A model generated the notes under the pieces. It searched no databases. It worked only from the letters and a program-made list of their open reading frames with translations, and had not been told where the DNA came from. DNA of 64,000 nt, from NCBI GenBank assembly GCA_963792415.1, contig CAWBVY010000006.1, positions 512,001 to 576,000 of the forward strand. Reading direction: 5' to 3'. Position numbers and translations under genes: made by a program. This document shows positions 1 to 64,000 of the stretch, piece after piece. This DNA comes from Candidatus Deferrimicrobiaceae bacterium. Its GTDB lineage: Bacteria > Desulfobacterota > Deferrimicrobia > Deferrimicrobiales > Deferrimicrobiaceae. Each line of letters starts with the position of its first letter. The first letter of the stretch is position 1.

Positions 1-578
1 TCCGCCTTGCCGATCCGGGCCACCGCCTGGTTGTCCACTGCAGCCCCCGTCTCCTTCTTCGCGGCGGCGATCAGGTCTCCCTGGATCTTCTGGAGCCGGT
101 TCCCGGAGACCGACTTCACCGCCTGCATCGCGGCGTCCGCGTCGGAGATCCCCTGATTCGCCTCCTTGACCTTGGCGATCTCCGCCTTGATCTCCTCGTT
201 CGTCACCTTGAGCTTCGCCCGGATCTCCTTGCGCAGCAGCGCCTTGATCCGGACCAACGGGTCGTTCTGCTGGAGGATCTCCTTGAACTCCGACGTGTTG
301 TCGATCCCGCGGGAACGGCCCTCCTGGGCCAGCAGCCTCACCGCCACGAGCTGGTCGAGGGCTTCCTTCTTCCGCTCCACCGGAATGTCCGGGACCGCGA
401 ACACGCCGCCAGGAACACCGAGGAACTCCCGGAGTTCGGCGGTCTTGATCGGGTCGCCGTTCACCGTGGCGACCGTCTCCTGCCCCACATCCTTGCTCGA
501 ACACCCCGCGACGAACATCCCCCCGGCGATTCCCGCCGCGAGGAGGAGGATCGGGAACTTTCGCTGCCGTCGATTCAC
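1..578 (-). CDS. SurA/PrsA N-terminal-domain-like lipoprotein, runs off the window edge
   Basis: Manual translation from GTG at 578: MNRRQRKFPILLLAAGIAGGMFVAGC (lipobox), then VATVNGDPIKTAEL, typical of SurA_N/PrsA. GGGAG RBS upstream. Confidence 0.65.
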   Translation of the reverse strand, partial: MNRRQRKFPILLLAAGIAGGMFVAGCSSKDVGQETVATVNGDPIKTAELREFLGVPGGVFAVPDIPVERKKEALDQLVAVRLLAQEGRSRGIDNTSEFKEILQQNDPLVRIKALLRKEIRAKLKVTNEEIKAEIAKVKEANQGISDADAAMQAVKSVSGNRLQKIQGDLIAAAKKETGAAVDNQAVARIGKA

Positions 579-639
579 TTCGGTTCTCCCTTCGATCATC
601 TGAAAACGTGAGATTGCACCATAAACCCCGGGGTGGAGT

Positions 640-996
640 TCAACCGGCCCGACGGCCGGGCGCCGGCGACGCGTCGGGCTTCTCCACGAGCCTCACCCAC
701 CCCTTCTCCTCGATCCCCCGGAGGAACTCGAGCACCGCCTCTTCCGCCTCTTCCGGATCCCATGAGAAGAGCGCCGCGACCTCCGCGGAGATTTTCCCGA
801 GCGCGCTGATCCCGTTCAGGCGGGTCCAGATCTCGGCGCCCACGAGGTTCAGCTGGTGGATCTTTCCCTCGACCATCAGGGTGAGCACGCCAAGGTCCTC
901 GTACTCCTCCTCCTTGCGCGCCTTCTCCCACGCGATCTCGTGCAGCCCCTTTTCGAGGCGCCAGACCACCTCGGGGTTCCGTTTCGGCACGATCAT
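640..996 (-). CDS. PqqD-family (RRE) peptide chaperone, GeoRSP-system-like
   Basis: RNPEVVWR...HQLNLVGAEIW...FLRGIEEKGWV pattern of PqqD/RRE domains, with an extended insert like GeoRSP PqqD proteins. Confidence 0.75.
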   Translation of the reverse strand: MIVPKRNPEVVWRLEKGLHEIAWEKARKEEEYEDLGVLTLMVEGKIHQLNLVGAEIWTRLNGISALGKISAEVAALFSWDPEEAEEAVLEFLRGIEEKGWVRLVEKPDASPAPGRRAG

Positions 997-1008
997 TCCG
1001 ACCCTCCC

Positions 1009-1953
1009 TCAGCCCTCTACCAGGCGGATCTGCGCGACGGAAGAAACCCCCAGCCCCGACTCCATCGCTTTCCCGATATGTTCAACGTCCCGGGGCGCAA
1101 GGCGGAAGATCTTTTCGGCCGCGACCACGTCCGCCGCGACGACGTCCCGGGAAGCGAACGCCTTGCCGAACGACTTCACGTCCGCGAGACTCCCCCCGGT
1201 GGGGCCGTTCCGGACGAGGACCCTCCCCGCGTCGATCACGGTGAGGGCAACCGGGACCCGGCGGTTGACGTCCACGAGGCACTCCGGCAGCCGGTAGTGG
1301 ATCTGGCCGCGGTTTCCGCCCATGATCCCCATCATGTTCTTGAGCCCGAGCGTGATGCCGGCGAGCGAGTGATGCTTGGCGATCGGCACGTTGACGATCT
1401 TGTCCGCTTCGAGCGCGTCCCGGTAGAGATCCCACTCCTTGATCGACAGCGCGTTCGGAATGGACGTGCGGACGAACTTCCGGTCCTCGACGTGGTAGAT
1501 CCGCAGCGCATCCTCGACGCGATTCTTCCGGGCGAATCGCTCGACGGCCTCCTTGATGCCGCTATTGACGTAGCAGCGCCGCGCGTCGTTGCAGGTGCGG
1601 TCGAAGACGCGCACCGATCCGGCGCCCGCCGCGAGGCACATCTCGGCGACCGCGACGACGAACTCCGGGTCGGTGTTCGCCGCCTGCTCCGGCGCCCGGT
1701 CCCACCCGATGTTCGGCTTGAGGACGACGACGTCGCCGCGGGAGACGAACACCTTCATCCCCCCCACCAGCGCCACCGCCTGGCGTGCCCGCTCCGCCGG
1801 GGTCGCCGCCGAGGATACGCCCACGTCGACCGTCTTCCCGCCCGCCGCGCGCAGGAGTGACGGGAAGAGGCCCGCGGCAGCCACCGCTCCCGCCGCGCCT
1901 CCCGCCGCCTGGAGGAACCGCCTCCGGCTGAAGGGACATCCGTCTGGGGTCAT
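1009..1953 (-). CDS. DUF362 domain protein with Tat signal
   Basis: SRRRFL twin-arginine leader; VVLKPNIGWDR, ANTDP, KHHSLAGITLGLKNMMG motifs. Confidence 0.85.
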   Translation of the reverse strand: MTPDGCPFSRRRFLQAAGGAAGAVAAAGLFPSLLRAAGGKTVDVGVSSAATPAERARQAVALVGGMKVFVSRGDVVVLKPNIGWDRAPEQAANTDPEFVVAVAEMCLAAGAGSVRVFDRTCNDARRCYVNSGIKEAVERFARKNRVEDALRIYHVEDRKFVRTSIPNALSIKEWDLYRDALEADKIVNVPIAKHHSLAGITLGLKNMMGIMGGNRGQIHYRLPECLVDVNRRVPVALTVIDAGRVLVRNGPTGGSLADVKSFGKAFASRDVVAADVVAAEKIFRLAPRDVEHIGKAMESGLGVSSVAQIRLVEG

Positions 1954-2005
1954 CAGGACATGATACGCGCCGGCGAAGGCAATTTCCACCGCCGGGGACG
2001 CGTTT

Positions 2006-3567
2006 TTATTTTGCGAGAACCCCGGTCGAACGGGTTTCGCCCCGGGAGGTGACGAGCACGGCGGCGCGATCGCTCAGCGGGCACTTCGTCTCGCAGACCC
2101 CGCACCCGACGCAGAGATCCTCGTCGATGTACGGCTTCTTGAACATTCTCCACTCCCCCCGCGTCGTGAGCGTCCTCTCCTCCTTGAGTACGATCGCCTT
2201 GCTCCACGTCGGGCAATGCTCCTCGCAGACGATGCAGTCGGACTGCCCCGCCCACGGGAGGCAGCGGCTCCGGTCGACGTACGCGAGGCCCAGCTTCGTC
2301 TTCCTCTTCTCCGGGAGAGGGAAGACGCCGGATCGCGCCGGTCGGGCAGACCTGCCCGCAGAGCGTGCAGTTGTATTCGCAATACCCGATCCTGCGACAC
2401 GAGGATCGGGCTCCACATCCCCTCGATCCCCGCCTCGAACCAGGTCGGCTGGAGGCCGTTCGCGATGCAGACCCGCATGCACTCCCCGCACCGGGTGCAG
2501 CGGGCGAGGAACTCCCCCTCCGGCAACGCGCCGGGGGGCCGGATCAGCAGGGGATCGGGCGCCTTCCCGTGCGCCTCCACCCGGAAGAAGGGAACGGTGA
2601 TCGCCCCGAGCGCGGCCGAGGCGAGAACGCCCCGGCGCGTGAGGTCGACGGCCGCCGGCTTGCGCCCCTCCGTGCCGGAGAAGTGGATCACCTCCTCGGG
2701 GCAGACCGCCTGGCAATCCATGCACTCGATGCATTCGCCGTGGTCGGTCACGGCGACGTCGCCGCCGATCGCCGCCATGCGGCAGTCCGATTCGCAAAGG
2801 CCGCAGCGGGTGCACCCCGCCTCCGTGATCCGCCGCCGGAAGAGACCGAACCGTCCCACGAGCGCCAGCAGTCCCCCGAGAGGGCACAGGTTCCGGCACC
2901 AGAACCGCCGCTGGTACCGCTCCATGGCGAGGATGCCGAGGAAGAGGAGGCCGACGAACGCGGAGGTCCGGAAGACCGGTTGCTCGAAGGCGAGGAAGTG
3001 GGACTTGAGGAACCCGTAGACCGGCTCCGAGATCGCGGGGATCGGCCCGGGCGCCCGGTAGAGCCCGTCGAAGATCCCGTGGATGACAAAGTTCAGCGCG
3101 GGGAAGACGGAGACGGTGAACGTCCGGATGAGGATGCTGATCGGGTCGAAGAGGAAAACCCATTGCAGGGTGAACAGCGAGGAGGCGGCAAGGAAGAAGA
3201 GGATGAGGAACTTGTACCGCCGCCAGGATTCGGGCACCGTGTCCTTTCGCCGGACCTTCCGGGCCTTCCGGAACACCGTCGCGTCCGCGGCGTCGATCAC
3301 GGCGCCGAGCGGGCAGAACCAGCCACAGAAGAACCTTCCCAAAAGAATAGTTAGTCCCACGGTGACCAGCGCGGGCCAGACCAGCCCGATGAGCGCCCGC
3401 CCCGCAAGGGTGGCGGCCCCGGCCATCAGCGGATCGAGCCGGAGAAACAGGTTGACCGCGTACGGAAGGACGTCGTTGTCCTTGTACTCCGTGTTCAGGA
3501 AGAGGAAGACGAAGAGAAGGAACACGAGCCACTGCGAGGCGCGCCGAAGCGTCCGCGTCGTCTTCAC
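2006..3567 (-). CDS. Membrane polyferredoxin (NapH/MauN-like fused to NapG/MauM-like), two apparent +1 frameshifts near 2393 and 2320
   Basis: GRFFCGWFCPLG, RFWCRNLCPLG, several CxxCxxCxxxC motifs, IRPPGA. Removing two single bases restores RIGYCEYNCTLCGQVCPTGAI and joins the C-terminal ferredoxin ORF. Confidence 0.85.
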
Positions 3568-3717
3568 CCGGGAACCCCCGGCGTCGTCATGTTACGGAAC
3601 GCCACGTTTTTATTGTAGCAACGGTTCCGACGCTGTGGCCACATTACTTCCAGCCGAACCTGCGGAGGACTCTCCGCGTGTTCGACTTGCCCCATGCGAT
3701 CCTGATACATTCATGGT

Positions 3718-4439
3718 ATGACTCCCGGGATGGAAGGAACTCCCCCGCGCATACTGGTCGTCATCCCGGCGTACCAGGAGGAGCGGTCGATCGGGGGGCT
3801 GGTCCGCTCGCTCCGGGAGCGATCCCCCTACGACGTGCTCGTCGTGAACGACGGGTCCACGGACCGGACCTCCGAAGCCGCGAGGGAGGCGGGGGCGATC
3901 GTGCTGGACCTGCCGTGCAACCTCGGGATCGGCGGCGCGGTGCAGACCGGGTTCCTCTACGCCAGGGATCGCGGCTACGACGTCGTCGTGCGGATCGACG
4001 GGGACGGGCAGCACGAGGTCGAAGACATCCCCAAGGTTCTGGAACCGATCCTGGCGGGACCGGGCGGACGCGGTCATCGGTTCCCGCTTCCTCGGGGAAA
4101 CGGGATACCGGGGGAGCATTCCACGGATCTTCGGCATCCGCTTCTTCCGCCTCCTCGTCAACGTGACCACCGGGTACCGCGTGACCGACCCGACCTCGGG
4201 CTTCTTCGCGATCAACCGCCGCCTGGTCGAGTTCTACTCCGAACCATTATCCCTCGGATTACCCGGAGGTGGACGCCTACATCCTGATGCAACGCCTCAA
4301 GGCGCGGACCGTCGAGGTGCCGGTGCGCATGTACGACCGGACCGAGGGAAAATCGTCGATCACCGCGTTCCGGGCGGTGTACTATATGGTGAAGGTGACG
4401 CTTTCCTTCCTCATCAACTGCATCCGGAGATTCGGGTGA
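3718..4439 (+). CDS. Glycosyltransferase family 2 (DPM synthase-like), two apparent +1 frameshifts near 4060 and 4244
   Basis: VVIPAYQEE, VVNDGSTD, DGDGQH, then VTDPTSGF and YPEV in shifted frames. Confidence 0.85.
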
Positions 4440-4783
4440 ACCGGGTAACCCTTTTTTCGATCTGCGCCTCCGCCGGGTTCCTTCTCTACATCCTGGAGAT
4501 GGTGCGTCGTCGGAAACTGCGGGAGGAGTATTCGATCCTCTGGCTCTTCGGCAGCGTCGTGATCCTCGTCCTCTCGCTGAAGCAGGACTGGCTGGTCGTC
4601 CTCGCCCACGCCGTGGGGATCGTCTACCCGCCCTCGTTCCTCTTCCTGGTCGGGATCCTCTTCATCCTGCTGATCCTGATCCACTTCTCGATCGCCATCT
4701 CGAAGCTCCACCAGATGAACAAGAAGATGGCGCAGGAGATCGCGCTGATGAAAAACCGGCAGGGGCAGAAATCAGACGAATAG
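4436..4783 (+). CDS. DUF2304 family membrane protein
   Basis: GTG start overlaps the GT2 stop; RRRKLREEYSILW, GIVYPPSFLF, LAQE-like C-terminus. Confidence 0.8.
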   Translation: MNRVTLFSICASAGFLLYILEMVRRRKLREEYSILWLFGSVVILVLSLKQDWLVVLAHAVGIVYPPSFLFLVGILFILLILIHFSIAISKLHQMNKKMAQEIALMKNRQGQKSDE

Positions 4784-4799
4784 TTTTTCGATTAATCGC

Positions 4800-6119
4800 T
4801 CAGCGGATTTCGGATGCCGGAGATCCTGATCCGCCCGAAAGACCGTCGGCGGGCCCCCCGAGAAATCCCCAAAGCTTTTTCGCGTTTTCCCGGGCATCGT
4901 GGTATGTCTTGAACATTTTCAAGGCATTTTCAACGCACCGGCTCCCGCGCGACGGGTCCCGTAAAAACTCCCGAACGGCGCCGGCAAGGACCCCCACATC
5001 GTCCTGGTCCACTACGATACCGACATCGTGTTCTCTCGAGTACCGAGCGATATAGGAATAATCCGGTGCATGCACGAGCATCGGCCTTCCGGATGCCAGG
5101 TAATCGGTGAACTTCCCCGGCGAAGCCGTGGCGATGATGTCGGGAGCGTCCGTTCCCCAGGCCAAGGGAAGGAAGAGCAGGGTGGCCTCGCTTTGCACTC
5201 TGGGCATCTCCGACTGCGGAGCCGATGTCAATCGCACATTTGACCTCCCGATTCCCGCACTCCGGATCGTTGCTGTGGCCTGGGGGCAGTACAGATCAAG
5301 TTCCACCGGGAGATCTCGCAGGAGGTCCATCGCACGTATCATGCTCAGGACCGCCCCTTCCTGGGCCCAATAGACATTTCCGGTGAACAGGATTTTACAT
5401 GGAAGCTCCCCAGGAGGGCGCGCCCGGAGTCCCTGGAAATCGTGGGGGAAGGCGGAGTTATGTACGATTTCCAGACGAAACGAACCCCCGTACCGTCGGC
5501 GGAGATACTCCCCGGTCCCCTCGTTCGTTACGATCACTACCTCTGCACTCCGTATCAGCCGGGGTTCGAGTATGCGCGCAACGGTTTTGTTGAAACAAGT
5601 AAGATTGTTCCCCCGATAAAGATCGAACAGGTACAGGGAATAGGGAAGACCTGAAATTTTGTGGGCCAGATACGTCCCGAGAAGGGCCAGCCCCTCGTCG
5701 GAGATCCCCAGCAGACGGGTGATCCCGTCCTCGCGGATGACCTTCCGGGACGATCGGATGATCTTCGGGAGATTCAGAAGCAGGTACAACGCATCCAGGA
5801 GCGCTTTTCCGAACAATGGGATCCGCTGGATCAAGACGGACATTCTTCTCCTGATGGGTATCCGGTCCCTTTCTCCTGCCGATGATTCCTTTTTAGATAA
5901 CGACTCACCATCCTTTCGATCGAAATAAACATATTTCCCGGGAAGCCAGGAGCCTGTCGCGGCGGACAGCGGGTCGATCGCGTTCGCGGAGGTCAGGATG
6001 ATGTAGGAGTCCCGGGGAAACAGGGAAAACAGGTTGTACAGGTTCTTCGGGCCGCCGATCATCGGGGGCGCCCAGTTCGTGATGACGAGAATCTTCGTGG
6101 GATCTGCCCGTCGGGTCAA
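4800..6119 (-). CDS. Glycosyltransferase family 4
   Basis: TTG start overlaps the upstream stop; WAPPMIGG, FTGNVY, PGKFTDYLASGRPML. Confidence 0.8.
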   Translation of the reverse strand: MTRRADPTKILVITNWAPPMIGGPKNLYNLFSLFPRDSYIILTSANAIDPLSAATGSWLPGKYVYFDRKDGESLSKKESSAGERDRIPIRRRMSVLIQRIPLFGKALLDALYLLLNLPKIIRSSRKVIREDGITRLLGISDEGLALLGTYLAHKISGLPYSLYLFDLYRGNNLTCFNKTVARILEPRLIRSAEVVIVTNEGTGEYLRRRYGGSFRLEIVHNSAFPHDFQGLRARPPGELPCKILFTGNVYWAQEGAVLSMIRAMDLLRDLPVELDLYCPQATATIRSAGIGRSNVRLTSAPQSEMPRVQSEATLLFLPLAWGTDAPDIIATASPGKFTDYLASGRPMLVHAPDYSYIARYSREHDVGIVVDQDDVGVLAGAVREFLRDPSRGSRCVENALKMFKTYHDARENAKKLWGFLGGPADGLSGGSGSPASEIR

Positions 6120-7243
6120 GGAAACCGGAACCAGACCGTCCTGTTGACGTACTCGACGTAACTCAGGATGATCCGAACAACCTTCTTTGAAACGTTCCGG
6201 GGCTCGTAGTCCGGGACCGGTCGGAACGGGGAATTCTCTTCCAGGGATTGTGTGACGACCACCCCAACCGCATTCAGGACGTTTTCCGGCTTTAGACCGC
6301 ACATGATGAGGGTCCCCTCGTCCATCCCCTCGGGGCGCTCGTGGGCCTGGCGTATCGTCACTGCCGGAAAGCACAAGATGGAGGATTCCTCCGTGATCGT
6401 TCCGCTGTCGGAGACCACGCACTGGGAATTCTGCTGGAGTTTGACGTAGTCGAAGAATCCCAAAGGCTTCAGGAACCGGATCCGGGGATCTTCCATTGCA
6501 ATGCCCCGTTCCTCAAGACGTTTCCGGGTCCGAGGATGGGTGGAAACGATCACCGGCTTGTCGTACGCACCGGCGAGGGCCGCCAGGGTCCCGATCAGGT
6601 CCCTGAAGTTCCCCTCGTCATCCACGTTCTCTTCTCGGTGGGCGCTGACGACGAAATATTCCCCAGGAGAGAGTTCCAGCCTGGAAAGGACGTCCGAAGC
6701 GTCGATCCCGGACCGGTAATGTTCGATCACCTCCCGCATCGGAGAACCGGTCTTGATTACAGTTTCCGGACGCAGCCCTTCCCGGAGAAGGTACCGCCGG
6801 GCATGTTCGGTATACGTGAGGTTGATATCGCTCACGTGGTCGATGATCTTCCGGTTGACCTCCTCCGGGACCCGCTGGTCGAAGCAGCGATTCCCTGCCT
6901 CCATGTGGAAGATCGGGATCTTCCGTCGCTTGGCCGGGATCGCGGAGAGGCAGCTGTTCGTGTCCCCGAGGATCAGAAAAGCGTCCGGCTTCTCTCTCTC
7001 CATGACATCGTCGGCGCGTATGATCACGTTCCCGATGGTCTCCGCCGGCGTTCCTCCCGCCACCTCCAGAAAGTGGTCCGGCTTGCGGATCCCGAGGTCC
7101 CGGAAAAAAATCTCGTTCAGTTCGTAATCGAAGTTCTGCCCGGTGTGGACCAGCTGGTGGTCCACATGCCTGTCCAGTTCCGCGATCACCCGGCTGAGCT
7201 TGATGATTTCCGGGCGGGTGCCCAGGATCGTCATGACCTTCAT
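6116..7243 (-). CDS. wecB: Non-hydrolysing UDP-N-acetylglucosamine 2-epimerase (FnlC/WbjD-like)
   Basis: GTRPEIIK, HTGQNFD, HMEAGNRCFDQRVPEE, SDSGTITEES. Confidence 0.92.
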   Translation of the reverse strand: MKVMTILGTRPEIIKLSRVIAELDRHVDHQLVHTGQNFDYELNEIFFRDLGIRKPDHFLEVAGGTPAETIGNVIIRADDVMEREKPDAFLILGDTNSCLSAIPAKRRKIPIFHMEAGNRCFDQRVPEEVNRKIIDHVSDINLTYTEHARRYLLREGLRPETVIKTGSPMREVIEHYRSGIDASDVLSRLELSPGEYFVVSAHREENVDDEGNFRDLIGTLAALAGAYDKPVIVSTHPRTRKRLEERGIAMEDPRIRFLKPLGFFDYVKLQQNSQCVVSDSGTITEESSILCFPAVTIRQAHERPEGMDEGTLIMCGLKPENVLNAVGVVVTQSLEENSPFRPVPDYEPRNVSKKVVRIILSYVEYVNRTVWFRFP

Positions 7244-8172
7244 CGGTCCTCCACCTGCCATGGGAAATGCTCCTTCCCGAGTTCCTCCACCATCCTGGGT
7301 ACCGACGGCGGGGTCGGATACCCTGCGGCTTTCCAGAGGGCGAGGTTTCCTTCCTCATTGTCCGTCCCAAGCGTCCGGTCCACCACCGTTCTCGCATGAA
7401 CCGGGTCGATCGTGATGTCGCCGCGCCTGACGGCCGCTGCGAAATGGCGGAGAAGGGCCGCCTTGGTGACGGTTCCGTCGGGGACGACGTGCTGGAGGTG
7501 GGACAGAGGGAGATTTTTCCGGACGATCCCGAGGCAAATCCGGGCAAAATGGAGCGTCGTCACGCCGTTCCACTCATGGTTTATGTACCCGCCGACCTTT
7601 GCATTCCCCGGCTGCCTGCGGAACCACTCCAAGAGGGAAAGGAACGACTTGTGCTCCGGTCCGATGATGGAGCAGCGCAGATGATGCACGTTCGGGATGT
7701 TCGCCTCTCCGAGGCTTTTCGTCTTCCCGTATACGTCCAGGGCATCGTGAGGATCGCCCTCCCGGTACTTCCCTTTCGCCCCGGAGTAGACGCAGTCCGT
7801 GGCGATCTGGAGGACCTTCGGGCCGGACTTAATTGCCGCCCGGCCAAGGAGATACGGGAACAACGCATTGACCCGGACCGCCCGTTCGACTTCCGCCGCC
7901 CGGTCGTCCCGGATGTACGGCTTGATGACCCCGATGCAGTTGACCACCCAGAGGCAACCCTCGACCGCCGAGGCGATCTCCTCCTCCGTGGATCTCTCCG
8001 CGTCGAGCATCGACCAGGAAACCGCGGGGTAGAAGGCCCGCCACCGGGACAACAGCGCCTCTTCCCTGACCGTTGCGGCGATGTCCACACCCGGGTCCCG
8101 GGAGAAGGTGTCCACGACCATCGCGCCCAGCATCCCGGAGCCGCCGAGAACAAGAACCTTCTGCCTGCCCAT
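7240..8172 (-). CDS. RmlD-like nucleotide-sugar 4-reductase (SDR)
   Basis: GGSGMLG, NCIG, ATDCVYSG, YGKTK. Confidence 0.85.
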   Translation of the reverse strand: MGRQKVLVLGGSGMLGAMVVDTFSRDPGVDIAATVREEALLSRWRAFYPAVSWSMLDAERSTEEEIASAVEGCLWVVNCIGVIKPYIRDDRAAEVERAVRVNALFPYLLGRAAIKSGPKVLQIATDCVYSGAKGKYREGDPHDALDVYGKTKSLGEANIPNVHHLRCSIIGPEHKSFLSLLEWFRRQPGNAKVGGYINHEWNGVTTLHFARICLGIVRKNLPLSHLQHVVPDGTVTKAALLRHFAAAVRRGDITIDPVHARTVVDRTLGTDNEEGNLALWKAAGYPTPPSVPRMVEELGKEHFPWQVEDR

Positions 8173-8176
8173 AGCC

Positions 8177-8617
8177 TTACCGTTCCTCGACCTTCCAGGG
8201 GTCCCAATATCTCGCATCGTACCGGATATCGTCGTTCCGGCTCTCCTCCACGGTCGAGGTGGAGAAGAAGACCAGGACGGCGTCCCCGGTCAGGGACATG
8301 AAGCCGTTGGCGTGCCCCTCGGGAATGTACAACACCGCGGGTTTCTCCGCGGAGAGGACGAATCGCTTGACCGGGAGGTCCTTCGAGGGATTTTCCCAAT
8401 CGTCGATCTTCACGGCGCCAACCAACGCGCTCCCCCGGGCCACGAACACGTACTTCGCCTCCCGCCGGTGTGCGTGCCAGGCCCTGACAAAGCCGGCAGT
8501 GTGGTTCCTCACCACGTAGAAACGCCTGACCCCCGCGAAGTCGAAACCGTTCACGAAGGACACGGCCCCCCTGTCGTCCACCGCAAGACCGCCCTCGATC
8601 AGCCTTGCTCCTTCCAT
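8177..8617 (-). CDS. Cupin nucleotide-sugar 3,5-epimerase/isomerase (RmlC/FdtA-like)
   Basis: DDRG, RAWHAH, LYIPEGHANGF. Confidence 0.85.
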   Translation of the reverse strand: MEGARLIEGGLAVDDRGAVSFVNGFDFAGVRRFYVVRNHTAGFVRAWHAHRREAKYVFVARGSALVGAVKIDDWENPSKDLPVKRFVLSAEKPAVLYIPEGHANGFMSLTGDAVLVFFSTSTVEESRNDDIRYDARYWDPWKVEER

Positions 8618-8627
8618 GCCCCACCCC

Positions 8628-9591
8628 CTAAATATTGGAACCGGTCCCGGACGGCACGTGAGTGCGGAACCGCTCCAGGAAGAGCTGGTTCGTGTACCGC
8701 GGATTGTTGACGTCCTTGATCCGGCAATTCACGACGAGTTCCTTGACCTCCTCGATCCCCCCGTCGATGGACTCGACCGGCTGGAAGCCGAACACCCGTA
8801 TCGCCTTTTCGCTCTGCACCCGGTAATTCCGGGCGTCCTGGAATTTCATCTCGGTCCGCTCGATCTCGATGTCCGGGAAATGGTTCCGGACCTGGTAGGC
8901 CAGGTCGATGATCCGGACGTTCTGCCTGTTCAGATTGAAAACCCCCGTGTGGGGAGTCTCGAGGTTCGAGATCACGGCCCGGGCCGCATCCCGGACGTGC
9001 AGCAAGGGGCGGAATTGGTCGCCGCCGAATACCCGGATAACTCCGTCCATGGCGGCGCGAACCACCAGGGTGTTCACCACTAGGTCGAGCCGGATCCGGG
9101 AGAAAAGGTCCCCCACGCCGAATAAGGTCCCCAAACGAAAGATGATCGCGTTTTTTCCCAATAGAGCCTTCTCCGCACCAAGCTTCGTGGATGCGTAGAC
9201 GGAGAGGGGGTTGATCCGGGGACTCTTCATCGAGTTCCTTGTCCTGCGCGCCGTAGACGGAGCAGGTGGAGAGGAAGATGATGCGTCCATCGAAGTTTTT
9301 TGCGAGCCACTCGACCGAGCCCTGGTTGATCTCTGTCGCGATGTCCGGATTCAGGGCGCAGGCGCCGTCCCCCACGATGGCGGCAAGCCAGACCACCGCA
9401 TCCGCCCAATCCAGACAGGTCCGAAGCTTCTTCCGGTCGCGGATGTCTCCCGAAACGAATGGGACCTGTTTCCGGTAATCCTCCTCGTACAGTAGCGCAT
9501 CGAATACCTTTATATCGTGACGCGTCGCAGCGAGGACGTCCGTGACCGCGCCTCCGACATACCCCGCGCCTCCGACAATCAATACCCGCAT
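8628..9591 (-). CDS. NAD-dependent epimerase/dehydratase, apparent +1 frameshift near 9216
   Basis: GGAGYVG, LAAIVGD and STCSVYG in one frame; NPLSVYASTK (YxxxK) and RLDLVVN in the next. Confidence 0.85.
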
Positions 9592-9691
9592 GATTTCTCC
9601 ATTCAGGGTTAATTATAGCTTCAAGAATATTCGGGAACCCGGGGGAAAACCACCGTTGCTGCCGAAGTGGGACCCCCGATCCGGATCGTCC

Positions 9692-10597
9692 TCATCGCGA
9701 GTCAGGGTTGGAAGGGAGATCGCCTTCCATCCCGGACTCCGGGTAGTGGAGCCAGGAAACACGTTTGTAGCTGCGTGCCGGATCAGAAACTTTTCGGGCG
9801 TACCCAAGCGAGGAGAAGAACGTATCTATCGGGAGGCCACAGCCGCTTCCCACATAGCCAGGTGCACGGCAGCCGACCTCTCTCTTCCACCATTCATCAT
9901 CGAACCACACCCTGACGACCTCCATATCGCAAGAATCATCGGTATAGACAATTCCTCCGTCGATCAACAATGGCCAAATATGCCGGATGCAGTCTCGCAT
10001 TGAGGTAACAAGATCCACGTCGAGGAAAGCAAACGCGACAGGATCGCCTATTGACTTCAAGGACTCGGAAAAAAATCCCGGGAGGAACCGGCAGACGGAG
10101 GCATCGCCGTGGAGGAAGATGTTCTCCTTCACTTCTTCCATCCGCGCAGAATACATCCCCTTCCGGTAGTATCCATATACACCGATATGGGGGTATTCAT
10201 GCGTTACCTTGCCGTCATCTTCCGGCAGGCCCTCGAAGGAATCGCAGACAATGAGTTTTCGTCCGACTTTCTTGCATGCCAAGGAGAGGTTTGCGGTACT
10301 CCCTCCTTTCCAGCAACCGCACTCGACGACATCCCCCCGGACAGAAGGCGGTATGCAGAAGATCTCGGTTGCCAGAGCGACGTGGTACAGCCACGAGGTC
10401 GCGGATGGTATTACCCGCGTGTTATTCCGGAATTTCCGGACCAGGTCGGCCTTTGCCTTCCGGTCTATACCGTACTCCTTGCCAACGCCTTCCTCGTGGA
10501 ATCGCGCCAATACCATCCCGTGGATCGGGTTCAATGCCTGGTAGATCAACTTGCGTGCGGTGTTGCGAAGTCCATCGGACCTTCGAAATATACGCAT
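9692..10597 (-). CDS. TylF/MycF/NovP-family O-methyltransferase
   Basis: GDVVECGCWKGGS, DSFEGLP, GFFSESL, FLDVDL. Confidence 0.85.
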   Translation of the reverse strand: MRIFRRSDGLRNTARKLIYQALNPIHGMVLARFHEEGVGKEYGIDRKAKADLVRKFRNNTRVIPSATSWLYHVALATEIFCIPPSVRGDVVECGCWKGGSTANLSLACKKVGRKLIVCDSFEGLPEDDGKVTHEYPHIGVYGYYRKGMYSARMEEVKENIFLHGDASVCRFLPGFFSESLKSIGDPVAFAFLDVDLVTSMRDCIRHIWPLLIDGGIVYTDDSCDMEVVRVWFDDEWWKREVGCRAPGYVGSGCGLPIDTFFSSLGYARKVSDPARSYKRVSWLHYPESGMEGDLPSNPDSR

Positions 10598-10749
10598 TAT
10601 TTCCTGTCACCCTTGTCGATTTCCGGGATTCGTCCTACTCGCCCGGTATTCGAAGATTGTATCTCGATGTACCGACCAAAGGGCCTGGGAGATCTTGTGC
10701 CCCTGCATTTCTTTGCCGCAAAGGACCAGGATCTGCACGATCTACGGAT

Positions 10750-12063
10750 TCACTCCTCCCCGCCATGTGGCGTGGCTCCCCTGTTCTCCCCCCTGTAGTT
10801 CCCTGCAATCCCGCGGACCAGGTATTTTATGGATTCCGAGTTCATCGAACTGTCGAATTCGCGGGCAACCAGTTCCAGCCCCATATCCGTGATCCGGCGG
10901 ATCCTGTCCGGTGGAAGTTCCAGAACTTCCACGATTTTTCTCGATAACTCCCCGGGAGTTCTGGGTGGAACCAGGAACCCGTTTCGCCCATCGGAAATCC
11001 ACTCCCGGATTTGCGGTATATCCCCCATGATGACAGGGGTTCCACAAGCCAGAGCCTCCATCATGCAATTAGGCAGAGAATCATTGGATGAAATGGAAAC
11101 CATCAGATCGGAGGCGCTGTAATAAAGCGGCATGCGTTCCCAAGGAACCTGGCCACTCCACCGGAAGTTCTTCTCGATGCCCAACTTCCTCGTCCTTTCC
11201 TTATGTTTTTCCAACACATTTTCCCCCCCTGCCCCGGAAACGAACACGAAGAGAACACCGGGGGTTTTTTCCACCACATCAGCAGCCGATTCCACGATCA
11301 CATCACTGTTTAGATACCCCCCGAGCCCTCTGGGGCAGAGGATGACCTTACTTGCTTCGATATCAAGCGCAGATTTCGCTTCGGTTTTCGATGAAGGTTT
11401 GAATCTACCCCTGTCCACACCTGGATACCGTACCAAGTGGATTTTATCACCCGATACTCCATACCTGAGACAGGCATCCCGGGCGACGGTGGAATTCACC
11501 GTCATAGCTATCGCCCTTCGCACACCATAGGTGACCAATTTTTTCTTGAACACCCTTTCGATACCGTTCGACATCGCCCACCATGTGACATCTCCATTCC
11601 AGAAAGTAATGATGATCGGAATCGATTTCGGTAGCAGGAAGGCCAGGTAGCAAGGGTATACCAGTGTTTGCAAGATAATGACCTGGGGGGTGTATTTCCT
11701 TACTGCCTTCCTTAGAGTCATCGCATCCTTGGCCGACTTCATTAGATCAAACGCGAGCCAGACAAATGTGAGCCGGGCTAGGATTTTTTTTACCTTTTCA
11801 AAGGGAAGCGATTTCCCCTCTCTGCTTTCGCGGTGGATGTCCATCCCTTCAGAGGAAGTTTCCTCTTGCCGGTTTCGCCGTGCACCATGCAGGAGGACAT
11901 TTGTCGCTCGTTCAAAACCAAAGTCGTGTGTGGAAGCGACGGTAACCGAAAAACCTGGATCGCTCTCGAATATCCGGATCCGCCGCCATGCGTGTATGGA
12001 GGGACCCCATGAAAGAATAAGCACCCGGATCGGAGAATGTAGTTGCTGTCCGGAATCGCTCAA
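10750..12063 (-). CDS. Glycosyltransferase family 4
   Basis: PGVDRGRF, DSLPNCMMEALACGTPV. Confidence 0.85.
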   Translation of the reverse strand: MSDSGQQLHSPIRVLILSWGPSIHAWRRIRIFESDPGFSVTVASTHDFGFERATNVLLHGARRNRQEETSSEGMDIHRESREGKSLPFEKVKKILARLTFVWLAFDLMKSAKDAMTLRKAVRKYTPQVIILQTLVYPCYLAFLLPKSIPIIITFWNGDVTWWAMSNGIERVFKKKLVTYGVRRAIAMTVNSTVARDACLRYGVSGDKIHLVRYPGVDRGRFKPSSKTEAKSALDIEASKVILCPRGLGGYLNSDVIVESAADVVEKTPGVLFVFVSGAGGENVLEKHKERTRKLGIEKNFRWSGQVPWERMPLYYSASDLMVSISSNDSLPNCMMEALACGTPVIMGDIPQIREWISDGRNGFLVPPRTPGELSRKIVEVLELPPDRIRRITDMGLELVAREFDSSMNSESIKYLVRGIAGNYRGENRGATPHGGEE

Positions 12064-14036
12064 GAGGCAATCTCCAATCGTGGGCCCGTAAGGTCAACAG
12101 GACGATCCAACACTTCTCGGCACCACAATTCGGTCATCATCAGTAACCAAGGCCTCGCCCAGTCACTGCGGCATCGAAGGAAATTCTCTTTTATCGACTG
12201 CGACATACCGAAGTCGAATAATCCCCTCTCACGGACCGCAACAGGTGATAAGGCATCCTCAAAGACATCCCGTAACGGACCACTCAACCAGGAACCAAAG
12301 GGCATCCCGAACCCACGTTTTCCCTGCAAATCCATCCCTTCCGGCAGAAGTCCCTTCCCGGCATCGATGAGGATCTTCTTGGCACCCGTTTCCCTGTAGG
12401 TTCCCGTTCCCGGGGGCTTTCGATGCGGCGGATCCCCAAGTTTCGCATTGGGTGGAAGGGATAAAGCCAGGTCGACCAGTGCAGGATCGAGGAAAGGAAC
12501 ACGCACCTCAAGAGAGTGGGCCATGGAAACCGCATCGATATCCCGGAGCAGTTGGTTCTGTGTGTAGCCGCGAAGGCACAAAGCGGTGACCCTCTCGACC
12601 GGCTTCGCTCCCGGAAGTTCGTCGCCCAGGATGTCCATCGCCGGCTCGCGGCCTATCCGGACGACTTTTCTCAGGTCGGGCGAGAGGATTTTCGCGGCCC
12701 CGCGCGGCCCGAAGATCTGGTAACACCGTGCGTACCTGGACACAAAACCAGTAAGGGAACGTCCCATCTCGATTGGGATTCCTGCCGGGCCGTCGATCCA
12801 TGAATCGAAATGACTCCTTTGGCACATGGAACCCAACGATCTTTTCAGCGAAGCCGCCCTGGGGTGCAGCCGGTCGTTTTCGGAAGCAGCGGACATCGAA
12901 AGAAACCAGGGATAACCGGCGAACAGTTCGTCTCCTCCTGTCCCGGATATCGCGACCGTCACTGCCTGCCGGGCGGCCAGAGAAACGAAATAGGAGTTCA
13001 CCCCGTCGACCGAGGGCTGGTCCAGGGAGGACGCGATGTGGGCAATCCTGTCCCGTACATCCTCCCCAGTTACGAGAACCCTTCGGTGGTCCGTGCCGAT
13101 AAACCTTGCAACCTGTTCCGCATCATCCGTCTCGTCCATGTGGGCCCCTTCCGCGCCGAATCCGACGGAGAAGGTCTTCACCTTGCGTGCACCGATCCGG
13201 GACATCAACGCAACCAGCAGAGAGGAATCCACACCGCCACTCAGGAACGCGCCCAAGGGCACGTCGCTGATCATCTGTAATCGAACGCTCTCCTCCAGGG
13301 CAGAACGGACCTCATGGACTAGGTCTTCATACGGTCGATTCCTCAGGTCCTCCCTTCTGTCGGTTTCAAGCTTCCAATATCGCTCGATCCGTTCGACTCC
13401 TCCCTCCATGATCAGTCGATGCCCCGGAAGGAGCATCCTCACCCCCGCCAGGATCGTCAACGGTTGCGGGATCGAGCCGTGAGTCAAGAGCAGCCGCAAT
13501 GCCTCGGGGTCGATGTTCCTCTCCACGAGTCCGCTTGCGAGTAGCGATTTGATCTCCGAGGCGAAAAGGAACCGGGAACCCGCCCGAGTGTACAGAAGGG
13601 GCTTGATGCCGATCTGGTCCCTTGCCAGAACCAATCGTTCCTTCCCTTGGCCTTTCCTTCGGTCGTAGAGGGCCAGGGCGAACATACCCCGGATTCTTCC
13701 CAGGAAATCATCACCGTAGTCCTCATACATCCGGAGGACCACTTCCGTGTCCGATGCCGAGGTGAAGTTGTACCCTTTCTTTCGCAGGATCTCGCGTTCG
13801 GGTTGGAAATTATAGGTTTCGCCGTTGTAGACGATATGTATCGAACCGTCCGGGTTGGACATGGGCTGGTGGCCAGTGGGGGTGGTGTCGATAATGGCCA
13901 ACCTCGCCATGCCGAGCATTATCCCATCATCCCGGAAGACACCGGCGTCGTCAGGCCCCCGATGACGCATGGCAGATATCATGGATTCGGCGGCCTGCCA
14001 TGGAGCGGTCCCGAGAATGCCGCATATTCCGCACAC
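12060..14036 (-). CDS. asnB: Asparagine synthase (glutamine-hydrolysing)-like amidotransferase
   Basis: GTG start giving MCGICG (Ntn Cys); HRGPD, RLAIID, LSGGVDSS, EVRVPFLD. Confidence 0.92.
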   Translation of the reverse strand: MCGICGILGTAPWQAAESMISAMRHRGPDDAGVFRDDGIMLGMARLAIIDTTPTGHQPMSNPDGSIHIVYNGETYNFQPEREILRKKGYNFTSASDTEVVLRMYEDYGDDFLGRIRGMFALALYDRRKGQGKERLVLARDQIGIKPLLYTRAGSRFLFASEIKSLLASGLVERNIDPEALRLLLTHGSIPQPLTILAGVRMLLPGHRLIMEGGVERIERYWKLETDRREDLRNRPYEDLVHEVRSALEESVRLQMISDVPLGAFLSGGVDSSLLVALMSRIGARKVKTFSVGFGAEGAHMDETDDAEQVARFIGTDHRRVLVTGEDVRDRIAHIASSLDQPSVDGVNSYFVSLAARQAVTVAISGTGGDELFAGYPWFLSMSAASENDRLHPRAASLKRSLGSMCQRSHFDSWIDGPAGIPIEMGRSLTGFVSRYARCYQIFGPRGAAKILSPDLRKVVRIGREPAMDILGDELPGAKPVERVTALCLRGYTQNQLLRDIDAVSMAHSLEVRVPFLDPALVDLALSLPPNAKLGDPPHRKPPGTGTYRETGAKKILIDAGKGLLPEGMDLQGKRGFGMPFGSWLSGPLRDVFEDALSPVAVRERGLFDFGMSQSIKENFLRCRSDWARPWLLMMTELWCREVLDRPVDLTGPRLEIAS

Positions 14037-15037
14037 TACGGACGTTCCTCGGAAAAGTCTTCCTTTCCAATTCCCGTGGAAACCGACGGTTTCCACGCCA
14101 GGGCCTCGACCCCGTTTCCAGCGTATGCCGTCCGGATGCCCACCATTCCACAACGCTGAAGATGACCCGATATATCCTCGGCGCTTCGTAAATGCTTGTA
14201 GACATCGGTCAACGTGTCGTGCGTATCCAGTATGGCCCATTCCTCCAACAATTTCGGGCCGAGGGCAAGATAGGAGTCGTGATAATCGACCAGGGGAGAC
14301 AGTTGAAGGAACGCGGGCCGCACCTTCCCTAGAACGGGCAGATCCCGGATTTTCCAAAGCCATCTATGGAACGGCCAAAGGGATGTCGTCACTCCCTTGC
14401 TGATGCGATAAGCGAATCCGCTCGGCAACCGGGTCAGGATGGCGCGCAAGGCCCGCCGGGAGAATGTCAGGGAGTAGTCATACGAATAATGGTCAAGGAC
14501 CAGCATTCCGCCGGGTCGAACCTGGGAGCAAAGCGAGGACATGGTCTTCTCCGGGTCCGGGGTGTGCTGTACGACGCCGATGCAGATGACGATGTCGAAC
14601 TGTCCCGGGGGGAACGGAAGCTTCAGAATATCCGCTTGGCAGACATGATATTTTGGGTATTGTTTACAGTTTTCATAATTGGCTTCGACAGCTTCAGACA
14701 AATCCACCGCGCACAGATCTGCTCCCGATTCCAGTATCACCTCGCTGAAGCGACCCGCTCCACATCCTGCCTCGAGAACTTTTTTCCCCTCGAGAATCCC
14801 GAGCCGCCCCCCCAGAAGGCGGGCCAGTCTATCCCTCGAGATCGGAACTCCCGTATGGGAATCCATCTGGGTTTTTGAGAAGATCCGCCATTGCAACCCG
14901 AAGGAAGAGGCGTAATGCTTCTCCGAAATGAATCGGGGAATCATTGAAACCGTCCGATACCTGCAGCCGGAATCGCAGGAAAGGTGACCATTAATGCTCT
15001 GGAGCGGAGTCTTGTGGACCGGGCAGGACCAATTCAT
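14036..15037 (-). CDS. Class I SAM-dependent methyltransferase with Trm112-like N-terminal Cys motif
   Basis: VLEAGCGAGRF, GVVQHTPDP; N-terminal CPVH...CDSGC. Confidence 0.85.
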   Translation of the reverse strand: MNWSCPVHKTPLQSINGHLSCDSGCRYRTVSMIPRFISEKHYASSFGLQWRIFSKTQMDSHTGVPISRDRLARLLGGRLGILEGKKVLEAGCGAGRFSEVILESGADLCAVDLSEAVEANYENCKQYPKYHVCQADILKLPFPPGQFDIVICIGVVQHTPDPEKTMSSLCSQVRPGGMLVLDHYSYDYSLTFSRRALRAILTRLPSGFAYRISKGVTTSLWPFHRWLWKIRDLPVLGKVRPAFLQLSPLVDYHDSYLALGPKLLEEWAILDTHDTLTDVYKHLRSAEDISGHLQRCGMVGIRTAYAGNGVEALAWKPSVSTGIGKEDFSEERP

Positions 15038-15831
15038 CGATGGGATTTTTCCGGCACGCGCCACGCCGCCAGCAGGAGATACTGATCGAATTCGTTTGGC
15101 AACTTGCCGGGCCGGTGCACCAGATCACGCCAGGCGCCATAGGAGTTCACAGACACGGAAAATCCTGCATCCCCCAGCACATGGAGTAGGCGAGCAAACG
15201 CATTAACATTATCGTTCGACAGGTGGCATTCCACGATCAAATTGCCCACCAAAGACAAGCGGTCAGCGATATGCGGGATGACTTTGAATTCGGCGCCCTC
15301 TATATCCATCTTGATAAGATCGACAGGACCCGCGAGGAAGTCCTTCAGGTCGATGGACTCCACTAGGGTCGCGGAGGCCATTTCCCCGGACAATACCCTG
15401 CCGCCGTCGGCGCCTTCCATGAAAAACGGGACCCTCCCCGTTTCGGTCCAGACGGCCGCCTCGACCACGCGAACCTCGCTGGCCCCGTTGACGGACAGGT
15501 TGCGGCGCAATGCCCTCGCGGCGCACGGATCGGGCTCGAAAGCAGTTATTGACGCCTTGGGGTGACGTCTCAGGTAATTCAACACGCTGATGCCGATGTT
15601 CGCACCGCAGTCGAGAATGACGGGGTGTTCACTCTCCGTCATGAAATCGTTCCACCCCCGATACACCAGAATGTCGATGGAGGAGGCGATTGCAGCGCCG
15701 TCCAGATACTCCAGTTCCCATCCGACAATTGAAATATTTCCGGGGGTAAACCGGGGCCTTTTCGCCAGCGTCTTCAGCGAGCGCCGTCTCTTCTTCTCCG
15801 TCAGAAATGGGATCACATCCGATGGCCTCAT
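15034..15831 (-). CDS. FkbM family methyltransferase
   Basis: ILDCGANIG, AFEPDP, IKMDIEGAE. Confidence 0.9.
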   Translation of the reverse strand: MRPSDVIPFLTEKKRRRSLKTLAKRPRFTPGNISIVGWELEYLDGAAIASSIDILVYRGWNDFMTESEHPVILDCGANIGISVLNYLRRHPKASITAFEPDPCAARALRRNLSVNGASEVRVVEAAVWTETGRVPFFMEGADGGRVLSGEMASATLVESIDLKDFLAGPVDLIKMDIEGAEFKVIPHIADRLSLVGNLIVECHLSNDNVNAFARLLHVLGDAGFSVSVNSYGAWRDLVHRPGKLPNEFDQYLLLAAWRVPEKSHR

Positions 15832-17117
15832 GACATTCCCCCGAAGATCCGTATGTCATGTTCAAAATCGCAAGCGTAGGCTCCCGGGAACGGGTTCGTG
15901 AACCGGATGTCGTCGTGTCGGGCCTCCATGCGAAACATCGTTGCATAGCGCACGCCGTCATAGTCCGCATGGTTCAATATGCCGAGCCATAGCGCAACGG
16001 TATACGTGTCGGGCTTGAGAAGCAGGTTCTTCAGGCGGAAGCGACCCAACGCACTCTCCCCCGCATCCAGAGAGACGGAGTCGCCCCGAATCAAGGTATT
16101 GACGTCTACAATGCGATTTCCGAGATCGTCGTAGATAATGACCGCCACCGTCGCATTGGCGATCTTCTTTCGTGCCCGAAACTTAACAAGGATTTCCAAG
16201 TCGCACCCTGTTGCCGGGAGGTAAATCACTTTGCCGTCGACATTGAAACAGGTCAACTGGATTTCTTCGAACCGAACATCACCGGTTCCATAATGCTCCG
16301 CCGTGGTTAGATCAGACCGCCCAAAAGAACTCTCCCCCACCGTATTTTGATAACGGGAAACGGTATCTCTCGGCATTCCATATTCGACGACCCGCCCCTC
16401 GGACAATAAAATGCATTTCGTGCTCAACTCAAGTATGGACATCATGTTATGACTGACGAGAAGAACGGTTTGTCCGCTACGTGCGACATCCCCTAACTTA
16501 TCCAGGCATTTTTTTTGAAAGGCAACATCACCAACTGCGAGCACTTCGTCCACAATGAGAGTCTCCGGTTCGAGATGTGCCGCCACCGAAAACGCAAGCC
16601 GCACATACATCCCTGACGAATACCGTTTCACGGGAGTATCTAGGAATTTCTCGATCTCTGCGAAATCCACGATTTCATCGAATTTCCTCTTGATCTCCGC
16701 CTTCGTCATCCCGAGGATGGCGCCGTTGAGGAATATGTTCTCCCGCCCGGTCAGTTCCGGGTGGAATCCCGTTCCGACTTCCAACAAACTTCCCACCCTG
16801 CCTTTTATCCGCACCCGCCCCCCGGTCGGCTCCGTGATGCGGCTGAGGATTTTCAGCAAGGTGGACTTCCCCGCCCCGTTCCGGCCGATGATGCCGACCC
16901 GATCCCCTTGCTTCACCTCAAAAGAAACATCCTTCAGTGCCCAGATCTCCTCGACGCTGTTTCCCCGGGATCCGACTCGCATCGGGTGGAGGATCCGCCG
17001 GCCGGCATTTTTCGCGGTCTCGACCATGACGTCCCGCAGGGCGAGATACGGCTCGCGGGATTGATGCCCGATCAGGTAGCTTTTCGAGAGGTTCTCGACA
17101 TGGATCACCGTTCCCAT
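15828..17117 (-). CDS. wzt: Polysaccharide ABC transporter ATP-binding protein with Wzt C-terminal domain
   Basis: GRNGAGKST, YSSGMYVRLAF, DEVLAVGD, C-terminal carbohydrate-binding extension. Confidence 0.92.
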   Translation of the reverse strand: MGTVIHVENLSKSYLIGHQSREPYLALRDVMVETAKNAGRRILHPMRVGSRGNSVEEIWALKDVSFEVKQGDRVGIIGRNGAGKSTLLKILSRITEPTGGRVRIKGRVGSLLEVGTGFHPELTGRENIFLNGAILGMTKAEIKRKFDEIVDFAEIEKFLDTPVKRYSSGMYVRLAFSVAAHLEPETLIVDEVLAVGDVAFQKKCLDKLGDVARSGQTVLLVSHNMMSILELSTKCILLSEGRVVEYGMPRDTVSRYQNTVGESSFGRSDLTTAEHYGTGDVRFEEIQLTCFNVDGKVIYLPATGCDLEILVKFRARKKIANATVAVIIYDDLGNRIVDVNTLIRGDSVSLDAGESALGRFRLKNLLLKPDTYTVALWLGILNHADYDGVRYATMFRMEARHDDIRFTNPFPGAYACDFEHDIRIFGGMS

Positions 17118-17124
17118 CGACGCC

Positions 17125-17979
17125 TCAGATGATGTCCGCGAAAAATCGCTCGGTCCGGCGGAAGTAGACCAGACCGTACCAGCAGAGAGCGACCGTCAGG
17201 CCGATGGAGGCGAGGAATCCCGGCATGTAGAGTTGGGGGGACTGCCCGATCAATGCCCATCGGAATCCATCGATGACCCCTACCATGGGGTTGAGCGAAT
17301 AGAGCAGCCGCCACGAATCCGGGACGACGTTGCTGGAAAACCCGACCGGCGACACGTACACGCCGAACTGGACAACGAACGGCACCACATAGCGGAAGTC
17401 ACGGTACTTGACATTTATGGCCGAGAACCAGAAGCCCGCTCCCAGCGAGAGGAGGAGCACCAGCAGGGTGAAGAAGGGGAGAAACAGGACGCGCCAGCCG
17501 GGGACGAACCCGTACCATACCATGAGCCCGATGAGAATGCCGAACGAGATCAGGAAGTCGACGAGGCTCACTGCCACCGAACTGGCCGGCACGATCAACC
17601 GCGGGAAATAGATCTTGGAGATGAGCGCCGAGTTCCCGATGAGGGAGTTCGAACTCTCCTGCAGGGCGTTGGAGAAGAGCTGCCACGGCAGCATGGCCGC
17701 GAAGACCAGGATCGGGTACGGCGCGCCCTCGGACGGGAACTTCGCCAGCCGCCCGAACACCAGCGTCAAGACGACCATGGTCAGGAACGGGCGCAGGACA
17801 GCCCACGCCACCCCGATGGCCGTCTGCTTGTACCGCACAAGGATGTCCCGCCAGGCGAGGAAGAAGAACAGCTCCCTGAACCGCCACAGGTCGGCCCAGT
17901 GCCGTCCGAACCCACCCCCCGGCTCGATCACGAGGTCGAACGTCGGGGCAATTTCCGCTGCCTGATGCGTGTCGGTCAT
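17125..17979 (-). CDS. wzm: Polysaccharide ABC transporter permease
   Basis: RDILVRYKQTAIGVAWA, KIYFPR, LNPM. Confidence 0.92.
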   Translation of the reverse strand: MTDTHQAAEIAPTFDLVIEPGGGFGRHWADLWRFRELFFFLAWRDILVRYKQTAIGVAWAVLRPFLTMVVLTLVFGRLAKFPSEGAPYPILVFAAMLPWQLFSNALQESSNSLIGNSALISKIYFPRLIVPASSVAVSLVDFLISFGILIGLMVWYGFVPGWRVLFLPFFTLLVLLLSLGAGFWFSAINVKYRDFRYVVPFVVQFGVYVSPVGFSSNVVPDSWRLLYSLNPMVGVIDGFRWALIGQSPQLYMPGFLASIGLTVALCWYGLVYFRRTERFFADII

Positions 17980-17987
17980 AGCGTTCC

Positions 17988-18581
17988 CTACCTGATCTGT
18001 TCTTTTTCCGAATCTCTACTGTGGGTACGTATTCCCGCCCCCTTGTCCCACAGTCTGACGACCGGGTCGAGGCTCTTCTTGTCCCTCAATTGCTCGAACT
18101 CCTCGCTGTTCAGGACCAGGGACCGGATCTTCCGCTGGATGTACGCCTCGGTCTTCTGCGAGAAATCGTCGAGCTGGACCTTGTCGATGTCTCCCACCAG
18201 CACGACGTCGATGACGCCGGTGTCCACGCCGCGGGCGTAATCGCCCACGAGGTAGGCAGCCTCCAGGTTTCCGAGCCGGTCCACCACGGACCTGACCATT
18301 TCGTCGATGCCCGTGATTTTGCGGACCATCGAGAAGAGTTCCGGGAACAGGGGATGGTCCGTGTTCGCCTGGTAGTAGACGTTCCGGCCGCTGCGCTCCG
18401 ACGTCAGGATCTTGTGCTCCGTCAGATGGTTGAGCTCGACGCGCACGGCGTTCGTCGATACCTCGAATTCCGAGGCCAACTCCCGCAGATAGGCTTTGAG
18501 CCCCGGGTTGAGAAACAGCTTGACGAGGATGCTGACCCTCGTCCGGGAAGGGATCACAGTATTGAGCGCACTTATAACCAT
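17988..18581 (-). CDS. Winged-helix (ArsR-like) regulator with nucleotidyltransferase-like C-terminal domain
   Basis: YLRELASEFEVSTNAVRVEL HTH; YLVGDYARGVDTGVIDVVLVG. Confidence 0.75.
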   Translation of the reverse strand: MVISALNTVIPSRTRVSILVKLFLNPGLKAYLRELASEFEVSTNAVRVELNHLTEHKILTSERSGRNVYYQANTDHPLFPELFSMVRKITGIDEMVRSVVDRLGNLEAAYLVGDYARGVDTGVIDVVLVGDIDKVQLDDFSQKTEAYIQRKIRSLVLNSEEFEQLRDKKSLDPVVRLWDKGAGIRTHSRDSEKEQIR

Positions 18582-18723
18582 TTCCGCCTTCCTCAATACG
18601 AGCATTATATCTACTCAATACCAAGCAGTCCAGCTTGTCAAGCTTATTCTATGCATTCCATTTTCCATGCATGATTTGCGAACGAGTATTCAGGGGAGGA
18701 GGAGGTATGCTATGCCCATGAAA

Positions 18724-19569
18724 TCACAACAAGTATCTTCTAATTCTATAATATTTCCTCCCGAAAAGATTCTCCTGCACAATCAATACCTTCCAGAGCA
18801 AAAGCAATATGGACTGTTTTGCGATAAATATCTTTTGCTTCAACAACAAAGACCGGTTAGTTATTAATTTTCGATGCCTTCTATGTATCTCCTTCGCCGT
18901 TTTTAAGAAATTAGCTCTTTTTTGAGTTGTTGCAGAAGAGTCATCTAATTTTAACCTGTATTCGCACGTAATTTTTCTTACATGCCCAAACGAATATAAG
19001 GAAGATAATCTAATAAAAAAATCCCAATCCTCATGCGTAAATAAATTATCGTCAAAATATCCAATATTTTCAACACAATCCTTGCGATGAGAAACACAAA
19101 TAACAGGTATATAGTTTGAAACCAGCAGTTTTTCCGCATCAAAATCCATAGAATGCATGTGCTCCGATTCTTTTTTGAAATATTCGCCATCCGACTTGTA
19201 CTGTAGGGCCTTCGCCGCATCCGAGTAAGCAACGGAAAAGCGGTGGTTCTCCAGGAAATTTATCAACTCTGAAATGTGATCCGGATAATAAACGTCATCA
19301 TCATCCAGGTAGGCGATATATTTTCCCTTTGCTGCCTTGATTCCGCTGTTCCTCGCTGCCGCAGGCCCTTTCCTGACCTCGTGATCGATGAATTGTACCT
19401 CTCTCCCAAATTCCAATGAGGAAACCATTTCCCGGATGGATTCGCCCCCGTCATTCACGACGACAATCTCTAAGTTTCCATACGTCTGCTGCGCGATGCT
19501 TCGTAGGCATTCCCGAAGCATGGCAGGACGGTTACAGGTTGGCACGATGACGGACACGATAGGATTCAT
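18724..19569 (-). CDS. Glycosyltransferase family 2
   Basis: VSVIVPTCNR, VVNDGG, YLDDDD, HEDWDF. Confidence 0.88.
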   Translation of the reverse strand: MNPIVSVIVPTCNRPAMLRECLRSIAQQTYGNLEIVVVNDGGESIREMVSSLEFGREVQFIDHEVRKGPAAARNSGIKAAKGKYIAYLDDDDVYYPDHISELINFLENHRFSVAYSDAAKALQYKSDGEYFKKESEHMHSMDFDAEKLLVSNYIPVICVSHRKDCVENIGYFDDNLFTHEDWDFFIRLSSLYSFGHVRKITCEYRLKLDDSSATTQKRANFLKTAKEIHRRHRKLITNRSLLLKQKIFIAKQSILLLLWKVLIVQENLFGRKYYRIRRYLL

Positions 19570-20492
19570 CCCGGTATTTTATCCGAACCCCTTCTTCCCA
19601 TCCTGGAGTTCCTGTAATCCCCCACACCGTCCAGCGTCGCCCGAAATCCTTCCCAAACGCCGGATCGCAATTTGAATACGGAGAAAAGGTAAACCATCTC
19701 GATCAGCAAATTTCTCAGACACCCCCGTAGCGCCGATGGAGCCGGGTCATTGGTGTTCAGCGCATAAAGCGTGTTCCGGACCCCGTAATAGAATGCGTCA
19801 GGATGGCTCTCCTTGCCGACCGTAGCCGAGACTTTATGCCAAACGGCGGCTTTTGGCGCGAAGAATGCCTTGAACCCTTTCTTTTTCGCTCGCAACATCC
19901 ACTCGATCTCGTCCATATACAGAAAAAGAGACGGGTCCATCAACCCCGCTTCTTCGCACAGGCGCCGCGACACCAGCACAGCGCACCCGCAGGGCCGGTC
20001 GATCTCACGGATCTGGTCGTACTGGCCATGGTCTGTCTCCCGATACCCCTCCATCCTTCCGTAACCGCACCAGGTGCGGAATCGGGCCCCCGCGAACCAC
20101 AGGAGATCCGGGGGATCCTGGAAATAGATCTTCGGGCTGACGAAGCCGATCCTTTCCGATCGTGATGCAACCGCAAGCATTTCCCTAATGAATCCCGGGT
20201 CGACGATGGTATCGTTGTTCAGGATCAGCACATAATCGGCACCCAGCTCAAGAGCCCTCCGGATTCCCGCGTTGTTACCTCCCGTGTATCCGAGGTTTTC
20301 CCCCGTTTCAATGAGCTTGATCCCGGGAAATTCCATCTTTACGGCATCCGCGGTCCCGTCGGTGGAGCCGTTATCCACCAGGAGGACCGTGGTATCCGGA
20401 TCCGTGACCCGAGCCAGGGAACGGAGGCATTCGAGCGTGTCCTCCCTCCTGTTCCAGGCAAGGACCACGATGCAGACCCTTGGAGGTGTCAT
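19566..20492 (-). CDS. Glycosyltransferase family 2 (rhamnosyltransferase-like)
   Basis: VDNGSTDGT, NLGYTGGNN, LNNDT, FLYMDEIEW. Confidence 0.88.
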   Translation of the reverse strand: MTPPRVCIVVLAWNRREDTLECLRSLARVTDPDTTVLLVDNGSTDGTADAVKMEFPGIKLIETGENLGYTGGNNAGIRRALELGADYVLILNNDTIVDPGFIREMLAVASRSERIGFVSPKIYFQDPPDLLWFAGARFRTWCGYGRMEGYRETDHGQYDQIREIDRPCGCAVLVSRRLCEEAGLMDPSLFLYMDEIEWMLRAKKKGFKAFFAPKAAVWHKVSATVGKESHPDAFYYGVRNTLYALNTNDPAPSALRGCLRNLLIEMVYLFSVFKLRSGVWEGFRATLDGVGDYRNSRMGRRGSDKIPG

Positions 20493-20669
20493 CCTGTCCC
20501 CGGCACAGGAGGCGTGCGACATTTGCCGTCTCGTTTCGGATAAATATCCGCCCCGGGATCAAATAGGATCATCGATCCGGAAAAATGCATACTGAAGGTA
20601 CCCGACATGTCGGTGTATATTAACATTTCATATGCGCAGTCATTTCCATGGTGTGGAGAACGGTAGAAA

Positions 20670-21629
20670 ATGAAGCGCGCCATCATCGCGGGCATCGCCG
20701 GACAGGATGGTTCCTACCTCGCCGAACTCCTTGTGGAAAAGGGGTACAAGGTCCTCGGGTTCCTCAAGAAGGGCGAGGACACGTCGAACCTGGCCCAGAT
20801 CGTCAGGGACGTCGTCCTCGAGGAGACCGAACTCGTCCGGAAGGATGACATCATCCGATGGACCCGCCTTTTCGGCCCTGACGAGGTCTACAATTTCGCG
20901 GCCATGTCCTTCATCCCGGAATCCTGGGACGACCCGTACGGGGCATTCCAGGCCAATACGCTGCTGGTGGCCGCCTTCCTCGAGGTACTCAAGAACCACT
21001 GCCCTTCGGCACGTTTCTACCAGGCGTCCTCCTCGGAAATCTTCGGCGACCCTCCGCATTCCCCGCAGGACGAGGAGACGCCGCACAACCCGGTGACACC
21101 GTACGGGGTGAGCAAGCTCGCGGCCCACCTTCTCGCGGGGCTCTATCGGCGGAGATACGGCATGTACGTCGCCAGCGGGATCCTGTACAACCATGAATCT
21201 CCCCGGAGGCAGGATCATTTCGTCACGCAAAAGATCGCCAGGGCTGCGGCCGAAATCTCGCTCGGCTGGTCGGAGAAATTGAAGCTTGGATCCATCGACG
21301 CCCGGAGGGACTGGGGATACGCCGGCGATTTCGTCCGCGGGATCTGGCTGATGCTGCAGCAGCCCGCGGCCGCCGACTATGTCCTCGCGACCGGGGAAAC
21401 CCATTCCATCCGTGATTACCTGCAGGAGGCTTTCTCCCGCGTGGGGCTACGCTGGGAAGATTGGGTGGAAACCGACCCGACCCTTGTCCGTCCAGTGGAA
21501 GTGGGGCGACTGGTCGGCAACCCGTCACGGGCAAAGGAATTTCTCGGCTGGATTCCCAAGGTCACTTTTCCACAACTGGTGCACATGATGGTGGACTCGC
21601 AACTGGATCGATTGAAAAACCCACGTTAA
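20670..21629 (+). CDS. gmd: GDP-mannose 4,6-dehydratase
   Basis: GIAGQDGSYLAE, YQASSSE, PYGVSK, NHESPRR, RDWG. Confidence 0.92.
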   Translation: MKRAIIAGIAGQDGSYLAELLVEKGYKVLGFLKKGEDTSNLAQIVRDVVLEETELVRKDDIIRWTRLFGPDEVYNFAAMSFIPESWDDPYGAFQANTLLVAAFLEVLKNHCPSARFYQASSSEIFGDPPHSPQDEETPHNPVTPYGVSKLAAHLLAGLYRRRYGMYVASGILYNHESPRRQDHFVTQKIARAAAEISLGWSEKLKLGSIDARRDWGYAGDFVRGIWLMLQQPAAADYVLATGETHSIRDYLQEAFSRVGLRWEDWVETDPTLVRPVEVGRLVGNPSRAKEFLGWIPKVTFPQLVHMMVDSQLDRLKNPR

Positions 21630-22726
21630 GCGCCGATCCTTCGGCCCCCTGCGAGATCGAGGTATTTCCGGATCGAGCTTTCCTGCCGGTAGATCGAAGC
21701 CCTCTCCCGCCCCCTTTTCCGAAGAGAGTCTGACAGACCGGAATCATCAAGGACCTCCCTGATCCCCCCCGCGATCGACTCGGCACGGTTCGGGTCCACG
21801 TAGCGAACGGCGTCCCCGTACACCTCCCGGAAGACGGGGATGTCGGAGCACACCACCGGGACGCCGGAAGCCATCGCCTCCAGCGGCGGCAGCCCGAACC
21901 CTTCCGCGAAGGAAGGGAAAATGAACGCTTTCGCCCGGGAAAGCAGCCGCACAATCTCCTCGTCCGTCGGGTCGGCAATTTCGATCAACCGGTCTTTCAA
22001 CCTCGGATCGGTATTCCACCGGTCGACCATGTCGGGAGTCGAGTACCGGCTTCCCGCAATCACGAGCTTCAACTGCGGGAAATCATCCAGCAACAGGAGA
22101 AATGCCCTGATGGCTCCCTCGACATTCTTGTGGGCGATCCGCAGGCCCAGGTAGAGGAGATACTCCCCGGAAACCGGCGACCCCCCAGTCGGAGGAGGCT
22201 CGAAGAAGGTCTCCTTGACCCACGGGTAGATCACGCGGATCTTCCCCGGCGGGAGCCCGAACTCCCGTACCAGGTCCTTCTTTACCGAATCCGAGATCGT
22301 CACCACCGCCTCCGCCCCGCGGACCGCCCGCGAGAGGAGCCAGTGAAAACCGGCCTTGCGATACCACGGCAGCCAGAAATGCGGCGAGAAGACTGTGACG
22401 TCGTTGACGCTGACGATGTATCTCCCCGGTACGGAGAGCGGGACGTTGTGCCCAGGGAAGAAGAAGACCCGCTCCTTTCCCCGAAGGGATCGCAGGACCA
22501 TCGACTTCAGGACGAGGTCACCGAACCCCATCGGGCCGTAGCGAACGAAGAACGGAACGATCATCGGATGAGGGAACTGTTCGATGAACCTCTCCTTGTG
22601 CAAGGCCGGAACGATCGTGTGTATCTCCCCGACGTCGGCGTTCCCCGCGAACGCCGCCAGGAGGTTCTCGTAGACGCGCCCTACCCCGGAACAGCGGTAG
22701 AACATCCCGTCCAGATAGATGCTCAT
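21626..22726 (-). CDS. Glycosyltransferase family 4 (MtfB-like)
   Basis: FPSFAEGFGLPPLEAMASG. Confidence 0.88.
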   Translation of the reverse strand: MSIYLDGMFYRCSGVGRVYENLLAAFAGNADVGEIHTIVPALHKERFIEQFPHPMIVPFFVRYGPMGFGDLVLKSMVLRSLRGKERVFFFPGHNVPLSVPGRYIVSVNDVTVFSPHFWLPWYRKAGFHWLLSRAVRGAEAVVTISDSVKKDLVREFGLPPGKIRVIYPWVKETFFEPPPTGGSPVSGEYLLYLGLRIAHKNVEGAIRAFLLLLDDFPQLKLVIAGSRYSTPDMVDRWNTDPRLKDRLIEIADPTDEEIVRLLSRAKAFIFPSFAEGFGLPPLEAMASGVPVVCSDIPVFREVYGDAVRYVDPNRAESIAGGIREVLDDSGLSDSLRKRGRERASIYRQESSIRKYLDLAGGRRIGA

Positions 22727-23883
22727 TCGACCGGGGCGCCACAAAGGCGCCGATAAAACGGAATGGCGGCGTCCCTCATCGCGGTGTAGGAAAACTTCTC
22801 GAAGGTCCGCCGGCGCGCATTCTCTCCGAGCCGTTCCCGGAGGGACGCGTCGGAAAGGAGTCGGTTGCACGCCTCCGCAAACCCCGCGGCGTCGCCAACG
22901 TGGAACGTGAGCCCGGTCTCGCCGTCGACGTTCACGTATGTGACCCCGCTCGGAAGGTCGCTGCTGACGACGGGTTTCCCGAGCGCCATCGCCTCGATCT
23001 GGACGATCCCGAACCCCTCGAGCGCGGTAACGGATGGCAGGACGAAGAAGTCGCACCCGAGGTAGTACGGGCGGAGGTCGTCCACTCTCCCTAAAAGGCG
23101 AACCTTCTCTTCCAATCCCCTTGCCGCGATCTCCTTCCGGAGGGGTGTATCGAGGGGCCCGGTGCCGATGATGGCGATCCTGTAGGGGATCCGGTCCGCG
23201 GCCCGCAGGAGCGTTTCCAGCCCCTTGTACGGGACGAGGCGACCGACGAAGAGCAGGAAGCTTCCTCCGATTGCCTTGCGGGTCTTCTCCGCGGACGATC
23301 GGTCCGCATCGGAAATATCGAACCACGGATCGGGGATCGCGTACGGGATGATGACGGTGCGGTCGGCGAACCGGCGGAACGTGTCCGAACACGCCACATG
23401 ATGGGGGGTGGCTGCCACGAACGCGTCGGTCCGGCGGAAGAGGAACTCTTCGATCGGTCGGAACAGGGAGTACAAGGCCCTCTTCCAGACCTCCTCGAGA
23501 AGGACGTCCGCATGGTGCCAGAGGACGATCTTCTCCGACTTTCGCCGCAAGAGGAGTGACAGAGCCAAGGCAGCGACGGCCATGGGGTTCGGGTAATGAA
23601 GCAGGATCGCCTGGAATCGCCGCTCCTTCCGGAGACGGTGGAGAACCCATGGAAGCGATGGAAGGATCGGCGTGAGCAGAATCGTACCGCGCTCCTTTAT
23701 GGAATGAACGGTGGCGCCGCCGGAGCTCTCGACGCGGGTGGGGCCGACCTTTGAAGCGACGAGGCAGTAATTATCGAGCCTCCCCGCAGTCGCCTCGGCG
23801 AAGCTCTTCACGACCACTTCCATCCCCCCGGGTTCGGGCGGGTAATATTTCCCGAGGTGGAGTATCCCGATCGGTTCGCCCAT
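22723..23883 (-). CDS. Glycosyltransferase family 4 (WfcD-like)
   Basis: GKYYPPEPGGME, VGRLVPYKG, EGFGIVQIEAM. Confidence 0.88.
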   Translation of the reverse strand: MGEPIGILHLGKYYPPEPGGMEVVVKSFAEATAGRLDNYCLVASKVGPTRVESSGGATVHSIKERGTILLTPILPSLPWVLHRLRKERRFQAILLHYPNPMAVAALALSLLLRRKSEKIVLWHHADVLLEEVWKRALYSLFRPIEEFLFRRTDAFVAATPHHVACSDTFRRFADRTVIIPYAIPDPWFDISDADRSSAEKTRKAIGGSFLLFVGRLVPYKGLETLLRAADRIPYRIAIIGTGPLDTPLRKEIAARGLEEKVRLLGRVDDLRPYYLGCDFFVLPSVTALEGFGIVQIEAMALGKPVVSSDLPSGVTYVNVDGETGLTFHVGDAAGFAEACNRLLSDASLRERLGENARRRTFEKFSYTAMRDAAIPFYRRLCGAPVE

Positions 23884-23891
23884 CGCGGCGA

Positions 23892-25802
23892 TCAGCGGGC
23901 CCTGTTGCCCTGGCCCTGCTCCAGCTGCTTAAGGCGGCCGCGCAGGTACGGATCGTTCACCTCCTCCAACCCCATGCGCAGGCTTTCAATCGCCCCCTTG
24001 CGATCCCCCATCATCAGGTACATGTTGGCCATCGTCTGGTAGGCGACGACCGGGGAGACACCGAGAAAGGTGTAATGATAGGCCTCCCGGATGATGTGCC
24101 TCGGCAGGATCCCCTTCGGGATCTCATGGGCCTTGACGTACCCTCGCAGTTCCGGAGTGTTGCGGACGAAGATGACGAACAGGCCGTCGGAGAAGACCAG
24201 CGACCAGTTCGGGTCGTTGGCGAGAAGGGGCACGATGGGGAGGATCATCCCCGAGGAGTCCATCGTCTTCAGCACCATGTACGTGATCCCGTACTTGTCG
24301 ATGACCCCCTCCCACCCGGGCATCCCCCCGGTGACCGACTGGTGCTCCATGAACACCTGCTGGTTGTACGTCCGGCCGTCGAGAAAGGTAAGGGCGCCAG
24401 GGTAGAGCTGCCAGTCGAGGAACCCGCCGATGTCGAAGAAGTTGAACATCTTTCCCGGGACGGGATTCCTCCGAAGGAATTCCGCCGCCTTGAAGGAGAA
24501 CTTGTGCTCCGTGATTCCCACGCCGTACTCCAACTGGGAGAAGGAGAACGCGAGCGTTGTTCCGCCGAAGGCGACGAGGGCGAGGACGACGACGCCGATG
24601 AGGATCGCGTGGACCGCTGCGAAGCGCGGACGGGGATCGGGTCGAACGGCGACCGCCGCCGGTTGAGGGCGCTTCTTCCCCTTTTTCTGCCGTTTCTCTT
24701 CCGGCGCCTCCGCTTTGGGTGTCACCTTGGCGGAAAACCATCCCGCCGCCTCCGACAGGAATCCGGTCAGGTGAAGCGATACCCCGGGAGAGAGGAAGAG
24801 TCCCATCATCGACACGGCCCGCGCCGAACCCCACGCCCCCTTGAATGCGATGGCGAACAGGAAGAGGTCGAGAAGGTAGACACGGCGCCCCGCCATTCCC
24901 AGGCAGAGGGACACCGCGGCGAAGACGACCGCAGCCTTGAAGTATATGTAGAATCCGGTCCCCTTCACCGGGGTCAGCTCCGAGATCGACATCAAGATGT
25001 TATTGGTGTTCCCTCCCGCTCCCCGGGAGATCATGTGGAGCGGCGCCAGCAGCCAGCCGTAGCCGTGCGGGTTCAGGCCGGAGAGGACGAGACCCGCGAC
25101 GCCCGTAACCAGGGGGGGGAGGATCCACGTCCGAAGCCTCGCCCACTGGAACTCCTTCTTCCAGGCCGCCCGGACGAGGGCGTCGGCGAAAAACGCGCCG
25201 TAGAGGCCGAACGCCATCAGGTAGGTCGGGTGACTGTTGGCCCACACGAGGATCATCGGGGGGAAAAGGTAGATCAGTTTTTTGCGGCTCCCGAAGTAAT
25301 ACTCGCTCAGGAGGAAGATCGTCATGGCGGTGAACAGGTACGTGAAGATCTCCGGCCGTGGCTGGATTCGGATGCGGAGGAACCCCGAGAACGCGAAGAT
25401 GGCAAGGACCGCGAGGAGGGGGTGCGCCCCGCGAAGCACCATGGCCCGGTAAAGGAAGAGGAAGATCCCGAAGACGACCGCCCAGACGAGGAACGAGGCC
25501 CCGTACTCCCCTGTCGCGGCGAACACCAGGTACAGAACCGCCTGGAACCCCCACTCGCCGCCGCTCCCGTTCTCCATCCCGAGGGACGGGTAGTTCCAAT
25601 GCTCGATCGACGGGATCTCTTGCTGCTTGACGATGAACCTTCCCAACGCGATGTGCGTCCCGAAGTCGCTCGTGAAGATCTTCGTGAGCATCGGCAGCGT
25701 GATGAGGAAGAGAAGGGTGAAGGCGACGATGTTCAGTTCCTTCGGGGTGAGGTCCCACCAGCGGCGTGGCGCACCGCCGGCTTCGAGCACCGGTTCCGCC
25801 AT
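23892..25802 (-). CDS. Polytopic membrane protein, possible GT-C-fold glycosyltransferase with C-terminal TPR-like helix
   Basis: About 12 hydrophobic segments; DFGTHIALGR, RPEIF, WANSH, NP-G and FLDGR motifs. Confidence 0.6.
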   Translation of the reverse strand: MAEPVLEAGGAPRRWWDLTPKELNIVAFTLLFLITLPMLTKIFTSDFGTHIALGRFIVKQQEIPSIEHWNYPSLGMENGSGGEWGFQAVLYLVFAATGEYGASFLVWAVVFGIFLFLYRAMVLRGAHPLLAVLAIFAFSGFLRIRIQPRPEIFTYLFTAMTIFLLSEYYFGSRKKLIYLFPPMILVWANSHPTYLMAFGLYGAFFADALVRAAWKKEFQWARLRTWILPPLVTGVAGLVLSGLNPHGYGWLLAPLHMISRGAGGNTNNILMSISELTPVKGTGFYIYFKAAVVFAAVSLCLGMAGRRVYLLDLFLFAIAFKGAWGSARAVSMMGLFLSPGVSLHLTGFLSEAAGWFSAKVTPKAEAPEEKRQKKGKKRPQPAAVAVRPDPRPRFAAVHAILIGVVVLALVAFGGTTLAFSFSQLEYGVGITEHKFSFKAAEFLRRNPVPGKMFNFFDIGGFLDWQLYPGALTFLDGRTYNQQVFMEHQSVTGGMPGWEGVIDKYGITYMVLKTMDSSGMILPIVPLLANDPNWSLVFSDGLFVIFVRNTPELRGYVKAHEIPKGILPRHIIREAYHYTFLGVSPVVAYQTMANMYLMMGDRKGAIESLRMGLEEVNDPYLRGRLKQLEQGQGNRAR

Positions 25803-25828
25803 CTACCTGTCGCCTCCAATACGCACGA

Positions 25829-26791
25829 TCATCTCCGGATACCTCGCTGGGATTTTCTTCCGGGGGAATGCTTCCGGGCGCTACGCCTTCCGACGGCGGC
25901 TCGCGAACATGAAGATATCATAGGGTCGACGTCAGTGGGCGGGCGCCCCCGTGGCGCTGCCGGCAACGGGGCCGGGAGGGCGGCATTGCCGAACGGCCGC
26001 CGGTGAAACACCGTGGTGAGCTTGAGGCTCGGGCACCGGGTGCAGTCGAGGCAGCGCAGGCAGTCCGGGTCGGTCGGGTTCCGGTCGGGACGGATGTCGA
26101 CCGGGCAGAGATCCTGACACTTCCCGCACCGCGTGCAGGTGTCGGGATCCCAGGCGAGCTGCAGGAAGCTCGACTTGTTGAACAGGGAGAAGATCGCACC
26201 GAGGGGGCAGATCGCCCGGCAGAAGGGGCGTTTTACCATCGTCGACGTCGTGACGAAGAAGAGCACGATCGCGATCTTGACCCAGAACAGCGACCGGACC
26301 ATCGAGCGGATGCCGGCGTTCATCGTGACCCACGGAAGCCCGCCCATCAGCGTTCCCACGGGACACAGCTTCGAGAACCAGTTCTCGTGGGTGAGATACG
26401 GGATGACGAACACCAGCCCGGCCAGGACGGCATACCGCAGATACCGCGTCCAGTGCGGCAGGGACGCCTTCCACCCCCGGAACTTGTACAGGAGATCCTG
26501 TAGGGCGCCGAAGGGGCACAGGGTCCCGCACGTCATCCGCCCCACGGACGCGCCGACGACCGAAAGGGTCCCGACCGCGTACCAGGAGACGTTCCCGCCC
26601 GCCGCGAAATGCTGCAGCGTGCCGATGGGACAGGAGAGCAGCGCGGAGGGGCAGGCGTAGCAGTTCAGCAACGGGGTGCAGACGCTCTTCATCGGCCCCT
26701 GGTAGAGCGACGTCGACAGGAACCCGGGAAGCCAGGCGTTGGGAAGGACGGCCCCCAACCCCTGGAAGATCCGTCGTTTCAGATATCTCAC
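25829..26791 (-). CDS. Membrane 4Fe-4S binding protein (NapH/FixG-like)
   Basis: CTPLLNCYACP..CPIG, GRMTCGTLCPFG, RPFCRAICPLG, CTRCGKCQDLCP, CLRCLDC. Confidence 0.88.
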   Translation of the reverse strand: MRYLKRRIFQGLGAVLPNAWLPGFLSTSLYQGPMKSVCTPLLNCYACPSALLSCPIGTLQHFAAGGNVSWYAVGTLSVVGASVGRMTCGTLCPFGALQDLLYKFRGWKASLPHWTRYLRYAVLAGLVFVIPYLTHENWFSKLCPVGTLMGGLPWVTMNAGIRSMVRSLFWVKIAIVLFFVTTSTMVKRPFCRAICPLGAIFSLFNKSSFLQLAWDPDTCTRCGKCQDLCPVDIRPDRNPTDPDCLRCLDCTRCPSLKLTTVFHRRPFGNAALPAPLPAAPRGRPPTDVDPMISSCSRAAVGRRSARKHSPGRKSQRGIRR

Positions 26792-26811
26792 GGGATCACC
26801 CGATCCCGATG
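26789..26811 (-). promoter_or_regulatory. Putative bacterial SECIS element
   Basis: CA[U]CGGGAUC-GGGU-GAUCCCG-UG: perfect 7-bp stem, bulged U, G-initiated loop starting 18 nt after the UGA. Confidence 0.7.
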
Positions 26812-26936
26812 CACGACAGTCAAAGCAGCGCGCCGTTGATCAGCACCTCCGCGATCTCCTTCCGGAAGATGCCGAGCATAAGAGCCGAGACGGCCAGCAC
26901 GGCCGTGACCAGAAAGGCGACCGGGCGTCCCTTCAT
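26796..26936 (-). CDS. 46-aa membrane microprotein with U-x-x-C motif (CD1871A-like family), probable selenoprotein
   Basis: MKGRPVAFLVTAVLAVSALMLGIFRKEIAEVLINGALL-[TGA]-LSCIGIG*. TGA at 26820-26822 occupies the first Cys position of the CxxCIGIG end. SECIS-like hairpin downstream; G-rich RBS upstream. Confidence 0.8.
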
Positions 26937-26955
26937 GCCCCCCCCGAACCCGGGA

Positions 26956-27795
26956 TCAGCCTCCGCCGTAGGAGTGCAGGCCGGAGAGAAGGAGGTTGAC
27001 GCCGAGGTAGCACATGATCGTCGCCAGGAACCCGACGATGGAGAGGATGGCGGCGCGCTTGCCGTGCCACCCGCGGGTTACCCGCGCGTGGAGGAACGCC
27101 GCGTAGATCAGCCAGATGATCAGGGACCAGGTTTCCTTCGGGTCCCACGACCAGTAGGTCCCCCAGGCGTAGTTCGCCCAGGCCGCGCCGGTGATGATCC
27201 CTACGGTGAGGAACGGGAATCCCCAGATGATCGACCGGTAGACCAGTTCGTCGAGCATCTTGCACGCCGGCAGAAGGCCCACGACCCCTTCGGAGATCTT
27301 CGCATTTTCCTGCCGGGCCTTCAGCAGGTACATCACGGCCACCCCGGCGGAGACGGCGAACGCCGCGTACCCGACGAAGCAGGTGATGACGTGGGCGTGG
27401 AGCCAGTACGACTGGAGGGCGGGCACCAGCGGCTGGATGCTGCTGTCGTTATAGACGGCGAAGACCATCGTGAGGAAGGCGATCGGCATCACGAAGCCGC
27501 CGAGGGTCCGGTTCCGGTACTTCCTCTCCACGACCAGGTAGAAGAGGTTCACCGACCAGGCGAAGAAGACGAGCGACTCGTAAAGATTCGTGACGGGGAT
27601 GCGACCGATCCCCATCTGGTACGACTCGTACCAGCGCACCCCGAGCGCCGCGGTGGATACAACCGCCCCGAGGAGGCAGACCCAGGTGCCCATGACGCCG
27701 AGCTTCTCGTTTTTCGCGTAGAGGGCGCCGAGGTACATGGCGGACGCCACACCGAACAGGACCGTGGTGAGATTGAACAGGATGACGTTGCTCAT
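26956..27795 (-). CDS. ccsB: Cytochrome c biogenesis protein CcsB/ResC (System II)
   Basis: LVPALQSYWLHAH, WANYAWGTYWSWDPKETW, GLHSY. Confidence 0.95.
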   Translation of the reverse strand: MSNVILFNLTTVLFGVASAMYLGALYAKNEKLGVMGTWVCLLGAVVSTAALGVRWYESYQMGIGRIPVTNLYESLVFFAWSVNLFYLVVERKYRNRTLGGFVMPIAFLTMVFAVYNDSSIQPLVPALQSYWLHAHVITCFVGYAAFAVSAGVAVMYLLKARQENAKISEGVVGLLPACKMLDELVYRSIIWGFPFLTVGIITGAAWANYAWGTYWSWDPKETWSLIIWLIYAAFLHARVTRGWHGKRAAILSIVGFLATIMCYLGVNLLLSGLHSYGGG

Positions 27796-27832
27796 TTCGA
27801 GGGGGCTCCTGCGGCGGTCCGCGGCCAGGCGG

Positions 27833-29197
27833 TCATTGGCCTGTCGCCTTCACGCCGGTCTGTAGTTTCTCGAATCTCTTCTCGAAGGCAAGCCGGTTGC
27901 GGCTGGCGGACCCCGCGAGGACGACCTCGACACGGCCGTCGGTCCCCTGCGCGAGGCGGACCCAGACGCGCTGGTGCGAGAGGAAGAACGCCATGATCAG
28001 CCCGATCACCATCAGGGCGCACCCCAGCCAGACGATGTTCACCCCGGGGTCCTTCGCGACCTGGAGCCCGGTGAACATCTTCGAACTTAAGCCCCGGAAG
28101 GAGAATACCAGGGAGTCGGCGCGTTGCCGGTCGAGGTCGGGTCGGCGCTGGACGAGCCAGAACGAGGCGGCCGGCTGCCCGGGCTTCTCGACGACCACCT
28201 GGAGGGCCGGACCGTTTCCCTGGAAGTTCTGATTGTAGTTCACCCCGGTCACGATCCCGTAGCCGTCGATCGGAACCGGCTCGTTGGCCGCGAGGGAGAG
28301 CATGTTCACCGGGGTCCCGTCCTTGCGGGCCACCGCCACCTGGGCCTTCGCGCCGCCCCCCGCCTGCCCGTAGCTCGACTGGTAGAACCAGATCCCCTTG
28401 TACTGCAGCGGGTCGTTCACCACGATCGTCTTCCGGACCACTTCCCGCCCCCCGTCGAGGACGCTGAGGTCGGATTTGTACGCCTTGGGCTGGCCGCTCG
28501 GGTACGTCTCGACGCTGAAGGAGTTGCACCGAAGCGTGAATCCGAGGTCCTGAATCAGGGTCCCCCCCCGGACGGGGACCTGCGTGATCGCGTCCCCCTC
28601 GGGGATGTTCACGTACCCCTTGAAACCGGCGACGTTGCCGACGATCGCCCCGATGAAGATGATGATGATGGAGAGGTGGGTCACATAGACGCCGAACCGG
28701 GAGGCCACACCGGTCTCGGCGTACAGGTGCACCTCGCCGCCTTCCTCGGTGACTTTCGGCTTCGCGAAGGCGCCTGAGAGCGTCTCCGCGTATTTCCCTG
28801 TCCACTCCGAAACGGTCCCCTTCTTCTTCCACCGGTCCGAGAGCGACAGCGATTTTTCGAGGCTCCCGTCGAGCTTCGTCCGCGGGTTCCGCACGACCTT
28901 GAGCATCTTCGGGAAACGGTCGATGGTGCAGCAGGTCAGGTTCACGGTGAACAGGACGAGAATCAGCAGGAACCACTTGGAGTGGTACATATCGAACAGG
29001 TTGATCCGGTCCATGAGGGCGAACGCCCAGTCCTCGTAGATCTGGTGGTACTTCTCGGGGGGCTGGTTCTGCTCGATGATCGTGCCGAGGATCGACGTGG
29101 ACGCAAGTACGATCAGGGTGAAGATCGCAAGCTTGACGGAGATAAAGAAGTCCCACACCCGATCCATCGGGGATGGAGTGCGTTTCTCATCAGCCAT
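27833..29197 (-). CDS. resB: Cytochrome c biogenesis protein ResB/Ccs1
   Basis: SVKLAIFTL, GTIIEQ, YHSKWF, THLSII, VNDPL, TGLQVAKDPG. Confidence 0.93.
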   Translation of the reverse strand: MADEKRTPSPMDRVWDFFISVKLAIFTLIVLASTSILGTIIEQNQPPEKYHQIYEDWAFALMDRINLFDMYHSKWFLLILVLFTVNLTCCTIDRFPKMLKVVRNPRTKLDGSLEKSLSLSDRWKKKGTVSEWTGKYAETLSGAFAKPKVTEEGGEVHLYAETGVASRFGVYVTHLSIIIIFIGAIVGNVAGFKGYVNIPEGDAITQVPVRGGTLIQDLGFTLRCNSFSVETYPSGQPKAYKSDLSVLDGGREVVRKTIVVNDPLQYKGIWFYQSSYGQAGGGAKAQVAVARKDGTPVNMLSLAANEPVPIDGYGIVTGVNYNQNFQGNGPALQVVVEKPGQPAASFWLVQRRPDLDRQRADSLVFSFRGLSSKMFTGLQVAKDPGVNIVWLGCALMVIGLIMAFFLSHQRVWVRLAQGTDGRVEVVLAGSASRNRLAFEKRFEKLQTGVKATGQ

Positions 29198-29298
29198 GCG
29201 GGCCACCCTCAATTATTCGGAATAAATACTATATACTAGACTGATATCCTGACGTCAAACGGATACGCCATCCGCACCGAATCCGCACCGAAGAATAA

Positions 29299-29327
29299 GA
29301 GAGGGCGGGGATCTCCCCCGCCCTCTC
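29299..29327 (-). terminator. Intrinsic terminator after the cytochrome c3 gene
   Basis: GAGAGGGCGGGG / CCCCGCCCTCTC inverted repeat followed by a U-rich tract on the minus strand. Confidence 0.7.
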
Positions 29328-29353
29328 CCGGGTTACGCTGGATCGGGGTTCGC

Positions 29354-29701
29354 CTACTTCTTGTGGCAGCCGTCACACTTGGTGGGGCCTTTGGCCATCT
29401 TCTGGTGGCACCCCTTGCACTTCGTGTGCATGGAGTCCTTCAAAGAGACTGCGTCGCCCTTCTTCTCGGCCTTGTGGCAGGCGAAGCACGACTGCTCCTT
29501 GCCCGCTGCGTCCTTGTGGTGGCACTCCGCGCACTTGATGCCCAGCTTTTCCGCGTGCGCCTTGTGGGGAAATACCACCGGCGACTTGGACTTCTGGACG
29601 TCCTTGATCGTAGTGCTGTCAGGAGCATCCGCCGCGACGATCATGCTGGCCGAAAACACCGTCATCATCACGACTGCCATCAACATCGCGAATTTCTTCA
29701 T
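29354..29701 (-). CDS. Periplasmic tetraheme cytochrome c3
   Basis: Signal peptide, VVFPHKAH, four CxxCH motifs (CAECH, CFACH, CKGCH, CDGCH). Confidence 0.92.
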   Translation of the reverse strand: MKKFAMLMAVVMMTVFSASMIVAADAPDSTTIKDVQKSKSPVVFPHKAHAEKLGIKCAECHHKDAAGKEQSCFACHKAEKKGDAVSLKDSMHTKCKGCHQKMAKGPTKCDGCHKK

Positions 29702-29744
29702 CCCTGCTCACCCCTTTCGAGTTTGTGGTCTACAGCATCGTGCT

Positions 29745-31562
29745 CTACAGCGATAGATTGCACCGTGCGCACCGTTCCGCTTCCTCGCGCGCGCACCGAT
29801 CCGTAAAGCTTCTTTCGACCTCGTCGAACGTCCGGCGCGCCACTTCGGGAGAGAGCCTTTCCGCCCCGCGCCGAACCCGCCATTCGGGGCGGTCGGTCAC
29901 CTGGGGCTCGGGGCGCCTGCGGTAGTTGTCCCTGTATCGCGCCCTTTTGACCTCTTTGACGGCGAGATCCTCGAAGATATTCAACGCCGCCTCCCGCCCG
30001 GAGGCGGACGCCTCGACCACGGTGCCGGGGCCGCGGACGCAATCACCGCACATATAACCGGCGATTCTAGGTTCCCCCCTGGGGAATTGCAAGCGGAAAA
30101 CGTGGCGTCCCGTGTCCGTGGGCTTCCAGGAGACTCCATCCGGCAGGAACGAGAGGTCGGCCCGGGTTCCGATCGCCATCACGACGGTGTCGGCCGGGAC
30201 CTCGAATTCGCTCCCGGGGACGGTCCGTGGGACGACCCTCCCGTCCGGGTCGAGATCGACCCGCTCCACCTTCAGCGCTTCGAACGCGGCCACCCTTCCA
30301 CCCTTCAGGAGGAAACGGTTCGCCGCGGTGCCCGGAAGGATCTTGGCCCCCTCCGAAACGGCCGCATCGATCTCCCACGCGAACGCCGGCATCGCCTCCC
30401 TGGATTCGAGACAGGCGATCGTCACTTCCGACGCGCCCATCCGGAGAGCGCACCGGGCCGCGTCGATCGCGACGTTCCCGCCGCCGATCACGACCACCCG
30501 CCCGTGGAGCGGGGGAAACCGGTGTTCCCGGACGCGCACGAGGAACGAAAGCGCGTCGTGGAATCCCTGGTCCTCCCCTCCCGCGGCAGGCAGCCGCAGC
30601 GCTTCGCGGGCTCCCACGGCGATCAGGACGGCGTCGAACCCCTCCCCGGCAAGGGAAGGGAACGTCACGTCCTTGCTGAAGGTGACCCCGCCCCGGAAGC
30701 GCACACCCCGGGCAAGGATTCGCGTCACGTCCGCGAGGAGCGCGTCCGCGGGGAACCGGAACTCCGCGGCGCCGTACCGCATCATCCCGCCGGGTTCCCC
30801 GTACGGATCGAACACCGTGACGATGGCGCCGAGCCGCGCAAGCGTGTCGGCGGCCGACAATCCCGACGCGCCGGCGCCGACGACCGCCACCCTGGGTCCC
30901 CGGACCTGGCCGCTTTCCCCGGTGCCCGGGAAAATTCCCGCCGCGTACCCAAGGTCCGCCGCGTACCGCTTGATCGCCATGATGGAAATCGGCGCGCCGA
31001 ATTCGTTCCGCACGCACACCTGCTCGCACGGATGTGGACAGGCGCGGCCGCAGAACGCCGCGAAGGGAAGTCTGTCGTGCACCAGCGCCAGCGCCTCGAG
31101 AGGCCGTCCTTCGCGCACGAGGGCGATGTAGTCCGGAACGCGGATGCGGGCCGGGCAGGCGCTCTCGCACGGAGCGGCGGCTTCGCGGGGGCCGCGCCGC
31201 GCGTCGACATACGCCATCCACCAGATCACGCCCGCCTCTACCAGGAGGAAGCCGTGTCCGTAGGTGATCCCGGATCCCACGTTGAGGACGAGACCCAGGG
31301 TCAGGGGAAGGAGGGCCGCCCAGAAGACTCCGTAGGCGATCCGGCCCGAGTAGAGATGCCCGAGCCCCGGGTAGACGAGCGAAAGGACCCCCGCCGTTTT
31401 GCGGATCCGCTCCCGCCCGATCTCCCACAGGAGACGGTCGCGCTGATCCAGCCGGCCGGAGCAGTCCCGGCACCGCTCCTCCTCGCCCGGGCGCAGGACC
31501 TCGCAGAGAACGCAATCCTTGTAGCCCGTTCGGAGGAGGTTTTCCGGAAGGAGGAAATCCAT
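29745..31562 (-). CDS. GltD/SudA-like FAD/NAD(P)H Fe-S oxidoreductase fused to an N-terminal Cys4 motif and membrane domain
   Basis: CESACPA, CGRACPHPCEQVCVR, GAGASG, GGGNVAIDAA, EEAERCARC; N-terminal CVLC..CRDC and SLVYPGLGHLYSGR transmembrane region. Confidence 0.85.
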   Translation of the reverse strand: MDFLLPENLLRTGYKDCVLCEVLRPGEEERCRDCSGRLDQRDRLLWEIGRERIRKTAGVLSLVYPGLGHLYSGRIAYGVFWAALLPLTLGLVLNVGSGITYGHGFLLVEAGVIWWMAYVDARRGPREAAAPCESACPARIRVPDYIALVREGRPLEALALVHDRLPFAAFCGRACPHPCEQVCVRNEFGAPISIMAIKRYAADLGYAAGIFPGTGESGQVRGPRVAVVGAGASGLSAADTLARLGAIVTVFDPYGEPGGMMRYGAAEFRFPADALLADVTRILARGVRFRGGVTFSKDVTFPSLAGEGFDAVLIAVGAREALRLPAAGGEDQGFHDALSFLVRVREHRFPPLHGRVVVIGGGNVAIDAARCALRMGASEVTIACLESREAMPAFAWEIDAAVSEGAKILPGTAANRFLLKGGRVAAFEALKVERVDLDPDGRVVPRTVPGSEFEVPADTVVMAIGTRADLSFLPDGVSWKPTDTGRHVFRLQFPRGEPRIAGYMCGDCVRGPGTVVEASASGREAALNIFEDLAVKEVKRARYRDNYRRRPEPQVTDRPEWRVRRGAERLSPEVARRTFDEVERSFTDRCAREEAERCARCNLSL

Positions 31563-31729
31563 GGCCGGATTATTCTTTACTCGCCTTTAGGAAAAAGCAA
31601 CTGATGTTGTGGGATTGCCCTCCTGCGCTCAACCACGGCTGCGGCCTTCGCGGCGGGTGGATGGTACAAAAAGATCGAAGCGACTACGGCAGGAAGGCCG
31701 ACGTGTGGCAGGCAGGTGTCCGCAATGGA

Positions 31730-31900
31730 TTACCGGAGCGAGGAGTGCTTGCGCTTCTTGTGTCGTAAAAAAATGGCACCTCCAACGATCGATATTCCAA
31801 TGAGCATCAATGCCTCCGAGTTGGAGATGACGGAGGTGGATGTTCCGACGGCAACAACACCCACGATCACTCCTGCAATCGAAAATAACAATAGGATCAT
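31730..31900 (-). CDS. 56-aa membrane microprotein with PEP-CTERM-like tail
   Basis: Manual translation MILLLFSIAGVIVGVVAVGTSTSVISNSEALMLIGISIVGGAIFLRHKKRKHSSLR; GGAAGGT RBS. Confidence 0.5.
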   Translation of the reverse strand: MILLLFSIAGVIVGVVAVGTSTSVISNSEALMLIGISIVGGAIFLRHKKRKHSSLR

Positions 31901-31962
31901 GTGACACCTTCCATATCAGCAGGTTCGGGTACGGGCCCTTTTTCTGAACTGGAGAATTTATA

Positions 31963-31978
31963 TGCAAATATCGCACCG
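31963..31978 (-). promoter_or_regulatory. Putative sigma54 promoter
   Basis: CGGTGC-GATAT-TTGCA, correct GG-N10-GC spacing, about 60 bp upstream of the ATG at 31900. Confidence 0.5.
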
Positions 31979-32417
31979 TTGCAGATCCATTTGGATATCA
32001 ACGAAATGGGGCTGCTGTTTCGCGGCGGGAGACACGAAATTGTAAGGGAAGCATAACATAATACGAATACGACATTCGGACGTGTTTTGTGCGGGAAGTG
32101 CGGGTATTTGCGCTAGAGCATGGACACCCACGGAATGTGCGGCGACTACACGGGCCTATGCGGCGGACGCCCCCGATCCGTTTTGTTGGTCGAGATCCGG
32201 GCAGAGAAAATTGAGGAGAGAACCTCCGGCGTGGACGCCGGTAGTGGCAACTGCGTGACCGAGATATCCGTGTCCAACCTCTTCAGGTCGATCACGGGTG
32301 GCGGTGCCAGTCCCGCGAATGCCACCGCACCCGTTTTACACGGTAAAGAAATCCTGTCCCGCTGACGGGTCGGGAGAGTAAACGGTCTATGACAATCGCT
32401 CACGCCTGCGAAAACAG

Positions 32418-32446
32418 AAAGGGCGGGGTTTGCGGCCCCGCCCTTC
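32418..32446 (-). terminator. Intrinsic terminator
   Basis: AAGGGCGGGG / CCCCGCCCTT stem followed by TTTCTGTTTT on the minus strand. Confidence 0.65.
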
Positions 32447-32484
32447 AGATGCAAACGGTTCAAGCATCGGCCGTTTTACGTTTA

Positions 32485-32655
32485 TTATCCCCAGGTACAG
32501 GTAATCGGGGACCCATCCTTGCCCAAGGTACACTTTATCCCGGCAGGACCAATTGAAATCGTTTTTGCCGGGGAGGACGCCAAAACCGCGAATGCCGCCA
32601 GAACCAGAACCGTACCAGCCAACGAGTTGACGGTGGATTTCTTTTTCATGCTCAT
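32485..32655 (-). CDS. Small secreted peptide with two cysteines
   Basis: MSMKKKSTVNSLAGTVLVLAAFAVLASSPAKTISIGPAGIKCTLGKDGSPITCTWG; RBS upstream, terminator downstream. Confidence 0.55.
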   Translation of the reverse strand: MSMKKKSTVNSLAGTVLVLAAFAVLASSPAKTISIGPAGIKCTLGKDGSPITCTWG

Positions 32656-33144
32656 TCCCCCCGCTCGAATTTCTCTTTCCTGAAAGGTAGACGCCCGGAG
32701 CGTGAGCATGGTTTCCCGATCCGGGAAGTTTCCTCCGGGACCGAAAGGGGTATTCACGGACGATGATCATATCGCCGTCGGCAACCTTCACGGTAGCAAC
32801 TTGGTAGTCAAGGTACTAAAGGATAAATACCCCTGCCCCAAGAAGTAGGTGGTCGTAAGCGTCTAACTGCTCGGGCGGTGCATCTTCGGCACGAAAACAG
32901 AATGGGCGGGGGTGAAGTTCTGGCCAACCGGAAGTGGCAGGGTAGGCGAACAAGTATCCGGAGGATTGGTGGTGCCTGTTTCACGCGTTCACGTACTCGA
33001 TTGGCGGAGGGATCGGCGAATCTGGGAAGATACGGATCAACTGAGAACCCAATCACGAAACCGGCAACCCGATCAAACAGCGGCCCTCGCAATGCGAGGG
33101 CCCCGCGAACAGGGTGCCGAGGATGATTCCGGCCGTGTCATCGG

Positions 33145-33330
33145 CTACGCGGTGGCAAATTCAACGGGGAGCTTCTCGGCGATGGACTTAAGAACCTTTA
33201 CCTGTTCCTTCAGTTCCCCGAGAGCCTTGGGGCTTTTGGCCCCGGACGCCCTCTTCTCTCGGTTGATGATATCGGTTTCCAGCATTGCCCTGAGGACGTG
33301 GATCTCCGTTCCAGTAAGGTTGACTTCCAT
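33145..33330 (-). CDS. Small helical hypothetical protein (61 aa)
   Basis: GGAGGT RBS; downstream hairpin GGCCCTCGCA/TGCGAGGGCC at 33082-33102. Confidence 0.6.
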   Translation of the reverse strand: MEVNLTGTEIHVLRAMLETDIINREKRASGAKSPKALGELKEQVKVLKSIAEKLPVEFATA

Positions 33331-33536
33331 AACGCACCTCCCTTGATTCCCCCGGAAGACCATACACCCTGTCCTAGTTCCATTTTACTTCAATGAGTGA
33401 GGTCTTTAGTGATCTCCTTCTTGAGGGGCCGGGAGGAAACCCTTGGGGGTTCGAGTCCAACGTGCAGCCTTGAAACCAAAAAATCCGGGCACCCCATCAA
33501 GGATGTCCGGATTCCTCCGCCCTGTCTCAATCGGGA

Positions 33537-33839
33537 TCAGTTAGAGGGGTTGTCGCTCCCCCAATACTGGTGGATATTCCCCTCGATCGGAACAGCTGAA
33601 TGATCCAAATCGGTCACATCGCTCTTGTCAGGCAGACTCCCGGTCTCTACCGGTTCCCTTATCTGCTGCGACTCCGCCACTTGAGCCGGTTCCGGCAAAT
33701 TCCCGGTTTCAATCTGGTCGGCGATGCTCCATGCCGGGCTATCTGACTGGTTTCCTGCTGCCTGCGCGGTTCCGATACCGACGCCTGCCACGAGCATCAG
33801 AATCGCGCCCGAAACAATCCCGATCGAAGACGTTTTCAT
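33537..33839 (-). CDS. Secreted acidic hypothetical protein with a repeated ETGxLP motif
   Basis: Signal peptide ending AQA; IETGNLP and VETGSLP; AGGAGG RBS; terminator-like hairpin near 33482-33512. Confidence 0.65.
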   Translation of the reverse strand: MKTSSIGIVSGAILMLVAGVGIGTAQAAGNQSDSPAWSIADQIETGNLPEPAQVAESQQIREPVETGSLPDKSDVTDLDHSAVPIEGNIHQYWGSDNPSN

Positions 33840-34703
33840 TTTCGATACCCTCCTTCCCCAAGGCGAATCTCCTGGGGTTCGTCAGGTTAAAAACTGACGC
33901 CTACGATTAGATTATGCTCCTCATCCCAATTGTCCTTCGGCCTGAAAGCGATTACCGGTAGACTTCCCCGACGATGGTTCCGGGTTTTCCTTTTTCCATG
34001 GCGCGCCTCCTTTCGGTTGTTTGTTGTTTGCTCTTATCAACAGAATTACGAATGCCAATAGGAGCAGTAATTGGAGTTGGCCCCTAAGTAGCTATCTTTT
34101 AACAATAAATACGGGAAACATGTTCGCGGGACGAATAACTACTTCCCTGCTTGGTGGTGATATATGGCCTACATGTCAGCATGTCGACATATTACCCATT
34201 AGTGGTTATCGGAGATGCGTGGAACACCATGTCGAGCTCGTGGACCGAGACTATCTCTCTCACCGCCACAGCAACTTACGGGCGTCTACTCGGGGCTTGA
34301 AGTCCCTGCGACCAGCGGCGGAAATCCCCTCGTCCTGTTGGTCCAAAACCGGGGGGCAGGTCACATGCCATCGCATACCAGAAACACTTTTCAAAAAATT
34401 GCACGCACCTCAGAAGGGGTTTTCACGCTATCGGGGGACAATGCCGGGGAGGGGGGGGACCACTAGGACTATGAAGTAAAATGTGAAGCGAGCCTCGCCT
34501 AGCAGACACGAAAAGAACGAACTCCAGGAGAAGCAGGAAGCTGTGACCCCTGCTTGTCGGGAGTAACCCTATCCCCCGGAGTGTCGCACTGCCACCTCAA
34601 TAATGCCTGCTACGCAACATAGATGCGATTTATCGCGATGCCGTGGAAAGGTCCAATATATATCGTTTTGATGGTATGCAGGGTGGTATGCACGACCTGT
34701 TAG

Positions 34704-34748
34704 AAAAAAATAAGGGGTTACGGTTTAACCCGTAACCCCTTGTTTTTA
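34704..34748 (-). terminator. Terminator of the tRNA-Lys/tRNA-Glu transcript
   Basis: AAGGGGTTACGG / CCGTAACCCCTT stem flanked by A/T runs. Confidence 0.75.
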
Positions 34749-34751
34749 TTA

Positions 34752-34829
34752 TGGCGTCCCCAGGGGGATTTGAACCCCCGTCGCCGCCGTGAAAGGGCGG
34801 TGTCCTTGGCCGAACTAGACGATGGGGAC
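34752..34829 (-). tRNA. tRNA-Glu (TTC)
   Basis: GTCCCCATCGTCTAG...CTTTCAC...GGTTCAAATCC...GGGGACGCCA cloverleaf. Confidence 0.95.
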
Positions 34830-34837
34830 GCGCACGG

Positions 34838-34913
34838 TGGTGAGCCCAGTTGGGATCGAACCAACGACCCTCTGATTAAAAGTCAGATGCTCTGCCAACT
34901 GAGCTATGGGCTC
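34838..34913 (-). tRNA. tRNA-Lys (TTT)
   Basis: GAGCCCATAGCTCAG...CTTTTAA...GGTTCGATCC...GGGCTCACCA cloverleaf. Confidence 0.95.
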
Positions 34914-34953
34914 CCCCGGAACTGGTAATTCTACGTTCCGGGAGCGGGAAGTG

Positions 34954-37843
<2,890 letters not shown>

Positions 37844-38068
37844 GCGGGTCTCTCCTGTTTTCCGGTTCGTTGGTGGTCGTGGGGAAATGCAACTGCATTA
37901 CCTATCAAAGGGGCCCGGAAAAGTCAATCTCGGGATGCGCAGAAAACCCTTGTAGGCGGGCGCGGACCTTGCGAGAATGCGGGGGATTGGCAGACCCTTC
38001 TCCCGGCCCGCGGCCGGCAACGCGGCGCGCCCCGCGGGAATCCCCCGCGCGCCCATGCGAGGACACCG

Positions 38069-39193
38069 ATGAAACGAACGGTCAATTTCAACGCCGGACC
38101 CGCCGCCCTTCCACTGCCCGCGCTGGAGCGCGCCCGCGACGAATTCCTCGACTTTGCCGGAAGCGGCATGTCGGTGATGGAGCACAGCCACCGCGGAAAG
38201 GAGTACGAGGCTGTCCACGACGAGGCGATCGCCCTCGTGCGGGAACTGCTCGGCGTGCCGGCGAGCTACGAAGTCCTACTGCTTCAGGGAGGAGCCACGG
38301 CGCTGTTCGCACAGATTCCGATGAACTTCCTGGAGAAGGGTGCAACCGCACAGTACCTTATCACCGGTGCCTGGGGAGAGAAGGCGCTCGGCGAGGCGAA
38401 GCTCGTCTCGGCGATGTTCGGCGCCTCCGTCGCGGTCCAGAGCCTGGGCGTCGGCGAGGGGAAGGAGAAGAGCTACACCCGCGTGCCCGCTCCCTCCGAG
38501 GTGAAGGTCGCCCCCGGGTCCGCCTACCTGCATATCACCTCGAACGAGACGATCCACGGCGTCGAGTACAACGTCGACCCGTCCCGCGCCTTCCCGGCCC
38601 CGGGGGACGTGCCGCTGGTCGCGGACATGTCGAGCGACTTCCTCTGGCGCCCGTTCGACGTGACGAAGTTCGGCATGGTCTACGCCGGCGCCCAGAAGAA
38701 CATCGGCCCGTCGGGCGTTGTGGTTGCGGTGGTGTCGAAGCAACTCCTCGACCGGGGGCGGAAGGATATCCCGAAGATCTTCCAGTTCCGGACCCACGCC
38801 GAGAACAAGTCGCTCTACAACACGCCGCCCACCTTCGGCGTCTACATGGTCCGCAACGTCCTCTCCTGGCTCAAGGGACAGGGGGGGCTCGCCGGGATGG
38901 AGGCAATCAACCGGAAGAAGGCGGCGCGCCTCTACGGCGTCATCGACGGCAACCCGGAATTTTTCCGTTCGCCGGTGGAGCGGGAGAGCCGCTCGGTGAT
39001 GAACGTGGTCTTCCGGCTTCCGGCCCCCGAACTCGAAGAGCGGTTCATCGCCGAGGCGAAGAAACAGGGGATGATCGGCCTCAAGGGACACCGCTCCGTC
39101 GGGGGGATCCGGGCTTCGATCTACAACGCCGTTCCGTACGAATGGGTGGAGACGCTCGCCGCCTTCATGGAGGCGTTCGCGCGGGCGAAGTGA
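38069..39193 (+). CDS. serC: Phosphoserine aminotransferase
   Basis: [30 protein letters not shown]. Confidence 0.96.
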
Positions 39194-39207
39194 GAGGCGC
39201 CGAGGCG

Positions 39208-39654
39208 ATGAGCGTCCGCGGCGTGCGCATTCCGGCGGGACTGCTGGCGGCCCTGGCCGGCATTCTCTGCTTCGCCCCGGCGCTCGTCGCCTCGGACGGA
39301 TCCCGGCGCGGCGACTCGCACGCGCATTTCCGGAACCCGGACCAGTGCCCGAAATGCCACCCCTCCCCGGGTTCCGAGCTGGCTCCAGGACGCCTCTCGA
39401 TCGAAGCGGACGCCTTCTGCCTTGAATGCCACACGAAGGAAAGCCTGGGGCGCTCCCACCCCGTGAACGTGCGCCCGGAAGAGAAGCACCGCAAGATGAA
39501 GGTGCCCCCCGACCTCCGGCTGGATGACGACGGCCGGATCACGTGCCTGACCTGCCACACGGCGCACGGCCCGTATGCGCCGTACTTCCTCCGCAGGTCG
39601 GGTCCGGACCGCGGCTTCGATCTGCTTTGCGAAGCGTGCCACGGAAAACGATGA
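39208..39654 (+). CDS. Secreted tetraheme cytochrome c (doubled-CXXCH type)
   Basis: Signal peptide; CPKCH, CLECH, CLTCHTAH, LCEACH. Confidence 0.88.
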   Translation: MSVRGVRIPAGLLAALAGILCFAPALVASDGSRRGDSHAHFRNPDQCPKCHPSPGSELAPGRLSIEADAFCLECHTKESLGRSHPVNVRPEEKHRKMKVPPDLRLDDDGRITCLTCHTAHGPYAPYFLRRSGPDRGFDLLCEACHGKR

Positions 39655-40205
39655 AGAACCGGATCCTGCAGCAGCGACAACCCAGGGTCCGCTACGTAAA
39701 TCCCCGCTTCCAGGGCCCGGCGGTGCTGGCGTTCACCGCCATCATCGCGATCGGGGGCGTGATCTTCTGGAAACTGGTCGACAGCGAGTTCCAGCGCATC
39801 TTCCTGCAAACCGCCATCCGGGGACACTACACGTTCGTCTCCGCGTACGACATCGTCCGGGATCTGCTCTCCTGGCACCTGGCGGGTCTCTTCCTCGGCG
39901 TATTTCTGGCCGGTTCGGTCCTTGTCCTGCTCCTTGTCGCTGCCACACGTCACGGCATCGGCAAGGCCGTCGACTCCCTTCGGGCGTCTGCGGACAGGGA
40001 CCTGTCCACCCCCATCGCCACGGGGACCATCGGCGAATTCGCCCGGTTCGGGGAAAAGATCGACGCCGCGCGCTCCGACACCCTCGCCTCCGTCCAGGAG
40101 ATCCGGAACGAGGCGGCGGCCCTCGCAGCGGGGGGGATCTCCCCGGAGGAGTTCCGGCTCCGATGGGACGAGTTGAAGCAGCGGATCCGGAGGATCGCCT
40201 CATGA
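39651..40205 (+). CDS. Two-TM membrane protein with HAMP-like region
   Basis: Two hydrophobic helices, then a DLS...GEF HAMP-like segment; ATGA overlap with the upstream gene. Confidence 0.6.
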   Translation: MKNRILQQRQPRVRYVNPRFQGPAVLAFTAIIAIGGVIFWKLVDSEFQRIFLQTAIRGHYTFVSAYDIVRDLLSWHLAGLFLGVFLAGSVLVLLLVAATRHGIGKAVDSLRASADRDLSTPIATGTIGEFARFGEKIDAARSDTLASVQEIRNEAAALAAGGISPEEFRLRWDELKQRIRRIAS

Positions 40206-40759
40206 GCGGGCCCGAAGCGGGGGGCAACACCCCCCTGATCCACCCCCGGTACGTCTTCGGTCTTCTGCTCCGTCTCTGCGTCAACTTCGCCGGGGGGGTG
40301 GGCATTCTTTTCGTCATCCTCTACTTCGCCCTCTCCCGGCCGCTCCCCGGGGACTACGGAGAGGTCTTCCTGGCCCTGCGCAACCTCTCCCCGTTCCTCC
40401 GGCCGATCCTCGCCGTCTCCGTCCTTGTGTACGCACTGCTGGCCTGCGGCTCGACGGCGGCCCTTTGCGTCTTCATCCTCCCCAAGGTGGCGGGGCCGTT
40501 GTACCGGATGGAACGGATCGTGGAACAGTATCGCTCCGGCGCCCACACGCGGACGGTCTCCTTCCGGCACGACGACCAGATCCAGCCGCTCGCGCATGCG
40601 TTCAATCACTGGATCGGAACCCTCCGCCGGGACCGCCAACGGTGGCTGGCCACGATGATGGACGCGGAACGACACTGCCTCCAGGACGAGGCGACGTGCC
40701 GCGTAAAAATGGAGGATGCGCTCCGGAAGGTCGCCGGGGACATGGGGAGATATCGCTGA
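40202..40759 (+). CDS. Two-TM membrane protein with HAMP-like region
   Basis: KVAGPLYRME...FRHDDQIQPLAHAFN; ATGA overlap with the upstream gene. Confidence 0.65.
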   Translation: MSGPEAGGNTPLIHPRYVFGLLLRLCVNFAGGVGILFVILYFALSRPLPGDYGEVFLALRNLSPFLRPILAVSVLVYALLACGSTAALCVFILPKVAGPLYRMERIVEQYRSGAHTRTVSFRHDDQIQPLAHAFNHWIGTLRRDRQRWLATMMDAERHCLQDEATCRVKMEDALRKVAGDMGRYR

Positions 40760-40769
40760 AAATAAAAGA

Positions 40770-40794
40770 GGCGGGGGGATTGTGTCCCCCCGCC
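40770..40794. terminator. Hairpin between convergent genes
   Basis: GGCGGGGGGA-TTGTG-TCCCCCCGCC perfect 10-bp stem. Confidence 0.7.
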
Positions 40795-40847
40795 CGCGGG
40801 TCCATGGAAAGCCCTTGTGGGGCCGGACCGCTACCCGGAAAAACGGG

Positions 40848-41147
40848 TTACTTCTTCTCCGCCGGCGTTGCAGGGGCCGCCGCAGGGGCCTTCTCGGCTG
40901 CCGGCTTCGCCTCTTCCTTCGGCGCCGCCTTCTTCGACTTCTTGGAGGACTTCTTCGACTTCTTCTCGGCCTTCTTGTCGGCCTTCTTCTCGGGCGCAGG
41001 GGCCTTCTCCGCTGCCGGGGCCGCCGCAGGAGCCTTCTCCATTGCCGGGGCCGCCGCAGGAGCCGCCGCCTTCTCCGCCGCGACCGCGAAGCCCACGACC
41101 GAGAACGCAAACGCAACTGCCATTACTACCGCGAAAATCTTCTTCAT
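40848..41147 (-). CDS. Secreted Ala/Lys/Pro-rich low-complexity protein (Asr-like)
   Basis: MKKIFAVVMAVAFAFS signal peptide; EKAPAAAPA repeats; Lys-rich core. Confidence 0.75.
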   Translation of the reverse strand: MKKIFAVVMAVAFAFSVVGFAVAAEKAAAPAAAPAMEKAPAAAPAAEKAPAPEKKADKKAEKKSKKSSKKSKKAAPKEEAKPAAEKAPAAAPATPAEKK

Positions 41148-41324
41148 TTCGTTTCCCCTCCAAAGGGAGTATTTGAATTCCTGGAAGGGGAACATACAAG
41201 GATGGTGCCAACCGCTCCGGCGGATGCAACCACAGGAACTTCATCAGGTTTCCAACAACGGCCCGCAAAGACTCCTCCCCGTTCTTCCCCAATTGAGGCA
41301 AGCATTCCCCATTTGAGGAACCGA

Positions 41325-42683
41325 TCAGGGAGGAAGGATCCCGAACTTCCTCAACCGGTAGATGTACGCCTTGTAGCTCATCCGGAGCAGTTCGGCCCCC
41401 CGGGTGTGAACCCCCCCGGAACGCCCCACCGCCTGCCGCAGCAGGTGCTCCTCGACCTTCTCGAACTCCACCCCCTGGGGAGGAAGGTCGAACGCCCTCG
41501 CGGGGACGGCATCCGCACCCTCCCGCAGTTCCAGCGGCAACTCCCCGGGCCCGATCTTCCCGCCTTCCGCGAGGACGACCGCCCGTTCGACGACGGAGGA
41601 GAGTTCACGGACGTTCCCGGGCCACGGGTACCGCATCAGGAGCCGCATCGCCTCCTTCGTGATCTCGCGCACGGGGGGGACGCCCTTCTCGCCGTGCTTC
41701 GCGAGGAAGTGCTCCGCAAGAAGGGGGATGTCGGAGATCCGGTCCCGCAGGGGCGGGAGGGTGAGCTTCACGATGTTCAACCGGTAGAAGAGGTCCGCCC
41801 GGAACTTCCCCTCCCGCACCGCTTCGTCGAGATCCCGGTTCGTCGCGGCAACGATCCGGACGTCGACGGGGATGTTCTCCTTCCCGCCGATCCGGCGGAC
41901 CTCCTTTTCCTGCAGGGCGCGCAGCAATTTCGCCTGCGTCTCCAGCTTGACCTCCGCGATCTCGTCGAGGAAGATCGTCCCCCCTCCGGCCGCCTCGAAA
42001 AGACCGATCTCCCTGCGCACCGCGCCGGTAAACGCACCCCGCTCGTGGCCGAACAGTTCGCTCTCGAACAGGGTGTCCGGAAGGGAAGCGCAGTTGACCG
42101 CGAGGAACGGGGCGGCGCTGCGGCCGCTCATGGAATGGACGTTGCGGGCGATCACCTCCTTCCCGGTGCCGCTCTCGCCCGTGAGGAGGATGGTGCTCTC
42201 GCTTCTGGCGACGCGGGGCAGGATTCGCTTGATCTCGCGGATCGCGGCGTGCTCGCCCAGGATCGGGACGGATCCGGGGAAGAGCTTCTCCGACAGCATC
42301 CGATGGGACTCGCGCAGGTGCAGGTTCTCGATGGCCCGTTCGACGATGATCAGAAGGCGGGCCCGGTCGACCGGCTTTTCGAAGAAGTAGTACGCCCCCT
42401 TCTTGATCGCGTCGACCGCCGCTTGGATCGTGCCGTAGGCGCTGCTGAGCAGGATGGGCATCCCGGGGCTGCGGGCGAGGACCGAGTCGATCAGTTCCTC
42501 CCCCGTCATCCCCGGCATGACAAGGTCGGTGATCACAAGGTCGACCGCCTCCCGCTCGAGGATCCGCAGCGCCTCCGCCCCCCCGGAGGCCAGCAGCGGG
42601 TTGTACCCCGCGCTCTTGAGGATCGCGCCGAGAATCTCCCGCTGGTTGCGTTCGTCGTCGACGACGAGGACGGTTCCTTTCAT
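41325..42683 (-). CDS. Sigma54-dependent response regulator (NtrC family)
   Basis: Receiver domain, GESGTGKE, GAFTGA, WPGNVREL, HTH. Confidence 0.95.
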   Translation of the reverse strand: MKGTVLVVDDERNQREILGAILKSAGYNPLLASGGAEALRILEREAVDLVITDLVMPGMTGEELIDSVLARSPGMPILLSSAYGTIQAAVDAIKKGAYYFFEKPVDRARLLIIVERAIENLHLRESHRMLSEKLFPGSVPILGEHAAIREIKRILPRVARSESTILLTGESGTGKEVIARNVHSMSGRSAAPFLAVNCASLPDTLFESELFGHERGAFTGAVRREIGLFEAAGGGTIFLDEIAEVKLETQAKLLRALQEKEVRRIGGKENIPVDVRIVAATNRDLDEAVREGKFRADLFYRLNIVKLTLPPLRDRISDIPLLAEHFLAKHGEKGVPPVREITKEAMRLLMRYPWPGNVRELSSVVERAVVLAEGGKIGPGELPLELREGADAVPARAFDLPPQGVEFEKVEEHLLRQAVGRSGGVHTRGAELLRMSYKAYIYRLRKFGILPP

Positions 42684-44140
42684 CCCTGCGCCCCCTCCGC
42701 GGAGGGTCCCACCGGAAGCGCAACCTCGATCCGCGTCCCCTTGCCGGGTGTGGAATCCACGAAGATCTCCCCCTTGTGGGCGTCGACGATCTTCTTCGTG
42801 AGGACAAGCCCGAGTCCCAGCCCGGACGCCTTGGTGGTGAAGTACGGCTCGAAGATCTTTTCCCGTTCTTCCGCCGGGATGCCCATGCCCGTGTCCTCCA
42901 CGACCACGGAGTATCTCCCGTCGGTTCGGGGTCCCGCGGAAACGGAGAGCGTTCCGCCGTCCGGCATCGCGTCGACGGCGTTCCCCACCAGGTTCACCAG
43001 CGCCCTCCGCAGCATGTCGGGATCGGCGTGGATCTCCCGGGTATCGATGAACTCCGTGCGGCAGGAGATCGATTGCGCGCGCAGACGCTCCTCCGCCATC
43101 CGCAGCACCCCGGCCGCGAGCTCGGGGATCCGCACGGCGGCGCGGTGCAGCTCTGGGGGGCGCCCGTAGAGGATGAAATTGGTCACCAGCTCGTTCAGCC
43201 GCCCGATCTCCTCCTTGATCCGGTCGATCACCTGGCGCTTCTCCGCTTCCTCCTCGGCCCCCTTCCCCTCCATCATCGCGCCGAGGTGGTCCACCGCGAG
43301 CCCGATGAAGTTGAGCGGGTTGCGGATTTCGTGGGCCATCCCCGAGGAGAGCTTCCCGAGGTGCGTCAGGTACTGGTTCTCCCGGACCGCCTCCTCGAGC
43401 GCCCGGTTCTGCCGGAGCCGGACGATCATCTCGTTGAAGGATCGGGTGAGCCGTCCCACCTCGTCCTTCCCCTCCACGGGAAGCTCTTGCGAAAGGTCCC
43501 CGGCCGCCACGGTCTCGGCGGCGTGCGCCAGCCGCTCCACCGGGGAGACGTAATGGGCGGCGATGATGACCGAGAGGACAAGCCCCCCGAAAAAGATGAG
43601 AATCGTGCTGAAAAGACGCAGGTAAAGGTTCTTCCGGATCGGCTCGCCGAAGTCGTCGATCTGCATCCGGATGTGAATATAGCCGAGCGTATCCCCCCCC
43701 ACCTTGACCGGCACCACGAGATCCCTGGCCTGAAGCTTCTCTCCGGCCTCGTCGCCGAACGTGGCGTTGATCACCAGCTGCTTTGGCGGACGCTTGATCT
43801 TCGCCGGCCGGCCGATCGCCTTGGGGTTGGTGCTGTCGATGACGCCCATGTCCTCGTCGACGATCGACACCTCGCGGATCCCCGTTCTCTTCAGCGACTC
43901 CACGTAATGGTACAGGCGATCCTGATCGGAGGCCTCCGTCGTCGTCAACTGGTCGACGCTGACGCTGATCGCGTTGGAGAGTTCGAGGAAGCTCTTCTCG
44001 AGGTCTCTCTTCAGCGAGTCCCGCCCGAAAAGGTACGGGATGTACACCGACCCGATGGAGCAGGCGAAGAGGATCAGCATGACCATTGTGAGCTTGAACT
44101 GCAGCCCGCGATCGCGCCACGGAATGCCTTGAAACTTCAT
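42680..44140 (-). CDS. HAMP-domain sensor histidine kinase
   Basis: Two TM segments, HAMP, AHEIRNPL, NAVDA, DTGMG, GLGLG. Confidence 0.95.
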   Translation of the reverse strand: MKFQGIPWRDRGLQFKLTMVMLILFACSIGSVYIPYLFGRDSLKRDLEKSFLELSNAISVSVDQLTTTEASDQDRLYHYVESLKRTGIREVSIVDEDMGVIDSTNPKAIGRPAKIKRPPKQLVINATFGDEAGEKLQARDLVVPVKVGGDTLGYIHIRMQIDDFGEPIRKNLYLRLFSTILIFFGGLVLSVIIAAHYVSPVERLAHAAETVAAGDLSQELPVEGKDEVGRLTRSFNEMIVRLRQNRALEEAVRENQYLTHLGKLSSGMAHEIRNPLNFIGLAVDHLGAMMEGKGAEEEAEKRQVIDRIKEEIGRLNELVTNFILYGRPPELHRAAVRIPELAAGVLRMAEERLRAQSISCRTEFIDTREIHADPDMLRRALVNLVGNAVDAMPDGGTLSVSAGPRTDGRYSVVVEDTGMGIPAEEREKIFEPYFTTKASGLGLGLVLTKKIVDAHKGEIFVDSTPGKGTRIEVALPVGPSAEGAQG

Positions 44141-44188
44141 GGCTCCTCCAATACTCCCTGCCGGTGTTTCAGCCCCCGTGCGCCGGGA

Positions 44189-44397
44189 CCCGTGCCCCCC
44201 GTTTTTCCTGCTGCGGGGGTACCCCAGCGGCGCGAAGCTCGTGATGCCCCCTTGGCCTACCGTCCTTGGGGGTACCCAACCTGCGCGAAGCTCGAGGTGG
44301 GGTGGGGTGCGGCGGCGGCCAGGGGGATCGTCCCCGCTGCGCCCCGTGCCCCCCGTCTTTCCTTCTGCAGGGGTACCCCGGCGGCGCGAAGCTCGTG
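44189..44397. repeat. REP-like palindromic repeat cluster: 55-bp copies at 44189-44243 and 44343-44397, plus a partial copy at 44268-44294
   Basis: The two full copies differ at 4 positions; core GGGGTACCCC..GCGCGAAGCTCG. Confidence 0.8.
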
Positions 44398-44994
44398 TCG
44401 GGGCGACGCCCGCGCGACTTCCGACGCGATCCGGGCCACGCGCGTTTCCTGCGCCTTGACGGACGGCGCCGCGTATCTCTCCGTGCCCATTCCCGCCGCC
44501 GTTGCCACCGTTACATCCACGGACCCGTCGGACGCCGCAACCGCCACGACCTCGCGGACTTCCTTCCCCGCCGCCGTCTCGACCGCCGTGACCCTGCCGG
44601 CCCCGTCGTCGCGGACCCGGAGGGTGGAGACGAGCTTCTCCCCTTCGTACCGCTCGATCACCGCCACCGTCGAGGAACCGTCGCGGGAGAGGGTGAGGAC
44701 CGTTCGCGCGGACCCCTGCGCGTACACCTTGGTCACCTTTGCTTCGGCGGCGGGGTTCTCGCCCGTCCAGAACTCGATCACGTTGAAGACAAGGAAGTCC
44801 AGGAGTCCTGTCAGGGCGTACGGGATGACGAAGATCCATGTCGCCGCGCTGCGGACGTACTTCTCGTCGATCGACTGGTTGACGTCGTACAGTTTTCGCG
44901 TCAACTGGAACTTGCCGAAGCACCCCGCGGAGAGCGTCCCCACCGCCGCCGCCAGCATCAGCGCGATCCCCTTCGCGAACCGGCTCCCCCGCAT
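44257..44994 (-). CDS. DUF3332-like lipoprotein
   Basis: LSAGC lipobox, CFGKFQLT, DFLVFNVIEFWTGENP. Confidence 0.8.
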   Translation of the reverse strand: MRGSRFAKGIALMLAAAVGTLSAGCFGKFQLTRKLYDVNQSIDEKYVRSAATWIFVIPYALTGLLDFLVFNVIEFWTGENPAAEAKVTKVYAQGSARTVLTLSRDGSSTVAVIERYEGEKLVSTLRVRDDGAGRVTAVETAAGKEVREVVAVAASDGSVDVTVATAAGMGTERYAAPSVKAQETRVARIASEVARASPRHELRAAGVPLQKERRGARGAAGTIPLAAAAPHPTSSFAQVGYPQGR

Positions 44995-45259
44995 GGCCGT
45001 ACCCCCTTCCCGGTGAATTACGGAATGACCCATTCTAACAGCCACACACCCCATCAACCACATGATCGACGCCCGCAACGGATGGGATTTCCCGGCGGGA
45101 GGCACGGCAGGGGGTTCCCTCCTGTTCTTCCGGCGAGAAATCCATCCGTGTCGTCCCACCCCGGTTGGAGGAGTGTCCCTCGCCAGCCCCGTCGGGGAAG
45201 CCCACCACCCGCAATCCCCGGTGTGGTGTAAGATGCCCGGATGGGAGGAGGGAGGAACG

Positions 45260-45988
45260 TTGCGTAAACGCAGGAGGTGGGACGTACTCAAGCTCGCCGC
45301 GTTCCTGCTCTTTGCCGCCGCCGTCACATACGCCATGCTCTTCACCCCCACCGGCGCGCTCTTCCGGACCGCGGAAGGGCGGAGCGCCCTGGTCAAAGGC
45401 CTGGATACGCTGGTCCAGTCGGCGGGCCCGCTGGGGCCCGTCGTCTTCGTCCTGATCTACACCATCGGGGTTCTCTTCCTCCCCGCCACCCCGTTCACCA
45501 TCGCGGGGGCGGTCATCTTCGGGAAGTTCCACGGGATGCTGTACAACCTCGCGGCCGACACGCTCGGGGCATCGATCTCCTTCTACCTCGGAAGGTACTT
45601 CCTTCACGGGGTCGCCCGCGGGTTCCTGGAGACCAGGATGCCATGGCTCGACCGGAAGGCGGCCGAGGAGGGATTCTCGGTGGTCTTCTACCTGCGGATC
45701 TTCTGGTTCCCTTTCATCGTCCTGAACTACGCCGCCGGGGCGACGCGGATCCGGTTCCGCGACTACCTCCTCGGGACGGCACTGGGCCTGCTCCCGCCCG
45801 TCTTCATCTTCACCTACTTCGTCGGGGCGATGAAGGAGGTCCTCGCCACGTACCGGAGACCGGCGGACCTGTTGACGCTCGACCTGCTCTTCCCCATCCT
45901 GCTCCTCGTCTTCTCCTTCTTCCTCCCGACCCTCCTGAAGCGCCTCCGCAAGGGCCGCGAGCTCCTGCCGCCGGGCGGGCAGCCATGA
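45260..45988 (+). CDS. TVP38/TMEM64 (DedA/VTT) family membrane protein
   Basis: LPATPFTIAGAVIFG, LRIFWFPFIVLNYAAG; GGAGG RBS before TTG. Confidence 0.88.
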   Translation: MRKRRRWDVLKLAAFLLFAAAVTYAMLFTPTGALFRTAEGRSALVKGLDTLVQSAGPLGPVVFVLIYTIGVLFLPATPFTIAGAVIFGKFHGMLYNLAADTLGASISFYLGRYFLHGVARGFLETRMPWLDRKAAEEGFSVVFYLRIFWFPFIVLNYAAGATRIRFRDYLLGTALGLLPPVFIFTYFVGAMKEVLATYRRPADLLTLDLLFPILLLVFSFFLPTLLKRLRKGRELLPPGGQP

Positions 45989-46725
45989 TGCCCGCCGGCG
46001 TCTCCATCATCATCCCCGTGCTCGACGAGGAGGAGACGGTCGCCCGCGCGATCCGGTCGTGCCGGGAGGCGGGGCCGTGCGAGGTGGTCGTCGTCGACGG
46101 CGGAAGCCGGGACCGGACGGTGGAGATCGCCCGGGGTGAGGCGGATACCGTGATCGCCGCTTCGCGGGGGAGGGCGGCGCAGATGAACGCCGGCGCGGCC
46201 GTCGCCCGCGGGGAGGTCCTCCTCTTTCTGCACGCGGACACTTTCCTGCCCGTGGGGTCCGTTCCCTCCGTGGTCGCCGCGCTGCAAGACCCGGCGGTGA
46301 TCGGCGGCGCCTTCCGCGTCCGGCTGGCCGCGTCCCCCGGCGCGGGCCGGTACGTCCGTGCCACGCTCGGGATCACGGGGCGGATGATCGGGGTGCGGGC
46401 GGGCGCCACGCGGGCGTTCACGGGAGACCAGGCGATCTTCGTGCGGGCGGAGGCGTTCCGCTCCCTGGGCGGCTACCCGGAGGTCCCTCTGATGGAGGAC
46501 GTCGAGCTGTCGCGGCGCATGCGCCGGGGCGGAAAGACGGTCCTGCTGCCGCTGCGCGTGGAATCGTCGGGACGCCGCTGGGAGGCGTGGGGCCCCCTCC
46601 GGACCGTCCTGTTCATGTGGCGGATCCGGACCGGCTACCTCCTCGGGTGGACGCCGTCGCGATGCGCCGATGCGTACCGCCGCGGACCGGCGCTCACGCG
46701 TCGGGAACCGGCTCCTCCCACGTGA
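45985..46725 (+). CDS. TIGR04283-like glycosyltransferase family 2
   Basis: VVDGGSRD, GRAAQMNAGA, FLHAD, GDQAIF, PLMED, SSGRRW. Confidence 0.88.
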   Translation: MMPAGVSIIIPVLDEEETVARAIRSCREAGPCEVVVVDGGSRDRTVEIARGEADTVIAASRGRAAQMNAGAAVARGEVLLFLHADTFLPVGSVPSVVAALQDPAVIGGAFRVRLAASPGAGRYVRATLGITGRMIGVRAGATRAFTGDQAIFVRAEAFRSLGGYPEVPLMEDVELSRRMRRGGKTVLLPLRVESSGRRWEAWGPLRTVLFMWRIRTGYLLGWTPSRCADAYRRGPALTRREPAPPT

Positions 46726-49258
46726 TCGACAGCGGGGTGAACGGGTTCGCAAGATCCGGGTGCCGGGGAAGAACCCGCGCCGAGAAGCCGTACCGGCCGC
46801 TCGCGGCGCACGGTATCTCGACGCGGTAGATCTCCTCGTCGCCGTCGCGCCCGTCGTGGTGCGCCGGCAGAATGGTCCCCATGCGCACCTCTCCGGCGGC
46901 ATCGTAGAAGCCGCAACGGATCTCGACCGCCACCTCGGCGGGATCGAGGCTCCCCAGCCGGACGCGGAGGGATATTCCCACCGTGTCCCCCACGCGCATC
47001 CCCTTGTGCTTCCGGGTCTCCTCCACCCGGATGGAGACCCCCGGCCACGCCGCCGCGGTGCGCTGCCGCCACGCGGCCAACTCCCGTGCGACGGAATGAT
47101 CGTTCGCGGACAGCCGCTCCCCCGCGCGATGGGCGGGCAGGTACGAAGTCTCCGTATACTCCTTGAGCATCCGGTGGGTGTTGAAGTACGCGCCCAGCTT
47201 CCGGATCGACGCCTTCATCATCGCGATCCAGGCCCTCGGCAGTCCTCCACGGTCCCGATCGTGGAACAGGGGGACGATCTCGTTCTCCAGGAGGCTGTAG
47301 AGGGCCTCGCACTCGACCCGGTCCTGCTCCTCCGGGTCGTCGTACATCTCCCCGCTCCCGATCGCCCACCCGAGGTCGGGGGAGTACCCCTCGTCCCACC
47401 AACCGTCGAGGATCGACACGTTCAGCGCGCCGTTGGCCGCCGCCTTCATCCCGCTCGTCCCCGACGCCTCCAGCGGGCGCCGCGGGTTGTTCAGCCACAC
47501 GTCGACCCCCTGCACCATGTACCGCGCGACGTTGATGTCGTAATCCTCCAGGAAGACCAGCCGGTCGCGGACCCTCGGGTCCGAGGCGAAGTGGATGACC
47601 GACCGGATGATCTCCTTCGCCGGGAGGTCCTGGGGGTGCGCCTTCCCGGCGAAGAGGATCTGAACGGGCCGGGCCGGGTCCGTCAGGAGCCGGACCAGCC
47701 GATCGGGCTGCCGGAAGAGCAGGTTCGCCCGCTTGTACGTGGCGAAGCGCCGCGAGAAGCCGATCGTCAGCGCATCGGGGTTCAACGCCTCCTCCGCCGC
47801 CCGCTGGAGCGCCATCCCGGCACCCTGGCGGCGCAGCTGGTTCCTCAGCCGCTTGCGGGCGAAGAAGACGAGCCGCTCCCTGCGGGACTGGTGGATCCGC
47901 CAGAGTTCGCTGGGGGGGATCGCCTCCGTGCGTTCCCAAACCGCGTGGTCCGCGGGCTTCTCGACGAACCGCGGCCCGAAGTACCGCGCGTACAGCTCCG
48001 CCATCTCGTGGCTGATCCAGGAATGCGTATGGATCCCGTTGGTGATCGCGCGGATCGGCACCTCGGCTTCGGGGAGCGCCGGCCACAGATCCTTCCACAT
48101 CGCGCGGGAGGTCTCGGCGTGGAGCTTCGCGACCCCGTTCGCGAACGCGGACGACCGGAGGGCGAACACCGTCATCCCGAACTCCTTCGACCGCGGACTG
48201 CCCGACTGGCCGAGGGCGAGGAACTCCTCCCACGCGATCCCGAGGGACCGGATCTTCGGATCGAGGTATTTCCGCAGCAGGTCCGGATCGAACCGTTCAT
48301 TCCCCGCGGGAACGGGGGTGTGGGTGGTGAAGACGCCGGTCGCGAGCACCACCTCCCGCGCCTGCGCGAAGGTGAGACCGTGCGACGCCATCAGATCGCG
48401 GATCCGCTCGACGATGAGGAACGCGGAGTGCCCCTCGTTCATGTGGTACACGGTCGGATGGATCCCGAGCGCCTTCAGCGCCCGCACTCCGCCGATGCCA
48501 AGCAGGATCTCCTGGCGGATGCGCATGTCCCGGTCCCCTCCGTAGAGGGTCGAGGTGATCTCCCGGGAGCGCCCGGAGTTCCCCTTGATGTTGCTGTCGA
48601 GAAGGTACAGGGGGGTGCGGCCGACGTCGACCCTCCAGACGCGCGCCTTGACCGTTTCGGGGCCGATTTCCACCGCGATCTCGAGGGGGCGCTCCTCCGC
48701 CGTCCTCTCCATCGTCACCGGCATGTTGTACCAGTCGTTGTCCGGGTACAGCTCCTTCTGCCAGCCGTCCAGCGACAGCACCTGGCGAAAATATCCCTTT
48801 TGGTACAGGAGCCCGACGCCGACGAGCGGGACATCGAGGTCGGAGGCCGATTTCAGGTGGTCGCCCGAGAGGACTCCGAGCCCCCCGGAATAGATCGGAA
48901 GCCCCTCGTCGATCCCGTACTCGCACGAGAAATACGCCACCCGGGCGCCGGCGTCCGCTCCGTGGACCTCCTGGAACCACGACACCCTTTTCCGGTACTC
49001 CTGGAACGAGCGGTGCACCCGCTCGACGTTCGCGACGAAGCTCTCGTCCTTCGCGGCGGCCTCGAGGTCCGCCTGCGGCAACGTCCCGAGCATCAGGACC
49101 GGATTCTGGTACGCCTGCTCCCAGAGAACGGGATTCAGCCGGATGAAGAGCTGCACCGCCTCCCAGTTCCAGGAAAACCAGAGGTTCCGGGCGATCTCCT
49201 CGAGCGGAACGAGTTCCTTCGGGATGTTCGGTCGGACGTGGAAATGACGGATTCGCAT
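46694..49258 (-). CDS. glgP: Alpha-glucan (glycogen) phosphorylase
   Basis: YSGGLGVLSGD, NEGH, RRFATYKR, EASGTSGMK. Confidence 0.96.
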   Translation of the reverse strand: MRIRHFHVRPNIPKELVPLEEIARNLWFSWNWEAVQLFIRLNPVLWEQAYQNPVLMLGTLPQADLEAAAKDESFVANVERVHRSFQEYRKRVSWFQEVHGADAGARVAYFSCEYGIDEGLPIYSGGLGVLSGDHLKSASDLDVPLVGVGLLYQKGYFRQVLSLDGWQKELYPDNDWYNMPVTMERTAEERPLEIAVEIGPETVKARVWRVDVGRTPLYLLDSNIKGNSGRSREITSTLYGGDRDMRIRQEILLGIGGVRALKALGIHPTVYHMNEGHSAFLIVERIRDLMASHGLTFAQAREVVLATGVFTTHTPVPAGNERFDPDLLRKYLDPKIRSLGIAWEEFLALGQSGSPRSKEFGMTVFALRSSAFANGVAKLHAETSRAMWKDLWPALPEAEVPIRAITNGIHTHSWISHEMAELYARYFGPRFVEKPADHAVWERTEAIPPSELWRIHQSRRERLVFFARKRLRNQLRRQGAGMALQRAAEEALNPDALTIGFSRRFATYKRANLLFRQPDRLVRLLTDPARPVQILFAGKAHPQDLPAKEIIRSVIHFASDPRVRDRLVFLEDYDINVARYMVQGVDVWLNNPRRPLEASGTSGMKAAANGALNVSILDGWWDEGYSPDLGWAIGSGEMYDDPEEQDRVECEALYSLLENEIVPLFHDRDRGGLPRAWIAMMKASIRKLGAYFNTHRMLKEYTETSYLPAHRAGERLSANDHSVARELAAWRQRTAAAWPGVSIRVEETRKHKGMRVGDTVGISLRVRLGSLDPAEVAVEIRCGFYDAAGEVRMGTILPAHHDGRDGDEEIYRVEIPCAASGRYGFSARVLPRHPDLANPFTPLSITWEEPVPDA

Positions 49259-49367
49259 GGGTACCTCGTCAAGGGAAGTCGTGTCCACCATGAAACATCA
49301 GGAGGCGGGCCAAGTCAATTCAGCAGGGGGTTAAAGATTCCCGGGGGGTTTGCCGAAACGATCCTTG

Positions 49368-50966
49368 ATGAGCGTTGATCAGCCCATATCCTTGTCCGAC
49401 GTCGGGGGGGGTGACCGCCCGGCGACATCCCGGATCCTCGCCACCCTCATCGAGGCGTCCCCTCTGGCGATCGTCACGTTCGACCCGGAAGGCATCGTCA
49501 CGATGTGGAACCCGGCGGCCGAGCGGATCTTCGGGTGGTCCGAGAACGAGGCCCTCGGGACGCGCCTGCCCTTCGTCCCGGCCGAGAAGCAGGCCGAGTT
49601 CCTCGAGCTTCGGCGACGCGCCCTCCTTGGGGAGGCGTTCACCGAGCCCGAACTGCACCGGAGGAGGGTCGACGGGTCCCCGATCGTCGTCAGCGTCTCC
49701 ACCGCCCCCCTCCGCCGGCCCGACGGGGCCATCTACGGGATCATGTCGATCCTGATGGACGTCACCGAGCAGAAGGCGGCCGAAGAGACACGAAACCGGC
49801 TGACGATGGTGGAGGAGCAGCTCCGCCAATCGCAGAAGATGGAGGCCGTGGGAAGGCTCGCCGGGGGCGTCGCGCACGACTTCAACAACCTGCTGACCGC
49901 CATCTCGGGCTACTCCGACCTTCTGCTCCACCGTCTCCCCGACTACTCGACGCTTCGCCGCGACGTGGAGGAGATCCGGAAGGCGGGAGACCGCGCCGCG
50001 GCGCTCACGCGCCAGCTGCTCGCCTTCAGCCGCCGCCAGATCCTGCAGCCGAAAGTTCTGGACCTGAACGCCATGGTGACGAAGATGGGACGGATGCTGC
50101 GCCGCCTGATCGGCGAGGGCATCGAACTGTCGATCGACCTGACCGCTTCCCTTTCTCGGGTGAAGGCCGACCCGGGGCAGATCGAGCAGGTGATCGTGAA
50201 CCTGACGGCCAACGCCCGGGACGCGATGCCCGACGGGGGCCGCATCACCATCGCGACCGCCGACGCGGATCTGTCCTCCTCCTACGCGGCCGCCCACCCT
50301 GGTGTGGTTCCTGGACCGCACGTCCTCCTCTCCGTGGCGGATACGGGACGCGGGATGAACGACGAGACCCAGGCGCACCTGTTCGAACCGTTTTTCACCA
50401 CGAAGGAGAGGGGAAAGGGGACCGGCCTTGGCCTGGCCACGGTCTACGGCATCGTGCAGCAGAGTGGCGGGCACATCCGGGTGAACAGCGCTGCCGAACA
50501 CGGGTCGATGTTCCTCATTTACCTGCCGCGGGTCGAGGATCCCGAAGATGGCGTCGAGGGGGCGGATCTCCCGCTCCTCCCCCACCCTTCCCCGGGGACC
50601 GAGACGGTCCTCCTGGCCGAGGACGAGGAGGTTGTGCGGCGGATCGCGCGGAAGATCCTGGCGGGGAACGGCTACAAGGTGCTCGAGGCGGGGAGCGGCC
50701 GCGAGGCGTTGCTGCTCTCCGAAGCCAACCGGGGGGAGATCCATCTGCTGTTGACCGACGTGGAGATGCCGAAGATGAGCGGGAGGGAGCTCGGCGAGCG
50801 GATCCGGCTCCAGCGTCCGGACCTGCGGATCCTGTACATGTCGGGATACACCGACGACGCCATCCTCCGCCACGGCGTCCCGGAGGACGGGTTCCCCTAT
50901 CTGCAGAAGCCGTTCACCGCGGAAGAGCTCGCCCGGAAGGTGCGCGAGGTGCTCGACAGCGCTTGA
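49368..50966 (+). CDS. PAS-domain hybrid histidine kinase/response regulator
   Basis: [18 protein letters not shown]-terminal receiver domain. Confidence 0.93.
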
Positions 50967-50994
50967 CCTTCCCCGTGATGCGGGAAACGGGTTT

Positions 50995-51447
50995 TCACCG
51001 ATGGAACGATGGCGACGGTGCCTCCGAAGAGATGCACATCGGTGCAAACCTGTCCGGCGGGACGACGGTGTTCGAACCCTCCCTCGTCAGGCCAAGCAGG
51101 ACCACCGCGAGGACGAACAGGGTCACCGCGACATAGGTCCCGTCCCTTTGCAGGGCGAAGGCGGCCACGGAGAAGGCAACCCGCGCCAACGGGGTTGCGA
51201 TCAGCAACAGCAGCCCGAACTGGATCAACCCCAGGGGGTTCAGGGAAACCGCTTCCCTCACGATCCCGGTCACCACCCGCAGTTCCGGCGGTTCCCCGCG
51301 GAACACCTTGTAGTCGGGAATCGTGGACCCGCAGCTGCCCAAGTACATGGCGCCCCCCGCCAGGACCATCGCGGCGGCCAATATGACTCCCCACCGCAGG
51401 AACGTCCCGATCACCCACTGGATCCGATCATCGCTCCATGCGCGCAT
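50995..51447 (-). CDS. DUF1634 family membrane protein
   Basis: LRWGV, IQFGLLLLIATPLARV; adjacent to TauE/SafE. Confidence 0.85.
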   Translation of the reverse strand: MRAWSDDRIQWVIGTFLRWGVILAAAMVLAGGAMYLGSCGSTIPDYKVFRGEPPELRVVTGIVREAVSLNPLGLIQFGLLLLIATPLARVAFSVAAFALQRDGTYVAVTLFVLAVVLLGLTREGSNTVVPPDRFAPMCISSEAPSPSFHR

Positions 51448-51460
51448 CCGCGATTCCCCC

Positions 51461-52297
51461 CTAAATCCTTCCCGTCAGCCCGTTGTAGATGAGTTCCGCT
51501 CCGAGCGCCAGGACGACCAGGCTGAAAACGACGCGCAGGATCCGGGTATCCGTGCCGGCCAGTATCCTGGCGCCGCCCATGGATCCCGCGAGGACCCCCA
51601 GCATGACCGGCATGGCAAGGACCGGGTCGATGTATCCGCGGCTCAGGTAGACTCCGGCGCTTGCGGCCGCCGTCACGCCGATCATGAAGGTGCTGGTGGT
51701 GGTCGAAACCTTGAACGGGATGCGCATGACCTGGTCCATCGCGAGCACCTTGACGGCCCCCGACCCGATTCCGAGGAGGCCGGAGAGCGTTCCGGCGACG
51801 AACATCAGGCTGAAACCGCCCGGGACATTGCACACGCGGTAGGATTGCGGTCCATTCACCGTCGGATAGTTCGAATCCATTTTCAGGAAGGATGCCACCC
51901 GATCCGGGGCGGCGGTTTCCGGCCGTTCCGGCCGCGGGCGGTTCGACTGGTACGCCGAGTACAGGAGAACGACCCCGAAGACGACCGCGATCGCGGAAGG
52001 CGCAATCTTGGCCGCCAGGAACGCCCCGACCATGGCCCCGACGGTCGTCGCGATCTCCAGGAACATCCCGATCCGGAAGTTCGTGTATCCTTCCTTCACG
52101 TAGACCGCGGCGGCCCCGGAAGAGGTGGCGATGACCGAGATGAGGGACGCGCCGATCGCATACCGGATGTCGACCCCGAACCACAAGGCCAGGAGCGGCA
52201 CGATGACGATGCCGCCCCCCAACCCCGTCAGGGAACCGAGAAATCCCGCTGCCACGCCCCCCAGCCAAACCAGTAGGGAGAATTCCAGGGAATTCAT
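51461..52297 (-). CDS. TauE/SafE sulfite exporter family protein
   Basis: GSLTGLGGG, SGLLGIGSG, STTTSTFMIG. Confidence 0.9.
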   Translation of the reverse strand: MNSLEFSLLVWLGGVAAGFLGSLTGLGGGIVIVPLLALWFGVDIRYAIGASLISVIATSSGAAAVYVKEGYTNFRIGMFLEIATTVGAMVGAFLAAKIAPSAIAVVFGVVLLYSAYQSNRPRPERPETAAPDRVASFLKMDSNYPTVNGPQSYRVCNVPGGFSLMFVAGTLSGLLGIGSGAVKVLAMDQVMRIPFKVSTTTSTFMIGVTAAASAGVYLSRGYIDPVLAMPVMLGVLAGSMGGARILAGTDTRILRVVFSLVVLALGAELIYNGLTGRI

Positions 52298-52472
52298 GAA
52301 CCACCTCGCAATCCTTCATCCATCTCTCTTTGAAACATCTCGCCCTCGGGGGGATTCCCTGGAAGATGCGATTTTCCCACGAAGGCGGGAACCTTCTCCG
52401 GAGGGGAACGATCGGAACGGGGGAATTCGAAGGGTGGGCGGGATGGTTTCCGGGAACGCTCGATGCCGTTAA

Positions 52473-53393
52473 TCAGTCTTTGGAATGTGGTTGCCCATGT
52501 AGGTCCTTGCGCACCTTTTTGGCAACGGAATCCAACGATGAAAATATCTCATCCCCCTTTTTCCAGAAATCCCTAATTGATTTAGGATCCAGGTACAACC
52601 GATATTTCTGCAAAATATCTATTTTCGATATAATTTCTGCAATATTTTTAATTATATCCTTACTGAATATTTCGACGAGCGATACCCTGAGACTTAATAT
52701 TTCCGTTTTCAATTCTTTAAGAATCTTCTTTCCTTCGTCAAAATTTGTCGGTTTACTGTTTTTTTCTCTTGTCCAATCCAATATATATCTCTCAATAAGG
52801 TCACAAAATTTCCTGGATATCATATCATTTAATTTTTTCCTGGCGGCTTCATTTGGATCCCTCGAGGTTTCATCTTCTGGCATATTTCGTATTTTCAATA
52901 TCTTTTGGGCAATTTGTCTACTTAACTTCTCTCGAAAATCAACGATGGAATCATATCTTTCTACCAAACCTTGCTTAACGCAATCATCCATAAACTTCAT
53001 TAGTAATCCATATTTTTTTAAGTCAACGCTGCCTGGCACCACTGGTGTCGTTGAAAAATATAGCATCACTGGCTTTTCTGCCTTTTGGAATTCCATAATT
53101 TCTTCTATAGTACGTGATTCTGAAAAACCAGTATCTGCTCCAAGACTCGTCCAAAATGCTCCGATCAAAATGTCGCAATCTTTTGCAATCTGTAAACTTA
53201 ATCCTGTCTTGGAGTGACCTCTCATTTCTTGAATAAAAAGTTCTTCCAAAATAACTGGAAGTAACAGTGCTCTCATCTTCGGAAAATAGGTTCTGTTCCA
53301 TGACGCAATTATCTCTTGAATGATTTTCCGTTCTGCCATTACGTCATTAGGCGATACAATTAAAATACGATAAACGGTGGCTTGAAAAGTCAT
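52473..53393 (-). CDS. DUF4062/NDT-like domain protein, AT-rich
   Basis: ILIVSPNDVMAER, CDILIGAFWT, TIEE, VMLYFS; markedly lower GC than its flanks. Confidence 0.7.
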   Translation of the reverse strand: MTFQATVYRILIVSPNDVMAERKIIQEIIASWNRTYFPKMRALLLPVILEELFIQEMRGHSKTGLSLQIAKDCDILIGAFWTSLGADTGFSESRTIEEIMEFQKAEKPVMLYFSTTPVVPGSVDLKKYGLLMKFMDDCVKQGLVERYDSIVDFREKLSRQIAQKILKIRNMPEDETSRDPNEAARKKLNDMISRKFCDLIERYILDWTREKNSKPTNFDEGKKILKELKTEILSLRVSLVEIFSKDIIKNIAEIISKIDILQKYRLYLDPKSIRDFWKKGDEIFSSLDSVAKKVRKDLHGQPHSKD

Positions 53394-53649
53394 GTGCCTC
53401 CCCCCGCATTTCTCCGAATGCCCCCTGCGATCGAATGAACCCCTTCCTTCTTGACGGTCTTCCTCATTTCATGGTCCCGATAACGTATGTCCTATGTTCC
53501 CGTAGCGTTATATCGGCAAGGAAGACAACAAACTTTATGACGCTTCGCGGGACAATTTCCCCCCCGCCGCAAACAGGGTGGCCCTATCCCCTTGTCACTC
53601 GCCTGAATGTATGGCGGTATATACACACCGCCGGAAGAGGCAGGGGAAG

Positions 53650-53823
53650 ATGGAAGACGAAATCAAGGTGATTGCCAGGATGGACCGGAAGAAAAAAATC
53701 CGGCTGTACCACGTCCTCCTTGACGAGGGGAAAACCTTTTCCGCATGGCTTCGGGATCAGATTGATGCCTACCTCGCGGAGAAGGAACCGAAGGGGAAAC
53801 GGCACAAGGGGAAGAAGGGGTGA
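53650..53823 (+). CDS. Small ribbon-helix-helix-like protein
   Basis: 57 aa, IKVIARM beta-strand, then GKTFSAWLRDQIDAYL. Confidence 0.5.
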   Translation: MEDEIKVIARMDRKKKIRLYHVLLDEGKTFSAWLRDQIDAYLAEKEPKGKRHKGKKG

Positions 53824-53826
53824 GGG

Positions 53827-54048
53827 TTGGACCGGAAAATCCGATATTGGATAGTGGTTTGGATGGTGTTGTTGTGTGCGGGGTGCGCACACTCAAAGGA
53901 CCAGATAACGAAGGATGCCGAGTCCAAAGAGATGTATATGAAGGATGTAGATTCCTGCACCCGGAAGTCGAGAAGGACAGGGGTCTGGGCCAAATTGTTC
54001 AAGCCTCCCTCATACCATGAATGTATGAGCGAACGTGGGTGGAAATAA
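53827..54048 (+). CDS. Small lipoprotein
   Basis: LLCAGC lipobox; C...CMxxRGW C-terminus. Confidence 0.6.
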   Translation: MDRKIRYWIVVWMVLLCAGCAHSKDQITKDAESKEMYMKDVDSCTRKSRRTGVWAKLFKPPSYHECMSERGWK

Positions 54049-54078
54049 CCGCCAAGAAGGCCAGGTGCGAACAGAATG

Positions 54079-54165
54079 AAAAAGGGGTCAGGCCGGTAAG
54101 CCTAACCCCTTGAATCGTCTGGTGGAGCTGATCGGGATCGAACCGACGGCCTCCTGAATGCCATT
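54079..54165 (-). repeat. att-site duplication: 3' half of tRNA-Ala plus terminator (distal copy)
   Basis: Near-identical to 56807-56893; ends just past the anticodon loop. Confidence 0.9.
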
Positions 54166-54282
54166 GCGTCATAATAGACGGAACCACAATAACTTCAATG
54201 GGTTGTGGGATGCAGAATGCGGCAATCCGCACCCTTCTGAAGGCAACACTGGCAACGGAATGGCAACTGGAACCTGAAGCCA

Positions 54283-54357
54283 TGTACGTCGTCAGAAGGA
54301 ATGGCAATTATCAGGGCCTGTGTTAAGGTACGGTTTTTCCCCGTCCGGTCCCCGCGG
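54283..54357 (-). mobile_element. Isolated IS right end (second copy)
   Basis: 54284-54357 matches 55528-55601 with 2 mismatches and ends in TGT/ACA. Confidence 0.75.
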
Positions 54358-54424
54358 GAGAGGCCGCTGTGGACCTCGAAGAACACCTGCATCCCCTTTT
54401 CCGTCATCCGGAAGATCTCCGGGG

Positions 54425-54955
54425 TCACAGGTTCTTCTTCTCGAACCAGAAAAACAGGCCGGCGACCGCCGCCCAGAAGAAGGGGGCGATCACCCACGGT
54501 GAAACGCCCAGCGCCTCCGGCAGTCCGATCCTGCCGTAATCCTTCCACGCGAGGACCGTCGACTTGAAGAAGGGGTAGAGCTCGGCGTAGACGGCGGCCC
54601 CCGTCACCATCCCCGCGATGGCGAACAGCGCATGCCAGCGTCCTTCCCCGACAGCGCCCACCGACGTTCCGGGGCAGAAACCCATCACCGCCCACCCGGC
54701 TCCGAAGAGCGCCCCCCCGATCACCACCGCACCCACGTTCATCGGTTTGTGGCCCAGCTTGATGATCCCCGCGTCGGAAAGGAGCAGGATCCCGACCATA
54801 CCCACCAGGATCGACGATAACATGAACTTGAGGATCGTCATGTCCTTCAGCAGCAGCGCGCCCAGCTGCTTTTCGTAGCGCAGCACGCGCCCCTTCTGCA
54901 ACAGGAACCCGAAGATCACCCCGGTGATGAGTCCCAGCGCCTGATCGACGGTCAT
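54425..54955 (-). CDS. YeeE/YedE family sulfur transporter subunit
   Basis: FGFLLQK, GGALFGAGWAVMGFCPGT. Confidence 0.9.
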   Translation of the reverse strand: MTVDQALGLITGVIFGFLLQKGRVLRYEKQLGALLLKDMTILKFMLSSILVGMVGILLLSDAGIIKLGHKPMNVGAVVIGGALFGAGWAVMGFCPGTSVGAVGEGRWHALFAIAGMVTGAAVYAELYPFFKSTVLAWKDYGRIGLPEALGVSPWVIAPFFWAAVAGLFFWFEKKNL

Positions 54956-55494
54956 GACGGCCTCCTACTGTAGACCAGCCGGGCGACCACGACGCCCGCG
55001 CCGAAGAACATGACAAGCGCCACGAACGCGCTCACCGAAAGCTGCATCATCCCGCTCAGGCCGTGCCCGCTGGGACAGCCGTCCGCCATGCGGGCCCCCA
55101 CCATGGCGACGATCCCGCCCAGGAACGCGGCGGCCGCCCGTTTCCCGACGGATGGGCCGAACCGTTCCTCCCAAGTCGGGGGCACGCCCTCCGACTTGAA
55201 GCTGTTGTCCATCCTAGAGGAGATCAGCGCGCCGAGGAAAATGCCGAGGACCAGCATGAACTGCCAGTCCACGCGGACCTTTTCCTTGGTGAAATACTCG
55301 CTTTCCGCCACGTGCTCCGGGGCGACCGTCCGCTCGAGAAGCCCCGCGGCCCGGACGAACGTGGTCGACGCGCCCAGGTAGGTCGTTTTCCCCAGAAGCT
55401 GCGTGGTCGCGATCACGGAAGCGATGGCTAGCAATCCCAGCAGCGCTCCCGCTACGTAAGGGTTCCATCCCCCGTCACCGGATTTCCGTTCCAT
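54952..55494 (-). CDS. YeeE/YedE family sulfur transporter subunit
   Basis: WNPYVAG, LGASTTF, GARMADGCPSGHG. Confidence 0.9.
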   Translation of the reverse strand: MERKSGDGGWNPYVAGALLGLLAIASVIATTQLLGKTTYLGASTTFVRAAGLLERTVAPEHVAESEYFTKEKVRVDWQFMLVLGIFLGALISSRMDNSFKSEGVPPTWEERFGPSVGKRAAAAFLGGIVAMVGARMADGCPSGHGLSGMMQLSVSAFVALVMFFGAGVVVARLVYSRRPS

Positions 55495-55527
55495 CGTTGC
55501 CCCCTTTCCCTCGCAGGCTGTGGCCTC

Positions 55528-56195
55528 GTACGTCGTCAGAAGGAATGGCAATTATCAGGGCCTGAGTTAAGGTACGGTTTTTCCCCGTCCGGTCCCTGCG
55601 GTTGATGGTTGGTCACCCTGCACCGGGATAGGGTTTCTCGCTTTAGTTTCTCCCGACGCGTCGGAATCGACTCCCTCCTTCCATCCATATTACACATCAT
55701 CCTGCGTCACGTTGCCAATCGCTTCGTGATATCGCTGTCCGCTGTAGAAGAAGGTGAACCGGCCGATCTCCTCCTCCAGTTCCGCCGGCGTTTCCCACGT
55801 AAAGAGGTTCACCCGCTCCTTGCAGGAGCGGTGATACCGCTCGATCTTGCCGTTGGTCTGCGGGTGGAACGGCGAGGCGAAGATGCGCCCGATCCCCTTG
55901 GCCTCGAAGTAATCGCCGAAGGGCTTCGAGATCCGCGCCGCGCCGTTGTCCGACAGAAGCTTCGCACGGTTTTCGACGGGAACCTCGTGCATCCCCGTCG
56001 CCTCGCACGCCAGCTCCACCACCTCGCTGAACGCGCCCGCATCCATGGCACTCTGAAGCTTCCACGCCAGGGTCTTCCGGCTGAAGTCGTCCAGGATCGA
56101 GATCAGGTAGTACCAGCCCCAGCTCTTCACCAGCAGGTACGTCGCGTCCGTCTGCCACATCTGATCGGGCCGCTTCGTCTTCACGCGATATTCCG
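55528..56195 (-). mobile_element. Truncated IS481/IS3-like element (DDE rve core pseudogene plus right end)
   Basis: [29 protein letters not shown]. After a premature stop and frameshift it continues as RREKLKRETL...DNCHSF* into the terminal repeat. N-terminus absent. Confidence 0.85.
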
Positions 56196-56214
56196 GGGGG
56201 GGATGCCGGGAACC

Positions 56215-56628
56215 GCCGCGGCGGCGCTCAAGGCGGGGAAACCGATGCCGGAGCTGGTCTTCCCTTCCACCACCTGGACAGCCCTTGACCCCTCGCACAT
56301 CCAGAGGGATTTCCACTTCGTGCTGAAGAAGGCGGAGATGCGAAGGATTCCGTTCCACGACACGCGGCATCCCTTTGCCTCCCTGCTGCTGCGGAAGGGT
56401 GAGAGCCCGGTCTATGTGCCGCACCAGCTGGGACACCACGACATCTCGATGACGGTGGGGACCTGCGGCCACCTGATCCCGGGTGACAACCGGCAGGCCG
56501 TCAACCGGCTCGCCGATGCCGACTGGCGGGGGAAAAAGGTTACCGGAAAGGCAGTTCAGACCCGGACTGGTAACAGATTGGCAACTGGGCAAGAAAAAGG
56601 GGTCAGGCTGGTAAGCCTAACCCCTTGA
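56215..56628 (+). pseudogene. Tyrosine integrase C-terminal fragment
   Basis: [19 protein letters not shown] (expected catalytic Tyr is Cys); N-terminus missing; abuts the att copy. Confidence 0.85.
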
Positions 56629-56677
56629 ATCGTTTGGTGGAGCTGATCGGGATCGAACCGACGGCCTCCTGAATGCC
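56594..56677 (-). repeat. att-site duplication: 3' part of tRNA-Ala plus terminator (middle copy)
   Basis: Near-identical to 56807-56890. Confidence 0.9.
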
Positions 56678-56807
56678 CGAAACCGCAACGACCGAAAGAC
56701 TCTACGCGAACCTCACCCCCGGCGCGGCGCGTGAATTGCCGAACGTCATAGAGCAGTTTGTAAGGAATGAGGGGGCACGGAATGCGAACGGGATGCGAAC
56801 AGAGTAA
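56676..56807 (+). pseudogene. Second integrase remnant (extreme C-terminus only)
   Basis: PETATTERLYANLTPG... resembles the TTxxYxH catalytic-Tyr region of tyrosine integrases; lies between two att copies. Confidence 0.5.
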
Positions 56808-56847
56808 AAAAGGGGTCAGGCTGGTAAGCCTAACCCCTTGAATCGTC

Positions 56848-56923
56848 TGGTGGAGCTGATCGGGATCGAACCGACGGCCTCCTGAATGCCATTCAGGCGC
56901 TCTCCCAGCTGAGCTACAGCCCC
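56848..56923 (-). tRNA. tRNA-Ala (GGC)
   Basis: GGGGCTGTAGCTCAG...ATGGCAT...GGTTCGATCC...CTCCACCA cloverleaf. Confidence 0.95.
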
Positions 56924-56989
56924 ACGTTATGTAACGACGAAGATTACCCCATCATGCCGCGAAATGCAATGGCGATCACTTTTTCGTGA

Positions 56990-57598
56990 TCACTTTTTCG
57001 AGAGGAGGTACACCGCGGACTCGGCGAACAGGTTGGGGCCGAACCCGCGCAGCACCCTCCCCCCGCGGTCGTTGGAGAGGTAGACCCGCTGCTCCACCCG
57101 CAGGGAGTACTTCCGGCAATACTCCTCGAAATCCGTCACCGTGCAGAAGTGGATGTTCGGCGTGTCGTACCACTCGTAGGGGAGATACTCCGTCTTCGGC
57201 ATCCGGCCGCGCAGCAGCAGGTACGACCGCATCTTCCAGTGGGCGAAGTTGGGGAACCCGACCACCGCCTTCTCGCCCACCCGCAGCATCTCCGAGAGGA
57301 CGACGTGGGGCTTCTTCACCGCCTGGAGCGTCTGGTTGAGGATGATGTAGTCGAACGACCGGTCGGGGTAATCCTTCAACCCGTGGTCGATGTCTTCCTG
57401 CAGGACCGCGAGCCCCCTGGCGATGCACTCCCGGATCCCCTCGTCCGAGATCTCGATGCCGCTGCCGCGGACATCCTTCGTTCGCACCATCTTCTCGAGG
57501 AGGGACCCGTCGCCGCACCCGAGGTCGAGCACCTTCGCGCCGCGGGGGACGATGTCGAGGATGATGTCGTGGTCGATCCTTGTCCCTGCCGGGCTCAA
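56990..57598 (-). CDS. metW: Methionine biosynthesis protein MetW
   Basis: VLDLGCGDG, ILNQTLQ, FPNFAHW, LPYEWYDTPNIH. Confidence 0.92.
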   Translation of the reverse strand: MSPAGTRIDHDIILDIVPRGAKVLDLGCGDGSLLEKMVRTKDVRGSGIEISDEGIRECIARGLAVLQEDIDHGLKDYPDRSFDYIILNQTLQAVKKPHVVLSEMLRVGEKAVVGFPNFAHWKMRSYLLLRGRMPKTEYLPYEWYDTPNIHFCTVTDFEEYCRKYSLRVEQRVYLSNDRGGRVLRGFGPNLFAESAVYLLSKK

Positions 57599-57660
57599 CG
57601 GGGTGACGCTCCTGTTCCGCGGGTGTGGGGAGGCATTGTAGGCGCCCGGCGAAGGCCGTG

Positions 57661-58377
57661 TCAAACCGCCGCGCCGCAGTGCGGCAGGCGCAACGCCAGC
57701 TCGGCGAGGTTGTGGAGAATGCGCGCCGTCGCCCCCCAGATCGTGAAGCGGTCGTAGTCGAGGAAGTACACCATGTACGGCTTCCCGAGGAAGGTCGTAC
57801 AGGCGGCGCGGTACCGGGAGAGGTCGGTGAACGCCGACAACGGGGCGTCGAACGTCTCCGCCACCTCGAACCCGTCCAGGTGAAACCGGGCGTCCCACGG
57901 GATCCGGGCGACGAACGGCTGGATGCAGAACCCGGTGACCGTCGGGACCCGCTCCATCGCCCCCAGCAACTCCACGTCCCCCCCCCGGATTCCCAGCTCC
58001 TCCTCCGCCTCGCGCAGAGCGGTGCCGAGGAGGTCCCGGTCGCCCGGGTCGCGGCTTCCGCCGGGAAAGCAGATCTGCCCCTTGTGGTGGGGGACGCGCT
58101 CGGTCCGGCGGGAGAGCGTCACCGTGATCTCCCCGCCGGCATCCCGCAACGGGACCAGAACCCCCGCGGAGCGCAGCCCCGGGGCCGCCGGCTCGGTGGT
58201 CGCAACCGGGGAAAGCGCCCCCCGGAGCGCGCCGAAGAACCGGTCCGTCGACTCCACGGCGCCGCTCGATCCCCCAAGATGCATCAATGCGCGTTCCTTC
58301 ACCGGAGCCTTCCCTTCCCTATTGGGATTCCGACGGCAGGCCGCGGGTTCCGGCCCGCGGTCCATTTCTCCGCTCAT
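57661..58377 (-). CDS. Nudix hydrolase (CoA pyrophosphatase NudL-like); start uncertain
   Basis: HKGQICFPGG, ALREAEEELG, IWGATA. Confidence 0.88.
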   Translation of the reverse strand: MSGEMDRGPEPAACRRNPNREGKAPVKERALMHLGGSSGAVESTDRFFGALRGALSPVATTEPAAPGLRSAGVLVPLRDAGGEITVTLSRRTERVPHHKGQICFPGGSRDPGDRDLLGTALREAEEELGIRGGDVELLGAMERVPTVTGFCIQPFVARIPWDARFHLDGFEVAETFDAPLSAFTDLSRYRAACTTFLGKPYMVYFLDYDRFTIWGATARILHNLAELALRLPHCGAAV

Positions 58378-60401
58378 TCCCCCCCGGGATCGAGCACGGC
58401 GAGGAGCTGCCCCTCTTCGACCCGGTCGTTCACTTTGACGCACAGTTCGCGGATGACGCCCGCCAGCGGGGACTTCACCGCGTTCTCGGTCTTCATCACC
58501 TCGATGTTCATGATCTCCTCCCCCTTCCGGAGGCGGTCCCCTTCCTTCAGCGTCCGGTCCTTCGTCCCGATCCGCCACACGGTCCCGGTGACGGTCGCGC
58601 CGACCTCCCCCTTGTTCCCGGGGGACGCCTTCCGGACCGTCTTGCGCGCCGCCGCGGCCTCGGGCAGCTCCACGGGGAAGACGTGCATGATGTTGTCCAC
58701 GGAAAGCACCACTTGTTTTACGCCCCCAACCCCCTCGCCGATGGAGACCAGCCGGATGGCGTGCGGCTTCTTGCCGATCGTGATCATCACCTCGTCCCCG
58801 GGCCGGCGAAGGCCGTGGAACCAGACGTTGGTCGGCAGCACCGTGGTGTCGCCGTACCGGGCGCGGAACTTGAGGAAATCGGTCGCCGCCTTCGGGTGCA
58901 TCAGGTAGAGGACGAATTCCTCCTGCGTGACGGAGCGGCCCATCTCGGCTTCCATCGCCGCCCGCGCTTTTTCCAGGTCCTCGTCCGGAAGCGCAGACAG
59001 CGGGGAGGAGGGGACCCGCTCCGCCTCGACCTTCTCGGCCCACCCTTCCCCGAAGGCGCTCCGGTAGACCCAGTCCTTCGGCCACCCGAACGGGAGGGGG
59101 CCGTACTTCCCGAGCAGGAGGTTTTTGAGATCGTCGGTGGCCACCGTGTAGAGCCGCAGCAGCACGTTCTGATCGGCGTGGGCAAGCGCCTCGAGACGTT
59201 CCCCCGCCTCGAAGTACCGGTCGAGGACGCTGAACAGCCGCTTGACGCTGTGCTCCCCGCCCTCCTTGTGGTACCGCTGCAGGATCGCCGCCCACGTCGT
59301 CCACGTGATCTGCGACCCCGGGGTCACGTCGAAATACTTGATGATCCGGTTCCCGTACGACATCCCCTTCAGGACGTGCGGCATGAGATCGAGGAACCCC
59401 CCCTTCTCCGCCTGCTCGAAGGAGGAGGGGAAGGCGCCGCCCGGCATCCGGTGGGCAGTGACGTCGTTGGAGAACCCCTTGAACTGCGATTCGAACCGAT
59501 CGTAGTTCCGGATGAAGCCGCGGACCGCGTCGGACGCCTCGTCGGCCCGCGCCATGTCGAACCGGACCTCGTGCCCCAGCTCCCGCAGGTACCGCACCAG
59601 CGGACGCACCGGCGGGTGCCCGTAGAACCGGGAAAAGGCGTCGTCGGTCACGTCGAAGAGCTTCGCCCCCGCCTCCGCGGCCGCGGCCATGGCCGGCATC
59701 ACCAGGCCGTCCGTGGAGTGCCGGTGGTACAGGATGATGAGCCCCGGGTACTTCTGGAGAAACGCGTCCACGAGGCGCCGGATCCGGGCCGGGCTGCCCA
59801 CCCCGGCCATGTCCTTGATCACCAGGATGATGTCCTTCGTTCCGCCGCACAGGGAGACGATCTCCTTGAGCACCCGGAGGTAGTAGGCGTCCGTCGTCTC
59901 GGGGGATTCGGTGAAGGAGATGGCCGGCGAGAAGATCTTCCCCCCCCGCAGGACCTCCTCGGCCACCGGCGCCATGTTCGGGACGTAGTTCAGGAAGTCG
60001 AAGCACCGCCACACGTCGATCGTGGGGAGGAACGACTCGACCGCCAGCCGCACGGTGTTCCTGGAGTACATCCGGTACCCCCAGAGGTTCGTGCCGCGAA
60101 CGAGCGTCTGGGTGAGGACGTTCGGCATGAGCGACGCGAAGAGGCGCGCCTCCTCGAAGGGGTCGATCATGTTGTTCATCATGTTCTGGTGCAGGCGGGC
60201 GCCGCCGTGGGAGTCGATGGCGAAGTATCCCGAGGCGTCGTAGATCCGGAGCAGGCGGGACATGTCGTGGAGCGTGAACCGGTTCTTGAAGTCGCTCTGG
60301 CCGGTGTCGCGCGGACCGGTCCCGACGAGCCAGATCGCCTTCCCGTCCCGGATGGTCTTGAGGACCTTCCGGTACCCCTTCTTCTTCAGGCTGCCCGGCA
60401 T
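58374..60401 (-). CDS. Pyruvate carboxylase carboxyltransferase/biotin-carrier subunit
   Basis: RDTGQSD, IKDMAG, HRHST, PGG, DVTPGSQ, EVMKTE biotinylation site. Confidence 0.88.
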   Translation of the reverse strand: MPGSLKKKGYRKVLKTIRDGKAIWLVGTGPRDTGQSDFKNRFTLHDMSRLLRIYDASGYFAIDSHGGARLHQNMMNNMIDPFEEARLFASLMPNVLTQTLVRGTNLWGYRMYSRNTVRLAVESFLPTIDVWRCFDFLNYVPNMAPVAEEVLRGGKIFSPAISFTESPETTDAYYLRVLKEIVSLCGGTKDIILVIKDMAGVGSPARIRRLVDAFLQKYPGLIILYHRHSTDGLVMPAMAAAAEAGAKLFDVTDDAFSRFYGHPPVRPLVRYLRELGHEVRFDMARADEASDAVRGFIRNYDRFESQFKGFSNDVTAHRMPGGAFPSSFEQAEKGGFLDLMPHVLKGMSYGNRIIKYFDVTPGSQITWTTWAAILQRYHKEGGEHSVKRLFSVLDRYFEAGERLEALAHADQNVLLRLYTVATDDLKNLLLGKYGPLPFGWPKDWVYRSAFGEGWAEKVEAERVPSSPLSALPDEDLEKARAAMEAEMGRSVTQEEFVLYLMHPKAATDFLKFRARYGDTTVLPTNVWFHGLRRPGDEVMITIGKKPHAIRLVSIGEGVGGVKQVVLSVDNIMHVFPVELPEAAAARKTVRKASPGNKGEVGATVTGTVWRIGTKDRTLKEGDRLRKGEEIMNIEVMKTENAVKSPLAGVIRELCVKVNDRVEEGQLLAVLDPGGE

Positions 60402-60420
60402 CCCTGGAGAATCCTCCCCC

Positions 60421-61860
60421 TTACCCGCTGTGGATGTTGCGGCCCAGGCCGGAGACCTCGGCGACGAACCCCGCCACCTTGAAGATCTCCTCCTCGGAAT
60501 CCACATATTCGGTCAGCCCGGCGATGTTCTCCTCGATGAACCCGGTGTCGATCCTTCCCGCCACGAAATCCGGGTTGTCCATGATCCGCCGAAGGAGCGG
60601 GATCGTCGTGCGAACGCCCCAGATGTCGTATTCCCGCAAGGCGCGCCGCATCCGCTGGATCGCCGTCTCCCGGTCCTTCCCGACCGAGCAGATCTTCGAC
60701 AGCAGGGAGTCGTAGAACGGGGGGACCTCCCACCCCTGGTAGATCCCGGACTCGGTGCGGACGAAGGGGCCGCTGATCTGGCGCAGGAAGGCGATCCTCC
60801 CGAAAGCGGGGGCGAAGTTGTTCTTGGGGTCCTCCGCGTTGATCCGGCACTGGATCGCGTGGCCGCGCAGCAGCACGTCCCCCTGCCGCAGGGAGAGCCG
60901 CTCGCCGGCCGAGATCTTGTACATCTTCCGGATGATGTCGAAGCCGCTGATCATCTCGGTGACCGTGTGTTCCACCTGGATCCGCGTGTTCACCTCGAGG
61001 GCGTAGAACTTCCCTTCCCGGTCCACGAGGAATTCCAGCGTCCCCGCCGTCTCGTACCCGATGTCCTTCATCGCCTTGACGACCACCGCCCCCATCTTCG
61101 CCCGGACCTCGGGGGTCAGCAGGGAGCTCGGCGCCTCCTCCACCAGCTTCTGGTGCCGCCGCTGGATGGAGCATTCGCGCTCGCCGAGGTGGATGACGTT
61201 GCCGAACCGGTCCGCGAGGAACTGGAATTCGATGTGGCGGCCGCCCTCGATGAACTTCTCGACGAAGACCGTCCCCACCCCGAACGCCTTCTCCGCGACG
61301 GAGCGCGCCGAGGCGAGGCTTTCCTCGACCTCGTCGGCGGAGTAGACCTTCTGCATCCCCTTCCCGCCCCCGCCGGCGGACGCCTTGATGAGGATCGGCC
61401 ACCCCACCCGGTCGCCGAACGCGATCACCTTCCGGGGATCGTCCACGTCCTCGAGGGCGGGGGTCACCGGCACGCCGGAGGCCGAGAGCGCCTTGCGCGC
61501 CGCGATCTTGTCTCCCAGGATCCGCATGACGCGGCCGGACGGCCCGATGAAGACCAGCCCCTCCCGCTCCACCGCCTCCGCGAAGTCGGGGTTCTCCGCG
61601 AGAAACCCGTACCCCGGGAAGACCGCGTCGCAGCCGGAGTCCTTCGCCGCGCGCAGGACCGCGTCGATGTCGAGGTAGCTCATCGAGGCGGGGGACGGTC
61701 CCAGCCGCACCGCCTCGTCGGCGAGCTTCACGTGCAGGGACAGGGCGTCGCAGTCGGAGTACCCCACCACGACGGGGATCCCCAGCTCCCGCGCCGGCCG
61801 GATCGCCCGGCAGGCGATCTCCCCCCGGTTCGCGACGAAGATTTTGCGGAAGACGCCCAC
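60421..61860 (-). CDS. Biotin carboxylase subunit
   Basis: [41 protein letters not shown]. Confidence 0.93.
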
Positions 61861-61870
61861 GGGCCCGGAC

Positions 61871-62768
61871 CTACCCGATGTCCTTGCCGGTGAGGATCAC
61901 AAGCGCCTCGCGGTATTTCAGGGCGGTCTTTTCCACCACGTCCGCCGGAAGGCGCGGCCCCGGCGCCGTCTTGTTCCACGGCAGCGTCAGCAGGTAGTCG
62001 CGGACGAACTGCTTGTCGAAGCTCTTCTGCGGACCCCCGGGCTGCGTAGTCGGCGACGGGCCAGAACCGGGAGGAGTCGGGGGTGAGCGCCTCGTCGATC
62101 AGGATCAGGTCCCCGTCGACGGTCCCCAGCTCGAACTTCGTGTCGGCGATGATGATCCCCTTTCCGAGGGCATACGCGGCCGCCTTGTCGTAGAGGGCGA
62201 CGGCGATCGAGCTCACCTTCTCCGCGGTCTCCATGCCGACGATCGCGACCATCCGCTCGAAGGAGATATTCTCGTCGTGCTTCCCCTTCTCCTCCTTCGT
62301 GGCGGGGGTGAAGATCGGCTCGGGAAGGCGGTCCGATTCGCGCAGCCCTTTCGGCAGCCGGATGCCGCACACCTCGCCCTTCTCCCTGTATTCCGACCAT
62401 CCGGAGCCGGAGAGGTACCCGCGGACGACGCACTCCACGGGGAACGGCTTCGCCTTCCGGCACAGCATCGCTCGGCCGCGCAACGTTTCCGCGTGGGCAC
62501 GGGCCTCCGGCGGGAACGCGTCGACGTCGATGGAGATCATGTGGTTGGGGATGATGTCTTCGAGCATGTCGAACCAGAACGCGGAGATCTGGGTCAGCAC
62601 CTTCCCCTTCCCCGGGATCCCGTCCGGCATCACCACGTCGAACGCGGAGAGCCGGTCGGAGGCCACCAGGAGCAGTTTCCCGTCCACCTCGTAGATGTCG
62701 CGGACCTTTCCGCGGCCCAGCAGTTTCAAACCGGAAAGAGACGTCTCGACCACCGTGGCCTGGCTCAC
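61871..62768 (-). CDS. purC: SAICAR synthetase, apparent +1 frameshift near 62045
   Basis: [35 protein letters not shown], then SFDKQFVRD in a shifted frame. Confidence 0.93.
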
Positions 62769-63051
62769 GTTGCGGACCTCCGAAAATATCGTTGAAAGAA
62801 TTTTCATACTATAACAGAAACGGCCCCGGAATCGCCGGATCAGTCGACGGGGGAGGTGCACAAATATCCAGATACACAGAAGGCGACTGCTCATATCGGT
62901 GTTAGATACATCTTGATCATCTCGTTGGAATACTTGAGAATGGTTCGAGCATATCCCGATGAACGAATTCCGAAAGGTTATTCGCAGGTACCGGGGAGAA
63001 CACAAGGTCCGATAATTCTCTTGCCTCGATCAATATCTCGGCGAAGACATA

Positions 63052-64000
63052 TCATCGGACCCCGCTCTCCGCGACGAGCAGGCGAAAGAGAAGGCCGGGT
63101 TCGCTCCCTCCAAACGCCGTGCTTCTGTATTGATTCCACAACCGCAAGGATTCCTCCCGTTTCCCCTGCGCGAGCGCCCCCAGCATCCCGGTCGCCAGAA
63201 GATACCTCCGCTCCATGGGAGGAACTTTCTGCACGTTTTCGAGCAATGCACGAGCCGACTCCAGCATCCGGGGAGCGTCCCGGTTGCCGACCGCCTTGAG
63301 CAGACCGTGCCAGATCCGCTCCCGGTGCGAAAACAACGTCGCGCACTTCCCGGAATCGAGGGTTTTCCAGAACGGATCCAGTTCCGAAGGCGCCAGGTAG
63401 GGAGTCATGGCGACGGACAGGCTGAATACGATTCCGGCCCGCTCGTCCTCGCCGGAAAGGGATTTCCCGGCACAGATCTGCTTCATCAGGACCGCTTTTT
63501 TCCTCAGTTCGTCCGGCACCCCCAGAACACTCTCGTCCCCGGAGAAGAAGTACTCCCGCAGCCCCATGGCGATGAAGGAATTCTGCGACTTTTCATATTC
63601 CACGGATGGGGTGATATCCGTGTACGTCCTTCCCGGAGCGGAATGTTCGAGGATTTCCATGGCCGGAATCGGGATATGGGAAAGATTCATCAATACTTGC
63701 GCCGAAGCACCAAGGAACCGGGCCCGTGCCGCGTTCTGGTCGAGAACGGGGTGGTAATCCGAATTGGCACGAATGGGGAACGATTCCAGGAACCCGGCAA
63801 GATATCTCTTCGTTCCGATCCTTCGAATCGTGATGTCCTGGTCCCTGAAGACGTGAATCCGGCGCAAGGCCGCAGCGATTTCCGGAACGTTTCGAACCGT
63901 GTAATCCGGGTAATCCGGCGGGGGAAGCGGACCGTTCTTGCCTGCGACGATAATCACGTCCCCGCTGTTTGCCGCATAGATCGCAAAGTCGGAGAAATTG
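63052..64000 (-). CDS. C-terminal part of a large protein, possibly spermidine-synthase-like (partial)
   Basis: Frame is open to the window edge; FAIYAANSGDVIIVA and ANSDYHPVLD motifs. Confidence 0.55.
   Translation of the reverse strand, partial: NFSDFAIYAANSGDVIIVAGKNGPLPPPDYPDYTVRNVPEIAAALRRIHVFRDQDITIRRIGTKRYLAGFLESFPIRANSDYHPVLDQNAARARFLGASAQVLMNLSHIPIPAMEILEHSAPGRTYTDITPSVEYEKSQNSFIAMGLREYFFSGDESVLGVPDELRKKAVLMKQICAGKSLSGEDERAGIVFSLSVAMTPYLAPSELDPFWKTLDSGKCATLFSHRERIWHGLLKAVGNRDAPRMLESARALLENVQKVPPMERRYLLATGMLGALAQGKREESLRLWNQYRSTAFGGSEPGLLFRLLVAESGVR

Follow-up and report, generated by a model that had tools for sequence, protein, structure and literature searches.

In the fdhF gene of Escherichia coli, the selenocysteine insertion (SECIS) element is a small stem-loop close behind the UGA codon, with a G as the first base of the loop and a gap of 11 nt between the UGA and the upper stem. 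The general model of bacterial SECIS (bSECIS) elements allows a loop of 3-9 nt with G at its first two positions, a stem of 4-16 bp, a distance of 16-37 nt from the UGA and a minimum free energy (MFE) of at most -7.5 kcal/mol (PMC13188914, Fig. 2 legend). Table 1 of the same publication comprises 119 bacterial selenoprotein families and subfamilies, among which the UxxC and CxxU proteins have a UGA that aligns with Cys, a bSECIS hairpin downstream of it and a dependence on selABCD. The protein described here shares all of these features, but differs in being very small, at 46 residues.

Its closest described relatives are the CD1871A-type proteins, represented by the NCBIfam model NF040920, which are approximately 45 residues long and possess an N-terminal hydrophobic helix and a CxxC-[IVL]-G-[IVL]-G end. 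In contrast to these, the protein encoded in the window carries selenocysteine (Sec), specified by TGA, in place of the first Cys and scores below the cut-off of the model. Neither NF040920 nor a comparable membrane microprotein is found in Table 1 of PMC13188914, where the accession and the name occur zero times, and the name of the model in release 20.0 makes no mention of selenocysteine. A literature search on CD1871A found no paper mentioning the family, and a search for selenoproteins tied to 4Fe-4S binding proteins or to small membrane proteins returned nothing relevant.

The gene directly downstream encodes a membrane polyferredoxin that can be compared with NapH, NosR, RdhC and CcoG. 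According to excerpts of two reports, these proteins have a four-helix membrane module, CX3CP-type Cys motifs and two [4Fe-4S] motifs (PMC5928378, PMC7558416), an arrangement that recurs in the protein found here; the latter differs in having an extra invariant Cys motif at its N-terminus and in following a microprotein gene, a feature that the same excerpts do not describe for NapH, NosR or CcoG.

The microprotein gene and its in-frame TGA

The window, the whole 64,000 nt stretch of DNA that was analysed, contains the 46-residue coding region at 26799..26936 on the minus strand. The first-pass annotation had picked out a hidden open reading frame in which an in-frame TGA is followed by LSCIGIG and a stop, and the sequence is just as it was described: from an ATG at 26936-26934, 38 sense codons lead to ...NGALL, residue 39 is a TGA (26820..26822, minus strand), and the next seven codons (CTG TCG TGC ATC GGG ATC GGG) encode LSCIGIG ahead of the true stop, a second TGA at 26796..26798 on the same strand, beyond which there is no residue conservation among relatives. 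The product of reading through, MKGRP...NGALL-TGA-LSCIGIG, comprises an N-terminal flank with K/R residues, one transmembrane helix, an amphipathic stretch and the C-terminal tail U-L-S-C-I-G-I-G.

With Cys in place of Sec, this protein matches NF040920 across the TGA, over profile positions 2-38 of 38 (25.2 bits, E 1.1e-5), and a six-frame search of the genome with the model gave 15.5 bits. As the curated cut-off is 32 bits, it is a relative of the CD1871A family and not a member by the NCBI rule; the distant relative L016, which shares the downstream partner, does exceed the cut-off, with 37.2 bits. The likeness to the CxxCIGIG ending of CD1871A-type proteins that had been noticed from the sequence is confirmed by this match, and by a C..C.G.G C-terminal end in 114 of the best 150 family representatives. 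In an NCBIfam scan at E values up to 1, NF040920 was the sole match of the read-through protein, and NF045695, the model of TsoA, was not among the matches. TsoA reportedly has its source in Haft & Tolstoy 2025. As given in its row of Table 1 of PMC13188914, where it is labelled LULAXC, the TsoA motif L-U-L-A-x-C resembles the L-U-L-S-C found here, and one relative of the window protein has L-U-L-A-C, but the spacing of the two motifs is off by one residue. A search of solved structures with the microprotein found no relative, the best match being to photosystem helices at an E value of 0.16.

The gene was compared with 42 close homologs and 879 representatives of the wider family. In all 46 TGA relatives examined (45 distinct; from the phylum of the window), the TGA lines up with the first Cys of the CxxC pair, and the corresponding residue is Cys in 84 distinct other relatives, such that the Cys/TGA interchange expected of a selenoprotein by the first-pass annotation is present throughout. 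When 61 related genomes were searched, 38 family matches were found, 26 of which contain exactly one TGA and 12 none. A second phylum also has Sec forms, three with ULSC and one with CLGU, accompanied by hairpins of different sequence, and hence Sec can take either place in the pair, depending on the lineage (UxxC or CxxU). The possibility that the TGA at 26820-26822 is an assembly error, for which TGC or TGT in the raw reads had been suggested as the sign, is opposed by contigs from four public runs, two of DNA and two of RNA libraries, which span these positions with no alternative letter; the RNA libraries contribute contigs alone, and these do not in themselves prove transcription. In the contigs of these runs a sister strain has U-L-A-C at the motif.

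One alternative is that the TGA is an ordinary stop that ends a 38-residue product, with the stretch behind it acting as an RNA element, for instance a hairpin that couples translation of the polyferredoxin gene or regulates it. Gene callers everywhere output the 38-residue form, and public collections carry many copies of this truncated product, filed as hypothetical protein. Against a plain stop stands the conservation of what follows, which is kept at the protein level: all 46 TGA loci continue with [LM]-[SAH]-C-I-G-[IVL]-G and then a stop, and the LSCIGIG stretch of the TGA forms aligns residue by residue with the C-terminus of the 84 Cys forms. Variation in the seven codons after the TGA is mostly synonymous when Sec forms are compared, with few changes of amino acid; four codons are used for Leu, two for Cys, three for Ile and six for Ser, and these last are drawn from both the TCN and the AGY boxes. 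That the frame and peptide hold while third positions vary and Ser switches codon box is the pattern of a translated sequence, and the relatives thus conserve the post-TGA sequence in the way that the first-pass reading had called for.

The hairpin behind the TGA

Immediately behind the in-frame TGA lies a SECIS-type hairpin at 26791..26808 (minus strand), made up of a 5' arm (CGGGAUC, 26808-26802), a GGGU loop (26801-26798) and a 3' arm (GAUCCCG, 26797-26791). The first-pass annotation had placed a GGGU loop 18 nt after the TGA on top of this stem, which proved exact; the bulged U that it also reported is not in the 7 bp stem, and the only candidate, an unpaired U at 26809, appears in an extended fold of the window copy and is not conserved. 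The stem begins 11 nt from the UGA in the window, or 11-12 nt when the 6 bp stem is considered. Its inner six pairs are conserved and the seventh fails to form in 31 of the 38 distinct relatives compared, so that, judged from the compared sequences, the conserved element is a 6 bp stem with a G-first loop. The hairpin runs from the last codons through the stop codon to the first base of the GTG of the next gene; the stop codon supplies the last loop base with its U and the start of the 3' arm with its GA. As the Sec is eight residues from the end of the protein, the hairpin extends past the stop codon for half of its length.

In all four respects covered by the published bSECIS model (PMC13188914) the window copy lies within the limits, with a loop of 4 nt, a stem of 6-7 bp, G at the first and second loop positions and 18 nt from the UGA, and the core folds at -10.8 kcal/mol; the proposed comparison with bacterial SECIS elements hence came out in favour of the hairpin. 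The small G-first stem-loop soon after the UGA and the 11 nt gap are likewise shared with fdhF-type elements, from which it differs in having no conserved bulged U, a stem of only 6 bp and an overlap with its own stop codon and with the start of the next gene. A scan of 26600-27000 against Rfam found no SECIS family, only two chance snoRNA matches below threshold.

A 71 nt stretch at the TGA is no better folded than shuffled sequences (z = -0.98; 31 of 200 fold as well), and the significance of the hairpin therefore rests on the comparison with relatives and not on the window alone. In a fixed register, six of six pairs form in 40 of 45 Sec forms and five of six in two, and three further Sec forms have a perfect 6 bp stem shifted by one base (GGGUUA/UAACCC); overall, 43 of 45 Sec forms retain an intact hairpin, as opposed to 2 of 84 Cys forms. 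Similarly, a core fold energy of -7.5 kcal/mol or lower is reached by 40 of the 45 Sec forms but by only 1 of the 84 Cys forms. Only fixed-register counts and fold energies were used, since a hairpin search that leaves register and loop size free accepts too much: 24 of the 84 Cys forms then reach six contiguous pairs at some place. Relatives exchange G-C, A-U and G-U at two pair positions, 86.5% of cells are paired in the hairpin register compared to 36-58% in slid registers, and the covariation score was matched by none of 500 shuffles. The lower stem of the 71 nt fold was left out of the element, as it pairs with conserved N-terminal codons of the partner. On a tree of the partner proteins, six Sec/Cys changes suffice and three well-supported independent pairs are available, in which the hairpin shifts with the TGA in the same direction in 2.6 of 3 pairs on average and never in the opposite one (p = 0.25); the statistics are thus limited by relatedness.

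The position of the hairpin could be taken to favour the plain stop, because it overlaps the start codon of the partner, and the loop and stop region could act as a ribosome-binding region. Yet the Cys forms keep the downstream partner gene and have an intact hairpin in only the two cases counted above, from which it follows that the hairpin tracks the TGA rather than the gene pair. Together with the conserved peptide, this makes termination at the first TGA very improbable.

Near-cognate tRNAs are known to read through stop codons in bacteria, and the TGA might accordingly be decoded as Trp, Cys or another standard residue, through a leaky stop or a variant code. The gene's true stop is itself TGA in 40 of the 45 Sec forms (TAA in the other five) and in 39 of the 84 Cys forms; TGA therefore does not generally serve as a sense codon. 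The source genome, moreover, has the complete Sec system, with selA (555 bits), selB (324 bits), selD (317 bits) and tRNA-SeC all above cut-off, the sel genes being where the first-pass annotation had suggested looking for them, and its selD itself contains one in-frame TGA. selA is present in 24 of the 26 TGA-form relatives; in the metagenome-assembled genomes (MAGs) G021 (80% complete) and G022 (64%), which have the TGA form, neither selA nor selB was found, and three distant genomes in which selA gave no match contain both selB and tRNA-Sec. The Cys form is found in the one relative, 95% complete, in which neither selA nor tRNA-Sec exceeded the threshold. With a SECIS-type hairpin at the canonical distance accompanying the TGA as well, decoding as a standard residue has scarcely any probability left.

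Reading of the TGA as selenocysteine is thus strongly supported on comparative grounds, and the first-pass interpretation of a U-L-S-C motif agrees with the interchange, the downstream conservation, the hairpin and the Sec genes alike. The gene is very probably that of a 46-residue single-pass membrane selenoprotein, in which the decoding is well supported and the function is deduced from context. SelB with Sec-tRNA(Sec) would bind the hairpin 11 nt behind UGA-39 and insert selenocysteine; the ribosome would then melt the hairpin seven codons on and terminate at the second UGA, inside it, to give a product that ends U-L-S-C-I-G-I-G, with Sec at the position that the first Cys of the CxxC pair takes elsewhere in the family.

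The polyferredoxin partner and the proposed role of the pair

The start codon of the polyferredoxin gene (25829..26791, minus strand) is 4 nt past the microprotein stop. Profile matches identify its product as a NapH/MauN-like membrane protein with a 2 x Fer4_5 membrane module and a 2 x [4Fe-4S] domain; it scores 64.9 bits against the NapH/MauN model TIGR02163, which has a cut-off of 213, and since it shares the Fer4_5 membrane module and 4Fe-4S motifs and misses this cut-off, it is best termed 'NapH-like' only. Only its ferredoxin domain was matched in a search of solved structures. Among relatives the gene directly follows the microprotein gene in 26 of 31 loci, and across many phyla it does so in 72 of 78.

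Upstream in the window, as local context, are genes for a system II cytochrome c biogenesis protein (26956..27795, minus strand; TIGR03144, 300 bits) and a ResB-like cytochrome c biogenesis protein (27833..29212, minus strand; PF05140). The TIGR03144 gene is linked upstream in 17 of 31 relatives' loci, the linkage to ccsBA being confined to part of the clade. Redoxin or thioredoxin-like neighbours are found in 15 loci and a DsbD_2 gene in one, to which ccsBA adds in this genome; at many loci the neighbours are unrelated, HU among them (16 loci). A promoter and terminator scan of the surroundings of the operon gave nothing above shuffle expectation.

The N-terminal flank of the microprotein has a net charge of +2.0 and the stretch after the helix -1.0, the former being the more positive in 121 of 126 loci. 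On the basis of this charge bias, the N-terminus is predicted to be cytoplasmic and the U/CxxC tail to lie at the outer face of the membrane, where the microprotein would act as an extracytoplasmic selenol/thiol redox partner of the polyferredoxin. The tail would be redox-active together with the NapH-like protein, which would draw reducing power from its cytoplasmic Fe-S clusters and deliver it to thiol-redox clients outside the cytoplasm, such as TlpA/ResA-type redoxins; cytochrome c maturation would be a further client in this genome. We tentatively put forward, as a possibility to which we give no more than modest weight, that the microprotein constitutes the outward selenol/thiol active site of an unrecognised two-component transmembrane reductase, formed by a NapH-type polyferredoxin and a U/CxxC peptide and passing electrons from cytoplasmic Fe-S clusters to the periplasmic thiol network and cytochrome c maturation. 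The proposed role is that of DsbD and CcdA, which supply reductant to periplasmic redoxins and cytochrome c maturation, and TlpA/ResA-type redoxins and ccsBA occur as neighbours of the module, but there is no sequence relation and the electrons would here travel through Fe-S clusters, not thioredoxin. A replacement of CcdA/DsbD by the module in this genome was considered and rejected: PF02683 gave no match, whereas a single PF13386 (DsbD_2) gene was located, and with a DsbD_2/CcdA-type gene of the genome's own the module is no simple replacement. A complex prediction for a Cys-form NapH-like protein and its microprotein scored 0.13, the mark being 0.32, in a run without controls that counts neither way.

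The U/CxxC tail might instead serve as a metal ligand. The pair would then function in metal reduction or handling, with the microprotein receiving or presenting the metal. The NapH-family protein CcoG, which contains two [4Fe-4S] clusters as well as Cu sites, serves oxidase assembly by reducing Cu(II) and has smaller homologues without a known role, according to excerpts of PMC7558416, and several CU/UxxC selenoproteins have been proposed to be metal binders (PMC13188914 Table 1; excerpts of the Haft & Gwadz preprint). An ArsP-type permease is also located near one distant locus. The recurrent neighbours, however, are thiol-disulfide redoxins and cytochrome c maturation genes rather than metal chaperones or P-type ATPases, and no CcoG model was matched by the partner among the best 25 NCBIfam matches listed, which leaves a role in metal handling unlikely.

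Lower still stands the proposal that the tail contributes its two residues as ligands to an extracytoplasmic Fe-S (or Fe-S/Se) cluster, the others coming from invariant Cys in the predicted outer loops of the polyferredoxin, making the microprotein a structural, cluster-ligand subunit. In the family alignment C44, C54 and C143 of the polyferredoxin are invariant and C47 nearly so, and the loops that contain them are predicted, from hydropathy and charge, to face outward. Excerpts of PMC5928378 leave the role of the Cys motifs in NapH, NosR and RdhC unassigned, discussing both a disulfide and an Fe-S centre. A cluster is argued against by the occurrence of Sec at either pair position according to lineage (UxxC or CxxU), which is typical of redox-active pairs in listed selenoproteins (PMC13188914), and we regard it as rather improbable next to a redox-active selenol/thiol pair.

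Significance of the family

Missed both by gene callers and by Table 1 of PMC13188914, the family is almost certainly an addition to the bacterial selenoproteins. At 46 residues, its product is among the smallest of these, with a SECIS that straddles its own stop codon, and it provides an example of recoding in which a UGA lies only 21 nt ahead of a second, terminating UGA.

To our knowledge, selenocysteine is used almost exclusively at catalytic or redox-active positions; its presence at either Cys of the CxxC would therefore mark the pair as the working site of the module. For a two-gene membrane module found in many anaerobic phyla, Sec thus points to a precise residue and a partner. If the proposed reductase is real, it would represent an Fe-S-driven route beside DsbD/CcdA, widespread in anaerobes and upgraded with Sec in several lineages.

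The micro-ORF and its relatives

On the minus strand, the frame opening with the ATG at 26936 encodes MKGRPVAFLVTAVLAVSALMLGIFRKEIAEVLINGALL, followed by an in-frame TGA (26822-26820), the residues LSCIGIG and, directly after these, a second, terminating TGA (26798-26796), as the first-pass annotation had accurately described. The internal TGA is not an artefact. The stretch was found in 20 public runs from 16 studies, and contigs from the two DNA and two RNA-library runs examined all span 26820-26822 with no other letter. Both RNA-library contigs carry an A>C change at 26816, giving U-L-A-C as in the relative at locus L042, and one extends from the end of ccsA across the micro-ORF into the downstream polyferredoxin gene; being contigs, they place the stretch in an RNA library without proving its transcription.

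With Cys put in place of the TGA, the 46-residue product aligns to positions 2-38 of the 38 in NCBIfam profile NF040920, 'CD1871A family CXXC motif-containing protein' (E 1.1e-5). Because its 25.2 bits fall under the curated cut-off of 32 bits, the microprotein is best regarded as a relative of this family rather than a member by NCBI's rule; there were no matches to it in Pfam. When 1.84 billion proteins were searched with a profile built from 17 relatives, 879 cluster representatives matched with E up to 0.001, the best 150 of which end in C..C.G.G in 114 cases and in close variants in 22, with Ser replacing the first Cys in one. The other 13 end just ahead of the first Cys, a pattern consistent with truncated TGA forms.

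Searching 61 related genomes with NF040920, stops being read through, gave 38 matches in 34 genomes, with exactly one TGA in 26 and none in 12. The 31 loci retrieved have TGA (Sec forms, 20 loci) or TGC or TGT (Cys forms, 11 loci) in the same column throughout, and all continue L-S/A-C-I/V-G-x-G before a stop. A further 26 TGA matches, six from the 61-genome search and 20 from families elsewhere in the phylum, all agree, such that the anticipated Cys/TGA interchange places TGA in the first-Cys column in all 46 TGA loci examined; six additional TGA matches stand outside this count. Beyond the TGA the peptide is kept, as had been predicted, while the codons of Sec forms vary mostly synonymously: Leu is encoded by CTG, CTT, CTC or CTA, Ser by TCG, TCC, TCT, TCA, AGC or AGT, Cys by TGC or TGT, and Ile by ATC, ATA or ATT. 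The retention of Ser across both codon boxes would be hard to explain except by selection at the level of the peptide. At loci L035/L049 and L028, the N-terminus of the micro-ORF is apparently disrupted, with stops or a TGA in the helix region but an intact C-terminal part, which may reflect decay of these copies or faulty assembly.

Public sources label the relatives 'hypothetical protein' or 'uncharacterized membrane protein', filing Sec forms at 38 residues, and the NCBIfam release 20.0 name of NF040920 makes no reference to selenocysteine. No mention of 'CD1871A' was found in the literature searched, nor of the family in the portion of the Haft & Gwadz preprint compared. Table 1 of a 2026 review (PMC13188914; 119 families and subfamilies) contains neither the accession nor the name nor any comparable entry, and the family is absent from the main text of BSepDB. 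Judged against these sources, the microprotein is apparently new among bacterial selenoproteins.

A hairpin accompanying the TGA

Eleven bases past the first TGA, the minus strand enters a hairpin with a 5' arm CGGGAUC (26808-26802), a loop GGGU (26801-26798), the last base of which is the first of the stop codon, and a 3' arm GAUCCCG (26797-26791), the first two bases of which complete the stop codon and the final one of which is the G of the polyferredoxin gene's GTG start. Half of the element lies outside the coding region. These arms and this loop are as the first-pass annotation drew them, but its bulged U is not sustained: it shows up only in a single extended fold of the window copy, as an unpaired base beneath the stem, and is unconserved in relatives. 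The window's hairpin region alone is unremarkable, with a 71-nt fold around the site at z = -0.98 against shuffles and nothing relevant at the site in Rfam; the case is made by comparing relatives.

A deduplicated set comprised 45 Sec forms and 84 Cys forms, the latter including ones from many phyla found by a Cys-containing pattern to which Sec forms are invisible. In a fixed register of six pairs, taking bases 13-18 past the UGA as the 5' arm and a 4-nt loop, all six pairs form in 40 of 45 Sec forms as against 2 of 84 Cys forms. Five pairs form in 11 of the 84 Cys forms and in two Sec forms, where a TAA stop opens the loop-closing pair; the other three Sec forms pair fully one base out of register, through a stem of another sequence (GGGUUA-GGC-UAACCC). 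Core folds of -7.5 kcal/mol or below were likewise found in 40/45 Sec forms (median -9.2) versus 1/84 Cys forms (median -0.6); in most close Cys-form kin of the same genus, one A·C mismatch interrupts the stem. Among the 45 Sec sequences (38 distinct), unpaired cells at the six inner pairs number 1, 0, 0, 1, 0 and 3, and pairs are exchanged at one position between G-C (27), A-U (5) and G-U (5), and at another between G-C (29), G-U (8) and A-U (1). Paired cells amount to 86.5%, compared to 36-58% in slid registers, and no shuffle out of 500 reached the covariation score. In 31 of the 38 distinct sequences, the pair that is seventh in the window copy is left unpaired. In the present comparison, the hairpin agrees with all four bSECIS model constraints set out in the legend to Fig. 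2 of PMC13188914.

The relatedness of the sequences limits these statistics. On a kinship tree of the adjacent polyferredoxin (108 rows, 35 Sec and 73 Cys; 21 loci with < 140 aligned residues left out), only six Sec/Cys changes are needed, and in the three well-supported independent pairs the hairpin follows the TGA in the same direction in 2.6 on average and never in the opposite one (sign test p = 0.25). The best independent support for the association comes from a second phylum, Cloacimonadota, that of locus L058, in which the family occurs in 13 of 121 genomes searched, four of the 13 having one TGA. Three of these read U-L-S-C-I-G-I-G-stop and the fourth, L160 (genome G516, about 1602 in the oriented locus), C-L-G-U-I-G-L-G-stop; all four then show a hairpin with a G-first loop and a stem of unrelated sequence. 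Across these comparisons the hairpin goes with the TGA and, as L160 has its TGA in the second Cys column, different lineages have assigned Sec to one or the other Cys.

Selenocysteine machinery and decoding

The machinery on which such a reading depends is found in the window's genome (estimated as 100% complete), comprising selA (555 bits, cut-off 268), selB (324 bits, cut-off 242), selD (317 bits; G000 contig C4:526405-527208, outside the window) and a tRNA-SeC with anticodon tca. As selD holds one in-frame TGA, its product, selenophosphate synthetase, is likely to be a selenoprotein too. Among relatives, selA is present in 54 of 61 genomes and in 24 of 26 with TGA forms. Neither selA nor selB was found in G021 (80% complete) and G022 (64% complete), yet both have a TGA form; three distant TGA-form genomes (G232, G128 and G051) have no selA match but have selB above cut-off and a tRNA-Sec. 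The genome G036 (95% complete) has a Cys form, no selA and no tRNA-Sec above threshold, as expected if Cys replaced Sec upon loss of the Sec trait.

In the most probable mode of decoding, SelB with Sec-tRNA(Sec) binds the hairpin loop while the UGA occupies the A site; the 11 nt between UGA and stem are the same as in the minimal fdhF element of Escherichia coli. After Sec insertion the ribosome would unwind the hairpin and reach, seven codons on, the second UGA inside it, which would terminate because no SECIS lies behind it. Residues beyond this second UGA are unconserved among relatives. In the window the hairpin abuts the polyferredoxin start codon, which lies 4 nt past the microprotein stop and takes part in the last hairpin pair (26789-26798); relatives use ATG, GTG or TTG there, always in the same place. 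The G-rich loop might double as the downstream gene's ribosome-binding site, and coupling of Sec insertion to translation of that gene is a speculation.

The polyferredoxin partner and a putative redox role

The partner gene (25829-26791, minus strand) encodes a NapH/MauN-like membrane polyferredoxin with two Fer4_5 domains and 4Fe-4S motifs, scoring 64.9 bits against TIGR02163 (cut-off 213). A polyferredoxin gene is directly downstream of the microprotein in 26 of the 31 relatives' loci and in 72 of 78 loci of a wider set (Eisenbacteria, Spirochaetota, Zixibacteria, WOR-3, Chloroflexota, Cloacimonadota, Thermodesulfobacteriota, Lachnospiraceae and others); in two of the remaining six the sequence breaks off. 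For a minority of Cys paralogs, the gene ahead is instead one of the 2-hydroxyacyl-CoA dehydratase family (PF06050). A Cys-only second paralog ending ...NA[AS]MLCLSCIGMG, with no polyferredoxin gene behind it (L019:1501-1644, minus strand; likewise L018, L020 and L023), comes immediately after a gene for a 425-aa protein of the 2-hydroxyglutaryl-CoA dehydratase D-component family (PF06050, 381 bits; L019:1641-2918, minus strand), and occurs together with a Sec form in four related genomes (G001, G006, G008 and G028).

Upstream in the window are genes for ResB and a TIGR03144 cytochrome c biogenesis protein, with a small class III (c3/c7-type) multihaem cytochrome gene just upstream of these (29354-29701, minus strand). 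The gene immediately following the polyferredoxin gene encodes a predicted membrane protein of 636 aa (23892-25802, minus strand) that Pfam does not match at E up to 0.01; this gene holds the same position in many relatives' loci. Pfam was applied to 122 of 154 candidate neighbour ORFs, those within the partner gene or beyond the size limit having been excluded by eye. Redoxin/AhpC-TSA/thioredoxin-like neighbours were found at 15 loci, including six distant Sec-form loci, several being fused to CcmH-like TPR. In other families of the phylum, L132, L133, L135, L142 and L147 have Redoxin/AhpC-TSA fused to TPR repeats, which also match the CcmH/CycH TPR model, just upstream of a Sec-form microprotein. 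DsbD_2 neighbours one locus, and HU neighbours 16, probably without relation to the module.

Across 126 loci the net charge is +2.0 in the N-flank and -1.0 in the post-helix flank, with 121 showing the greater positive charge on the N-terminal side, so by the positive-inside rule the U/CxxC tail is predicted to face outward. In the partner alignment C44, C54 and C143 are invariant and C47 nearly so, all four inferred to lie in outward-facing loops; Cys motifs of the NapH/NosR/RdhC membrane module are described, in PMC5928378, as being without assigned function and possibly forming disulfides. A metal-handling role, of the kind outlined for CcoG in PMC7558416, seems unlikely, and a cluster-ligand role for the tail more doubtful still; that the module simply replaces CcdA is unsupported, the genome having its own DsbD_2 gene. 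On the basis of the partner linkage, the tail topology, the redoxin and cytochrome c maturation neighbours and the outer Cys of the partner, the favoured interpretation is that the microprotein tail would act as an outward-facing selenol/thiol relay fed by the polyferredoxin's Fe-S clusters.
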